Of a DNA stretch of 64,000 nt, positions 1-64,000 are shown in pieces (within the stretch, counting starts at the first letter, position 1; each line of letters starts with the position of its first letter). The position numbers were made by a program, and so were the translations under genes. The notes beneath the pieces are model-generated. The model did not search any database, was not told where the DNA came from, and saw only the letters and a list, made by a program, of their open reading frames with translations. Source of the DNA: Cladosporium halotolerans (lineage: Eukaryota); NCBI RefSeq assembly GCF_011745625.1, contig NW_027191458.1:682001-746000 (forward strand), in the 5' to 3' direction.

Positions 1-255
1 ATCGCCTGTCCCCGTGTCGCAACGTTCTCTATACCATTATCCTGTCAATCTCGTCGGTACAATTTACACACTACCTACTCTGCCCTCTCGCCCACCCGCG
101 CCCATCCACGCCCGCACGTGGAGTCTCTGCTGCGGATCTTTTTCCTGTGACGCTTGCCAGCCCGAACTCGCAGCGGCGCAAATCACTGCCACCTCTGCTG
201 CCGCCCTCTAGCCTGGCCATAGGCAACATACTAGCCACTAGTACCCACCGCCGTC

Positions 256-262
256 TGAGTCA
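256..262. promoter_or_regulatory. Gcn4/CpcA-type response element (TGAGTCA) upstream of HIS1
   Basis: Perfect TGA(C/G)TCA about 115 bp before the HIS1 ATG; His genes are classic cross-pathway control targets. Confidence 0.55.
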
Positions 263-376
263 AGCGGCCCTACAACACATACCGTCCGTCCTTCGCAGCC
301 ATGGACCTCGTCAACTCGTACGTCTCTCGCAACACCACCCTCCTCCGCTCCGCCTCCCACCGCCGCCCCTCCCGCC

Positions 377-1444
377 ATGGCTGAAAGACCCGGCCCCGAG
401 AATGGCGCAATGCCTCGCCGCTTCAGCCGCGCCCTGCCCACCCTCACTAACCTCGTCGGCAGCCTGAACGACCGCCTGCTCTTCGCCGTCCCTAAGAAGG
501 GCCGCTTAAATCAGGCCTGCATCGAGCTACTCGCCGGCTCCGACATCCAGTTCCACCGTCACAACCGCCTCGACATCGCCTTGGTCAAGAACCTGCCGCT
601 CGCCCTCGTCTTCCTGCCCGCCTCCGACATCCCCACCTTCGTCGGCGAGGGCAGGGTCGACCTCGGAATCACCGGCCGCGATGTCGTCGCGGAGCACGAG
701 GCCGTCACGCCTGCCACCGAGACGTCCGGAATCAAGGAGCTGATGGACCTGGAGTTCGGCCGCTGCAAGCTGCAGGTGCAGGTTCCAGAGAAGGGCAACA
801 TCCACTCGGCGGAGGCGCTCGTGGGCAAGACGCTTGTGACCAGCTTCACCGGCCTGTCGGAGCAGTACTTCAGCGAGATGGAGAAGAAGGTCGCTGGCGC
901 CAACGGCGAGAGCGGGGACAAGCTGAAGACAACGATCAAGTACGTCGGCGGCAGTGTCGAGGCTGCGTGCGCGCTCGGCGTCGCGGACGGCATTGTCGAT
1001 CTCGTCGGTATGTCAAATTGAACTTCTCCCGTCGCTCGCACACACCCACTAATAACTCAACCCCCAGAATCTGGCGAAACCATGCGCGCCGCCGGCCTCA
1101 AAGCCATCGCGACCGTCGTCGACTCCACCGCCGTCCTGATCTCCAGCAAGCACCCCTCAGACCCCAAGCTCGTCGAGCTGATCACGAACCGCATCAAGGG
1201 CGTGATCACGGCGCAGAAGTTCGTGCTGTGCACCTACAACGTCGAGCGCAAGAACCTCGCCAGCGCGTCGAAGATCACGCCCGGCAAGCGCGCGCCGACC
1301 GTCATGAGCTTGGACGACGAGGCCTGGGTCGCGGTGCAGGCGATGGTGGAGCGGAAGACGATCGCGAGCGTCATGGACGATCTGAGCGCGATGGGCGCGA
1401 CGGACATCATGGTCACCAAGATCGAGAACACGAGGACTTGCTAG
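377..1444 (+). CDS. HIS1: ATP phosphoribosyltransferase
   Basis: LFAVPKKGRL, DIPTFVGEGRVDLGITG, GSVEAACALGVADGIVDLVESGETM; intron 1008-1067 (GTATGT..CAG) joins the two ORFs in frame. Confidence 0.96.
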
Positions 1445-1883
1445 AGGGTTCCGAGAGGGGTTTTGAACAAAAAGAAGCACGGGAAATGGGGAGTTTCAGG
1501 ACGAGCATGTCACGGCATGGTGTCCGGCGCTACTATACTCACGAACGGAGATAGATTTTTGACGGCTGAATGATACAACATATTTGCATAGAGAAATGAT
1601 TCCCAGAGGCTGCAGACACGGATTTGTTGTCTCATGCTGAAGATCGTTGTTCTTCACAGCAGTGCCAGCCAGCCATGAACGCGCACCTCCCAGCATCCAA
1701 TCAGCTCTTGGACTTGCCTGCGTGTAAGTGAATTGTCACCTTGGTATTGATTGAATGATAAGATGTTGACTCGAGAAGGGAAGATATGCAGACAGCCGCT
1801 AGCGCGCGAATCTCACTGCCCAATGACCGCTTTCGCTATCCATGCGTTTCTCGCAACTCGTCGATGCTTTTCCAACGACACTC

Positions 1884-3637
1884 TTAGAACCTGGAGATGT
1901 CCCGTCCGAAGAGCCAGTTGACAAACCTGGACGTCCGTTAGCGCAGTTCAGCTCCGAAGTGCAATCAAACACAACTCACCAATAAACGGGAATTAGAATT
2001 CTGTTCCTCCAACTCACGCTCTTCGCCAGATACGCTCCACGCCAGATGAACCACGCAACCCTGCCGCTGACGTCTCCACCCGAACTCTGCATGATCGCGT
2101 TCCAGTTGCCCACGTACGCCATGACGCCGAGGTCTTTGTACGTAAAGCCGTTGGCTGCGAGGTCGCCCTTGTTCAACCGCTTCGCCAGCCAGCCGGCTTG
2201 TTGCGACGCGACCTGCGCCGTGGCCGGGTAGGCCGAGTTCTCCATGACCGCGCAGTCTCCGAGAGCGTGAACGTTCTCGAGGAAGCTGCCGTCTGACTTC
2301 TTCGCCCGGAGCCGGTCGTCGGTCAGGATGCCGTGCGTCTTCTCGTGCAGTGACAGGCGGTCTTGCAGGTGCTTTTCTACGAACGGGTTCATCATCAATC
2401 CGGTGCTCCACACACACATGCCTACGCCGACTTCACCCTCTTCTTTCAAGTTCAGGGTATAGCAGCTGGCGGCGTCGCTGATGAGGCCTTTGTCTTTGAC
2501 GTGCTGGGGAACACCCGTTCGCAGCTCTTGGACGTGGTGTGAGGTCTTGATATCGATGCCGTGTCGCTTGAAATGCTTCATCGCGTAGCCGCTCAGCTTC
2601 TCGTCGAACATGCTGAGCACCTTTGGCGCCACATCGTACACCGTAACCTGAAATTGACCTGTCAGCAACAATCTCCCCACGAGCAACCAACACGCGGGCA
2701 ACCCACCTTTGCATACCCCCTCAGATCCGGATACAGCTTCGGCATATCCTCCTCAATAATATCATTCAGCTCCGCGCTCCACTCGATGCCCGTCGGGCCA
2801 CCCCCGACCACCGCGAAATTCAACAACATCCTCTTCATCTCCTCGCTCGTCGTCGGCAAACTCGCCATCTCAAAGCAGCTCAACATCCTGTTCCGGATCT
2901 TCTTCGCGTCCCCCACATCCTTCAAGAAATACGCGTTCTCTCTCACTCCCTTCGTCCCAAACGTCTGCGAATAACACCCCACGGTCACGATCAGCCTATC
3001 CCACCCCAGCTCAAACACCTTCCCCTTCTCCCTCTTCTTGACCAAATCCCCATCGCCCCTGGGCGCCGCGAGCCCCACGCCCTGCAGCGGGTCATCGACG
3101 GCCTCCTCGACGCTCAGCTGCTGCTTCTCGAAGTCCACGCCGTCCGCCCATCCCTGGAACAATTGCGGCCCGAGCTTGTCGCCTTTGCGCGCGCGCGTCG
3201 GCTCCAGCGCGCAGCGGAACTCGAGCGTGCCCGTTGACGTCGAGGCGAGGAGCGGCGTGAAGACGAAGTACGAGCGCGGCGAGACGACGACGATCTGGTA
3301 TTTGCGCGGGTCGAGGTCGCGCGAGAGCGTGTAGCCCGCCCAGCCGGAGCCGAGGATTACGATGCGCTCACGGTCTGGTGGTTGTAAACATTGTCAGCGT
3401 ATGCGCTCTGAGGCTGTATATCGCGCGCGACTGTTTGCGCTTGGTTGTATTTTGTAGCTTGGGAATGGACTGTTCTCACGCACCTCCCTTCCTCTCATCC
3501 AGAGCCTGCATGGAAATCGCCCTCTTCTGCCCGGCGATCGCATTTGCGACACCGCAATGCCATTGGGCGGGTCTTCCTACTATCGGCGCCCGCAACGAGC
3601 GAGCGCCGCCCATCGCAGCCCTCAGCGACAAAGCCAT
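1884..3637 (-). CDS. Mitochondrial alternative (type II) NADH dehydrogenase, NDE/NDI family
   Basis: RIVILGSGWAG, VVGGGPTGIE, WRGAYL, C-terminal FGRDISRF; Arg/Ala-rich presequence MALSLRAAMGGARSLR; introns 3375-3483, 2648-2706, 1927-1979. Confidence 0.92.
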
Positions 3638-4315
3638 GTTGTCGACAAATCGTCAAGCACCTCGGATACTTTCAGAGCAATTACCGACATAGTGGAACGC
3701 ATGGTGGGTTTGAGGGATTGTTTTGTACTATCACATGTTCGCACGGGACGGCGGATAGTCCGGAGTGACATCAGAATGAAAGCTTTCGTTGGTGCAAATG
3801 CTCGCTCGAGCGTTGTCCGAGGCTTGGGACGCGGAGGGGCGGTTGCACTGCGGATGGCGAATGCGCGCTCGTTCTCGCGACCAGCGCGTTTCGGCCACGG
3901 ACAGAGTCATGAGCCTTGCTGCTTTCGGGACGAATCGGACGGTGAGCTGAGTTCTCGCTCTTTGCTTCATGTTGGAACCTCATTAATGTAGCCGACGCGA
4001 ACGCGGGCAATCGGATGAATACGCGCTTCGGATTTTATCCCCGAGAGCTCCAGTCGGAGATCAGTCCTATCACCGATTCTTGAGGGACTACTTGATGCAC
4101 AACACTCGGAGGTAGCTAGTAGGAAACGGCGCACAGGCCAAATTATGAAACTCTTGTCGTGCGATTGGGCGGACGAGAATTGCCAATGGTTCAGAGGAAA
4201 TAGATTGCCGTTGCCTGTTGACAAGCTCTTATATTCGCTTTTACGATCATTTCCATGATACCCACGTTGGTCATCTAAGCTGGGGCACATGTATGTAATT
4301 AATCTGTCAATCGAC

Positions 4316-5643
4316 CTAAGGCAGCTGGCCAGGGATCTTCGCCTCGCCAGCGCCGTTGACACCAGCAGCACCGCCCTCAGTTTGGTAGTCCTTGCCGGCG
4401 GTATACTGCTTGACATCGTCGCACCAGCCGAACTGATCCTGGATCTTGCCGCGCTGAATCCCCTGGAGCTGCTCGAGGAACTTGACGCAGACGGGGCCGG
4501 GCTCGTCGCTGCCGTTCTGGAACTCGAATTTGTCATTGCGGGAACGCATGGTGATGCTCTTGATAGGGACGAGAGCGGCGGCGGTTCCGGCAGCCATGAC
4601 TTCGTCGAAGGAGGAGATCTCTTCGTATTTGATCTGGGGTGACATACAGCGTTAAAGCGGAGTAACATCATCAATAGATTGAGTGTGACTTACCGGCCTG
4701 CACTCGACCTTCCAGCCAAGCGACTTCGCAATACCGCAAACACTGTCGCTGGTGACACTCTTGATCACGTTCTTGCTGTCGGGCACAACGACAGTGACGC
4801 CCTTCTCGGTGTCACCCTTGATGCCAATAAAGCCAGACGTCGAGAACTCGTCAATTTCGGTCCTTGACCGGCTGTCCAAGTGCAGGGTAATGCCGAAGCC
4901 CTCGCTCCTCGCCTTGTCGCTGAAGCGGAGCACGGGGGCGTAGTTGCCGCCGACCTTGGCGCTTCCGGTGCCGTTGGGCGCGGCGCGATCGAAGTCCTCG
5001 AGGATGAGCGCGTCCACGGGGTGAACGCCGTGGTAGACACCAGTGGGCATCACGAAGACAACGAAAGTGTACTCCTCAGGCGGGCTCAGACCGAGCTGTG
5101 CGGAGCTGCCGAAGAGGAGAGGACGGATGTACATGGCGGAGCCCGTGCGGTGAGGAGGGACATACTCGGCGTTCAGGCTGACGGCCAGCTGAACGCAGTG
5201 CTTGAAGTGGTCGGTGGGAACGTGGGGGATCGAGATGGCGGAGGCAGAGTGCTGCATGCGCTCGGCGTTCTGCTGGGGACGGAAGATGTTGATGGTCTTG
5301 TCATCGGGCGAGCGGTAGGCCTTCAGACCTTCGTAGCACTGCTGGCCATAGTTGAGACCGGGAGCCATGCCGTGAATGCGCATGAAAGGCGACTCGACGA
5401 ATTCCGGGGCGGTCCATTTGCCGGTCTTGACAGAGTAGCTGGATTCGATGTGGCCGTTGACTGGAGATTTTCAGCTCGAGACCAAAGAACAATTGACACA
5501 GGACAGGGATGATCTTACCCTCACGGACCTTGAAGCCGACATTGTCCCAGTCTTCAACAGGTGTCAGCAATGATCGTGGCGGAGATACAGGACAGCAGTA
5601 TACCAATGGTGTTGACGGGAGGCGGAGGGAATGAAGAGGACAT
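4316..5643 (-). CDS. Branched-chain amino acid aminotransferase (class IV PLP enzyme)
   Basis: IDWDNVGFKVREVNGH, LNYGQQCYEGLKAYR, AKVGGNY, AAGTAAALVPI; introns 5552-5603, 5461-5518, 4634-4693. Confidence 0.93.
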
Positions 5644-5840
5644 ATTTGATAGTATTTTGCTTGGTTAAGGCAACACCTAATAGATGTTTCACAGATCTCT
5701 AGGTGCAACGGCGAAAAGTCCAATGCTCGATGGTCATCTCGAAATTCCCGCCCCTCATGCCGGCCTCGGGGCTTGCAGAGATGCGTCACCGGCGCTAAGC
5801 CCCGCGATCGCCGACCAGCGTTCCGCGCTAGTGGAGCTTG

Positions 5841-5872
5841 GCGCGTCGCGCGCGCGCTTTCCAGAGCGCGTT
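5841..5872. promoter_or_regulatory. Cluster of CGCG (MCB-like) cores in the divergent BCAT/CDC6 promoter
   Basis: gcgcgtcgcgcgcgcgc...gagcgcgtt about 120-150 bp upstream of CDC6, a known G1/S MBF target in yeasts. Confidence 0.4.
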
Positions 5873-5994
5873 CTAAATTGCTTGAGCTCGCACTGGACCT
5901 TCCATCCACCATCCACCAACACCGGCAACCACCACCTGCCGAACACTCCACCACGCCTGCTGTTTGGTCTGCACAGCACGCATAGAAGGCAGCA

Positions 5995-7824
5995 ATGGCT
6001 CTCGGCAAGCGCTCCTGCAGCGCCATCACCGACACAACAGCTGCATCAACGCGGTCGAAACGGCGTGTTGTGCTCAACGACGGAGTAGACGAGAACCAGA
6101 ACCCCTTCATCACACGCGACATCGGTAGCCCCGCCCCGAAGAACACGCGAACGCCCCGATCAGCCCCAGCCAAACATGGCGCACCGGAATCCCGCGTTGC
6201 ACTTTCTCCGCCCAAGATCAGTGCGCATTTTCAATCGAAGAAGGCATCGATCGAAGTGCAGCAGGACGGAAAGAAGGTCGAATCGCAGAAGGTGCCGGCG
6301 ACACCCAGGCATAGGGTCATCATTGGCGGCGCTGCCCGACTTACGCCACGCACACCACGCACACCGAGCACACCATCCGCCGGCACATCAGTGTACAATC
6401 AGGCGCGTCAACTTTTCTCTCGATGCGCGAATCCCGGAAGACTTGTGGGTCGAGACGAGGAGAGACAGCAGCTGAGCTCCTTTGTCGAAAACAGCGTCAA
6501 CTCAGAGTCCGGAGGATGTCTGTACGTCTCAGGGCCGCCAGGCACCGGCAAAAGCGCGCTTCTAGACGAAGTTTGTCAGCAGTACCTGGAATCTGGAGCT
6601 GTCTGCATGTCGGTCGTCAACTGCATGAGTGTGCGGAACGCGAAAGACTTGAGCGGGAAGCTTTCGGAAGACCTTGACCTGAACGAAGACGCTGGCTTCG
6701 AGTATCTGCGCGCGTGCTTTGCCGGAGCAAAATCGAGAAACGAGAAGAAATATTTGGTCATCCTGGATGAGGTCGATTGTCTGGTCGATCTGGATTTGAG
6801 CCTGCTCTACGCCCTTTTCGAGTGGTCGATGGCGCCTTCCTCACGCCTCGTTCTCATCGGAATCGCGAACGCTCTGGATTTGACGGACCGCTTTCTACCA
6901 AGACTGAAGAGCAGGAACCTCAAGCCTGAGCTTCTTCCCTTCATGCCTTATGCGGCTGCGCAGATTGCTGAGGTCATTACGACAAAGCTCAAGAGCTTGG
7001 TGCCAGCTGGCTCCGCAACCGTACCCTTCCTTCACCCAGCAGCCGTGCAGTTCTGCGCGAAGAAGGTCGCGTCGCAAACTGGTGATCTCCGCAAAGCCTT
7101 CGATATTTGCCGCCGTGCAGTCGACTTGGTTGAGCAAGAGACGAAAGACAAGGATGCAAAGAACGCACTTCTCGAAAGCCCCTCTAAGACGCCTCTCATG
7201 GAGAACATCAACCTGGCATCTCCCACCAGCTCGCGCTCACCCACCAAGAGTCCCGTTAAGCCGCATTCGAACACCGTTTACACGCTGGACATTGCGCCGA
7301 AGGCTACGATCGCACACATGGCCAAAGTCACGGCTCAGGCCTTCAGCAACGGCGCCACACAACGTCTTGGCTCTCTCAACTTGCAACAGAAGGCTGTGCT
7401 CTGCGCCCTTGCGGCGCTGGAGAAGAAGAAGCGCGACAACCAAATCGAACGCTACCTGCTTTCTACCCCAAGCAAGAAAAACAAGACTGCGCCGAGCATC
7501 AAGGAGCTGTTTGAGGCGTACAGCGGGCTTTGCAAGCGCGAGAATCTGTTCGCGCCCCTGTCGAGCTTGGAGTTCAGAGACGTTGTCTCAGGCCTGGAGA
7601 CGTTGAGCCTGGTGTCTGGCGTCGACGGGAAGAATGGCAGCTTCGCCCCAGTCACGCCTTCGAAGACTCCAAGCCGTAGAGGCAAGGGCGGATTTGCAGG
7701 AGCGGTTAGCGGCGATGACAGGAGGGTTGCTTCGGCGGTCGGGATGAAAGAGCTGCACGCGGCGCTCGGAGGACCTGGAGGAGATCTCTTGAGGGAGATG
7801 TTGGAGGGCAATGGACTTGCTTGA
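5995..7824 (+). CDS. CDC6: Replication licensing AAA+ ATPase Cdc6/Cdc18
   Basis: LYVSGPPGTGKS, ILDEVD, IGIANALDLTDRFLPRL, GDLRKAFDICRR; N-terminal S/TP CDK sites. Confidence 0.96.
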   Translation: MALGKRSCSAITDTTAASTRSKRRVVLNDGVDENQNPFITRDIGSPAPKNTRTPRSAPAKHGAPESRVALSPPKISAHFQSKKASIEVQQDGKKVESQKVPATPRHRVIIGGAARLTPRTPRTPSTPSAGTSVYNQARQLFSRCANPGRLVGRDEERQQLSSFVENSVNSESGGCLYVSGPPGTGKSALLDEVCQQYLESGAVCMSVVNCMSVRNAKDLSGKLSEDLDLNEDAGFEYLRACFAGAKSRNEKKYLVILDEVDCLVDLDLSLLYALFEWSMAPSSRLVLIGIANALDLTDRFLPRLKSRNLKPELLPFMPYAAAQIAEVITTKLKSLVPAGSATVPFLHPAAVQFCAKKVASQTGDLRKAFDICRRAVDLVEQETKDKDAKNALLESPSKTPLMENINLASPTSSRSPTKSPVKPHSNTVYTLDIAPKATIAHMAKVTAQAFSNGATQRLGSLNLQQKAVLCALAALEKKKRDNQIERYLLSTPSKKNKTAPSIKELFEAYSGLCKRENLFAPLSSLEFRDVVSGLETLSLVSGVDGKNGSFAPVTPSKTPSRRGKGGFAGAVSGDDRRVASAVGMKELHAALGGPGGDLLREMLEGNGLA

Positions 7825-8437
7825 TCGTCGCATCTGACGACTGTATTTGGTAGACCTGCTGTTCTGTTTCAAGCGCGGCGTTTCGGAAGACCTCTTGGAT
7901 AGAGGCATGTTTAGCATAGCGGCAAGGGATCGCGATCGGATCCGCACAAATACCCACCACAATCGCACGAGCACAATGCTCTTCTTTCTTTCCATCAAAC
8001 AAGTCACTTTGTCACTCGTCCCTCTCACGCTTGCACCAGCAATGGGTCAGCTCGACCAGCATCCGAGACAGAGGCTCAGGTGCCGTCTTTCCACGCGTGC
8101 CGCCCCCGCTCCCACGCGCCGCCCGCCGCTGCGCTAGAGGCAGTTTGCGCTGCAGGTTTTCTTGGGAGCGGCTGCCCTGACGCCTGCCGATCACGAAGTC
8201 GCATCTGCTGAAACAAACAAGCCCATCGCTTGCACCCATCAACACCTCATACGCGCCCGTCGCTCGCTCGGCCTCGGCCCTCCTATTCTGCGACACCCGC
8301 CAACCCTCACCCTCCTTTTGCCGGCCCACGCTCGTTCATTTGTGCACCTGCTCCCGCCCGCCTGACAGCGCACGCACGCATTGCGACAGCGCAGAACACA
8401 TACAAATAGACCGGGCCTGCGCTCCATTTCCGGCAAG

Positions 8438-9948
8438 ATGGTGTCATTTTCGTGCGAGGTACAACACACTCCCTGCTTTCCCGATCGCTACAATGCGCGC
8501 GCAACACATGGCTGACCACAAAATGCGCGACACAGAACTGTGGCGACGTCCTGACGAAGAAGAAGCTGGACCCGCACCGCAACCAGTGCTACGGCGCATC
8601 CTACACCTGCCTTGATTGCATGGTGCACTTCCACGGCACCGAATACCGATCGCACACGAGCTGCATGAGCGAGGCGCAGAAGTACCAGGGTCACCTGTAC
8701 CGCGGGGAGAAGAAGAAGGGTCAGCAGGGTCAGCAGGCTGACAAGCGCAAGTCGACGCAAGGGCAGAACAACCAAGCCATGGTGCCCCGAGGCGCATACG
8801 TGGAGGACGCGCCGGAAGATGGCCAGAATGCTGTCGCTGTGATCGATGTCCCGCCTAAGGCTCCCACGCCGCCGCCTGCTGCCAAGTCATTGCCTGAGAA
8901 CGTGAACGTCTTTGATTTCTTGGTGGAGGACGCCACACCTAAGGCTGCACCTGCTGTCGGCGGCGCACCTCCTAGAAAGATGCTCGAGAGGGAGTCGTCC
9001 AGCATGTATGTCAATCACCCGAACGACAGCCAGTACTCGCAGTATTCGCAGTACTCCAATGGCGAGGGAACCACCTACACACAACATGGCTTCTCCTACG
9101 GCGACGCACCGGTGCAGCCCTCGTTCCAGCGCTTCGACTCCCAGTCAAACCTCGAGGATTCTCAGGGCTCTCGGATGCCACCACCTGCAGCATACGCGAC
9201 TCCGGCACCGAAGAAGGGAAAGAAAGAGAAGGGAGAGAAGAGCGACAAGAAGCGCAAGCGCCACCACGTCGACGATCTGGATCTCTCCGCCGCCAAACGT
9301 CCCGCCTCTCGCGACGAGGCCATGACCGACGCACCACCGCCCTCAACAGGCAGAGTCCTCCACTCCGGCCTCACCGGCGGCCTCAGCCGTCTCGTCACCG
9401 ACCCCGAATTCTACGACGACCGCATCGACGCCGGCCCCACCCCCGTCAGCCCTCTCAAACGCACCAAACGCGGCGACACCAAAGATTCCTCGCGCGACGA
9501 TAAGCGCAAATCTTCCTACGTCTCGCACGGCACCGCCCGCACCGTCTCCAGCAGCAAACACTCGGACGAAAGCAGCAGCCGCAGACGAGAGAGCCGCGAG
9601 CACCACTCCTCGCGACGCCAGCGCTCGCCATCGTCCTCGCCCGAGCCGCGCGTCAAATCCCGTGCTCTCAAGGTCATCGAGCGCTCGCCCAGCCGCGGCT
9701 CGTCCGTGCAGCCTTCGTCGTCCAACCAGCTTGTCACCCACCACAACTCTCGCGCAGAGCTGTTTATGAGCTTTGTTACGAAGGGTCCGGACAGCGAGCG
9801 AGGTGTGTCGATCAACAAGGCGCTGAAGAGGTATCACCGTGAGAGGGATGTGCGGGGAGGCGATGAGAAGGAGGACGAGGACAAGGAGCTGTGGAAGGGG
9901 CTTAGATTGAGGAAGAATGAGAGGGGGGAGATTGTACTTTTCTTTTGA
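8438..9948 (+). CDS. LYAR-type C2HC zinc finger nucleolar protein
   Basis: Spliced start MVSFSCE|NCGDVLTKKKLDPHRNQCYGASYTCLDCMVHF...HTSCMSEAQKYQG; intron 8459-8535. Confidence 0.9.
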
Positions 9949-10347
9949 TGGGAGATATCTTGGCTTTTGTATTTGTTACTTTGCAGTTTTGGTTTGGCGT
10001 GGGATTGGAAGGAACTCGACGAGCAAGCGATGTGGTTGATCAGATTGCATGAGCATACGCGCATTGATGTTTTGGGAGCAGTAATCTTTCGTAATATACG
10101 ATGCTCGGCTGAGCGAGGCTGTTGGCTTCGCTGAGACGGCATACCGCGAGCAAACTGTTTGAATAAAGCTCGTTCATTTCATCGTTCCCACCAGCATTGG
10201 ATTTGAGTAGTGTCCAAGAGAAGTCGCAGTAATAGATCTCAAGAATGTTTTCATGTCTGTGGCGCCGCAGCACCGGGTATCACTTTTCTAAGAATGCTCT
10301 TCAAAGCCGCTCTCTCACGGCATACCACCATTGCACCGATGGCTTAC

Positions 10348-11577
10348 CTACATGTTGCCAAAATCGATCTTTCTGGCGACTCTATCGCCCCGTCCACCTA
10401 CTTTGGAGTCCTCTCCGGGAATCTCTCCGCCTCTTCGCTTGAGCTCCTCACCCATGCTTTCCACTCCGCCTCCCTTTTTCGGCAGCTCCGCCAACGGGCT
10501 GGGTCTGGGTGCACTGGTGAAGTATCTGTGCTTCAACACGCCTTCTGCCGTGAGTCGTTTGTTCGGGTCAAGCTGCATCATAGCGATGAGCAGATCAACG
10601 CCCTCTTCGCCGATAGTCTTGAACTGGTCGAGCCAGGATCCTCTCGATCGCTCAGGAATGACCTCCTCAGGAGTTACGTATGATCGTAACTTCGTGACGC
10701 CAGGCCAATTATCTTCCGTCGGCGTGCCCACCTTCTCGCAGATCTGCCGCACCATGTTGAGCTCATTGTCTGGCGGAATCCCCATCAAAAACACAGCACG
10801 GTTGATTAGCTCCGCAAACACGCATCCGCAACTCCAAATATCCACCGCCCCACCATAATACCTCGCGCGGAAAAACAGCTCCGGCGGCCTATACCACGAC
10901 GTGACCACCTGGCTCGTCATCTCCGCATACGGATCCGCAAACGACCGCGCCAGACCAAAATCCGCAAGCTTGATCTCGCCGTTCGCGGCAATCAGCAAGT
11001 TGTTCGGCTTGATGTCCCGATGCAGCACGAAATTCTGGTGGCAGAACCACACGCCGCGCATCATCATCAGCATCCACGCCTTGATGTCCGCCGGCGTGTA
11101 CCGCGTCCCTTGCACGTCCTGCACCAGCTTGAGCAAGTCGCCCTGCGGCAGGTGCTCGAGCACGAGGTTGAGGTTCTGGTCCTTCGTGCTGAAGACCGCG
11201 TGCAGCCGGATGATGTTCGGGTGGCTGAGCTCCTGCAGGAAGCGGATTTCACGCAGCGAGTCGTAGCTTATGCCCACGTCCGCGCTCTCGGCGGCGATCT
11301 TGATCTTTTTGATCGCGAAGAGTTGCGTGCGGTCGGAGACGAGCGTCGCTTCGAAGACGTCGGCGTATTGACCTGCGCCGATCTTTTTGCCTTTGATGTA
11401 TTTGGAGCGCTCGGAGAGGTCCATTTGCTCGCCTAGGTCGGCGACGGGGGCGGGGGAGAGGGCGGGCGTGGAGGAGTCGAAGGGTGTGTTGCTGGCGCTG
11501 GTAGTGGCTGAGAGGACTTTTTGGCGTTTGAGGGGGGGTTCGGGCGGGACGCCGTAGGCTGGTGACTTGGCCTCCAT
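10348..11577 (-). CDS. KIN28: TFIIH kinase CDK7/Kin28
   Basis: LREIRFLQELSHPNII, HRDIKPNNLL, DFGLARSFADP, WYRPPELFF, C-terminal VARKIDF. Confidence 0.92.
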   Translation of the reverse strand: MEAKSPAYGVPPEPPLKRQKVLSATTSASNTPFDSSTPALSPAPVADLGEQMDLSERSKYIKGKKIGAGQYADVFEATLVSDRTQLFAIKKIKIAAESADVGISYDSLREIRFLQELSHPNIIRLHAVFSTKDQNLNLVLEHLPQGDLLKLVQDVQGTRYTPADIKAWMLMMMRGVWFCHQNFVLHRDIKPNNLLIAANGEIKLADFGLARSFADPYAEMTSQVVTSWYRPPELFFRARYYGGAVDIWSCGCVFAELINRAVFLMGIPPDNELNMVRQICEKVGTPTEDNWPGVTKLRSYVTPEEVIPERSRGSWLDQFKTIGEEGVDLLIAMMQLDPNKRLTAEGVLKHRYFTSAPRPSPLAELPKKGGGVESMGEELKRRGGEIPGEDSKVGGRGDRVARKIDFGNM

Positions 11578-11994
11578 GGTGGGTGGTGTAGTGGTGTGGC
11601 ACCTTGTTTAAGTGTATGTTCGATCGTAATGACTTCGTCGGGCGTTAACAGGGTACTTTTGTGGTTTGAGAAGTCGAAGCTGTATAGGAGTTCCGAAGAT
11701 TTCTCCAGGAAACCAACAGTTGCTACCGCGCGCCAGACCAAAGCGCTGATACGCCCCAAGCTGATGCCAATTCCAGAAACAAAGTCGAGCACCTTCAATC
11801 AACGTTGATCGAAGCACGAAGCCCTGGCATGTGAAGTCCAATCGTAGGCGTTCAGCTGAGACCGGACCACACTGTACGCCGGACTTGCGGCTTTCGGGGG
11901 AGAGACTTGGCTACTCTGCCAGGCAAACTATCGGCTTCCTTGCGACGATTGAAAGCAGCAAGGGTCGTCACTTGTCGCCTGGCCACATTTCACA

Positions 11995-12756
11995 ATGGCG
12001 TCCGCACGACCTTTCGCCATGCTCAGGCTGCCGGCGATCGCCCGCCAGCCGGTTTGCCTCCAATGTCGGTTCTTGCACGCCGGAAACCCGACAACCCCAA
12101 GAATACCCCGTCCGACTCCCTTTGTCCCGGATCCTCAGACCTTCCTCACTTTGATAGGACGCAACATGGCTCAGCATGCCGCGAAGATCCCCACCTGGGA
12201 CGCCCTTTTCACGCTCTCTTCCGCGCAACTCAGGGAATCCGGTATCGAGCCCGCACGCGCGAGGCGTTATCTGCTGTGGTGGAGAGAAAGGTTTCGGAAT
12301 GGCTTGATGGGTGTGGGCGGTGATTTGCAGGAGGTCGAGAAGGGAGTTGCGGAACTGAGAATCGTGGAGGTGCCTTCGGAGAGGCCCGGAGACCAGATGG
12401 CCACCCTCTCCAAGGACCCCGGCACACGGAAGATGGTCGTCAACACACCGGTCACTGTCGCTGCGATGCCAGACCCGGCAAATCCGCAAGAGTCCGCCAG
12501 GGACATCAGCATTATTCCCCCGCCGAAGATTGACGCTGCCAAGGCGAGGCCCGTCAAGGAGATGAAGATCGTGCGAGGCAACACCATTGGCGGCACTGGA
12601 GTGGAGTACATCAAGGGACACCCCGGTGTTGCGAGACTGAGGGTACAGGATGGACTTTGGGAGCAGAGGAGAGGTCACAAGGTGGACGGTGGTGAGAGGA
12701 GAAGGGCTGAGGTTAGGGCGAAGCGTCGTGCACAGGAGCGGAAGAACGCTCGGTAA
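11995..12756 (+). CDS. FYV4: Mitochondrial small-subunit protein mS41 (IGR motif)
   Basis: FLTLIGR, LRESGIEPARARRYLLWWRERFR, KVDGGERRRAEVR; presequence-like N-terminus. Confidence 0.85.
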   Translation: MASARPFAMLRLPAIARQPVCLQCRFLHAGNPTTPRIPRPTPFVPDPQTFLTLIGRNMAQHAAKIPTWDALFTLSSAQLRESGIEPARARRYLLWWRERFRNGLMGVGGDLQEVEKGVAELRIVEVPSERPGDQMATLSKDPGTRKMVVNTPVTVAAMPDPANPQESARDISIIPPPKIDAAKARPVKEMKIVRGNTIGGTGVEYIKGHPGVARLRVQDGLWEQRRGHKVDGGERRRAEVRAKRRAQERKNAR

Positions 12757-13491
12757 ACTGGACAGCATGACTTTTCTTCGGAAAGAGATAGAAAAGCGAT
12801 CGTCGTCGGTCAGGCGTGTGATCACTGAATGAAGTGTGTCGGCAATGAGTGGCATCAGGCCACAGCACGCCCACCAGCGACGATCTTCGAGAAGAGAGCG
12901 TGCTGCGCCGCTGCAGAAGTGATGATGATGCGGAGACCTGCGAGGCGAACAGGAGCGGCTGCAAGGGTTGAATTGAGGAGTGTACTATATTGTAAATCCA
13001 ATACAAGCAAGATATGAGCGTTCACATCTATGAGGGTTCGAAGTGCAAGACCACGGACAGCTCTATGAAAACGGAAAGGTCGTTAATGGTCAGGTATGGT
13101 TTCTAGGCCTTCTCGACAATAGGTCGCTATCACCATGGCACGCGCCTCGTGTGAGAGGCAACCTTGTTGGTTACATTGTATTTCTGTTCTATAAGCCGCG
13201 ATTAAAGCTCTATCTCTCGCGAGCACAAGAGACCCGCACGGAATCAGGTTTACACAGATCTGAAGACTCAATCCGAATTGAATTGGCTTATCGTGTTACA
13301 GCGCGTTCTTCAGCCTGATTACTGTAGACCATAACATCCTTTTCTTCCATTAATCGTAACCAAAAAAGCATCTCGGCGGAAGTTGCCGAGGTTGTCCACG
13401 ACGTCGCGCGTTGCATCAACCCCACGCCGACCACAACACGTAACTTGCTTCACAAATCCACGACAGCTGGCGACAAGGCATTCGATCCAGC

Positions 13492-15963
13492 ATGTCAGCA
13501 GCTTTGACGCCTGCAGTCCTGCAGTACGTCGAGACAGGCGCCTACCCTGAAAGCGAACATGTCGTCACCGCCGACCTTCAATCCGATTCCCTGGCCGACA
13601 TTCTCCAGGCTCTCCGGAAAGAGCAGCAGGGCGTCAAGCAGGAAATCCGTTCATTAAGCAAAGAGACTGCGCCCGACATCGATACATGGATCTCAAGGGC
13701 GAAAGAATTACAGGTGGACATCCAACGCTCAAGAGACACAGCACGAGAGATCGTAGCTCAGGCACAAGCGGGCAAGGAGTTGAAAGCGAAGGTCCAGGAC
13801 TCAGGGAACAAGGTTGCGCTCTTGGAAAAGGAGGTCAACTTCAATGAGACATTGACTGGGACTCTGGAGCACATACGATATGCAAGCGGCGTCTTGTACA
13901 AGGCTCAAGACGAGGCTGTCAAAGGCCGCATTCCAAAGGCCTTGGAAAGGTTGGAACAAGCGGAGTCATCGATCGATGGCCTACAGGTCGTAGGTGGCTC
14001 GAAAGCTGTTGCCATCTTGACCAAGCGAGCTGCTGAGTTGAGAGAAAGTCTTCAAGAGTCGACTCTTGCCTGCTGGAATAAATTTGTGGATGTTCGCTAC
14101 GACGCCAAATCTATCACGATTCACAGCCGTCGGGATGACCTACCTGAAGTCACCATAGACAACATTGCGGCTGCTGCGCCTGCCTTAGAGGTGTTCGATC
14201 GACTAGTTCAAAAGCTTAGCAACGACATCCACCGCGCCATCTTGAAACCATTGATTTCTCGGGCCCCTAGCTCTCTGGCGATAGACGGGGAAACGATCAC
14301 TTGCGAAACCGTGTCAGGCAACGGAACTAAGCCAGATGCCTTCTCAGACCTCAAAAAGGTCGTAAAGTTCTTCACCGAGAAGCTGCCGAAAGATGTCAGC
14401 ATACCTCTCTCCCGTCTGCTTGTGCCTGCCATGAGTTCTCGGCTTGATGCCTACGTGCTCGAACCCTCGATTCCGCTGGATATGTCACACATGGGCTCTT
14501 TCCAGGGCACGCTGAATGGCGTCCAGGAGTTTGTCGATTTTCTCGATGGCCAACATTGGGAAAATGCAACCGAGCTCCGCGAATGGGTTGGGCACGCTCC
14601 AAGATCATGGCTTACCAAGAGGAGAGAGGCCCTACTTGGCGACATTCGCAACCTAGTCTTTTCCGGCCTGAATGACAAGAAGACTGTCGAGCGCGTTGAA
14701 ACTCAGATGGTCAGCCACGGTGACGTCTCAGTGGAGCCTGAAGGGGACGATGATTGGGATACGGCGTGGGATGAGCCTGAGGAAGCCGTGGTGGAGTCCT
14801 CGACTAAAGAGGCCAGCGCGCCGAACAACAACGACGACGATGATGATGATGGAAGCGCTTGGGATACGGAGGATCTTGAAGACGACAAGAAGGCCGACGA
14901 AGACGGCGGAGAAGATGCTTGGGGTTGGGGCGACGAGGACGGTTCACAGAAAACATCGAGCCCCGTGCTTGGGAAGAAGCAACCCGCAAAGGCTGATAAT
15001 GGCAACAAGGCCCCCACCAAGCCGACTGAACAGGAGATGACTTTGAGAGAGACTTACACCGTTACTGCCATCCCTGATGGCATTTTGGAGGCGATACAGC
15101 AAGTAATCTCTGATGCTGAGATTCTTGCCGGGCCAGAATTCTCGTCGTCTCCTGTCAAGCCTGCTGCAGCGGGTCTCTATTCGCTTCCGACACTCGCTTT
15201 GGCGATTTATCGAGCCACATCGTCAACTGCTTATACGAAATTAGAGACAGGCAACATGCTGATCTACAATGACGCGTCGCGCCTGTCGGACCAACTTCGA
15301 GCATGGCAAGCTGACAAACCACAAACGTCCCGTCTACGACTGGACAACGACGTGAAAGCCCTCGACCAGTTTGCAAAGCGAGCCTACAGCGCCGAGATGG
15401 AGTCTCAGCGCATCATCCTTCGTGATTTACTCGACGGCGCTCAAGGTTTCGCAAATTGCACCACCGAACCGTTCAAAGGCGAATGCGAAGGTGCCATCGA
15501 GCAGACTATCCATCGCCTCCACGAAGTCCACAAGCAATGGCAACCTGTGCTTGCTCAATCAGCCCTTCGTCAATCCCTGGGATCGCTGCTGTCCACTGCT
15601 GCCGCGAAGATTATCTCTGATATCGAGGATCTCAGCGACATCGGAGATGCAGACTCCAAGCAATTGAAGGCCTTGCTTGACCGCGTGACCGATCTCAAAT
15701 CGATCTTCGCTCAGGAAGACCCCAACACTGGAGAAATGTCCGATATGACTTTCATCTACTGTCCCAACTGGCTGAAGTTCCAGTATCTCGCCGAAATTCT
15801 GGAATCAAGCCTGGCGGATATCAAATACCTCTGGAAAGAGGGAGAGCTAAGCCTCGAATTTGATGCGGAAGAGGTCGTTGATTTGATCGAAGCCCTGTTT
15901 GCGGACAGTGATCTTAGGAGGAGGGCTGCATCCGAGATCAAGAGAGGTGGCGCGAGGCGATGA
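13492..15963 (+). CDS. ZW10/Dsl1 retrograde tethering protein
   Basis: 823 aa; acidic Trp-rich lasso-like segment (DDWDTAWDE, DAWGWGDE); C-terminal WLKFQYLAEILESSLADIKYLW...EVVDLIEALF. Confidence 0.85.
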   Translation: MSAALTPAVLQYVETGAYPESEHVVTADLQSDSLADILQALRKEQQGVKQEIRSLSKETAPDIDTWISRAKELQVDIQRSRDTAREIVAQAQAGKELKAKVQDSGNKVALLEKEVNFNETLTGTLEHIRYASGVLYKAQDEAVKGRIPKALERLEQAESSIDGLQVVGGSKAVAILTKRAAELRESLQESTLACWNKFVDVRYDAKSITIHSRRDDLPEVTIDNIAAAAPALEVFDRLVQKLSNDIHRAILKPLISRAPSSLAIDGETITCETVSGNGTKPDAFSDLKKVVKFFTEKLPKDVSIPLSRLLVPAMSSRLDAYVLEPSIPLDMSHMGSFQGTLNGVQEFVDFLDGQHWENATELREWVGHAPRSWLTKRREALLGDIRNLVFSGLNDKKTVERVETQMVSHGDVSVEPEGDDDWDTAWDEPEEAVVESSTKEASAPNNNDDDDDDGSAWDTEDLEDDKKADEDGGEDAWGWGDEDGSQKTSSPVLGKKQPAKADNGNKAPTKPTEQEMTLRETYTVTAIPDGILEAIQQVISDAEILAGPEFSSSPVKPAAAGLYSLPTLALAIYRATSSTAYTKLETGNMLIYNDASRLSDQLRAWQADKPQTSRLRLDNDVKALDQFAKRAYSAEMESQRIILRDLLDGAQGFANCTTEPFKGECEGAIEQTIHRLHEVHKQWQPVLAQSALRQSLGSLLSTAAAKIISDIEDLSDIGDADSKQLKALLDRVTDLKSIFAQEDPNTGEMSDMTFIYCPNWLKFQYLAEILESSLADIKYLWKEGELSLEFDAEEVVDLIEALFADSDLRRRAASEIKRGGARR

Positions 15964-16824
15964 AGTGAAACTCTTGCAACAGCTATGTCGTTGCGCTTCC
16001 CAGCCAAAAGACATACCGCTCTTTCCTTCAGCTGAAGTCTTTGCAGACCTGCGATGTGCACGCACGGGCATTGTAACCTAATGATCTATTCGAAGTACAA
16101 AGCACACAGCACAATCGTCCAAGCAATCAAGCGGCCACTGACACAGGGGAAGGCATGTCTGCCTCAGAGCCTGGTCAGCATGCGAATGACCCGCTGCGTA
16201 TGATCGGTATTCCTCTAGACACTGACCAGCGTCAAGCCCAACCTCAAGGTCAGGCACCTAGCCAACGTGAGGCTTAGAGGGGCAACAATCAATGACACAG
16301 CTGGTGATATCCGATGCACTGCGTAAACACGTTACAACTTGGGTGGCAAACTTTGATGGCAATGGCTAAGTGCTAGGAGGGTGTGGATGGATAGCATCTC
16401 AAGAATTGCCAGGTCATTGGTGCTCGGGAGGAGTGCGAGGATATATACGTACCCGATTGTGGTCCACATCCCCTCGGCGAAGCTAGCGAAGAAAGCTTTG
16501 GAGTCTCTCACTCAAGCTCAGCGGCCTCGCTTAGTCATGTATAGACCTGCTCGAATGACAATCGAAAGCGCGTCTAGCGACCAGTTTTGCATTCATACCA
16601 GACAAATGGTGACGTAGATACGAGTTGGAAACGTAGTTATAGCAATAGCTCTTTGACCCTCGTTTTCCCTCGTGATGCCGTTGTTGAGCTTTTGCTAATG
16701 CACGGTAGAGCATTCACAGGGAAATTGATCAACATAGAAGCAACCCAATCTTGCAGTGGGTCTCCTCTCATTGTGTTGTAATCTAAGATTTCGTCAATTG
16801 ATCATCAAGCTAATCCAGATCTGC

Positions 16825-18195
16825 TCAATACGATGATTGGTCATTCCTGGAACTGCAGTCAGTGACATGTACAACATGCTACGGCTCGTATTGCGTAGGA
16901 ACTCACCAGTAGAGGGTCTCATGTTGCACCTCAGGTCCGGTCTGCTGAAAATCCCACCCGAACACTAGCTTGATATACTGCATGAGATGGCTTGCCACCT
17001 TCAGGTGACCAACATCTGTAGGATGATATTGTGGTGCAATATCGTTGTGCTGTAGAATCCCGGTGGTATCGAAATAATATACTTTGCACCTGGCGCACTC
17101 TCCTCTTTCGTTGAGCGTGCCGTTATTGAAGTATTTTACCACGTCCTGAATCTCCGTCAAGAAGGCGTTGCCTTGGACGAATGTTGAGGCCGATGCCGAG
17201 AAACCCGCCCAGAGACTTAAAACGATTACATCAGTCTCGGGCCATTTTTGCTGGATCTCTGAGATAAGCTCGATGTAGCTTTGCTTGAACTGTGCTGCAG
17301 TGATGTTGTTCGCCGGATTATTGTCGTTAGTACCCAGATTGATCAATGTGATATCAGCTGCCGGTCGAGACGAAAAATCCCACAAGGGCGGGTCGTCTCC
17401 ATAGAGATCAAGAGCTCTTCCGCCTGTGTCGGAAGTCCTCAACCATTGATAGGTCTGCCCGCGCATGTTGTCTGCCAGAGAACAATTAGTCGGATACTCG
17501 GATCAAGGATTCATCCAACTTAGCGCACCATAGCAACGGCTATCATGCAAGCAAATACCTGGGTATGCCGTGATACTGAATTCCACGTTACCGAGGCCGT
17601 ACATTAGCCCCCATGGGTTACTACTAATCCCCTCTAGTGTGGCGTACTGCCCAGCCGAGAGCGAGTCTCCAATGAACTCCATTGTCCGTGTGTAATCAGG
17701 AATCTTGACAAGAGAACAGTTGCCACCACGGACGTGGACGGCGCTCAATTGAACGCCGTAAGCCCAATTGGTGACCCGAAACTCCAGAGTTCTGGTAGCC
17801 GACGCTGAAGTTGAATTGTAGCCTTGAGTGGTTGGCTCGATTAGATGCTGGGTCGAATTGGCGGTGACATTTGTGAGCGTCCAGTCTTGCCCATCAAGTC
17901 GATACGCGATGAGGACACCCTCCGTAGTGTGAGGGCCAAAACTCACAGCTACGTCGCTAGCATGGAACCCGAACTTCAACCCAGGCGCGGACCACCACGA
18001 GATGTGTTGATCATCCCAGCGGCCTTTGTAGGAAAGCTCACTTGCGTTTGGAGGATAGGTACGCCAATCATGGTCCGACGGCAGTATTGCATTTATGGCT
18101 GTGGAGGGATAGTCGGATGGGCGGATTTGGCCGTTCTGCAGTATGGTGGCTGCAGCAATGCCCGCTAATGTCGAAATTGAGAAGAGAGCTCTCAT
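16825..18195 (-). CDS. Secreted SGNH/GDSL hydrolase, carbohydrate esterase family 2-like
   Basis: Signal peptide MRALFSISTLAGIAAA, YKGRW, FIGDSLSAG, INLGTND, QYHPTDVGH (no Asp before the His, as in the CE2 dyad); introns 17472-17528 and about 16847-16906. Confidence 0.82.
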
Positions 18196-19251
18196 TGCTT
18201 GAGAACAACAATGGGATCCTTGAGACGAATGTAGAGTCTGCTGAGAAGAGAACGCAAGAGAAAGTGGGTTGTAAAAGGCTTGATCGTATATCGCAACAAG
18301 AGTCTTCCAAGTATTGACTTCGGTCGATCGAGTCGGTCGTACGCACCCCAACAAAGAAGATCCACCAACAGGCGGCGGCATTGAATGAGGTCGCCATCTT
18401 AGAGTGCTAACCCTCACCCGGGAGGCTGATCTCCGGCACAAACGCGGCCTCTCGGTTCCGTAGGAAGAGGGGTACAGCACGGTTCAAAAGGATGTGCCGC
18501 ACGGAAAAATTGGAGAAACGAGTAGCGAGCGAGCATCATTACTCACGTACAGATTTGATCGATGGGATTTGCATATACGCGGCGGGGTAAAACTTGAACC
18601 TACCGTCGCCGTGTGAACGCCGCCAAAGTGAGGCGTGATGAAGGGGTCTCATTCACGTTATCGCCGCTATATCCGAAGTCAATGAGAAAGGTCCATTTGT
18701 GTTTCCTAGACCATCTGCTTCCAATTCTTATGAATGCATTTAGCGGGGGAGTCTTGATTATCGATTTATCGGTCCGTTACCACTTAGGTCTGCAACGTAT
18801 TTGGCGTCTCCATGTTGGTTCATAGATCCAGAGCGGCCTCAGTCTGGCTCTGGACTTGGAACGCTACGATGACCGGCATTCAAATCTCCATCCACCGAGA
18901 GAACAAAGGTGGTGTATAAAGCACGCTGTGATTATGATTTACAGGGCCCCAGCATAGCACATGGCTTCCGAACTCTTTTTTCTATTATTGTCTTAAATGA
19001 ATGGCTGGCTTGCATTGTCCTCTTTGTTGAACAGGCACTGCTCCCATTGTTGTCAAGTTAAAGCTCATTGACCAGAGTGTGCCCGACTTCTTTGTCGCTG
19101 CAGTGTCTCATATGGTGGTCTACTGCCCCGACACCGCGAAAAATGACTGGATCAAATGTTCCGACATTCTTCATCTCCTGCTGAACTGTACCAGGCGCCG
19201 GCCGCTATACCACCAATCTCTCTCCGGAACATAACGTTCGTTCCCACCAAG

Positions 19252-20490
19252 ATGCTTCCTTACCTCACAGTCTTGAAGTTGGCCAAGAAGGCTTACAACT
19301 ACCGTGAGTCGCGCAAGAATGGCGGCGTCGACATTGAGGCTAAGCCTAAGAGGCCAATGTCAGCAAACGGCAAGTTGCGCTTGGCTGCGGTCCTCCCAAT
19401 CACGATCACAGGAATCGCATTCATCCTCTCCATCCTTTGCGTTTACGCTGGAAGTAAGCCAGGGATGATGAACGATTACGCTGTCTTTACTCTCAACACC
19501 TCACGCATTGGAGAAAACGTCCTCAAGGACATCAACGGCAAGATACAGTCCGTCCACCTCGACTTCAAGCGTGCGGAGCCTGAACCAGCATCCGTTCCCG
19601 TGGCAATGATCACCCCTGCTCCTACCACCCTGGTTACCCTTATGGAGCGCGACATTTTGTCGGATCTTGAAAGCTTCACGTCGGAACGCGGTTCGAAAGT
19701 CACCTCCAAGGCCAGCTCTTTAAAGTCTCAGGTTACCAGTAAGGCTTCTTCGGCGGAATCTGCGGCCAAGAGCAAGGCGAGCTCCGCCGTCGGAGCAGCG
19801 CAAACCAAGCTCGTCGAGGCTGTCAACAAGGCTTATCGCAGTGCTATCGAGGGTTTGGATCTCCAAGACTTTTACAATGTCCACATCTCCTCCAGCTGTA
19901 CTGGGACTTACGAGTACAAAGACGGGAAGAACTACACCACCGGCGACAGCGGCTCCAAGCTTGACGAGCTTCGTCCTCAAGTCGACAGTTGCGAGGCACA
20001 TTCAGCCTTGAACCCGTTCCAGCTGGTTCGTATCCTCTATTGGATCGGCGTCGTTCTGACCGCAATTGCGCTCGTCCTTGGACTTGTCGGTATCGCTAAG
20101 CCCGCTAAGAAGATGGCCATGATCAACATTATCGGCACACTTCCCGCGGTCGTCATGATGGGGCTTGCATCAGCAGTCACTCATGGAATGGCAGTTGGCG
20201 CAGCGCACCTCATCACCTTCGTCGGCGACAAGATCGCTATTACGGGAACGGCAGGCCAGAAGTTCATCCAGCTCACGTGGGCGACCACAGTCATGCTGCT
20301 AGTCAATATGATCATGTGGGCGCTGTTGCTTTTCTTGATCAAACGAATGGCAAAGAATGATGGCGGTAGTGGCACAACTTGGGGTAGAAAGAGACCGGAC
20401 AGGACAAGCACCATTGCCATGGGGCCTGTGCCTGAGATCTCTCAGCCGCTGCCTATCCACACCGACCGTAACGGACATCCGATGTTCTGA
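19252..20490 (+). CDS. SUR7/PalI-family four-TM membrane protein
   Basis: Four hydrophobic segments, LNTSRIG, DFYNVHISSSCTG loop motif; in-frame upstream ATG at 19156 also possible. Confidence 0.75.
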   Translation: MLPYLTVLKLAKKAYNYRESRKNGGVDIEAKPKRPMSANGKLRLAAVLPITITGIAFILSILCVYAGSKPGMMNDYAVFTLNTSRIGENVLKDINGKIQSVHLDFKRAEPEPASVPVAMITPAPTTLVTLMERDILSDLESFTSERGSKVTSKASSLKSQVTSKASSAESAAKSKASSAVGAAQTKLVEAVNKAYRSAIEGLDLQDFYNVHISSSCTGTYEYKDGKNYTTGDSGSKLDELRPQVDSCEAHSALNPFQLVRILYWIGVVLTAIALVLGLVGIAKPAKKMAMINIIGTLPAVVMMGLASAVTHGMAVGAAHLITFVGDKIAITGTAGQKFIQLTWATTVMLLVNMIMWALLLFLIKRMAKNDGGSGTTWGRKRPDRTSTIAMGPVPEISQPLPIHTDRNGHPMF

Positions 20491-21755
20491 AGAGCTTGAT
20501 TTTCGCGCGTGGGGATAAATGTTTGTGTCAACGCATATTAGACGTTTTGAATCTTTCAAAGTAATGAAATCAATTTCCAATGTTGTTGTTGTGAAGTTCG
20601 AAGGTGAGGTACGCCCATCTGAGCGCCGGCGTCGGAAGCTCGCGAGTCAGTCAGCACGTGATCTTCGGCCCGCTTCGGGTGCCAAGACTTTGCTCCCAGC
20701 TCGAGTATATAGAGCTCTCTCTCCTCGTGCTCCTCTTCTCCCAAGCATCAAAAAGATCAGAGCCAGCCACGACCTAAGCCCGCGCACTGACCCGGTTTTC
20801 TGGGCCAGGCGTCCTACGGCTCAAGGTTGCCAGTCTCCTACGGGAGGCGTGGCTCTGTAGAGAGATTCTCCTGGATTATAGGAAGCTCGCTTTCCGTTGT
20901 GTCACTTTATTGTGGCGATGGGGAGGGGGTGTCCGAGAAGGGAGTACATTCCATCAACAAGTAGTTTCATTGCGAGCATCTCGCCTGGAAGAGTCAGCAC
21001 ACAATGTGTCTCCTTCTAGAGCGGCTGCCACGTGCTTTGGCAGAGACGGCAGCTTAGAAAGACTGCTCAACCCCTTGTGCATCTGTCCACAGTGTCCTAA
21101 GCTGCTTTCCCTAGCGAGACGAGCAAGAGCAGTCTGGCATGAGACCTCCAGGTAAGGATGCGGGAAAGCTTCCATTATCCTTCTCCGTCTGCCGCAGCAG
21201 GGTCAGCAGCACGTGACTGTCGAAGTACCTGCAAAGAATGGCTCCTACACCAGTGTGATTTGACGACCAGCCTCAAAGCAAGTAGACGGGCTCAACAAGG
21301 TACCAAAGAGCATGCGCGCCCCTGGTGAGCCTTGCACTTACGTAGACGGCGGCGGGCGGCAAGGTCGTCGCAAAATCAAATACTTCATCTTCAGATGTGC
21401 CGGCTACGATCCTTGCAGCGGCTGGCGCCCGCTGGAAGCCGGTCTAGGCCACGCTCCAACCCAGGACCCTCATGCACGACATATCATCGTTTCCCCTTCA
21501 GTCTTTCTTCCGCCGCCGCGACGGTCTGAGATCTTGAGCCTGCGGGTCATTGCTGTTTGGCGTGACACGCGTGCCCGAATCGTGTGTTGGGCGCAAACGC
21601 GGCCTTTTGTAAATCGCCAGGTTTTTTCTTACCTACCTCCGATCCTATGACCCTTCACGCCATACCTCACCCGGACGTCTAGGGTTCTCGCCATACCGCA
21701 CCTTGGAGGTTGGCACTCTGCTCGCGTGTTACAAGACTACTACCGGTTAGCCAAT

Positions 21756-23070
21756 ATGCACTACAGTGAGTATCATGCCGTTGGTGTGGCGTTGTTCGGG
21801 CAGGTGGTGGGCATTTTGATCAATGCTGCCCTCGACCAAAAGTCACGCTAGGATCTATGATCAACGTTCTAATGAAGTCTCAGTCCGCTTTCTTCGCCCG
21901 CCTAAGGTGCATAACGATAAGAACACTGTCCAGCTGAAGGCCGTTGTCACTGTTACCACGGACCTTGGCGAGACCTTCTTCCCAGAGGACGCCGAACTCA
22001 TCGCCACTATCAGGGAGACTGCACACGATGGTGAAGTCTACCTCAGACGAAAGTTCCAATGGTCTGGCGGAGCTCGATCGTTGCCCATAATCCTCGACGT
22101 CTCGCGCAATGACATTGACTGGCCAGCGTGTCTGCACGTTGGCGTAAAAGTTTCAAAGGGGAAAGGTCCCGGTTTCTTGCCACCTGTTGTTGACGCTTGG
22201 AGCGGAGAACTTGACCCTACCAAGGGTCAATTAGACAGCGGTTGGCGGGTAGAGCGACGATTCACGCCGCTGAATGAGCGCCCTGTGTCTCTGATTGAAG
22301 ATGCAGGAGACAGCATTGCTCGCCATCTGTGGGACGGGAGTCAAGCACTCGCTCAGATCATCGACGACACAATCTCTCTCGAGAACACTACTACCCCCCT
22401 TCCTCTTCTGGAGTACCTTCTGGTGTCCGCTACTTACCGCCGTCTAAATGCAATAGAGCTCGGCTGCGGATGCGGCACTGTCGGCATTGCGCTGGCTCAG
22501 AGTATCCCCGACTGCGATGTGCTTCTGACCGATCTTCCCGAAGTCGACTCATTAGTCGCCGCCAACATCGCCCGCCTCAACCCCGCCATCAACTCTAAAG
22601 TGACTTTCCACGCGCTGGACTGGGAGGCACCCCTCCCAAAAGGCGTGCACTCTCGCGTTCACGATCTCATCATCGTCTCGGAATGTACCTACAACACCGA
22701 CACACTGCAACCTCTTGTCAACACACTCAAGGCACTCATCACACGCAGCCCGAAAGCAATCATCGTCGTCTCGACCAAAACCCGCCACGATAGTGAAGCG
22801 GCCTTCTTCGACCTCATGAAAGAAGCAGATTTCATCCAAGATGGGAGCATGCGCATGCCCCTACCTGGCGTTCCGGGCTCCGGCTACGCAGACTGGGCTA
22901 CGGACGTCGGCATCCACATCTTCCACGGCAAAAACCACAGACTGAGCCTGAGTCCACGCGGCAGCGACCAAGATGTGCCGAAAGCAAAGGAGGCGATCGC
23001 TGCGGCGAATGGGAGGGTAAGGAAAGCTGCTGCGGGTGCAGAGGATGACGCTAAGGGTACGAACTCATGA
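21756..23070 (+). CDS. Methyltransferase family 16 (METTL21-like) SAM-dependent protein methyltransferase
   Basis: Spliced start MHYIRFLRPP (intron 21766-21883), SIARHLWD, IELGCGCGTVG, LTDL, LDWE, SECTYN. Confidence 0.85.
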
Positions 23071-23214
23071 CATCTCTTCTTTGTTGGCTGTGTCTGGCGT
23101 TTTGGCTTTTGGTTTCATTTTCTAATTTGACCTGCTTCTTTTGCATCTAGCAGGCACGAAACGTACGAGATTGGAATGAAGAGGCTAAAGATGATGCGTT
23201 ACCAATAATCCACA

Positions 23215-23644
23215 ATGGCTGAGGAACGAGGCACTCGGCTGGTTGCCGTCTGCTAGTCGCTAGTCGCCGCCAGCGCTGTCATGCTGTTTCTTCGGGTGTA
23301 CTATAAGCTATAGCGACGAAGGGGCCTGTGGTGGGACGATCACTTTCTGATTATCTCATGGGTAAGTCGCAATATAGACATAGCACCCTTGCAAGAAAAC
23401 GTTAGCTCTAACTCGACCGTGCTTCGTTCTACAGTTTACTCTGGTTATCGCCGTTGCTTTCAACACATATATCGTCTCACTCGGATTCGGCTCGCACATC
23501 TGGACCATCAGCGATGAGAACCTCAAGAAAATCAACCTCGACACCATTATCGTCGCGGCGTTCGGCATCATCTCGACGATAACGGGCAAGACCTCGTTCG
23601 CCATCGCTCTTTACCGCATCACCGAGACTAAATGGATGAAGTGA
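23215..23644 (+). pseudogene. Truncated PTH11-like (fungal rhodopsin-domain) membrane protein pseudogene
   Basis: MAEERGTRLVAVC*SLVAASAVMLFLRVYYKL*RRRGLWWDDHFLIISW, intron 23362-23434, FTLVIAVAF..GFGSHIW..GKTSFAIALYRI; TAG stops at 23254 and 23311. Confidence 0.75.
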
Positions 23645-24218
23645 GGGTCAACGATGTGTTTGGGGTCGCTGGGCCATCTCGGAGAGCGTCATGGAGGCAA
23701 TGGAGTGAATCACGTTGGCCAGAATGATATGGTCGATTTTATTCTGCGCTATTATTTGTCTATCGTTGCGAGATACCAGGTCGGGGAGAATGTTGTTACG
23801 AAGGAAATGTTTTTCTGAGTGTGCAGTGCAAGGCACTTTCGTCTCAAACGTGATACCAGATATCAAACATAAGATCATGACATATACTTCGCCAACTCGC
23901 TGAATTTGAGCGTGATGACACTCGAGTATCGCAAGGAAAGAGATTGACGGCGAACTACGATAACGGAGAGCGTTGAATCGAAAGATGCTCGCACATCATC
24001 ACACAAGCGGCGCATTCGGAAATGCTCAAAACGATAACGGCTCACTGCAGTATCTCCGCGCGCTGTCGATGAGCTCGATGAGCACCCAGAAGTGAAACTT
24101 CGCATTTGTTTTTTCGTGCTACTACAAGCACCACAAAATGCATCATAAAACACTGTAGTACCCATGGTGACGAGCGCATCGAGCGACTGCTTTGATCGCT
24201 AAATGTCCTCAGTGTAAG

Positions 24219-24238
24219 TAGGGTTAGGGTTGGGGTTA
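24219..24238 (+). repeat. Short interstitial telomere-like tract (TAGGGTTAGGGTTGGGGTTA)
   Basis: Seen directly, about 150 bp upstream of the PEX1 ATG. Confidence 0.55.
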
Positions 24239-24390
24239 TGAAGTGTCATGAGCCCGAGCCTCGGCCCGGATCAAAAGCCGAGCAGCCAGACCTCAAGCTG
24301 TCGACCGACAACCCTCGTCTCCAGCGACTCATATCGCAAACTCACATTGTCAATCTCTAAAACATATTGCGGCGCAAGCCCCTAGACAAC

Positions 24391-27300
24391 ATGGCATCCA
24401 GTGCGCCTCGCAAGCCGCCCACGTCAACACAAGCAGAAGTGGTGCTACTGCCCAGCCTCAAGAATTGCCTGCTCAATCTGCCCTCGACACTGGTGAACGC
24501 GCTGTTGAACTCCAATGCCGTCGTGCAGAATGTCGTTGTAGAGCTTAGCTTTCGAGCTGCCGCGGGAAGCGATGGGAAGCCGGGGAAGCAGCAGTCTGTC
24601 TTTCTAGGATGGACGGGTATGCGTTCGCAGACGCGCAGGGCGGGCCCGAGAGGCGACGCAGAGGTCGCGGCCGTGGAGGTTGATGGGACGTTTGGTCGAT
24701 TGATTGGACTTCGGGAAGGCATGAAGGTGCGTTGTCTTCTTTCTTCCCTTTGGCCCTCTGTCCCATCAGATCATCCTCCAAATGATTGGTGGCAAGGCGG
24801 AGACATGATTGGCTGATCGGGTGAGGTAGTAGGTTGCTGTTTCGCTACATGTAGACCCGCCATTGGCACATACAGTCAACATTGAGCCATTGACGCCGAC
24901 TGATTGGGAGAGTATGTTGGATGCATGAAAGTTCCCTTCGCAAATGGCCCGTTTCCTAACCTGTTCACAGTCATCGAGTTGCACGCGCGCTTTCTGGAAA
25001 TGAACTTCATATCGCAAGTGCGGGCACTTCCTAATCCAACAGCTGGCCAATCGCATCCCATAACACTTCACTTGTCGCCCACGTCGACAGCTAGCATAAT
25101 CGTCACGTCTCTGTCACCAGGAGCACCCGCCACGCAGCCATTTGCTAAGCTAGCCCCCGATGCGGAAGTCATCGTAGCACCCAAGACCAGGCAATCAGCA
25201 AGGCATTCCAGCTCTCGCGACAGCAGAAGTGTCACTAGCCGACGGAGTGCAAGTGGTAGGAGTGAACGACACCGCAGTGCCCACGATGAGGAGAAGGCAC
25301 GGCCGCCTTTGTTCCTTCGCGGAGTCACGAGAGCTCTTGGCAACGAGTGGTTCGAAGTCGATGGCAAGCAAGGAGAGGACGACGGCTTTGCCGATGAAGG
25401 CCTGAAAATCTGGGTTGATCAAGAGCATCTGATGTCGAAGACTTTACGGGGCGTGACATGGGTCGCAGTATCCGTGATGAAGCCCGCTGGGCTGCAAGAA
25501 GCTCAGGACCCGCAGGCCCAGCCGACTGTGGAGCCATTGCCAGCGTCGAAAGTCGTAGCTAAGCTGTGTGCATGGGAAGATGCCCCAGACTCTCAGCACG
25601 TGGTGCTATCGAGCCTTCTTTGCAATGTGTTGGCCTCGCCTGGCATTGTTGGTGGTATTGTACGCGTTGAGCCTGCACCATCGCCATTGCCTAAAACAGC
25701 TTCGGCACTCAAGGAGCCATCTCAAGGAGCCAGCAAAGACGCGATTGTGAAGAGGCTGCGCGTGACACCCTACGCTGCAATCGAGAAAGCGGCTGGCTTC
25801 CAGTTCGGCGGAGAGTCGAAAGCAGAGAAGGAGCAGGCAGTCCAAAAGATTGGGTCGATCTTCGGCAAGACGTTGTTCTCCGGTCCTATCACGGACGGCA
25901 TGCTGCTTCCGGCAACAACAGAATGGCCCGGTGGCGTGCTCGATTTCGAACCACCTCCTCCTGGTGATCCATCCAAGCCTAGGATAAACTGGCTATCTGG
26001 CGCTGACAGGAAACTGGAAATAACCGTGCAACCGGAGACCGCACCACCGAAGGCATCAAAGCCACCTGGCGAACCTCTACCAGACACCGTGCCTAACATG
26101 GTTGCTGTAAAAGCAACCCTTGACAAGACCCGCACGAGCTTGCTGAACCTTTCCTCCGTGTTGCTCACAGGCGGATTAGGATCCGGCAAGACATCAGCGG
26201 CGCAGCTCCTTGCCCACGAAATGCGGAATCAGTACCTGTTCAACGTGATCTATGTTCCCTGCCGATCGTTAGTGTCCGAGGAGACTCGCGTCAAAACAAT
26301 TAAAGACAACCTGCAACGAGTATTCGCATCCGCTGCATGGGGTGCTCGTTTGGGCGGTCGAGCTGTTGTGGTTTTGGACGATTTGGACCGTCTCTGCCCC
26401 ATTGAAACGGAACTACAGGTTGACGCCAATGGTCGGAGCAGGCAGGTCAGCGAGCTGCTCTGTTCCGTGGTGCGCGAATTCTGCAACAGCGACACTGGAG
26501 TGGTTCTCCTGGCGACTGCGCAAAGCAAAGAGGCGCTACACAACTATATCATAGGAAGCCACATGGTCCGGGATATTATTGCTCTGAAGGCTCCTGACAA
26601 GGACGGCAGGAGGCAGGTGCTTGATCTACTTATTAAGGAGAGCAAAGGGGCCATGAATCAAGACCAGCAAAACGACCCGCGTAACGGAGATGCTGCCAAT
26701 GAATGGATGGAAGAGTCTCGTACACCTTCACACGAAGTTCTTGATGGCCCTGCGCCCGAAGAAGACGAAGATATCGGGGTCGACACGCTTGATCTCGCTG
26801 GCCAGACGGACGGATACATGCCTGGAGATCTAGCGACCCTCGTTTCGCGAACGCGAAGTGAAGCTCTCATCCGCGCTGTCGGGGAAGACTCTCCGGACTC
26901 ATCGATAGCGCTCACTGCGGCCGATTTTGCGGCGGCTCTGAAAGGCTTCACGCCTGCTTCTCTTAGAGGTGTCACTCTGCAAGCGTCTACTACGACATTT
27001 GCGGCCATTGGCGGATTGACGGAAACACGCAAAACCCTTCTCGAGACGCTTCAGTACCCCACGACATATGCACCCTTGTTCGCGAAATGCCCCTTACGGC
27101 TAAGGTCAGGTCTTCTGCTTTATGGGTATCCTGGATGCGGTAAGACATTGCTAGCATCTGCTGTAGCAGGCGAATGCGGACTCAACTTCATATCCGTCAA
27201 GGGCCCTGAGATCTTGAACAAGTACATTGGAGCTTCGGAAAAAAGTGTGCGAGACCTGTTCGAGCGTGCCGAAGCAGCGAAGCCTTGCGTGCTCTTCTTC

Positions 27301-28158
27301 GACGAGTTTGACTCCATCGCTCCTAAACGTGGTCATGACAGTACTGGTGTGACCGACCGTGTTGTCAACATGCTTCTGACAATGATGGACGGTGCCGAGG
27401 GCTTGAGCGGAGTCTACGTGCTCGCCGCTACAAGCAGACCCGATCTCATTGACCCCGCGCTCCTGCGTCCTGGACGTCTGGACAAGAGCTTGATGTGCGA
27501 CATGCCGAACGAAGAGGACCGTCTCGACATTCTCCGAGCCGTGAGCGAGAAGCTGAAAGTCGACGAGCACGTCGTGCGTGCAGAAGGCAGCCAGACGCTG
27601 CGGGAAGTCGCACGCAAGACGCAGGGTTACTCAGGCGCAGACTTGCAAGCGGTGATCTACAACGCGCACCTGGAAGCCATTCACGATATCCTAGGTCCAA
27701 ACGACATCTCGACGAACGAACCAGAAACCAACGAAGCCGACCGTCAGCGAAAGTCCAAGCACACCGACTTCACCTACTTCCGCCTCGGCGAGATCGACTC
27801 TATCCACCAACAGCCCTCTGCCATCGCCGCCGAGCGCGCTCAGATCGCGACAAAACTCGCGGCCATGCAGCTCGCACGCCGCAAGGCCAAAGAAGAGCGG
27901 CGCGCGTCGCAGAACCGGCCCTCGTCGTCCGCTGGCCAAAATGGACCGGTCAATGGCACGGATGGGTCCGATCACGCCGAGCCCGTCATCCGATGGCAGC
28001 ATCTAGCGAAGAGTCTGGGCACGACTCGCGCGTCGCTCAGCTCGCAGGAGTACAACCGGCTGTTGAAGATCTACAACGAGTTTGTCGTCGGCCGCAACGG
28101 CGAGATGTCGGACGGACAGGGGAGTAACGAGGTTGGCGGCCGGACGAGCTTGATGTAA
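24391..28158 (+). CDS. PEX1: Peroxisomal AAA ATPase Pex1
   Basis: LKNCLLNLP, EPLTPTDWEIIELHA, two AAA domains (GGLGSGKT; YGYPGCGKT, FFDEFDSIAPKRGHDSTGVTDRVVN); introns 24727-24832, 24912-24970. Confidence 0.96.
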
Positions 28159-28310
28159 AACCACCCGCGCTTCGACGATTGTAAAACAAGAGAAATGGAA
28201 GACATCTTGGAATAATCCATATTTTACCATTCATTATCCTAACACAAAAGCCGAAAAATAGGTATCATCGTAACCTCGTATCATCCCAGGAATCCAATCA
28301 ATGTAACCTT

Positions 28311-28632
28311 TTACTTCATGTTGGCGCCAGTAGCGTCAGGCTTCGACGAGACGGCCTCGCCCTTGATGCCCTGAGTGCCGGGGTTGTTGCTGCTGGGGTC
28401 CTGGCCGACGTTGGTGGCGCCAGAGTCAGACGCGACGGGAGCCTCGCCGGGGCGGTGGCCCTCGGTGTGGCCGGGGGCGTTGGAGGCGCCGTGGCCCTGC
28501 TTCTCGGCCTGCTGCTTCTGGAACTTCTCGGAGGCGCCGGCACCGCCACTAGAGATTGTGTTAGTATAGTTGTTTTTGGAGGGTCGATTAGGTGAATGGG
28601 GAGACGAACGGGGTCTTGGAGTGGTTGGTCAT
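28311..28632 (-). CDS. Small Gly-rich hydrophilic (hydrophilin-like) protein, 86 aa
   Basis: AAAAATG context; exon 28610-28632, intron 28549-28609 (GTTCGT..ACTAAC..TAG), exon 28311-28548; strongly C/G-ending codons. Confidence 0.75.
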
Positions 28633-29481
28633 TTTTGCGGAGGTGTGGTGTGTATGTGGGTTTGGTTTGTGTCTTGGAGTTGAATCGTTCGAGTGTAAGT
28701 TGGAGTAGCAAGTCTGCAATTGCCGGTCTACAGAAAAATATTTATTTCCAGTCGCAAGACGGCTTGCCTTCGTGGGGCTCGTGTGATGCATCGATGGATC
28801 GTCAGGAACCCCGCCAGAAGCGCGAATGATGCGTGCTGAACGTCACGGCAACGAGTGACGTCTTCGATGGAAAATGCGACTCGCCATAATCCTCCGATTA
28901 TCGATGAACTCGACGCGATGACACGATTCTGATGTTAGATCGTCAGTGGTCGTGTCGCGGATAAAGTGCCTTTGCTCAGATGATTTGGGCTTTTCATGCT
29001 GGGAATCAAATTGGAGCACCTGGATGTGGAAATTGTGATGTCGTTCGTTCTATTTCACTCGAGGTCTATATCTTCGTGTGACTTCCCTCAAAATGCCGTG
29101 ATATGTTCGACTTTACATGTTTGCGTGGGGCATTCCAGTATCTTCTGTTTTCTTTGGGTTTTCCATCCAAAATTTCTCGGTCTCCCATGCTTGCTGAATG
29201 GTCGAGGCTCGAGCTTCGCGACCTCGACAATACGATCCCTTTATAGCAAAGCGCCTGTTCTCGCAGGACTTCAATGGTAAAGACAGTAAAAAACAAGAGA
29301 GAAATGTAGCTTTTGCAATGCTCATACAAGCTAGGAGCCTTCCAACGTCCATGAATCTTAGACCTGTGCCCGGACGTTAGCAGCAAGCGTTTCGTTGCGC
29401 TCGTTTGCAATGCTGATACTTGCTGCTGCACCAAATCAGCTGTTGAATCGACCGTGAAATGATGCTCGATCCCTCACCTGC

Positions 29482-30585
29482 TCAAGAACGGCCGCCCTCA
29501 TCGTCACCGTCATATCCGCTGTCCGGCTCCAGGGAAAGCTGCTGAAGCTTGCGTTGCGCTTCCAGCATCCAATCGACAGCCTCACGCGGATGAAACCTGA
29601 CCATCGACCTCAGCTCGACCTCCGGCGCAGACGCCTTGTAGTTATCCGGTATCGGCAGAGGCACGCTGGGGAACCCGGACCAATCGCAGGAAATCGTACG
29701 CCGAATGCGCGAGCGCGCAGCCTTCTTCACGAACTTCTCTTTCGGCCGCGTCACGATCGACTGGAAGACAGTCTCCAGCAGGCCGACGTTGTTGTACAGC
29801 GTCTGGACCTCCGCCTCCGAGCGCGTGAAGATGAAGGGCTCGCGAAGCGCGAGCGTCGCGGTCTTCACGCCGCTGAGCGGCTGTATGTCGAGGCTCCAGG
29901 AGGCCTGGTGCAACCTTGGGATGGTCCAGGCGTCGAACCAGACGACGCAGTCGAAGGGCACGGCTTCGATGTCGAAGACGCGCTCGGCCTCCCAGGAGTG
30001 AATGTCGACGTGCAGGGTGAGGAGCAGGGGACAGCGCTCGGCGATTGTGTCGGCCTCGCGGGTTAAGGTGAGGAAGTCGACCGTGAGTGTGGCGATGTAG
30101 TTGAGGCCGAGTATGTTGGGTCTGGGCTTGAAGTGCAAGATGTCAAAGAGGTTCCAGCATGCGTTGCACTCGTAGTGTATGGAGGAGAAGTATGATGCGA
30201 TCGATTCATGCAGCCAGGTCTTGCTGACGAGGAACTTGGAGATGCCGAAGGTGAAGGTCCGGGCCTTTGGAATACTGTTAGCCTTGGAGTTGCTAAAGGA
30301 AAGTATGCCTTGGTTCATTCGTGGCGGCACCTGCTCTCCACAACCACTTACCGTATATTGCCTGCCTTCGTTTCTAGCAGTGATGCGCCTGTGCAGCTCT
30401 GCTGCATCCCATCTGCACTTCAAAACGAGGCGGACCGGTCCGTTTTCCTGGTAGGACATTACTAGAATCATGTCGCGCACCTCTCGTGGCAACTTCCACC
30501 ACATGCATTTACCACTCAGGGGTGCGACGCTCGGGTCATTCATTTTCGATGGCGACGGCCAAATCAGTTCGCGGATAGTATTCAT
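29482..30585 (-). CDS. Hypothetical protein with F-box-like N-terminal motif
   Basis: WWKLPREVRDMIL motif; probable in-frame intron 30265-30351 (GTAAGT..GCTAAC..AAG). Confidence 0.6.
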   Translation of the reverse strand: MNTIRELIWPSPSKMNDPSVAPLSGKCMWWKLPREVRDMILVMSYQENGPVRLVLKCRWDAAELHRRITARNEGRQYTVSGCGEQVPPRMNQGILSFSNSKANSIPKARTFTFGISKFLVSKTWLHESIASYFSSIHYECNACWNLFDILHFKPRPNILGLNYIATLTVDFLTLTREADTIAERCPLLLTLHVDIHSWEAERVFDIEAVPFDCVVWFDAWTIPRLHQASWSLDIQPLSGVKTATLALREPFIFTRSEAEVQTLYNNVGLLETVFQSIVTRPKEKFVKKAARSRIRRTISCDWSGFPSVPLPIPDNYKASAPEVELRSMVRFHPREAVDWMLEAQRKLQQLSLEPDSGYDGDDEGGRS

Positions 30586-31493
30586 TGTGTAGTTCCCTTC
30601 GTCGACAGTTGGGAGTCGATACGATGGGCTTGATGCTGCTATGGACGTTGGCCTAGAAGGGAGTGGATAAATGGCGATTAGTACGATGATTCGAAGATTT
30701 GATCGATCAATGTCAGTGTCAGTGAAGCACAGGGAGAGATCGATCCAGCGATGGCGCGGATGGGATCTGAGAAAAAGTTGCGGTGCCAGAGCGGGTTTTT
30801 AACACTGGGCGTGGAAAGCTTATTGCATGCGATGAGGGTAAGCAGATATGCCTTCCCGATGCAGATGCAGCAGGCACGAGAGTATGAGCTTTGGTGCCCA
30901 AGATCGCGGCGATAACATCGCAAATGGGTTTATCATGGAGGACAGTGCCGGCGCGTGATTGGCATGTGGATGAGTCGCGCTGAAAGTGTGATTAATCCTG
31001 GAGATCTAGGCTGAGGCAAACAATTCCTGGATTCTGGATTCTATTGATAAGTTATGATGATCCTTGTGCTCTCAGACGTTATCAAAGATTCGATGTGAAT
31101 CTAATTGGCGTTGTCAGATCGGATGTCCTCGAGTCTGTCTTCCCGATTCCAGTAGGTTTGCTGACTCATCGTTCGGGAAGTGAATTCCAGGACCCTGAGT
31201 CTCGTCAGCCGTTCGGAGGCATTGATACAATCTCATCAATGAACATTGTCATGGCTCAGTATTTTGTGTAGCTATCGCATACGTACAATTACATGACCCG
31301 GACTCTTGCCCAGCCTGGCAGTTGACTGGACGAAACATTATAAAAGCCCCTTCCAACACCTCGCTGTAATTGATTGGAAGCCCCTGTTTACCCACCGGCC
31401 TTTTCTCCCGTGATTTTCGAACATGGAATTGATCCCTTCTGGAGCTCGCTGGATATCGTTGGATTGTACGAAGATGCTGTGCAAGTCTCTGAC

Positions 31494-32523
31494 TTACTCG
31501 TCCTGAGGATACAGGTGGTTGGCGAGAAGTTTGTTCATGGTGAACATGTGCACCTTGTCTTGCTTGAAGACCGCGTGCATCGCGTCATCGCAACGAATCT
31601 GTCGCTTGTCGTTGGGATCCTGTAGGTCGCGCTCTTTGACATAAGCCCAGATTTGCTTCACGGTCTGTGGTCGTGAGAGAGCCGGTTGGCCGAGCATCGC
31701 TGCCAGCGGCTCGGAGAGATTCATGAGTTTCTGCCTCGGTGTTAGTTCCGTCAAGATGCCAGAGGATGTGAAAGGACAGCCTTACGTGGAACCCTCCTTT
31801 CTTCTCCTTTTCCGGCTTCTCTTCCCCACTCGCAAGATCACTGTCATCGGCAGCACTGATCTTGGTCGAGCTCTTCTTCTTAGGCTTCTTGGCTTGCTTG
31901 GCGGCCGGCTTCTTCTTTGTCGCTCCTCCGCCGCGTGTTGCCCGTGTCTGACTGTTGATCTCCGCCTGCAGATTCCGCGCAAATGCCTCATCGTCCTCTG
32001 CTTCAGGCTTCGTCTTCTTCTTTACCTTCTTGGGAGGAGGTGAATCGACCACGTCGCTCAAGTCGCTCTCGTCGCCTCCGCTGCCCGCCTTCCTCTTTTT
32101 GGGTGATGTCTCCTCGTCATCGTCATGTGCTGCGCCGTTCGCTGTGGGCGCGGGTTCCGGCGCGGCCGTGGCTTGTTCGTTCTGGACTTTGTCGAAGCGC
32201 TCCATGATCAACTCTTTGATCGCATCCTTGAAATGTGTTAGCAAGGCCTTCCCATGTGTGCCATTGGCGACAGCCGAACCTTTTGCGGTGTGAGATCGTA
32301 GTCCACGCGCTCTTGCAAGCCATTGCGAATGCGCTTCGCGGAGATAGTCTCCAGGTCGGACTTTGCGAGGATCTCGTCGATGATGGCAGCATAGGAAGCG
32401 CGCTGCTCAGCAGGGACTTGTCGAGGGTCATCAGCTTTGGTTCGCGAAAAGATAGTGTGTGCACAAGAGACGCGCGATGTGGCAGGCGCGACGTCTCGGA
32501 GGCAACTCACGCTCGGAGGCCAT
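31494..32523 (-). CDS. DEK-C plus SWIB/MDM2 domain protein (Uaf30/Tri1/Spp27-like)
   Basis: IDEILAKSDLETISAKRIR, KGGFHK, LSRPQTVKQIWAYVKERDLQDPNDKRQIRCDD; introns 32417-32510, 32227-32279, about 31730-31785. Confidence 0.9.
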
Positions 32524-33216
32524 GGTGCAGCTGATGTGCGATAGGCAAAATGAGAGATTGGTGATAGGATTGGAGTGAATACTCAGGCGGAGGAAGGGTC
32601 TAAGAGCCCTTTGCCTTAGTTGCGGCGCTCAATGGGCTTTTCGCGCGCGCGAACCGTCTGTTGCAGTCCGCGGTATGATGTACGTCCGAGCGCGGGTGAA
32701 GATGCCGAGCTGGACTTGAGCGAGACGGTTCAGATGCGACAGCTGATGTGGGCGGCGTGTGGCTGAACAATACACTCGTGACGTAGTGTTGGGTTTGCTT
32801 GTGGGTGTTGATCACCAGTCACGGGCAGGTGTTTCGTCAACGCATGTGCAGGCGAGTCGCTGGCGCAGCACGTGCGATCGCCTCACGAGCCGCCCGGTAT
32901 AAGGTAGACGGCCAGCCGCCAGCTCGGGGCCTCAGCGGCCCAGGCGACCGCGGGCCATCCCGATGTCACCCGCCCGCCTGCCCGTCTCTCCCGACCCCGC
33001 ACGCTTCCTCTCGCTTCTTGGCCGTGGAAGCCTTGTCGCCTGAGGCTCTCCATCAATCAGGCCCCACCGCAAAATTGGCACACGCTCCAACGCACAGCGA
33101 GCCAACGGCGCCGGTGTGACCGCGAGAAGATTGAGGAGATTCCGGACCACCACCACCGTCGCAGCCAACCCACGCCCACAAATCTCGTCTACGCGCCGAC
33201 GAGACTCACACACAAA

Positions 33217-35560
33217 ATGGCGCCCTCATTCGAAAACCTCGACCCCGAGCAGGCCGAGTACGACGGCGAGGAGGAAATTGACTTCTCTGGTATGCGGATG
33301 ACAACCCGTGCGACGGATGCGCGGCGAAACAGCGATGCTGACAACCTGCAGATCTCCGCGAACAGTATGAGGTCCGCATGGAGGAGGGTCTCGACACCTT
33401 CGTGGTGATCGATGGCCTGCCTAAGGTCCCCGAAGAGAGCAGGCCCAAGCTCATCAAGTTCTTGTTGCGCAAGCTCACCACCGCCGGCAAGACCAAGGAG
33501 GACAACGTCTTCATGCCCATGGACGAGGCTACCGGCCAGACTGGAGGATACGCTTTCGTCGAATATGAGACTTCCGCCCAGGCTGTCGCCGCAGTCAAGG
33601 CCCTGAACGGAACCCCTCTCGACAAGAAGCACACGATCGCCGTCAACAAGCTCACCGACATCGAGCGCTACGGCAGGGAGGGTCGCATCGACGAGGACTA
33701 CAAGGAGCCGGAGATTGCGCCTTTCGAGGAGAAGGAGCACTTGCGCTGGTGGCTCGGTGATCACGAAGGCAGGGACCAGTTCGTCATGTACCGCGGTGAG
33801 AACGTTGGCGTTTTCTGGAACGAGAAGGAGGACCAGCCGGATATGGTTGTGGACAGGCAGGCTTGGACCGAGTCTTTCGTTCAGTGGTCGCCCAAGGGAA
33901 CATACCTCACATCTATGCACTCCCAGGGTGTACAACTCTGGGGCGGCCCCAACTGGTCAAGACAGAAGCGTTTCATGCACCCCGGCGTCAACCTTGTCGA
34001 CTTCTCGCCCAACGAGCGCTACCTCACTACCTGGTCTCACCGCCCGATGCAGATCGACGAGGGCCACCCCATTCTCGGCGTAGAGGAGGATGGCAAGAAC
34101 TACATCATCTGGGACATCGCTACAGGCAAGCCTATCCGTTCTTTCGTCACTCTCGACCTCCCCGGCCCTGCTACGGACGCTGAGGGCCAGCCGATCAAGA
34201 AGAAGCTGCAGTGGCCCGCTTTCAAGTGGTCTGCTGACTCCAAGTACGTTGCGCGCATGAACCCTGGCCAGGGTGTGAGCGTATACGAGCTTCCTCGCAT
34301 GAACCTTATGGACAAGACCAGCATTAAGATTGAGGGCATTGTGGACTTCGAGTGGTGCCCCGCTACCCCTCAGAGGGCTGATGTCAAGACCTACGAGCAG
34401 CTCTTCTGCTACTGGACACCCGAGATGGGCAGCAACCCGGCCAAGGTCGGTCTCATGGCCGTCCCCACCAAGGAGGTCGTTCGTACTAGGAACCTTTTCA
34501 ACGTCTCCGACGCCAAGCTTCACTGGCAATCCAACTCCGACTTCCTTTGCGTTAAGGTCGACAGACACAGCAAGAGCAAGAAGAGTCTGGCAACGAACCT
34601 CGAGATCTTCCGCGTCAAGGAGAAGGGCGTGCCCGTCGAAGTCATCGACACCATTAAGGACACCGTCATCAACTTTGCCTGGGAGCCCAAGGGCGACCGT
34701 TTCGTCCTCATCACCGCTGGCGAGGTCCCTGCCGGATCCGCCGTGCCCCCCAAGACTTCCGTCAGCTTCTTCTGCCCCGAAAAGGTGAAGGGTAATGGCG
34801 TTGGTAACTTCAAGCTTATCCGCACCGTCGACAAGAAGAACAACAACGCCATCCACTGGTCGCCCAACGGCCGCTTCGTCATCGTCGCGACCGTCCTCAG
34901 CCAGCAGTCCTACGACCTCGATTTCTACGACTTCGACTTCGAGGGCGACAAAGACGAGAAGGACAAGGACCTGACCGCCAACCTCCAACTCCTCACCTCC
35001 GCCGACCACTACGGTGTGACCGACATTGAGTGGGACCCCTCGGGCCGCTTCGTCGCTACCAGCGCCAGTGTCTGGAAGCACAGAGTAAGCGTTTCTCACC
35101 CACCAAACTCAACCCAAAATGACCGCCCCGCTAAGATAACCCCTCACAGATGGAAAACGGCTACCACCTCTACTCCTTCTCCGGCCAGCTGCTGCGCGAG
35201 GAGCCGATCGAGCAGTTCAAGCAGTTCGTCTGGCGCCCGCGGCCCGAGCGCCTGCTGTCCAAGGAGGAGATGAAGACGGTGCGCAAGAACCTGCGCGAGT
35301 ACTCGCGCCAGTTCGAGGAGGCCGACGTCGCCAAGCGCAGCTCCGCCGACAAGGCCGTCGTCGAGGAGCGCCGCCGCAAGCTCAACGAGTGGCTCGCCTA
35401 CCGCGAGCGCACCGTCGAGGACCTGCTCGAGGACCGCCGCGATCTCGGCCTGCCCGAGGTCAGCGAGGAGCGCGCCGCGCTGCAGGTCGACGACGAGGGC
35501 CAGGTCGTCGAGGAGATTTTCGAGGAGATTCTGGAGGAGAACGAGGAGGTTATCGATTAG
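33217..35560 (+). CDS. PRT1: Translation initiation factor eIF3 subunit b
   Basis: [50 protein letters not shown]; introns 33290-33351, 35085-35149. Confidence 0.97.
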
Positions 35561-36177
35561 ATTTTTAGTGGATGAAGAAAAAGGAAAAGCTTTTTTTTTG
35601 TGACAAGCGGACGCGAGTTTTCTTGTGCCGGCTTGCCCGCACCCGGATGCATGGCGTTTATGTTTGTCTGCGCGGAATGCAACGGTGGGCTTTTGGGGCG
35701 AGGTGGACACGATGCATGAGGTAGTGCGGTTTTCTCCAGAGTGGCTTTTCGCATGCGGAGGGAAAACGTACAGGATGGATGGATAGAGATGCCGGTATGA
35801 AATCTTCGTTTTTATGTATTCATTGTGCGTGCTCGCTCTTTGACAGCAAAAAAGCTGCCCTGAACGTGAGGTCCATTACCGCTGCGGTGATAATTCGATA
35901 CAAGCCTATCTCCCTGCGCCTGGATAAGAGTGCTGTTTCCCTGCCGGATCCTCTACAAGACAAAAGAGAAGTACGCTCTGCGCCACAATGCCCAACGGCA
36001 TCTCAAACAACCGTCGATCAGGTCCAAAACGGCGGCGGCAGCGATGCTCAAGCAGCCACTTCGCGCCATGCATTACAAAGTTGACGAAACTCCACGCTCC
36101 CCGAACAAGGCTCACACTTCCCAACTCCCGATCCCTTCCAACATCGAAGCGAGGCCCCCCTAGCCCCCAACCAACCT

Positions 36178-38373
36178 TTACCTTCGACACCTCAACGCAA
36201 TCTCATGCTCGACCGCGCGCCTCGTCAAATCGACGAACCCCAACTTCGGCCCCGTCCCAAAGCCCGCCACGTTGTTCGTCGCGCACACGCCCTCGGCCCA
36301 GCGCGCGAACTCCGGCGCCAGGTTGCGCAGGAACAGAAAGCAGAGCATCTCCTCCGAGAAAATGGGCTGCGCGGGCGGGAGTTTGGATGAAGGATGCGTG
36401 GAGTTGAGTGTAGAGAAGGGCATGGGGCCGGGAGCGGCGGCGCCTGATGCGTTATTGGTGTTGGAGGAGGACGAGGCGGTCCCGTGCTGCGAGCGCCAGT
36501 GGTGGCTGAGGCGGTTGAACGCCATGTAAGCGTTCTCGAGGCGGACGATGTAGTCCTTGAGGTCCGCGCTGTTGGCGTGCGAGATGTCGTGCAGCTCCAT
36601 GTAGAGCTTGAAGCCGGTGTCGGAGCCCTGGGGCAGGCAGACGTCTTCGAGGACGGACCAGATGTCGGCGGCGTTCTTGATGTGCTGGACGCGGTTGCGG
36701 AAGGTCGGGGCCAGGGTGCCCCACAGTACGCCGGAGAGGGCGGCGTTGCGGCGGTTGAAGATGGCGAGCTTTTTGATGTACTCGTTCCAGTCTTCGACTT
36801 TGCAGTCGATGGGCGGCGGGGTGGGTTCGGTCTTGGTGCCAATGAGGACTTCGAAGGTGTTTTCTTTCATACACGCTTCGGTCATTAGGTCGCGGTAGGT
36901 GGGCCAGTCGCTTGCGGATTGCAGGAGGGGGACGATCTTGTATGACTCGCCGCTGCCGCATGAGCTTGCAGCGAGGATTTCGACTGCAGAGCTTTGAAGG
37001 TCGAGTTTGACGGGCGTCACATGTTGTGTCTGGAATGCTTGGAGGTTTGCGAGGATCTCTTCCGCGCGCTGCGCATTTTGCTGGAACTGCGACACCGTGC
37101 CACGGTTACGGTTGCGTTGCGCTGACTGGGGTCCTTGTTGGTCAAGGCTTAGGGGATCCTCGTCGACCTGCATCATTTCCGTCTCTGTCGCGCCGTCTAC
37201 TCCGGGCACTGAAGGCTGTTCGTCTTCTTGCGGGCGGTCATATTCGCAGTCGATCCCATTTTGAGAACACAAAGAGCATGACGGCCGTGAATTGTCGCAC
37301 TTGGTCTTCTTGGACCTACAATAGTTACATGGACGGCCGCTAGACGAAGCCGTATCGCCTTTGATCAGACAAGTGCCAAACTTCTTGTACTTCAGCTTCA
37401 TGTTGGCCACGTCGGTGCGAGTGAAGAGTCCATGAGGATTGGTCCTTTCCAAGAATTGCAAGACCTGCGCTGTAGGCGTTCCGATCGCAAATAGACCGTC
37501 AACGGCCTGCTCAATTCCTCCAGCGCGAGCCCTACGTCTGTGTCCGACCAAATTCAAAGCCTCCAGAGGACCGTGGTTGTGATGTGTCTTTCTATGGCGG
37601 ACCTGCCACTCACCTTCGGGATTGTTCGGATCGACAGCGACAACAGCCAGACTCATCGGACAGTTCATGCGCTGACTTTTGCGATTATGGCGGATGCGAG
37701 TTTGGTCGGTCAGCTTGCCTGTGTTGGCAGCCTTGCCGTGCTTGCTGCAATGCATATAGCGCTTATACAATACTCCTCGCGCGTTCTTCTTAGAAGCACG
37801 GCGCACGACTTCATAGCCATGCTCTAAGGACCACGAATGAACTGCTTCTTCCAAAGCAGCTTGGTTGGGATATGTTGCTTCTGGTGGAGGCGGGAGGTGA
37901 AATACAGGTTCGTTGCCATCGTGTCCGTCCGGCTGCACGGCATCGCCGTCGTCATCATCCTCTTCGGCATCTCGTCTCACAATGTTGCTCAGGTCGGCAT
38001 ACTGCGACAAGGAAGGTGATTGTGGATCGGGTGGAGGCGCGCCTGGCCCATTCTGACCAGGCGAGGGCGACGCGACAGGCGGCTGGGCATACTGATGGGA
38101 CTGTACGGAAGCATGGAGGGCGGACTGCGGCGATTCTTGCTGAGGTTGCGCAGCAGGTACCGGCGAGTAGTACGGCTGCTGATGCTGGCCAGCGGGAACA
38201 GCAGGGTATGGCAGCGGTTGTTGATACGCGCCAGGCGCAAACGCGTTTGGCGGGAAGTGGCCGTTCACGTTGACGTTGACAGCATCCTGCGGAGCATATT
38301 GCACGTCTGCAGAGAGGTTAGAGAAAGACAACGTCGACAGACGCAGGGACGTTCGCTCACATTGGGGATTCAT
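36178..38373 (-). CDS. Chimeric protein: FAR1/MULE DNA-binding module + Zn2Cys6 cluster + copia Gag-like domain
   Basis: HGYEVVRRASK..CSKHG..SQRMNCP..HNH; CNYCRSKKTKCDNSRPSCSLCSQNGIDC; PLLQSASDWPTY..AADIWSVLE..LKDYIVRLE..FLRNLAPEF; likely in-frame intron 38307-38360. Confidence 0.8.
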   Translation of the reverse strand: MNPQCERTSLRLSTLSFSNLSADVQYAPQDAVNVNVNGHFPPNAFAPGAYQQPLPYPAVPAGQHQQPYYSPVPAAQPQQESPQSALHASVQSHQYAQPPVASPSPGQNGPGAPPPDPQSPSLSQYADLSNIVRRDAEEDDDDGDAVQPDGHDGNEPVFHLPPPPEATYPNQAALEEAVHSWSLEHGYEVVRRASKKNARGVLYKRYMHCSKHGKAANTGKLTDQTRIRHNRKSQRMNCPMSLAVVAVDPNNPEGEWQVRHRKTHHNHGPLEALNLVGHRRRARAGGIEQAVDGLFAIGTPTAQVLQFLERTNPHGLFTRTDVANMKLKYKKFGTCLIKGDTASSSGRPCNYCRSKKTKCDNSRPSCSLCSQNGIDCEYDRPQEDEQPSVPGVDGATETEMMQVDEDPLSLDQQGPQSAQRNRNRGTVSQFQQNAQRAEEILANLQAFQTQHVTPVKLDLQSSAVEILAASSCGSGESYKIVPLLQSASDWPTYRDLMTEACMKENTFEVLIGTKTEPTPPPIDCKVEDWNEYIKKLAIFNRRNAALSGVLWGTLAPTFRNRVQHIKNAADIWSVLEDVCLPQGSDTGFKLYMELHDISHANSADLKDYIVRLENAYMAFNRLSHHWRSQHGTASSSSNTNNASGAAAPGPMPFSTLNSTHPSSKLPPAQPIFSEEMLCFLFLRNLAPEFARWAEGVCATNNVAGFGTGPKLGFVDLTRRAVEHEIALRCRR

Positions 38374-39016
38374 GGCAGGTCGGTGGGGTGGCCGCCGCCG
38401 GTGGGTGCTCGTTACGGGCAGCGATGCTTGTGCTTAGTAGATGGAGGATGCGACGCGGTGTGCTGCCTCGAATGTTTGGAAGACGCGCGACGCCTGCCTT
38501 TTGCGGTGCCGGCTGGAAAGACACCACCCAAGCTAATAATAAGCCGCGTCTTGCCTCTGCCGCAGCACTACAGCATTACAGTATTCACTTCAATTAAGAT
38601 GCGTACGCATTTGAAGAGTAAATCTATGTCTCTCGATGACGCTCTAGGAATCTTGAACTTTATGGCTTGACCTTAAAGCAACGCGGAGTTACGCTCATCA
38701 AAGCGTACTGCCTGCTCACTCTCGCGATTTGCTTACCACACCTCGCGCAAAGCAAAAATCCTGTAACAACGTAAATGCACTGTCCGTGAGTTACCAGCTC
38801 GAGCAACGCGCTTTCTCACTTTATCTCAACGCATCGGTGGTCCATTGTTGCCTTGGAAGACAGCGCCCTGGGTACTCCACATCAAGAATGTCACTCCACG
38901 CTGTGCCTCGGTAGATCGCCTGTGATCCCTCCTGGCCCTCATATCGTAGCATACCAGCGATATCTAGATGCTCATCTCCGTACCTACTTGTCAGACCTCA
39001 TAACAATCTACCAACA

Positions 39017-39530
39017 ATGGCCCAACGAGCACTCAAAGCCACCTGCCTCTGCAAAGGCGTGCAATTCACACTGTCCGGCCAGGACAAGGGCGCGGTGCTG
39101 TGCCACTGCAGCAACTGCAAGAGCTTTACGGGCTCGTCCTTCGCCCACAATTACCGCTTCATGAAAGCCAAGGTCGAGTACCAGAAGGGCGAGGACCTGG
39201 TGAAGTCGTACAAAGACGACAATACGAAGTCGGGCAAGGTGCTGGAGAGATTCTTTTGCGGGCGATGTGTAAGTCTGCCGTGTGGAGTGTTCGAGTCGAT
39301 GTCGATGGCAAAAGTCTTGGAGAGATTCTAGAGCGATGAGGTGCTGACAAGACGGATAATGACAGGGCTCATCGCTCATGAACAAGCCTCAAGCGATCCC
39401 CGGGTTGATCGTAGCCTGCACCGGTGCGATCCAGAGTGGCGAGGACCCATTGCATCCAAAGTTCGAGCTGTTCGAGGAGGACAGACGGCCCTGGTTGGGA
39501 AGTATTGTCAAGGGCGCAGCGAAGTTGTAA
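39017..39530 (+). CDS. GFA/CENP-V (Mss4-like) zinc protein
   Basis: ATCLCKGV, CHCSNCK, RFFCGRC|GSSL; intron 39269-39365; ends GAAKL. Confidence 0.88.
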
Positions 39531-39814
39531 ATAACACATGTATGAGACCACCTTGATGGCCGGAGCAAGGGCCGCGAGCAAAACCCGTCACCTGCCACGC
39601 TTCGTATTGTTCTTCAAGCACAGCCAGCCCTCATTCCACCACCTCCACCAAACAAGCACCCGCGAGCGCCGCGCCCCACCTCCCCGCGCCTCCGCCAGCA
39701 ACTTTCTCCAAACCACCCTGTCTCTCTCAAACATACAAATCACATCCCCACCACCTCTCCAACCTCACGACAACCACCACCCACCAAAAACCCCACCACA
39801 CCACGACATCCAAA

Positions 39815-40762
39815 ATGTCCGACCCCGACACAGAATCCTACTCCACCTCCCCCGCCTGGTCCGACGTGACCCCCCTCCCCACGAACCCCGGCGGCCCCAA
39901 CCCGCTCGCCGCAATCGCCTATGCGCCCGCCTACGAAGAAGCAATGTCCTACCTGCGCGCGCTCATGGCGGCGAACGAACACTCGACGCGCGCCCTCGAG
40001 CTGACCGAAGACGTCATCGAGCAGAACCCCGCGCACTACACCGTGTGGCTGTACCGCGCCAGCGTGCTGTTCGGGATCGACGCCGACCTGCGCGCGGAGC
40101 TGGAGTGGGTGAGCGACGTCGCGCGCGCGCACCAGAAGAACTACCAGATCTGGAACCACCGGATGATGATTGTTGAGAAGCTGGGGAGCCCCGAGGGGGA
40201 GCGGGAGTTTGTGGAGGAGATGTTTGCGCTGGACGGCAAGAACTACCATGTTTGGAGCTACAGGCAGTGGCTCGTGAGGCGGTTTGGGCTGTGGGGGGAG
40301 CGCGAGAGGGGGTTTGTGGAGGGGATGGTGGAGCGGGATGTACGGAACAACAGTGCTTGGAACTATAGGTGGTTTTTGGTGAATGGACGGGAGAGCGAGG
40401 GGGTGCCGGGTGTGAAGGATGAGGGAGTGAAGAGGGAGGAGGTGGAGTATGCGGCGAGCGCGGTTGCGAAGGCGCCGCAGAATCCGAGCCCGTGGAATTA
40501 TTTGAGGGGCGTGGTGAGGGCGAGTGGGGGCGGGTTGGGTGAGTTGAAGGGACTGGCGAGCGAGTATGCGGATTTGACGAGGCCGGGCGGGGTGAGGTCG
40601 AGCCATGCGTTGGATTTGTTGGCGGATATTCTGGCTGATGAGGATAAGAACAAGGCTGGGGAGGCGCTGGATGCGCTTGCGAGCACGTACGACCCGATTC
40701 GCAAGAATTACTGGGAGTACAGGAAAGGGCTGCTGGGGTTACCGGCTGCTTCTGTGGCGTAG
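39815..40762 (+). CDS. RAM2: Farnesyl/geranylgeranyltransferase type I alpha subunit
   Basis: PPTA repeats NPAHYTVWLYR, KNYQIWNHR, KNYHVWSYR, RNNSAWNYR; DPIRKNYW. Confidence 0.95.
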   Translation: MSDPDTESYSTSPAWSDVTPLPTNPGGPNPLAAIAYAPAYEEAMSYLRALMAANEHSTRALELTEDVIEQNPAHYTVWLYRASVLFGIDADLRAELEWVSDVARAHQKNYQIWNHRMMIVEKLGSPEGEREFVEEMFALDGKNYHVWSYRQWLVRRFGLWGERERGFVEGMVERDVRNNSAWNYRWFLVNGRESEGVPGVKDEGVKREEVEYAASAVAKAPQNPSPWNYLRGVVRASGGGLGELKGLASEYADLTRPGGVRSSHALDLLADILADEDKNKAGEALDALASTYDPIRKNYWEYRKGLLGLPAASVA

Positions 40763-40980
40763 GGATGGTAGGATAATGTTTTGTTTTCGGAGCTGAACGG
40801 CAAGACCATGGCATGATAGCTTTGAGCGGTGCATAAGGATCACGAGATACCCTTTGGCATATTATTCATTTCACTTCCCATTTCCCTGATTGAAACGCTA
40901 ACGCTAAACCCAAAACCAGAATAACTCCAATCATCTATGTTCGTTGAAAACGCCCTGACCATCCCAAAACCGATGAGATA

Positions 40981-42290
40981 TCAAACACGAATAGGCATAA
41001 AACTCCCCATACACCCAACATCCATCGGTACGCCACAAGTCGGCATGTCCAGGCCAGTCTTCGCACTGGGCACCTCATTGTTGGCAGCAACAATCCTCTC
41101 ATCAAGGTACCCGTACTCCTGCCTCCAGCCCTCAACCATGGCAGTGGTGACGTTCGAGCCGCCACAAACGATGATGACGACTTTCTCATCCGGCCTGACT
41201 CTGCGGCCGAGCGCCTTGCTCAACCGACCGCCGTAGCACAAAGCAAGATTGACGCCGCAAGCCAGCTCGACGAGCGCCTTCTCGTCGTCCGCGAAGCGCC
41301 AGCAGCCCATCGCGGCTTCGGCGTCGGACAGCACGGCGCTCTTGAGCAGGCCGGCGGCCTCGTAGCGCTGCGAGAGCTCGAAGCAGCGGTCTGCGACTTT
41401 GACGGCGCCGAGAGACGTGGCCTGGGAGGAGATGCCGGGGAGAGCGGTGAGTTCGCCGTTCTTCAAGCTCTCGCTCAGCGAGTCCGCGCCCTCCGTCTCG
41501 ACGGCGAGCACCTGCGTGTCGCGCCACCCGGCCTCGGCCATGCCCTGCAGCATGCCGATGAGCAAGCCGCCGCCGCCGACCGAGCACGCCATGACGTCCG
41601 CCTGCCCGTGGCCCTGCTCGCCCATCTGGCGCGCAACCTCCTCGAAGACAGTCTGGTTGCCGCGCCAGACGTTCTCGTGGTCGAACGGCGGGACGTAGAC
41701 GGCCTCCTCGCCGCGCGCCTGCGCGTCGGGCATCACGACGTCCTGCAGGTGCGCGATGGCCTCCTTGAGGCTCTTGCCCTCTTGGATGACCTGCGTGGCG
41801 CCCGCGGCGCGGATCTTGGCGATCATCATGGGCTTGGTGGACTGGGGGACGACGACGGTGGAGGGGCGGCCGAGGGATTTGGCGGCGAAGACGCAGGCCA
41901 GGCCCGCGTTGCCGCCGGACGAGGCGTAGAAGTGGACGGCGTCTGGGTTGGATGCGCGCGAGAGGGCGACTTGACAGTAGTGGCCGATGCCGCGGCTCTT
42001 GAAGGAGCCCGAGGGCTGCAGCGTCTCGAGCTTGAGGAAGATTCTGCTTCTCCAATTTAGCAATCCGTATCTTGGGGAGACCAGCCCTGCGGAGAGGGAT
42101 GGCTCGGGTGGGGTTTGGGGGATAGGGAAGGTGGGCTTCCGTACCATCCTGCTGCCTCAGAGAGGTTGGCGGACTCGACCAGGGGAGTCTCGCGCCATGG
42201 CTTCTTCTCGGTGGGCTTCATGGCCGGCTGCTTGACAGCGGGCGCTCTGCCGTTGGTGAGAGGAGCGTAGACGGAAGCGTCTGCGGTCAT
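40981..42290 (-). CDS. L-serine/L-threonine dehydratase (Cha1-like)
   Basis: KKPWRETPL..AAGC|RIFLKLETLQPSGSFKSRG, SSGGNAG, SVGGGGL, IVCGGSN; intron 42047-42144. Confidence 0.92.
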
Positions 42291-42309
42291 GTTGAACGAA
42301 CGATATATG

Positions 42310-42423
42310 TTATCACGCGGGGGGATTCTTGCGATAACGTGACGAAGACAAGACGACTGAGCTTGAATTGGAAGGAAAGGAAGAGGCGCCGAGCCAACGA
42401 CCCGGACGGCAGGCCTTCTTATC
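42310..42423. promoter_or_regulatory. Three GATAA cores (AreA-type) upstream of the serine dehydratase
   Basis: TTATC 42310-42314, GATAA 42333-42337, TTATC 42419-42423; fits nitrogen regulation of a catabolic deaminase. Confidence 0.35.
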
Positions 42424-43262
42424 TGCCAACAAGGTATTGCGACCTACATTTTGCCTACTCCGTACGTCGGATCCACTCGGTCCGCGCGACGAGGCGCGCC
42501 CTGAGAGTGACATGCGAGTCCGTTGCGATATCAAGCCGGAAGTCTAGCACGGATCGGGAAGGCTGGTCCATCCAATGCGGGCGGCGAGGACAGAGTTTCG
42601 AGGCATCTGGCGGTGCCGAAGGTGCATTGGACGGTTGCGTGTGACGGCAGCAGGCGGTCTGAGACCATCGCGGTCATCGATATGGGCGGCGATGGGGTAA
42701 GCAAAACGTGCGGTGCTCACGGCATGGGGTAATAGGAAAGCGGCATGGGGTAATGGAAACATTCCTGAGGCGCCGACGAGCGCGCGCTGTGCTCGGCGGA
42801 GGTGGTGAGGAACGCGGGTTAGCAACCGACAGCCGACGCTAGGCGCCGACCAGCATCGCAGGGCGAGGTTATCCCCCACAGACTGCAGTCCAATGCGAGC
42901 AGCGTGATACGACCACCCTGATGCTAAAAATGCCTCGGAGCCGGTGTGGTGGCTGACGTAGTGATGTATGTTTGTCTCAAGACGTACCGCAGCAAATGAT
43001 CTGGTTATCCGGCAAGTCAACTGCCGTGTCGGCAAGTCAACAACCGTGTATCTTCATCTCACGTCACGATTCGCATGTAGAATACACAGAGATTTAGGTT
43101 CAGAAACTGATATGTCCTTTGCTTTGGTATCTCGCCCCATCACCGCCAGTCGACAGCAACAGATCCACAATAATTTCCCCATACACCTAACTACCCTACA
43201 ATCCACAAAACTTACACCCCGACTCCTTCCCGCAACACCACCTTCAACTCCACACAACCCAT

Positions 43263-46200
43263 CTACCTCGCAACCCCAGTCTGCTGCTGCTGTTGCTGCT
43301 GCTGCTGAGGTCTCGGACTTCCCTGCGGCACGACACCCGGGCTTTGCACGCCGCCGCTCTGCATGCCTCCGCTCGGCACTCCGCCCGAGCTGCCGAGCCT
43401 CTGCATCGGTGGCTGCTGGGGCGTCTGGCTCCTGCTCGGAGGCCTCGCCTGGCCTTGCGCCGGGCTGGGCTGAGCCATGTGCATGGACGGGCTGCCGTTC
43501 GCGCTCGCGGTGGCATTAGCCATGTGCGGGCTCGCGGCGGCGACGTGCGGGCTGGACTGGGAGACGCGCGGGCTGCCGGCGTTGCTGAGCTGGGCGTGCA
43601 TTGCGTTCGGGGACTGGTTCTGGTTCTGGACTTGGCCCTGAGCTTGCGTTGGACTCTGTTGTGGCTGTGGAGGGTGGCGCATCTGCTGTAATTGTCGTTG
43701 GCGCATCAGCTGGGCGTAGTTCTGCTGCGAGTTTGCCTGACTGCCTGTGGAGTTCATGTTTGCGTTCTGCTGTTGCGGAACCTGCTGCGGCTGCTGTTGC
43801 TGCTGTTGCTGGGCAGCGTATTGCTGGGGCTGCTGCACGTGGTTCTGGGTCCCTTGCTCAGCATTGCCAGATTGTCCATTCCCGTTGGAAATATTTCCGT
43901 TGTTCTGGTAGGCTGCCTGGTTGTGGTTGTACGTGGGAGTGTTGTTGTTCCCACCCTGTTGCTGTGGAGTGCTGATTCCCGCGGCGGCGTTCATCGCGTT
44001 CTGCCGCATCTGACCAGACGATTGTGACTGGTGCTTCAGCTGCTCAGTAGCGAAGTTCGTCAACTCAGCCTCATTCATCTGAGGGTACCTAGCCCTCAGC
44101 TGATTCTTAATCTGAATGACGGCTGGCACGTGCCCCGAAGAAAGCTGCTGTGGGTTGCCTGCGGGTGTTGGCGGCGGTCCCATGCTAGGCGAAGCAGACA
44201 TTTGCTGATTGTTATTTCCTTGTGCAACTTGGCCGTGAGGCGTACCGTTAGGCGTTTGATGGTGGGCGTGCTGCTGCTGCTGAGGCTGCTGCTGAGGCTG
44301 TCCCTGCTGCTGTTGCGGTGTTTGCTGGCCTTGCCCGGGCTGCTGTTGATGCTGGGCCTGGAACGCAGCAAGAAGCGCCTGGTTGCTTGCAAGCTGCTGA
44401 GAAGTCGTGACGCCGTTGACACCCGGACTAGCCATGTTTCCGTTAGGCATCTGGTATTGCTGGCTGGGATACTGCGCTGGCCTGTTTTGGTTGTTGGCGT
44501 GCGCCATGCGCTGCATGTCAGGTGTTTGTCCCGGTGCCTGGTTTTGACGCATGTGTGCCTGAGGAACACCTTGCGCGTTCATGTGCGGGACAGCAAGATG
44601 ACCATTGCGGACCGCCATTGGCACTTGCTGCCGCTGCTGGTTAGGCATCTGCCCGTTTGTCTGGGGCTGTTGCTGGCCAGCAGGCTGAACACCCTGGGCT
44701 TGTTGCGCAGTCTGCGGCCTTTGCTGGTTAGGCATACCATTCGGCATGCCTTGCGATGCGCGCATCATCTGAGCACCACGCTGCCGTTGAGCTTCAAGCA
44801 TCTTCGCCTGACGCTGACGGTTGACCTCGATCATCGCAAGATCCCGCTCGTAACGTGTCTTGCTAAACTCTTGAGGCGTCGGCATCGGACCACGCTGTTG
44901 TGGTGCTTCATTCTGTTGCGAGGATTTCCGCTGGGCTGCGGCGCGTTGCGACTCAGCTTGTTTGAATGCTGCAGCCTCCCGCTTGCGAGCCAGCTTGCGC
45001 ATAGCATCAACGACCCACAAGTAACGAGTCGTTTTCCGCTTCTCAACCCTGGTCGGTTGAGTGCGACGGCGTACGGGCATGTGTGGTTGTTGTTGGCCAC
45101 TGGGGTTGTTCGCCTGCGCCTGCTGCACTGCAGCAACTTGCGATTGATAGCGACGCTCCACGGCTTGCTGACTGAGTTCGAGTCGCTGATACCAGGTCTT
45201 GAAATACACCGTCTTGCGCATTTCAGCCGGCAATTGCTCGAGGTCGACCCAGCGCTCGAAACACTCCCAGGGGGTGCGCCGCTCCATGCCGCTCTTGAAG
45301 GCTGAAGGCAAGTTCATCTCGTCTGCAATGAGTGACCAATTGAAAGAATAGTCCTTAGCCAGCTTGCGCAGCTTCTGGTCATCTTCCCAAACCCATTGAG
45401 ATCCATTCCTGAACTCATAAAATGGTGTGCTCGGCATTTGGAATTCGGAGGGAGGCCTGAAGGCATTGTTTGCGTGTAGTCGGTCGCGGATTGGCTTGTT
45501 CTCCGGGTGGAAAAGAGCAATTTCCTGATCTTCAGCTGGCATAGCAATCTCGTCGCGCAGACGCTTACTGCTTGGCTGATCGCGGAGCTCATCTTCGTCT
45601 TCGTAGTCGAAACGGCTGCGTTTGCGGAACGGGTGTTGCTGTTTAGGAAGTACCTTGCCTTCAGTAAATTTTGAGACCTTAGTGATGGGTGCCGCAATTT
45701 CGGGATCGACCGGCTTCCACTCTGGTACTTCGTGCAGCGCCTTCTTGAGTGAGCCTGCTTTCTCGAGTTCTTTGACGTGCTCCAGGAGTTCGGAATCGAC
45801 TACTAGCCTGGAGGGAAAGTGTTCAACGTCCTTGGGCGTGGCGGGCATCCCTTCGTCTTCGTTCGCTGATTCGCCCGACGACTCGAGATCCGGAACTAGT
45901 TCGTCCTGCTTGGACATTTTGCGAGGAGACGTCGGCTTGACCTTGATCTGCATGTGCTTGCGCTCCTCGGCACTCGCTGCTACCCAGTCGGCGCAGCGCT
46001 GAGCCAGCCACGCACAAACACTTTTCTTCATCTTGCGCTCGGCTCTGAAATCCTTGCACATCCATTTCATCTCAGCCATTACGTTGTCGTGATGCGTCAT
46101 CGGCTGCGGAGGCTCCCGGCATTTCTCCATTTGTCGGAAAGACCACTTGTTGGCATTTTGCAACTGATAGATACGTCTGAGCATCCGGTAATCCATACGT

Positions 46201-48140
46201 TCATGAATGGAGGTGAAGTGGTCTTCGGTTGACAACGTCTTGGTGGAGGATCTGAGGAGCTCTGGCAAAGAATTTGTCTTAATGCTAGGCGAGTCGTGTG
46301 CTTGAATGCGGAATAGTGGTTCTAGATAATCCCTCTCGGGATCCTCAGCAGCGCCTTTCAGTGTTGAGAGGCTAGGCAGAGCGGCGAAGCTTGCAGATTG
46401 TGTCTGTTGAGAGGGTGCATGTTTGAGTGCATGTCGAGGCGTGTGCTGCAGCGGGGAAGGACCGGCATGGCTAGAACTCTGACGGCGCGTATCTTTCGGG
46501 GATACAGGAAAATCGGACGACATCCTGCGAAGCTCAGCCTCCAGCTTCACGGATAGACGTGGGCCAGATGCGCTCTTTTCTGTAGCCGTCTTGACCGGCG
46601 GGGGATCCATGGCAGAAGAGGAGTCGGTCGACTCAGCACCCGCTGGTTTGGCCGGATCCAGACTCTCACCTTGCGCAGGTTTTACCCTAGGAGCCACTGT
46701 GATATTATCGTCATCCGGTTCTCCAGAGCTGGGCTTTGCTTGCTGAGCATCGGTCATGGCCACATCGGCCGAGGCAGTGGCATTTGTCGGCGCATTCTGG
46801 GCTGCATTCCGATCTGCCTGCTTCTCTTTGACCACAATTTCAGCCTCGGTAAGTTCGGAGCTTTCTTTCGAATCCGGTTCAGGCCCATTCGCATCATTTA
46901 CGGCGCGTTCCTCTGCGTTGCGAGCTGCAGCCTCGCGTTCTTCCCACCGAAGCTGATCGTCTGGTGTATTGACATCACCAAGTGCCTGGCGTCTAGCAAT
47001 ATCCTTTTGAGCTTCCAGTTGTCGGTCGTGCTCCTCCTTGGCACGCTGTTCCTCAGGACTGGGACGAAGGTCATGTGGCACCTCAATGCGAGCAGTATCG
47101 GATCCGGGAGAAGTATTGGGGGAGTCCTGAGGTGGCATTGGTGTGGCAGCCGAATATGCGCCGACAGTGGAAGAGGGCGAGGAAGCAAGATCGCCTTGGG
47201 TCTGCAGATGTGAAAGTCGACGCCCTCCATCACCGTTGGGCTTGTGGCGTTTCTCGGCTTCCTGTTCACGCAAGCGCTCCTCCTGCACATCCTTGGGCGG
47301 GAGATGTACAGTCTTCGCGGGCTTCTGTGGGCTGCCTTCCAGGTTGAGTAGCTCCTCGGTGGCAACGGTGAGGTTGCCCTCATCCTCCTGCTCCGACGGC
47401 GCAACCTTGCTCATGAGACCATCAAGTCCCGAGGCGCCGTCGGCAGCATCCTGAGAAGTCTGAGACGGCTTTGAAGCTGATTTAGAAGTTGCAGCAGGAG
47501 TCCTCGGTCCAGTACCGGCGGCCATGTCGGCGGCCGAAGCAGGCCTGTCAAGAGCAGGCGACTCTGCAGCGGGCGCATCGGAATTTATTGTGGGCTTCGC
47601 ATCGTCAGAGTTCTTATCAGTAAGGCTAGTGAGCTTTGAGGCGTATATGGACGCCTCATTTTGTTGAAGTTGTGGAAATGGTAACGAAGTATCGTCGAAG
47701 TGACGATGGCTGCTGCGCTTGTTAGCGGGCTCGAGGAACGGAATGCGACAACGAAATGGAAACGAACCTCTGCAAGCTGTTTAATTTCAGCCATGTGAGA
47801 TCGTCTTGCGACAGACTCGAAAGATCGTTCGCATCGAAGTGGTGATTAGCCAGGCCGGAAATGGGCTGGTTTGCCTCGATGATGTGGTGGACGGCTTTCA
47901 GAGCCAGCAGCGCGGACGCGTGCGACCGCGACCTGGAAAAAGGTCAGCCATACGCGCCTCGCATCGAAATTAATCAAAACAATTGCACCAATTGCTTGAG
48001 TTATCATCGCAGGACGCGACTTGAGGATGCGAAGAATATCGGGGCAATACGCACGTCACGGGGCGGCCATGTTTCGAGGCGTGCGCGTCGGTCGCAGCAG
48101 TCGACATCCGGGGAGTCGCGCGCTGGGGGACATCTGTCAT
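43263..48140 (-). CDS. EAF1: NuA4 scaffold Eaf1/Vid21
   Basis: HSA region (RIYQLQNANKWSFRQ, EMKWMCKDFRAERK), SANT (WEDDQKLRKL..NWSLI..RTPWECFERW), Q-rich tail; 5' exons inferred through introns 47933-48054 and 47713-47767, so the start is less certain. Confidence 0.92.
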
Positions 48141-48576
48141 TCAGCGAACAACAGACGCAGCGCAGCGCATCAAAACTAGAGAAAGGAACAGCCGGCGCAG
48201 AGGAGGGCCGAGGGCGTGGGAGAGGAAATGGGGATAGTCGGGGAGTGCAGGGCTTGGGTGTTCGTGATGGCGGCAGGCGTCGTGTGGTCGACTTTGCGCC
48301 CGTGGACGCGGAAGGGCTGGCTGGCTGGCTTGGGGGGAGCGGCGATGATTCTTGCAGCGCTGCGATCAAGGATGGCGCGCCTGCGATCGCCTAAGCTTGC
48401 TGAGCCTGAGCCTGCCCCCAACCCGCCCGCGCGCTGCCCTTGCACGGCTCCAGCCGACCCGCTGCCTCCCGCGCGCGCGGACCTCGACCATGCAATGACG
48501 GCGAAAATTAATGCCCTTCGCGTCGGAAGAGCTGCTGGAGAGCAGCGAACCTCACTAATATAAAGCACAACCCGAC

Positions 48577-50106
48577 ATGCCTGGAGCCACAGGGAAGAGA
48601 AAGCGCGAGGACGCAGCCGCGCGTCCCAGCGCACTCAAAAAGGCAGCGTCCAAGCCTGCGGTAGTCGCCAAACAGAAGACGACCGCAGCGCCAGCAAAGG
48701 CAGCAAAAGTCCAGACCTCGTCGAGCAAATCCCAAAACGGAAATGCCAGCAACGACCAGCCACTGTCCATCCAAGTCGTGACCGGCTCGTACGAGCGTGT
48801 GCTGCACGGCTTCACAGCGAGCATCCCCCGCCAGGCCCTCAGCAATAGCAACTCCAACGACGAGGAATCCACGACGACCTTCTCTGACACCTTCCTCTTC
48901 GCCGCCCATGCCTCTTCAGTCCGCTGCCTGGCCCTCTCGCCGCCCACGGAGTCTGACAAGCGATACCTCGCCACTGGAAGCTCCGACGAGCGCATCAACG
49001 TCTACACCATTTCCACCGCGCCGCCAATCAGCAATGCCTCGAAAAAGCTCCCTTCACTGGCCCAAAGTTCCATTTCCGAAAATCCTTCCAACAGATCACT
49101 GGGCTCCCTTCTCCACCACGACCGTGCCATCACTCGATTGAATTTCCCCGCAAAGGGCAAGCTCTTCTCCTCCGCTGAAGACAACACCATCGCCATTTCT
49201 CGCACCCGCGACTGGACCGCTCTGTCCTCCATCAAAGCACCCATGCCTAAGGTCCAGGGACGGCCGTCTGGAGACACGGCTGGACCGGGCGAGATCCCAA
49301 TGGGGATCAACGATTTTGCTATCCATCCCTCTCAGAAGCTCATGCTGAGCGTCGGCCGCGGCGAGAAATCGATGAGGCTGTGGAATTTGATGACCGGAAA
49401 GAAGGCTGGTGTCTTGACGTTCGAGAGGGATGTTCTGAACCAGGTGGGCGAGGGCAAATTCAGCAGTGGCGAGGGTAGGCGAATCCTTTTTGACGAGGCT
49501 GGAGAGAACTTCGTTGTCGGTTTCGAGCGGGGAGCTGTCGTCTTCGGCATCGACGACTCTCGACCAAAGGCTGTCATCAAAACGACGCCGACAACCAAGC
49601 TGCATAAGATGCAGTTTCTCCAGTCAACTGAAGGGAAGATCGTGCTTTCGGTATCATCGGAAGACGGCAGGGTGCTCTTCTTCGACGTGACGAAAGCGGC
49701 CGCGGAGCCCGCACCCGAAGACTCCAAGGCCCTGCCCGTCTGCCAGTGCATAGCCCAGCTCGGTGGCAAGGCTGCCAATGTCAGCGGACGCATCAAGGAC
49801 TTCGAAGTTGTTCAAATTCCCAACAGCAGTGACATGGTAATCGTTACAGCAAGCAGCGACGGCGCTGTGCGGTTGTGGAAGCTGTCACCAGAAGCCATTG
49901 CGGCGACGGAGGGCAGCTCTGTGCCCACGCAGGTTGGTGACTTGGTCGGTGCCCTCGAGACTGGCAGCAGGATTACTTGCTTGGGCGCATTTGCCATGGA
50001 TGGCACTCACGGAAACACCAAGGTTGATCCGGACGACAATGTTGCGGATGAGGCGGAGGAGGAGGAGGAGGAGGAGGAGGAGGAAAGCGACAGTGATGAG
50101 GAGTGA
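48577..50106 (+). CDS. MAK11: 60S biogenesis WD40 protein Mak11/PAK1IP1
   Basis: IQVVTGSYERVLHG, FLFAAH, LATGSSDERI, MRLWNLMTGKKA, RITCL, acidic tail. Confidence 0.92.
   Translation: MPGATGKRKREDAAARPSALKKAASKPAVVAKQKTTAAPAKAAKVQTSSSKSQNGNASNDQPLSIQVVTGSYERVLHGFTASIPRQALSNSNSNDEESTTTFSDTFLFAAHASSVRCLALSPPTESDKRYLATGSSDERINVYTISTAPPISNASKKLPSLAQSSISENPSNRSLGSLLHHDRAITRLNFPAKGKLFSSAEDNTIAISRTRDWTALSSIKAPMPKVQGRPSGDTAGPGEIPMGINDFAIHPSQKLMLSVGRGEKSMRLWNLMTGKKAGVLTFERDVLNQVGEGKFSSGEGRRILFDEAGENFVVGFERGAVVFGIDDSRPKAVIKTTPTTKLHKMQFLQSTEGKIVLSVSSEDGRVLFFDVTKAAAEPAPEDSKALPVCQCIAQLGGKAANVSGRIKDFEVVQIPNSSDMVIVTASSDGAVRLWKLSPEAIAATEGSSVPTQVGDLVGALETGSRITCLGAFAMDGTHGNTKVDPDDNVADEAEEEEEEEEEESDSDEE
50056..50082 (+). 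repeat. (GAG)9 coding microsatellite (poly-Glu) in MAK11
   Basis: Direct count. Confidence 0.9.
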
Positions 50107-50449
50107 TTAGAGCTGTTGTGATACCTGATTAGCGAGTCACTGTACACTCTTGCTGTATTCTTACATACCTTTTGAGTACAACATGATCGCGCCGCCTCAT
50201 ATTCGCGTTCAATGGCCGTGTCGAGAAGCATCCTATAGTAATATAGGTACCTGAAATAATAAAAGCTCAGGAACAGCTTCCAAGCCCACAACCCTCCCCG
50301 CATTGCCGTCACCAGCCAGCAGCGAGCACGCAAGCCCCACCAAGCACGCACCTTCGAGGCTTCGACTCCCAATCCCACAACCCTCACGTCAAACCACACC
50401 AAAACCACCACACTTTCGCTACAGAACGACACCCTCAAACCCACAGAAA

Positions 50450-51165
50450 ATGGCCTCCACAACAATCAAAGGCCCCGGCGAAGCCCGCACCTACGACGGT
50501 ACCGCTTACTATCCCTCCCATCCCTCCCTCCCGCCCACCAACACCCAACTAACCCACCTCCCACCGCAGGCGCCCCCCTCCGCATCGGCATAGTGCACGC
50601 GCGCTGGAACACGCAAATCATCTCCTCGCTCCTCGACGGCACCCTCCGCTCGCTCCGCGCGGCCGGCGTGCGCGACGAAAACATCACGATCCAGACCGTG
50701 CCCGGCTCCTACGAGCTGCCCTACGCCGTGCAGCGCATGTACCAGGCCTCGCAAACGCAGCACGCGGCCTCGTCCTCGGGCCCGCTCGCCAGCGCCGCCA
50801 GCGACCTGCTCGGCAGCGCCTCGGACCTGACGTCCCTGCCCAAAGAGCAAGCGCAGCAGCAGAGCAAGAGCAAGGGCAGCAACGAGCCCTTCGACGCGAT
50901 CATCGCGATCGGCGCGCTGATCAAGGGCTCGACGATGCACTTCGAGTACATCTCGGACAGCGTCTCGCACGCGCTGATGCGGGTGCAGATGGAGACGGGC
51001 TGCGCGGTGGTGTTCGGGCTGCTGACGCTGCTGACGGAGGAGCAGGGGCTGGAGCGCGCGGGCGTGGACGGCAAGGGGCACAATCACGGCGAGGACTGGG
51101 GCGCGGCGGCGGTGGAGTTGGGGGTTAAGAGGAGGGGCTGGGCGGAGGGGAGGTTCGTGGAGTAG
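50450..51165 (+). CDS. RIB4: 6,7-dimethyl-8-ribityllumazine synthase
   Basis: LRIGIVHARWN, VPGSYELP, IGALIKGSTMHFEYI, HNHGEDWG; intron 50499-50569. Confidence 0.96.
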
Positions 51166-51555
51166 AGGGGCTTAGTGGGAGGGGGATGTGAAGGGAGGTA
51201 GGATGTGATTGGGATATCCATTAGAGGCGGAGTACGTCTTGGGATGGAATCTTACGACGCTTCGAAGAAGCGCACAAAGCTACTAAGGCCTCGTGGTTTC
51301 GAGGTGAAAAAGAGTTACAAAAATACTGGTGGTACACAAAGTCGTCCCCTCTCGCGTGGCGTCGATTGCGCCTGCGCTGAAGGACCAAGAACCCCCAAAT
51401 GCAATACCGCGGGCAGCATGCTGCCCATCCGTTCTTGCGCCGTGGAAATGCTTTCAAACCCATCTGGCATCGTACACTTCATTGACAGGAGTACGTCAAA
51501 GGCCCGCAACGCCGTGCTTCTTGATTGATTGGATGTTGAAATGACAATGAACCGC

Positions 51556-54500
51556 TTAGTTGAGGAATCCCTTGCATATGGGCGAGCCGCACAGGCAAGG
51601 AATGCGATCCGTCGAGCCGATCTCGCGCTCGAACTTGTAGTCGTAGGTAAGCTCGTCGTCTAGGAATCAGTCAGTATACGCTCTCGTTAATTATACGGCT
51701 AGGGTGAGAACCTACTCCTTGTGATCTCCTTGAGAGCATAGATCACAATTCTCGGCGCGCCCTCGACCTTGATGATCTTGGCGGTGCAGTTCGGGTCGCA
51801 AGAGTGGTTGATGAAGCGCGCAATGCCGCCCTTCTTGGTCGCGTCGACGATCTCGTCGTCCATCATGCGGAACAGGTAGCTCGAGCCGACGCCTTGTTTC
51901 TCGTACCGGATCTCGCGCATATCAGCGACCTTCTGCCGGACCTTCTCGCCAACGTACTCGATGATGAGCTCGTTGATGGCGATGTTCTCGTCGGCGTACA
52001 GTCCCCAGCCGTGGATGGCGGAACGCTCGAACTTCACGTGCTTCTTGCGCTTCTTAAGTGCGTTGAAGCGGATCGCAACGTCGGCGTCGCTGTTTGTCGT
52101 GGCGGCCAGCGTCTGCTTCTGTAGGTTGATGTCGTTGACGAGACGGCGGTTGTTCGCACGGTTGCTACGTGAAGACGCCGTGCTGGCAATCTTCTCTGCC
52201 GCTGCGGCCTTTGCAGCTTCTGCGGCAATCGTCGGATTGGCTTTGGCCTGAGCCTGGCGTTCTTCTCGAGCTTTCTGCACCTTGATGCGGTGAGGTAGAT
52301 ACTTCGACTTCTCCTCGTTGAGGATCTTCTTGACGCCTTCCGTACGAGCGGAACCAGAAGGATTAGGCACATAGTATCCCTCAATGCCTGTCTCGGAATG
52401 CAGACCTCCATCGCCGCCGCTGTTGAGAGCCTTGATCTCTTTCTGCTTGAAGGCCCAGAGCTTCGCGTCGCCAATGTGCGCAACCTTCTCGTCCGCAAGG
52501 GCTTTCCTCGCGAACATGAGATCCTCATCGTCTTTGAGCGCATGCTGCCACCCGTCGATATCAAGAACGATTTCGTGATCATCCTCGACTGTCCGCCTGG
52601 GCTTGTCATACGTGACACTGAGCTGGTGGGTGGTATCCTGATCTTCCGTCTCCTCAACAGCAGCGAGCTCGCGGTCTTTCTCCTCGATCTTGCTGATGGC
52701 CTGCTTTTGCTCGACGGGCTTCTTCGCGACCTTAGCATGAGTGGCCTTGGCTTTAAGCGCGAGTTGTTGTTCAATGATCTTCTCCTTGCTCTTTTTCTTC
52801 TTCTTGGCCAGCGCAGTGATAGCAGCATCGTCCATGTCAAGGAGCGACATAGCCTCAGAAGGCGCAGACTTCTTCGAAGGCAGATCCTCCTTTTCGGTTT
52901 TCTCGACCACCGGCTCCTCGGTGTCTTCCTTGATAATGGGCTGCACGGAGAAAAGATCATCGTCCTCCTTCGAGCGTACGCGCATGTAATATTCGGTCCT
53001 GGCGCGGGTCGCATACTTGGAGTCCCGGGGCAGCGTGCCCATGACCAGTTCCAGTTCGCGAGTAGCCAGATCCTCCGGCTCCTTATGCAGGAGATGGCCG
53101 ACGAGTTGCTTCTGAAGATCGGTGAAGACATCCTTCTTGTTGTCCTCTTCCTCCTCCCACTCTGCAGTCTTCCTCCGTTTGTTCGGTGTCTCCGCAACCG
53201 ACTCCGAATCAAATGGAGTAGAATTCCGGCTTGCGCGACTGAGAGGCCTACTCTCCTGATCTTCTGTATCCCTCGTGGCCGAAGTCCTGTGCTCGTCATC
53301 CGAATCATCCTCCTCATCGTACATTTGCTGCAGCTTGAAGTGCAGACCTCTGGCATGCGTAGGCCTCGGTGCTGGCCGCCGGCGTCGCTCGTCCAGGAAT
53401 GCATTTGCAGGTTCTCTGTCCTTGTAACCTTTCCTACCGCGTTGCTGATTGGGATCGTGAGGGCGAAGCGGCTTCGAGTATCCATGGCGGCCTCTTGGAG
53501 TCTGTGGAGGCGTATCGCCGACCTTGCTGAAAAGCAGACTAGGGGCCTTGTTCTCGATGTCCAATGGATCCGGAAGCCCAAGCTTTCTGCGCTTCGCAGC
53601 GTGGCGAGCCGGATCAAGGCTCTCGTGGAAAATAGGAATCGCAACACGGGTCTTGATGTCGTCGAAGATTTTGTTCCGGAGCTCAGTCTTCAGGTGCTCG
53701 AGTGCGCCCAGCACAGGATCCATGTTCTCAGCCCGGTTCTTCTTCTCGATCTCGATGTCCTCGGCCTCTTCACGCTGCAGACGCTCCACTTCCTCCTTCT
53801 TCATCTTAGCAGCTTGCACTCGCTCTGGACTTGGGCTCCGCTCGTAGTTGGGGTTTCCGTACTTCTGACATTCCATGCCCATGTTGTAGGTGAACAGCAG
53901 AGCGCCATTGCACTCCACGAAGCACCGTTCCGTTTCATCTTCGCCGCGCTTCGAGTTGTCAAAAATCACATAGTAGCCAGTCCTGTCCACGCGCACCTCT
54001 CTCCAGTCGTACGACTTCAGGCGCTTCTTCAAATGTGGTATCGTGGTGCCTAATACTGGGACCGAAGCGTGCGGGATGTGAATGTAAGGCTTGCGCTTGA
54101 TCTTGCTGAGAACCGGCTCTTCCTCAATCAAAGATGCAGCCGCTGCTCGCGGATTGAGCGGCACAGTAGATCTGGGACCTTCAGGCGGCTTGACCGTGCT
54201 CTTTCCGGATGGTCCTTTCGGCGCATTGGGCGGAGGGGCTGGGGAGTCGGTGTTTGGAGTCGAAGAGGTTCCAGGAGGTGGCGGAGGTGGTATGCTGGCG
54301 CTGCGATTCCGCTCTCGCTCTTCATTTGCCTTGCGCAAAGCACTATCCACATAGCGCTTGCAACGGCGACCCTCGCGATCAGCTTCCACCTGCACAGTAT
54401 TCAATCCTATTCTGTGGCCATGGAATTCTTTCTCCGCCTGCTTCGCCGATGCAGCCGCGGTGTATTGCACGCCATCTCTGACAGTGTCCCGGTACTTAAT

Positions 54501-55562
54501 CGAGGCAATGCCGAGGAAGCTGCCCGTCGCTGGGTCCGTTTTGCTTTGAACTGAAGCGATGCTGCCGAATTGTTCAAAATTGAGCCTCAGGGTTGATTCC
54601 GGCGTAAACGGGTCGAATCCCACAACCACAACCTGCTGCGCCTCTCCAGGACCGACAGAATATTTGTCGGTCTTGAAAGGTGGCAAATTGTACGGAGCAA
54701 TTCTGAAGATCGCCTTACTGGGCCTGTCCTTCGACCTGCAATTACCGGACGTGTATCCGGGAATTGCTAATCGAGGATCAGGTGGCGGATCCGGTTGGTA
54801 TGCCTAATTATTCACCCAGTGTCAGCGAAAGGGTACAGAGCGGACTTTTTTCTTCGCTATTCTCTCCGAAATTCATGTCATCTGTATCATGTTGCGCAGG
54901 CTCAGCAGATTATGGAATGTTTTGCGTACCTCAAGTCCGAATTCTTTTGTTCTGACTGTTGCTCGTTTCCGTTCCTCCCTTTTGAGCCTGCCATCCAATT
55001 CTGGATCCCATACCGCTCTGTACCCTTTCACTTTGCCGGGTGGTAATTGCATTGAGGGGCGGTCGGCGCGCGAATGTGGCGATACCTGAGCGGGTTCTGA
55101 GGAGCGCATGGCGGAGGAAATGTGTGTACCGTTTGTCGTCGACATCTCGGTCAATGAATGCGCAGCGCGAGGACTGGACGCCTTCGCAGACAAGGAGTCT
55201 GAGTGGCTGGTGAGCGGTGTCAGGCCGTTCGCAAGTGATGAGGCTCTGTTCTGAGCAGCGGCTTGGGAGTTGTGACTAAACACCGACGATGATGCGCTGT
55301 GTAAAGAGCTGGTAGAGCCAACTCCGTGTAAGAGGTCTCCAGACTCTGGATGCTGGAGCTCATCTGGGTCTGGTGAGGGGTATTGTTTGTAATCGCCGGG
55401 CGTCCCCAAAGGACGCGGGCTGCTGTGTGAAGATGCACCTCCTGCGAGCTTTGCGCGCTGGGCGATGCGCGAGTTTGTATAGTCAGCAAGACCACGCTTG
55501 CGCTTCAATGAGCTGGGAGAAACGCTCCGCCTGACTGCTCCCACGCCGCCAGACTGCGACAT
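51556..55562 (-). CDS. SET1: Histone H3K4 methyltransferase Set1
   Basis: [47 protein letters not shown], post-[16 protein letters not shown]; introns 54804-54929, 51660-51715. Confidence 0.97.
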
Positions 55563-56533
55563 ATCGCCGCGAACGCCTTAGACGCGCAGCGAGCACAGCA
55601 TGGCGACCGAGAGGGCGATGCTTGATTGTGATGCAGTATGGGAAATGGCCGCGTGGAAAAGTTGCGCCTCGGCGGCGGAGGAGGAACGCGCGCTCGAAAC
55701 GCGTGCAGCGGACGTGCGGTTCGCGGTGAAGAGCGTGGGCGGCGCGAAGGAAGAGTGGGAGATGGTGCGAGGAGGTATAGATGGCCGCGCACAAGCGAAA
55801 CTGCGTACACGCGGTTGCGACGGGCCAGGTGATGTTGGAGGGATGAAGGCGGGAGGAGGAGTTGATCTGTCCGAGCGCCTGGATGCCAAGGCATTCTCTC
55901 TCATCTCCGGGGAAGCTGCTGCATGTGCTTCCAAGGAACGACAACCTTCACTACATCATTCGTCGGGAAAACATCATCAACAAAAGAGCCTTCGAACATG
56001 TGATCTGTTCTAGTCGCCTTCCTCAAAGCAATCTAGAGCTTCTGGATCGTCTCATTATTCCGTTTGCACAAACGGACATCGCATGACAATTCGCAAGCAG
56101 AACGCGCCGTAGCCATCGCCGATCCCGCCGCCTCCGCTTCCCCCCTCGCTCTCATCAATACGCGAACTCTACGTATTAGAACGTGGGAAGAGGATCATCC
56201 TGAATACTTGATGAAATCCAGGATGGGTGCATCGTTGGGTCAATATTGGGTCACGTGACCTAAATCGCATGTGCATACTTTGTGGGCCCAAGCGTGCGCT
56301 TTATTCGCCTGCATAGTAGATAGGAGTCCTTGTCAAAGGGAATGCAGGCAAGGGATGCTAGCTCCTTGGAAGGTGACTGTGGCCACCTCAAGACGTCCCG
56401 ACGAGAGCAGAGCACTGTAACCATATTGCACGTAACATAGTTGTCACTTTCCAGGAGATATGTAATGCTTACTTCTACGTACTTCCAATACCCATCACCC
56501 AACCCCAATCAATGCAATGCGAATCTGTCCTCC

Positions 56534-57688
56534 TCATGCCCTCGTCGGTGCGAGCTTCCTTCCAATGTTGCCAAAGCAGACGGAGCTGACGAAAAGCACG
56601 CTTGCGATCCAAGTGGCTACTGCGACCGATTCGTGGCTGAACAGCCCTAGGACGAGCTCCTCGCTCGGGCCCACGTATGCCGTGCCGTTTCCTGCGTGCG
56701 GGTGCACAAGTCTCCTGGGTGATGGCGAAGGAAGCAGCGCAGGGTTAATTCCAAGTAGCATGGCGGTGCCTCCGATGGAGACTAGGGTGGAAAGGATGAA
56801 GCCGGGCGGCGAGCGGTCGATGATGAACCAAATGGCAGGGTTTGCGAGAGCGAGGGTCAAGGACAGCTGCAAGGTAGACTGCCAGGGCAGCTTTCGGATA
56901 GCGAATGCAATTCCAACAAAAGCTCCTACCGACCGGACCACATCATTCCAGGCGACCATGCCCTGGGGCCGAGTAGACGAGTTCCTTCTCCTAGCGTCCT
57001 CTTCCCTCTCTTCAATGTCATCATCGTCATCTCCAGTCCAGATGGCGTCCAAGTGGGGCAGCGCCTGTCCGAGCAGCACGCCGGCCGAGCCCCAAAAGAC
57101 GTAGTACGGCCAGGATGATCGGTCGATACCCTCAACCTTGACGGGCGCGATGTCCTGGGTGTCGTGCAAGTGGCTCACCAGCAAGCCGTACATAACACCA
57201 ACGCCGAACAGAGCCACCACACGGCCCAGCAGGGGTAGCCAGTAGCCCTTGAGTCCTCTCTTTGCCCTGAGCGGTACATGCCTTTGTGCAACGGCTGTGC
57301 TTCTCCGCCTCCTCTTCAGTCCGCCCGGACCATTCGCCAGGATTGTATCAGGGATGTCCACATTGGCTCTGTCCGAGTCGACTGGAGTCTCAGCTCCAGT
57401 GCCCCAAGGCGTGGAGGGCTCTTCGCGCTCGACGGCGTAGCCGGTTGGGCTGTAAATTCCAAAGAGGGTTGAGGACGTCAGGTTCAGGATGCTGCGGGTA
57501 CGAGAGGGTGTCGAGCTTCCATCTTTGGTAGAAAGGGCGGCCGTGAGCTGAGACGGGAATTGTTGTGGTTCCGAGGGTGGAGTGGAAGAGGGAGAGGGCG
57601 GGCCGCTGGTCGACAGCTCAAAGGGACGGCGGGGCCGAGGGCGGAGCGTTGGTAAGCTGTCCTCGTCGTGAAGTGGGTTGTGGGACAT
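56534..57688 (-). CDS. INSIG-domain membrane protein (Nsg1/Ins1-like)
   Basis: SILNLTSSTLFGIY, VRSVGAFVGIAFAIRKLPWQS, LANPAIWFIIDRS, SVLFVSSVCFGNIGR. Confidence 0.88.
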   Translation of the reverse strand: MSHNPLHDEDSLPTLRPRPRRPFELSTSGPPSPSSTPPSEPQQFPSQLTAALSTKDGSSTPSRTRSILNLTSSTLFGIYSPTGYAVEREEPSTPWGTGAETPVDSDRANVDIPDTILANGPGGLKRRRRSTAVAQRHVPLRAKRGLKGYWLPLLGRVVALFGVGVMYGLLVSHLHDTQDIAPVKVEGIDRSSWPYYVFWGSAGVLLGQALPHLDAIWTGDDDDDIEEREEDARRRNSSTRPQGMVAWNDVVRSVGAFVGIAFAIRKLPWQSTLQLSLTLALANPAIWFIIDRSPPGFILSTLVSIGGTAMLLGINPALLPSPSPRRLVHPHAGNGTAYVGPSEELVLGLFSHESVAVATWIASVLFVSSVCFGNIGRKLAPTRA

Positions 57689-58465
57689 GGCGACTTGGTG
57701 ATTTTCAATATAGGAGTGGTGAAGTCTGCTGATTATAGTACAGAGGATCCAATTCTGAGGACGTCACGCGGACAAAGGTTTCGGTGGCCCTGGTCTCTTT
57801 GACGGTCCAAGCTTGATGGCCTCAGCTCACGCGGTCAAGGACGGAGGGGAAATCGGGTGATATAGATGCTGGGCAAGAGGGGATGGGGCGTTTGCAGGCT
57901 GGGGGAGGGCTGCGAGGTCATGGCTGCATGCAGAGCGGAGAAGGAGCTGGTCTGACCGAGCCCCATCGATTTGGTCTTTCGTCACACGATACTGCAGAGC
58001 AATGGCAGGAAAATGGCATGTGAAGCCAAGCCCCGGCCAGGGCTCGCGGGAAGGGCGGCGGAACTATGGGCCAGGCATCCAGGGTTCTCTCAGGACGGCG
58101 GGGAACGACACAGCAGCGAGTGGCGGTTGCGCCTTTCGTAAGCAGCCACAGAGCGGACACTGTGTGCGCGCGTGAACCTAGTATGCGTACTTTGTTGTCC
58201 AGTACTATGGCATTCATCTCGTCGCGAGGGTCGGTTCGTCGGACGTGGCCGTGGGTGGTCTTTCCGGTGCGTGGAGGCTTGCTTCACTCGCGTTTCAGGC
58301 TTCAGCACATCGCTCGGGCGCCCCCGCAAACCTGAGGCTCGCTGGCTGGCAGAGCTGCCGACTCCAAAAAAATCTCCGCTAGACGACCAATAGGTTGTAC
58401 TGGAAGAGGCGCTGGCTTTGCACTGAGCTTGTACACGTCTATTTCCGCAAAACATTGAAACAGAT

Positions 58466-59975
58466 ATGGCGACGCAGGAGAGTGCGGCTGCCAATGGGCG
58501 CACAGCACAAGTGAAAATTCATCTCAGCTCAAGAAACGAGGATATCCAATTGCCCCAGGACACTGGCGCCATCCTTGTCTCTACAGGTCAGTTTTCTTCG
58601 ATGATGAACGCATGAGAAGACCTTCATCGTCTGCTCATGCCTTCCTCTGCGATGTTTTGCAAACACACCTAGATACTGACATACCAAAGAATTCAAACGT
58701 TACCAACTTTCGACTCTTGTAAATCGCCTTTTGGACACCGACCAGCCTATTCCTCTGGAGTTCCTCGTCAACGGCCAATTTCTTCGCACATCGCTGGACG
58801 ACTTCCTCACTCAAAATGGTATCAGCGCGGAAAGTACCCTCAATGTCGAATATGTGAAAGCTCTCGTCCCTCCTCTTCACGTGGCAAGCTACGAACACGA
58901 CGACTGGGTCTCTTCTGTAGATGTCCTCTCCGCTTCTTCCAACGCTGCCAAATGGGCCGGTAGCGCCTACGACACATCAAGCCAACCTCGAATCCTCTCC
59001 GGATCTTTCGACAGCATTCTGCGTGTATGGGACACAAGCGCAAACATCGTCGCCACAGGCTCCGCTCACACAGCACCCATTAAAGCGGCCAAATTCATTT
59101 CTCCCACCCAGGTCGTCTCATCCGGTGCCGACCGGACCCTCCGTCTCTGGAACTTCACCGACTCGACCCAGCCTGGCGAGCAGGGCTCTCTGACACCCAC
59201 ACTGGAACTCTACGGCCACAAAGCCTCAGTCGACGCCCTCGCCGTCCACGCCCCCTCCTCCCGCATCCTCTCCGCCTCCGCAGACCACACCATCGGCCTG
59301 TGGTCAACAAAGAAGTCCGAAAACCCCGTCGCGCCCGAGAACCTCCTCCCCTCCGCCTCCAACAAGCGCCGCAAGCTCTCGACAAACAGCAAACCCAGCC
59401 CTCAGCGCGGACCCCTCAGCCTCCTCGCCCGGCACACCGCGCAGGTCTCGGACGTCACCTTCGACGCCAAAGACCACACGGTCGCCTACAGCACTTCCTG
59501 GGACCACTCGCTCAAGACCTGGGACCTCACGACCTCCGCCTGCGTCGACTCTCGCTCCACCCCGCAGGCCCTCTTCTCCGTCTGCCACCTGCCGGACACC
59601 TCGCTGATCGCTTGCGGTACCTCCGCGAAGCACATCACGCTGATCGACCCCCGCGCGTCGGCGCAGACTATTTCGGCTATGACGCTGCGCGGACACACGA
59701 ATGCTGTTGTGAGCTTGGCGCGCGACCCTAACTCCAGCTATCAGTTTGTCTCAGGAAGCCATGACGGCACGTGCAGGATTTGGGATCTGCGCAGCGCGCG
59801 CAGCGAGGCGAGCGAGAGGGTTGGCGAGAGCGTGTATGTGATCAACCGCGAGAGCGGCAAGGGCGGTGTTGCGGGTGATGGCGTCAAGGTGTTCGGCGTG
59901 CAGTGGGACGCTGAGGTGGGCGTTGTCAGCGGTGGCGAGGATAAGCAGGTCCAGATCAACAAGGGCCAGCAGTAA
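58466..59975 (+). CDS. YTM1: PeBoW complex WD40 protein Ytm1/WDR12
   Basis: LSTLVNRLL..EFLVNGQFLRTSL, HDDWVSSVD, SWDHSLKTWDL, SGSHDGTCRIWDLRS; intron 58587-58689. Confidence 0.95.
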
Positions 59976-60151
59976 TTCAGGGCATTGGGGAAGCATTTGT
60001 AATAGAATATAGAAGAACGGAACGCATTTCAAAAGCGAAGGACACATCGGAAGTATCGGAGTGATTGATATTTCCACTGTATGCGTTGTTTGACGTATGA
60101 TGCAGATTTCGTGAATCCCCTCTCATTCCTTCCACCCGTGAACAACCCAGC

Positions 60152-61448
60152 CTAATCATACCAAATAGCATTCATGCCGAACCCCGGCTCCTTAATGTCT
60201 AGCCTCGCCACACGGCCCAAGAACTCATCCTTCCACCTGTAGATCTCCACGAACCCCACCTCATCGTCGCACATAGCAATCCACTCATCGCTCCAAGGAC
60301 ACGGGCTGACCGCATTGCTGTGCCCGCCACTCGTCGGCGTCGGGTTCAGACAAATCTGCCTCTCGATCTTGCCGCCCTCGCCGAGCTTGAACGCCGCAAT
60401 GTAGCCCGTGAGTTTGGGCGAGTTGGAGCGCGCGGTGGCGAAAAGGTATTTGCCAGAAGAGGAGGTGAAGACGACGTCGGAGCGGTACATCTTGGGGTAG
60501 AGCTCGCCGTGGCCCGGGGGAATGAGAGGGTAGGAGTCGTTGTTGTAGATGGGTTCGTGGGTGGAGGGGTCGATGGTGTAGGTGCAGAGCCGGTTGCCAG
60601 ATTCCATTAGGGCGTAAAGGGTGCGGGAGTCGGCGGAGAGTTCGACCCAGCGCGGGTGGTCGTTGGAGGCCGGAGCGTCGACGGAGGAGACGAGGGTTAG
60701 TTGGCCGGTTGTTGCATCCTGGTTGGACACTTGTCAGCCGTGGATGTCTCTTGATTGATTGGCAGCGAGAAATGCGTGGAATGAACTTACCTTCTTGTGC
60801 GTCCAGACTTTGTTGGCCCACATGTCGGCAGAGTAGAGGTACTCTTCATCTTTGTCGAAGACCATGCCGTGGATGGCGGTGTTGTCTTGGTAGGGGTAGT
60901 TCTGGACATTCTCCTTGAGGCCACCCTTGTCATCAACGGAGAAAACATTGCCGTATCCTGCAAAGTCGTAGAACGGGTTGCCGTAGACATTGTATGGCGG
61001 CTTGTTGGCTGCAAGAACGAAGATAGCGCGAGTCTTCGTGTCGGCATCATTGGCTTTGGGGTGGCCTCCCATGGGATGAGACGAATGATGCACAATGTCT
61101 GTCGGCGAGTTGACATTGAAAGAGTTCCATTTCTTCATGCCAGCGCCGTAGATAGTCTTTCGGTCGTGTGAGAATGTCATCCAGGAGATGGGCTCATCTT
61201 TAGGAATTTCGGTACGTTTGACGAGTTCGAGAGAGAGCTTCTCGTCATCAAAGGCGACAGTGAAGATGGCGCCTGGTGGCGTCCTGAGATTGTCAGCTTT
61301 TAAGATGAAAACAGTGTCAATGCCTGCTCATAACTTATTGAGCTCTCAAGGAAATCACAATGGCAAACGGTGTAGCAAAAAATCATGAAAGTGAGTATTT
61401 CGAACTCTATTCAACATACCATGTGCCAATCATGAGGTGGTGCTTCAT
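60152..61448 (-). CDS. 3-carboxy-cis,cis-muconate cyclase (beta-propeller lactonase family)
   Basis: MKHHLMIGTWTPPGAIFT, IHGMVFD, HPRW, YRSD, GGHSNAVSPC, GFGMNAIWYD; introns 61284-61419, 60719-60790. Confidence 0.92.
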
Positions 61449-62104
61449 CCTGGCTTGCTGTCTCTGCCAATGGCTGCTAGTATTGTGCAGTTGGAGACGG
61501 ATCGCTCGTAGTGATTGACTCGTCTTGAGCATGTAAAATTACATGCGACTTCGAAGAGGGACATGATGTCTTCACTATGAGGTCCACTCGCTCAAGGGAC
61601 ACCTCGGAGCAATGCTTAGCCACTTCGGCAGCGAGGCGCGGAAGGGAAGTGACAACTTCCTTTTGGCCTGAGAGCCTTGTCTCTGCCTGAGGCTCTTCTC
61701 CACACGACGATCAGCTCTCATCGAGACACCAACCACCTCACCCGCATCGACTGCAGCTCCACGCGGACCAGTCGTTGGCCTGGGCGCACCTGCAGACCGC
61801 ACCACTCCACTCCCTCTCTGCTCTCATGCAGCGCGAAATGCGTGTGGTTGGTCTGGCCATGGACCATGCCCACTCCCTTTTCTCTTCCATCCTCGACACT
61901 GTCGCAACACGCGTTCACCCGTGAACGCATCAGATAGCTTCCGGCCGGCCCAGGAACCGTTTCAGCGCGTAGCTGCGCAATCGTTCAATCGCCATCTTCA
62001 CCGCAAGCGCCTAGCTCCTACGCAGGAGCACATTGCAGCCGAAGCTTAAGTGATTGGCTGCCCTAGCCAGCGCATAGCAACATACATCTTCAGACCCGCA
62101 CAAG

Positions 62105-62689
62105 ATGGGCTTCCTCGACGGCGACTTCTTCGGCGGCAGCTCTTCCACCTACGGCGGTAATACCCGCCACCGCTCACGCTCAGGTACTCGCTCCACGAGT
62201 GGGCGCACATACTACGCTCGCCCTTCGAACTCTCGCAGCAACTCCTACTTCGGCGGCGCAGGCGGGAACTACAGCAGCTCGCGCGGCTTCTTCTCTTCCT
62301 CAGGCAGCGGTGGATCTTCATACTACAAGCGCCGACCGCGCGATGGATACATCCAATACCTCGTACACCGCCTCCAGCGATTGCTGAAAGACCTTTGGCA
62401 ATACTTCCGCAGACATCCCGTCAAGGCTTTCTTCGCGGTCATTGTACCGCTGATCAGCGCCGGTGGAGCCATTGGAGGACTGTTGAAAGGCATGGGAGTC
62501 AGGCTGCCGCCTGGAATGAGCGATGTATTTGGAACTGGAAGCACGTCGCGAGGCGGCGGAGGATACTACGGAAGCCGAGGATATGGAGGGTCAAGCTCTG
62601 GAGGCTTCGGCGACTTCTTCGGCGGAGGCGGAGCTGGGATGATGGACAATGCTGGCAATATTCTCAAGATCGCCAGAATGTTTGTGTGA
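62105..62689 (+). CDS. Gly/Ser/Tyr-rich hypothetical protein
   Basis: 194 aa with good start context; low-complexity arms around YYKRRPRDGYI..RRHPVK and a hydrophobic segment. Confidence 0.72.
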   Translation: MGFLDGDFFGGSSSTYGGNTRHRSRSGTRSTSGRTYYARPSNSRSNSYFGGAGGNYSSSRGFFSSSGSGGSSYYKRRPRDGYIQYLVHRLQRLLKDLWQYFRRHPVKAFFAVIVPLISAGGAIGGLLKGMGVRLPPGMSDVFGTGSTSRGGGGYYGSRGYGGSSSGGFGDFFGGGGAGMMDNAGNILKIARMFV

Positions 62690-63236
62690 GGAGTCGATTG
62701 ATTCCCAGAGACGGCGCGGCTCAAACGGGTCTGCACCAAATGCAAACGCGAGGCGTCTCCTGAACCAGGCGGAGAGTCGGGTCTTGACCGGTGTCTGAGC
62801 GAAGAGCGTGTGGAACGCCCACTGTTCGCGCGGCAAGACTTCACTCTTGCACCCGCACCAGATTATCACCTCTCTTCATGGGTTACAACACAAAGACTTA
62901 AACATAACGATAGAATGGCAGCAACGAACGATCTAGTGGGATTACAGGGACGGCGTTTGGGAGAACTACCTTCGATGGCAAACTGCAAGACCGACGCTCA
63001 CGCGAGGAGGACTTCTTGGGCTCGGTAAACAGAACAAGCATGTGAATGAAGTCATTGACGAACCGCACCTTCCACTTTCGAAGTGAAGCCTGCTGTTGCT
63101 GCGGGCAACATTTCACGAACCTTTGTTGACTCCTACTGACGACACCCGTCTCCGTGAATCTTGTCAACACCTAAGCAACTACCCTCACTCCCACATCCAA
63201 CAAGCCGACGAACATCCACAACTAACCACGGCCAAC

Positions 63237-63977
63237 ATGGATGACCTCTCCCATCTCGAGTACCTCCCCTCAACGCCAGAATTAAATTCTGTGTACCCCA
63301 ACACTCCGTCGCGCCTCGACGAACAACCCGCGACGGCCATCTACCTCAGCTCTTCGTCGAGCGACACCGACTTCGACGACAACAACAACACCCAGAGCCT
63401 TGGGTACCACAAAGCCCAGCACCACAACAACATAACCCTCAGTCCCGCCATCCACCACGGCCTCCCCATGCGCCCTCTATCCCCCGGGGCCCGCCCGCAA
63501 CCCTACCTCCCCTACACCACCTCCAAGCTCCCCACCACCCTCTCCCGCCGAACCATGAGCCCTACACCCCCAAAACCCGCGATCAAAGTCCTCCTAGTTC
63601 TAACCCCGAACCCGGCCAGCGCCCACGAGCACGCCCTCTTCGCGTCCCTCGGCGCGCAGTTCGCCAAAGACTTCAGCCCCAGCAGCAGCAAATGGACCTG
63701 CGTGAGCCTGTACGCGCACTTCCGGGCCTGGGCTGACGAGCACGCCAGCGCTGGAACCGACACCGGAACCGGAACCGGCACCGGAGTCGACATCGGGAGC
63801 ATCCACCCTCTTGCCCTGCGCGCGCGCCTCGAATCCGAGACAGAGGTGCCGTGGCAGCTCGCGCTGCCGGTCCTTCAGGAGCTGATTGATGCGGAAGTGG
63901 CCAAGGGCGCGAGGAAGTTCGTCGTGGTGGGTTTGTCGGGGATGAAGTGGGATGGGGCGGCGAATTTTGGCGAGACG
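63237..63977 (+). CDS. Partial gene (first exon): degenerate uridylate/adenylate-kinase-like protein
   Basis: Stop-free frame from CAACATGG to a GTTTGT donor at 63978; continues past the window end; NMP-kinase-like segment order with no P-loop. Confidence 0.55.
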
Positions 63978-64000
63978 GTTTGTTGTATTCCTTTTTTTTT

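What the first reader, a model, noticed from the sequence alone, without database searches (positions are those of the whole stretch)
36200..36940. Domesticated Gag capsid-like domain without a zinc knuckle
Seen: IVPLLQSASDWPTYRDLM..FEVLIGTKTEP, TLAPTFRNRVQHIKNAADIWSVLE, LYMELHDI..LKDYIVRLE and EEMLCFLFLRNLAPEF follow the copia Gag helix order. A Ser/Asn low-complexity loop is inserted, the frame ends with no CCHC knuckle or protease, and codons mostly end in C/G with no stops. Established: exapted Gag proteins act as capsids (Arc, PEG10) or restriction factors (Fv1, Ty1 p22). Inference: an oligomerisation module, or a decoy/sensor that links retrotransposon Gag to transcription.
Basis: inference. 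Interest (0 to 1): 0.7.

Follow-up and report, generated by a model that had tools for sequence, protein, structure and literature searches.

The report
Fungal transcription factor carrying retrotransposon capsid
A conserved, single-copy fungal gene joins two DNA-binding modules (one of a type that comes from DNA transposons) to a complete capsid domain taken from a copia retrotransposon, which suggests a virus-like shell protein was reused as the interaction module of a transcription factor, though what it binds is untested.

Summary
Observation confirmed. 36181-37008 (-) is the C-terminal third of one spliced host gene (ATG 38373, one 54-nt intron, 713 aa): FAR1/WRKY-GCM1 domain, Zn2Cys6 cluster, then a whole copia capsid (NTD+CTD), stopping before the knuckle. 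The best structural match is the Drosophila Copia capsid (whole domain Z 12.5; NTD alone Z 10.8, rmsd 2.0 over 89 residues). The nearest Gags found are an ascomycete copia lineage with in-frame protease (hhalign 99.85%, 234 columns). All 98 proteins retrieved with the FAR1 region carry the capsid domain (97 whole) and none has knuckle or protease motifs. Named ones span Cladosporium, Teratosphaeriaceae, Mycosphaerellaceae, Polychaeton and Neophaeotheca. dN/dS is 0.11-0.19, the tree follows host families, there is one copy in the genome, and a spliced contig covers the whole fusion. It is not among the 14 co-opted gag genes of Wang & Han 2021, and I found no description. Domestication is near certain (~0.95). 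Function is inferred: most likely a SCAN-like self-association/partner-binding module of a transcription factor (0.5). A sensor or decoy for retrotransposon Gag is less likely (0.15): the gene is old, purifying-selected and far from the genome's sampled copia elements.

The parts
38361..38373 (-). Exon 1 (ATG, MNPQ); start codon inferred
   Evidence: Sequence; matches N-termini of P0003 and P0021; contig X1 reaches 38452
38307..38360 (-). 54-nt GT..AG spliceosomal intron, in frame, with CTAAC branch motif
   Evidence: Sequence; skipped in contigs of runs X1 (depth 72.8) and X12 (depth 5)
37912..38304 (-). Pro/Gln-rich then acidic, poorly conserved N-terminal region (candidate activation region, inference)
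   Evidence: 0 of 131 positions conserved at 90% in 98 rows
37564..37911 (-). FAR1 / WRKY-GCM1 DNA-binding domain, C-x28-C-x26-H-x-H ligands
   Evidence: PF03101 31.5 bits, over cut-off 28.1; ligands invariant in 18 rows; dN/dS 0.04
37369..37563 (-). Conserved helical region after the FAR1 domain, as follows this domain in MULE-derived proteins (assignment partly recalled)
   Evidence: 32 of 65 positions conserved at 90%; dN/dS 0.04; Atlas look-alikes for FAR1+helical region carry FAR1/AFT/MULE/HTH_FAR1 (a lead only)
37246..37329 (-). Zn(II)2Cys6 binuclear cluster
   Evidence: PF00172 E 1.6e-9; pattern in 97 of 98 homologs
37009..37080 (-). Conserved amphipathic helix just before the capsid domain; not matched in the Gag relatives
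   Evidence: Helix in model; dN/dS 0.05; alignment
36943..37008 (-). Gag-derived N-terminal extension (RL..SS.VE.LA..CG.G) shared with the nearest copia Gag lineage
   Evidence: hhalign and tblastn; 10 of 22 positions conserved at 90%
36634..36942 (-). Copia capsid N-terminal domain (CA-NTD)
   Evidence: 8vvw_A residues 3-91, Z 10.8, rmsd 2.0, 89 aligned; dN/dS 0.11
36490..36633 (-). Capsid C-terminal domain, first two helices
   Evidence: CTD matches PEG10 7lga Z 10.5 rmsd 2.4 and Drt2 9rxy Z 9.8 rmsd 2.7; dN/dS 0.19
36358..36489 (-). Disordered insert inside the CTD, variable in length, absent from the Gag relatives
   Evidence: pLDDT<50; segment length 9-81 residues in 98 rows; gap in donors
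36181..36357 (-). Capsid C-terminal domain, last three helices and the G-x-G-x-G loop; ends the protein
   Evidence: dN/dS 0.16
36178..36180 (-). Stop codon where Gag would continue into knuckle and protease
   Evidence: same position in 12 of 13 loci, the 13th cut by its contig end
35792..36177 (-). 3' untranslated region, convergent with the eIF3b-like gene
   Evidence: X1 contig ends at 35806; one X5 contig has a loose T run before 35792 (weak)

Best explanation
A host transcription factor of Capnodiales s.l., built from three parts. SHOWN: one spliced, single-copy gene encodes a FAR1/WRKY-GCM1 domain, a Zn2Cys6 cluster and a complete copia CA domain (NTD+CTD) cut before the nucleocapsid. 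The CA domain derives from an ascomycete copia lineage and has been inherited vertically with the DNA-binding part under purifying selection (about 0.95). FROM ESTABLISHED KNOWLEDGE: both N-terminal domains are DNA-binding folds, the FAR1 type arose repeatedly from MULE transposases, and copia CA without NC does not assemble capsids alone. INFERRED: the CA domain sits where Zn2Cys6 factors usually carry their regulatory domain. It uses capsid-derived surfaces to make dimers or small oligomers, or to bind one constant partner, so that several DNA-binding heads act together at promoters, as the capsid-derived SCAN domain does in vertebrate zinc-finger factors. The NTD, with host-specific invariant polar residues, is the likeliest working surface.
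For: Fold: the 16 best rows for the whole domain and the 14 best for the NTD alone are retroelement capsids, Copia first. Origin: hhalign 99.85%, 234 columns; 2 relatives carry in-frame Pol_BBD; donor-only profile scores 73-150 bits on 98 of 98 host proteins, at most 3.2 on reversed ones. Obligate fusion: 98 of 98 FAR1-region hits have the domain (97 whole); of the 57 not used to build the profile, 56 whole and 1 partial. Vertical descent: 27 host rows form one side of a 99/99 branch; 29 of 38 supported splits of the FAR1-region tree recur in the Gag tree, shuffles at most 2. dN/dS 0.11-0.19. Spliced contig over the whole gene. No Fungal_trans family among the Pfam hits. Copia-deltaNC fails to assemble alone (PMC11835246 section 9). 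SCAN mediates self-association (PMC3458555 passages).
Against: No functional data exist for any member. SCAN uses only a CTD, whereas here both domains are kept and the CTD is the less conserved half (12 of 104 positions at 90% against 35 of 125 for NTD plus extension), so a plain CTD dimer is not the obvious reading. DNA binding and nuclear location are inferred from domain names only. Foldseek gave no match at E<=0.001 for either model. dS is near saturation, so the ratios are rough. The runs with the spliced contig are not on record as RNA.
Confidence: 0.5

Rival explanations
1. Ligand- or peptide-binding regulatory domain: the CA-NTD no longer self-associates but binds a co-regulator peptide or signal (as the Arc N-lobe binds a stargazin peptide) and so switches the transcription factor on or off.
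For: 10 of the 16 positions that are conserved at 90% in the host family but not in 11 Gag relatives lie in the NTD, most of them polar or charged (N525, K534, E536, E551, R562, R581, E596). An Arc N-lobe/peptide complex (4x3h) is among the structural neighbours, at low Z.
Against: The host-only residues could be internal salt bridges or reflect a shorter divergence time; I could not map them on a surface. Both capsid domains and their linker (P601, G603) are invariant, which fits a preserved two-domain arrangement.
Confidence: 0.2
2. Retrotransposon sensor or restriction factor: the NC-less CA co-assembles with copia Gag, poisoning particles or coupling their presence to a transcriptional response.
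For: Copia-deltaNC co-assembles with wild-type Gag plus RNA (PMC11835246 section 9). Drt2 and p22 restrict Ty1 by lattice poisoning (PMC12530519 abstract). The genome holds copia elements with long open frames.
Against: The 7 Gags sampled from this genome fall far from the domain in the tree and score E>=0.16 against it, while 10 foreign relatives score 1e-12 to 9e-26. Known restriction is subfamily-specific. The gene is old, single-copy and purifying-selected, with its CTD interrupted by a variable insert. Caveat: the family search is a lower bound and missed this gene itself; no site-wise positive-selection test was run.
Confidence: 0.15
3. Cage or lattice former: the protein assembles capsid-like rings, shells or nuclear condensates, with DNA binding replacing RNA as the nucleating scaffold.
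For: Complete NTD and CTD, 184 of 184 Copia CA residues aligned; dArc1 assembles without RNA (stated in PMC11835246 section 9); the DNA-binding domains could supply the scaffold that NC/RNA supplies in Copia (inference).
Against: About 430 residues are fused to the CA N-terminus, a 9-81-residue loop interrupts the CTD, and no knuckle or protease is kept in 98 of 98 homologs.
Confidence: 0.12
4. Not domesticated: a recent copia insertion read through in frame, a still-mobile composite element, or a chance helical resemblance.
For: PF14223 is below its cut-off on this protein; Foldseek E only 0.054; neighbours differ between distant loci.
Against: One copy; no LTR-like repeat; no pol remnant in the window or 13 loci; same architecture across several orders; purifying selection; host-type intron.
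Confidence: 0.03

Closest known systems
SCAN domain of vertebrate C2H2 zinc-finger transcription factors (Crtg7 in Wang & Han 2021)
   Same: Retrotransposon capsid-derived domain fused to the DNA-binding module of a transcription factor; proposed to work likewise, as an association module (PMC3458555 passages).
   Different: SCAN is Ty3/gypsy-derived (PMC8321522), a CTD homolog (reference title) and N-terminal. This one is copia-derived, whole NTD+CTD, C-terminal, fungal, joined to FAR1 + Zn2Cys6, single copy.
Crtg10 (KELP-copia Gag fusion of angiosperms)
   Same: Copia Gag fused C-terminally to a host transcriptional regulator (DEK_C-PC4-Gag; PMC8321522 section 9 and Table S3 part 36).
   Different: Crtg10 keeps the CCHC knuckle in the fused rows seen, its partner is a co-activator, and it is a separate event in plants.
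Crtg12 and Crtg13 (fungal co-opted copia gag genes)
   Same: Old, single-copy, copia-derived, in Dothideomycetes.
   Different: Stand-alone genes of about 650-970 nt in Pleosporales/Mytilinidiales with other neighbours; no FAR1 or Zn2Cys6. Their sequences could not be fetched for a direct comparison.
Drt2 and Ty1 p22/p18 (Saccharomyces restriction factors)
   Same: Ty1/copia CA-derived; CTD fold matches (9rxy Z 9.8, rmsd 2.7).
   Different: The active part is the CTD and it is subfamily-specific (PMC12530519 abstract). Here no close resident element was found, the NTD is retained and better conserved, and the domain is part of a transcription factor.
MULE-derived WRKY-GCM1 factors (Aft1/Rcs1, Aft2, Rbf1, plant FAR1/FHY3)
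   Same: Same DNA-binding family with the insert between the cysteines and a Trp in strand 4 (PMC1702500 passages; W276 invariant).
   Different: Here it is combined with Zn2Cys6 and a retrotransposon capsid; no transposase catalytic domain among the Pfam hits.
Drosophila Copia capsid (PDB 8vvw, 8s41)
   Same: Closest solved fold for both domains.
   Different: About 10% identity; no NC or protease; extra N-terminal extension and CTD insert.

Membership tests
Co-opted LTR-retrotransposon gag gene (criteria of Wang & Han 2021) | Homology to a Gag family | tested here: met
   PF14223 weak here, over cut-off in 4 relatives; Copia CA best fold match; hhalign to protease-linked Gags
Co-opted LTR-retrotransposon gag gene (criteria of Wang & Han 2021) | [quoted passage not shown] | tested here: met
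   Gag-domain tree groups 9 Mycosphaerellaceae-type and 9 mostly Teratosphaeriaceae-type rows at SH-aLRT 99 (family labels recalled). Shared neighbours only within close groups: 6 of 13 loci and L013/L014
Co-opted LTR-retrotransposon gag gene (criteria of Wang & Han 2021) | Natural selection on the gene | tested here: met
   Median pairwise dN/dS 0.11 (NTD), 0.19 and 0.16 (CTD parts), Nei-Gojobori, unsaturated pairs only
Active or recent Ty1/copia element | LTRs, zinc knuckle, protease, integrase, RT; multiple copies | tested here: not met
   No long repeat in 31-43 kb, no pol match, no knuckle or protease motif in 98 of 98, one copy
Crtg12 / Crtg13 | Stand-alone gag ORF in Pleosporales/Mytilinidiales with their flanking genes | tested here: not met
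   Fused architecture, other orders, other neighbours
Crtg12 / Crtg13 | Sequence descent from the same insertion | not testable with these tools
   No fetch by accession; no Pleosporales name among the hits that carried or were looked up for names
SCAN domain | Gypsy-derived CTD only, N-terminal to C2H2 fingers | tested here: not met
   Copia-type NTD+CTD, C-terminal, with FAR1 and Zn2Cys6
SCAN domain (works-like test) | Mediates self- or selective association of the factor | not testable with these tools
   Needs SEC-MALS or pull-down
Drt2/p22-type restriction factor | Close match to a resident target element | tested here: inconclusive
   None of 7 sampled resident Gags is close, but the genome search is a lower bound
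Drt2/p22-type restriction factor | Inhibits retrotransposition | not testable with these tools
   Bench assay
Zn2Cys6 transcription factor | Six-cysteine binuclear cluster | tested here: met
   PF00172 E 1.6e-9; 97 of 98 homologs
Zn2Cys6 transcription factor (Gal4 layout) | C-terminal Fungal_trans regulatory region (recalled as typical) | tested here: not met
   Only Zn_clus, FAR1 and Retrotran_gag_2 at E<=1
WRKY-GCM1 / FAR1 domain, insert-containing family | C..C..HxH ligands, insert between the cysteines, Trp in strand 4 | tested here: met
   C229, C258, H285, H287, W276 invariant in 18 rows; pattern in 90 of 98, several misses being N-terminally short models

The most novel reading that the evidence does not exclude
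A transcription factor assembled from both transposon classes (MULE-type DNA-binding domain, copia capsid) plus a host Zn2Cys6 cluster, in which the intact capsid NTD+CTD still assembles. It would either form capsomer-like rings or lattices on DNA, a virus-shell geometry used for gene regulation, or co-assemble with retrotransposon Gag and turn particle assembly into a transcriptional response across a fungal group that includes many crop pathogens and extremotolerant black yeasts.
Probability: 0.2. Interest if true: 0.87.

Novelty: new variant of a known kind. Interest (0 to 1): 0.62.

Why it matters
A survey of 2,011 eukaryotes counted only 14 deep gag co-options, three of them fungal (PMC8321522). 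This is a further one, spanning several orders that were partly in that survey's genome list, so Pfam-based tallies miss diverged cases. It is a fungal parallel to SCAN and to plant Crtg10, and adds a case where modules of DNA-transposon type and retrotransposon origin meet in one regulator. Named orthologs exist in plant pathogens with sequenced genomes (Fulvia fulva CLAFUR5_04810, Cercospora, Ramularia RCC_04087), and no search found them discussed, so 'what does a whole capsid do inside a transcription factor' can be tested directly. If the domain only dimerises, it is a neat evolutionary case. If it assembles or senses Gag, it is a new regulatory mechanism.

Tried and rejected
Complex prediction of two copies of the 307-residue domain gave no verdict: score 0.34, one unrelated control 0.40; it is no evidence either way. 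Foldseek: no match at E<=0.001 in pdb or viral for the whole domain, none informative for the NTD model. PDB sequence search with alignment A2 hit only Zn2Cys6 proteins. The search for full-length polyproteins of the Gag relatives found nothing, but it covered only 1092-3115 residues and is weak evidence. The viral-contig scan with the Gag relatives found nothing, so I have no DNA context for them; their element status rests on in-frame protease in 2 and a knuckle in 8 of 12. No RNA holder is listed on record; run X7 showed no joints and X5 did not cover the intron. The EAF1 row of the GC3 control was out of frame and was discarded. The 'insert' dN/dS was undefined. No pre-fusion FAR1+Zn2Cys6 relative without the capsid appeared, but that search is word-based and limited to 391-1245 residues. 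Locus tags of six orthologs were in no paper. Earlier-finding look-ups by sequence, place and one word set were empty. Rejected: GC3 as evidence of domestication; identity with Crtg12/13; recent insertion.
Full report
1. Observation. The region is the 3' end of one long minus-strand frame, 36178-38433. Residue numbers below are those of that 751-residue translation, P0001; subtract 38 for the spliced protein. The insert is disordered in the model and is Ser/Pro/Ala-rich rather than Ser/Asn. GC3 of 0.84 equals that of neighbouring host genes (0.81-0.96), so it says nothing special.

2. The gene. The window is fungal; the closest named homolog is from Cladosporium fusiforme (75% over the domain). 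Pfam finds Zn_clus (E 1.6e-9), FAR1 (31.5 bits, over cut-off) and a weak Retrotran_gag_2 (19.8 bits on the domain alone, under the cut-off of 27). I predicted a 54-nt intron at 38307-38360 from the sequence. A 2600-nt contig of run X1 covers 35806-38452 and skips exactly that stretch, with 47 other letters and 7 gaps against the window; X12 shows the same joint at depth 5. These runs are only guessed to be RNA, but X1 and X12 also skip both introns of the neighbouring gene. Of the 4 runs laid, X5 did not cover the intron and X7 showed no joints. So the three domains lie on one spliced transcript of 713 codons. Searches of the own genome with the Gag part and with the FAR1 part each returned only this locus (lower bounds). 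There is no LTR-like repeat in 31-43 kb and no pol match in the window or 13 related loci.

3. The fold. The AlphaFold model of the 260-residue domain (mean pLDDT 83, pTM 0.48) has the Drosophila Copia capsid as best match: 8vvw Z 12.5, 184 of 184 residues aligned, rmsd 13 (I attribute this to the hinge between the domains). Next come PEG10 CTD (Z 10.5, rmsd 2.4), 8s41 (Z 10.0) and Drt2 CTD (Z 9.8, rmsd 2.7). The top 16 rows are all retroelement capsids and the first unrelated row has Z 6.6. The NTD folded alone (pLDDT 92) matches Copia residues 3-91 at Z 10.8, rmsd 2.0 over 89 residues, with the first unrelated row at Z 4.5. Against this, Foldseek ranked 8vvw first but only at E 0.054 and found nothing useful for the NTD model, and the tool warns that Z under about 13 can be common for helical bundles. 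The consistency of the hit lists and the sequence evidence carry the assignment.

4. Origin. A phmmer search of 1.84 billion representatives gave 48 hits. Beyond the host family lies a group of 12 proteins, named ones from Xylaria, Jackrogersella, Sporothrix, Metarhizium and Lasiodiplodia. They share the whole domain, including the N-terminal extension and the G-x-G-x-G loop, but lack the insert and continue C-terminally. 8 of the 12 have a C-x2-H-x8/9-H-x4-C knuckle. P0062 and P0097 (a cluster-mate of P0058) run into a copia Pol_BBD protease domain in frame. Profile comparison gives 99.85% over 234 columns. A profile of these Gags alone scores 73-150 bits on 98 of 98 host proteins and at most 3.2 on reversed controls. 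In a 55-row tree (P0064 left out as too short), the 27 host rows are one side of a 99/99 branch and join these Gags plus 4 further rows at 99/94, apart from 7 Gags of the genome's own copia loci. Caveats: the tree is unrooted, the relatives were found by similarity to the query, and I have no DNA context for them. They are the nearest lineage found, not a proven donor.

5. Domestication. A search with the FAR1 region alone returned 98 proteins from 949 candidates. All 98 carry the capsid domain, 97 whole. Of the 57 that were not in the profile, 56 are whole. 97 have the Zn2Cys6 pattern, none has a knuckle or protease motif behind the domain, and 96 end within 29 residues of it. Named carriers include Cladosporium, Peltaster, Hortaea, Teratosphaeria, Friedmanniomyces, Acrodontium, Fulvia, Cercospora, Ramularia, Pseudocercospora, Sphaerulina, Polychaeton citri and Neophaeotheca triangularis. 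PMC7426231 (passages) places Neophaeotheca among the earliest lineages of Capnodiales s.l. and Polychaeton in Capnodiales s.str., so the fusion probably predates the split of these orders (inference). The Gag-domain tree of 28 named rows groups them largely by family (labels recalled), and 29 of 38 supported splits of the FAR1-region tree recur in the Gag tree, against at most 2 in 200 shuffles (91 of 98 rows). Among 13 metagenome loci, 6 keep three of the window's neighbours upstream (two pairs are near-duplicates), 1 keeps one, 1 of the 6 also has two downstream neighbours, 4 show none within short contigs or flanks, and the 2 most distant show none but share another neighbour with each other. 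Gene names for these neighbours (GFA, RAM2, serine dehydratase, eIF3b, SWIB) are my recalled labels. Pairwise dN/dS on 12 sequences (L004 and L012 dropped as duplicates; saturated pairs dropped): NTD 0.11 (50 of 66 pairs), CTD parts 0.19 (62 of 66) and 0.16 (39 of 66), FAR1 0.04 (20 of 55), linker 0.36 (32 of 66). dS medians are 1.1-1.9, so the values are rough.

6. How it probably works. Shown: architecture, fold, origin, selection, a spliced transcript. From the literature: WRKY-GCM1 domains of this family passed from MULE transposases to fungal regulators at least twice (PMC1702500 passages); Copia CA without NC does not assemble alone but co-assembles with wild-type Gag and RNA (PMC11835246 section 9); Ty1 restriction factors are CTD fragments specific to their subfamily (PMC12530519 abstract); SCAN mediates association of zinc-finger factors (PMC3458555 passages). 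Inferred: the protein is a transcription factor, and the capsid domain is its interaction module. I favour self-association or a constant partner (0.5), because the gene is old, single-copy and uniformly purifying-selected and the resident copia Gags sampled are remote (E>=0.16 against 1e-12 or better for the foreign relatives). Conservation leans to the NTD (35 of 125 positions at 90%, with the extension) over the CTD (12 of 104), and 10 of 16 host-only invariant positions are in the NTD. This differs from SCAN and Drt2 and keeps a peptide- or ligand-binding role open (0.2). A Gag sensor or decoy (0.15) and a lattice former (0.12) remain possible because both capsid domains are intact.

7. 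Known systems and novelty. Wang & Han 2021 (PMC8321522: abstract, passages, sections 9 and 13, two term searches of the supplement and part 36 of 40) list three fungal co-options: Crtg12 and Crtg13, stand-alone in Pleosporales/Mytilinidiales, and Crtg14, fused to PEX14. In the supplement, Hortaea, Baudoinia and Zymoseptoria occur only in the genome list and Cladosporium not at all. The nearest architecture is plant Crtg10 (KELP-copia Gag, knuckle kept). Full-text searches aimed at this gene (listings only) found no description. The library lacks most subscription papers, bioRxiv supplements were not visible, and I read only part of the Wang & Han supplement. The bioRxiv copia tomography paper (10.1101/2024.02.21.581285, passages) was background only. 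Five unchecked notes from this scan report other fungal Gag domestications, two fused to F-box/LRR; if true, such events are commoner than published, which tempers the surprise.

8. Verdict. A real, apparently undescribed, deep co-option of a copia capsid into a FAR1-Zn2Cys6 protein: a new variant of a known kind. Identity about 0.95, mechanism 0.5, interest 0.62.

Noticed in passing
P0052, P0055, P0058-P0060, P0063, P0067, P0076: A lineage of ascomycete copia-type Gags has a C-x2-H-x8/9-H-x4-C knuckle in place of CCHC.
   Followed up: partly
L015 (G000:C620), L018 (G000:C149), L022 (G000:C14), L019 (G000:C689): The genome holds copia elements with long open frames (1359, 1425, 1400 aa); the L019/L022 family has a degenerate knuckle and a CTD loop insertion.
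   Followed up: partly
P0125; P0138 and P0139: A protein labelled Anthostomella pinea nests among Teratosphaeriaceae-type rows, and two labelled Quercus suber belong to this fungal family: probably mislabelled or contaminant records.
   Followed up: partly
P0106 (Friedmanniomyces simplex), P0139, P0099: Longer models: P0106 continues into a HET domain, P0139 has a lipase domain, P0099 has about 280 extra residues; probably merged gene models.
   Followed up: no
P0038: One homolog keeps FAR1 and the capsid domain but lacks the Zn2Cys6 cluster.
   Followed up: no
window 38915-42156 and 31585-35560: The three-gene block upstream and the two genes downstream are each inverted relative to the gene when compared with L003-L012.
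   Followed up: no
L013:3596-5926 and L014:5664-8255: An unnamed upstream gene shared by the two distant loci (26% identity, E 6e-42), with a weak Myb_Rap1 hit in one.
   Followed up: partly
P0065 (Zymoseptoria tritici SMQ52992.1), P0057, P0068, P0056: Further Gag-like proteins that branch next to the knuckle-bearing relatives; whether elements or other domesticated copies is unknown.
   Followed up: no
window 35779-35806: The transcript of this gene and that of the eIF3b-like gene end head-on within about 30 bases.
   Followed up: no
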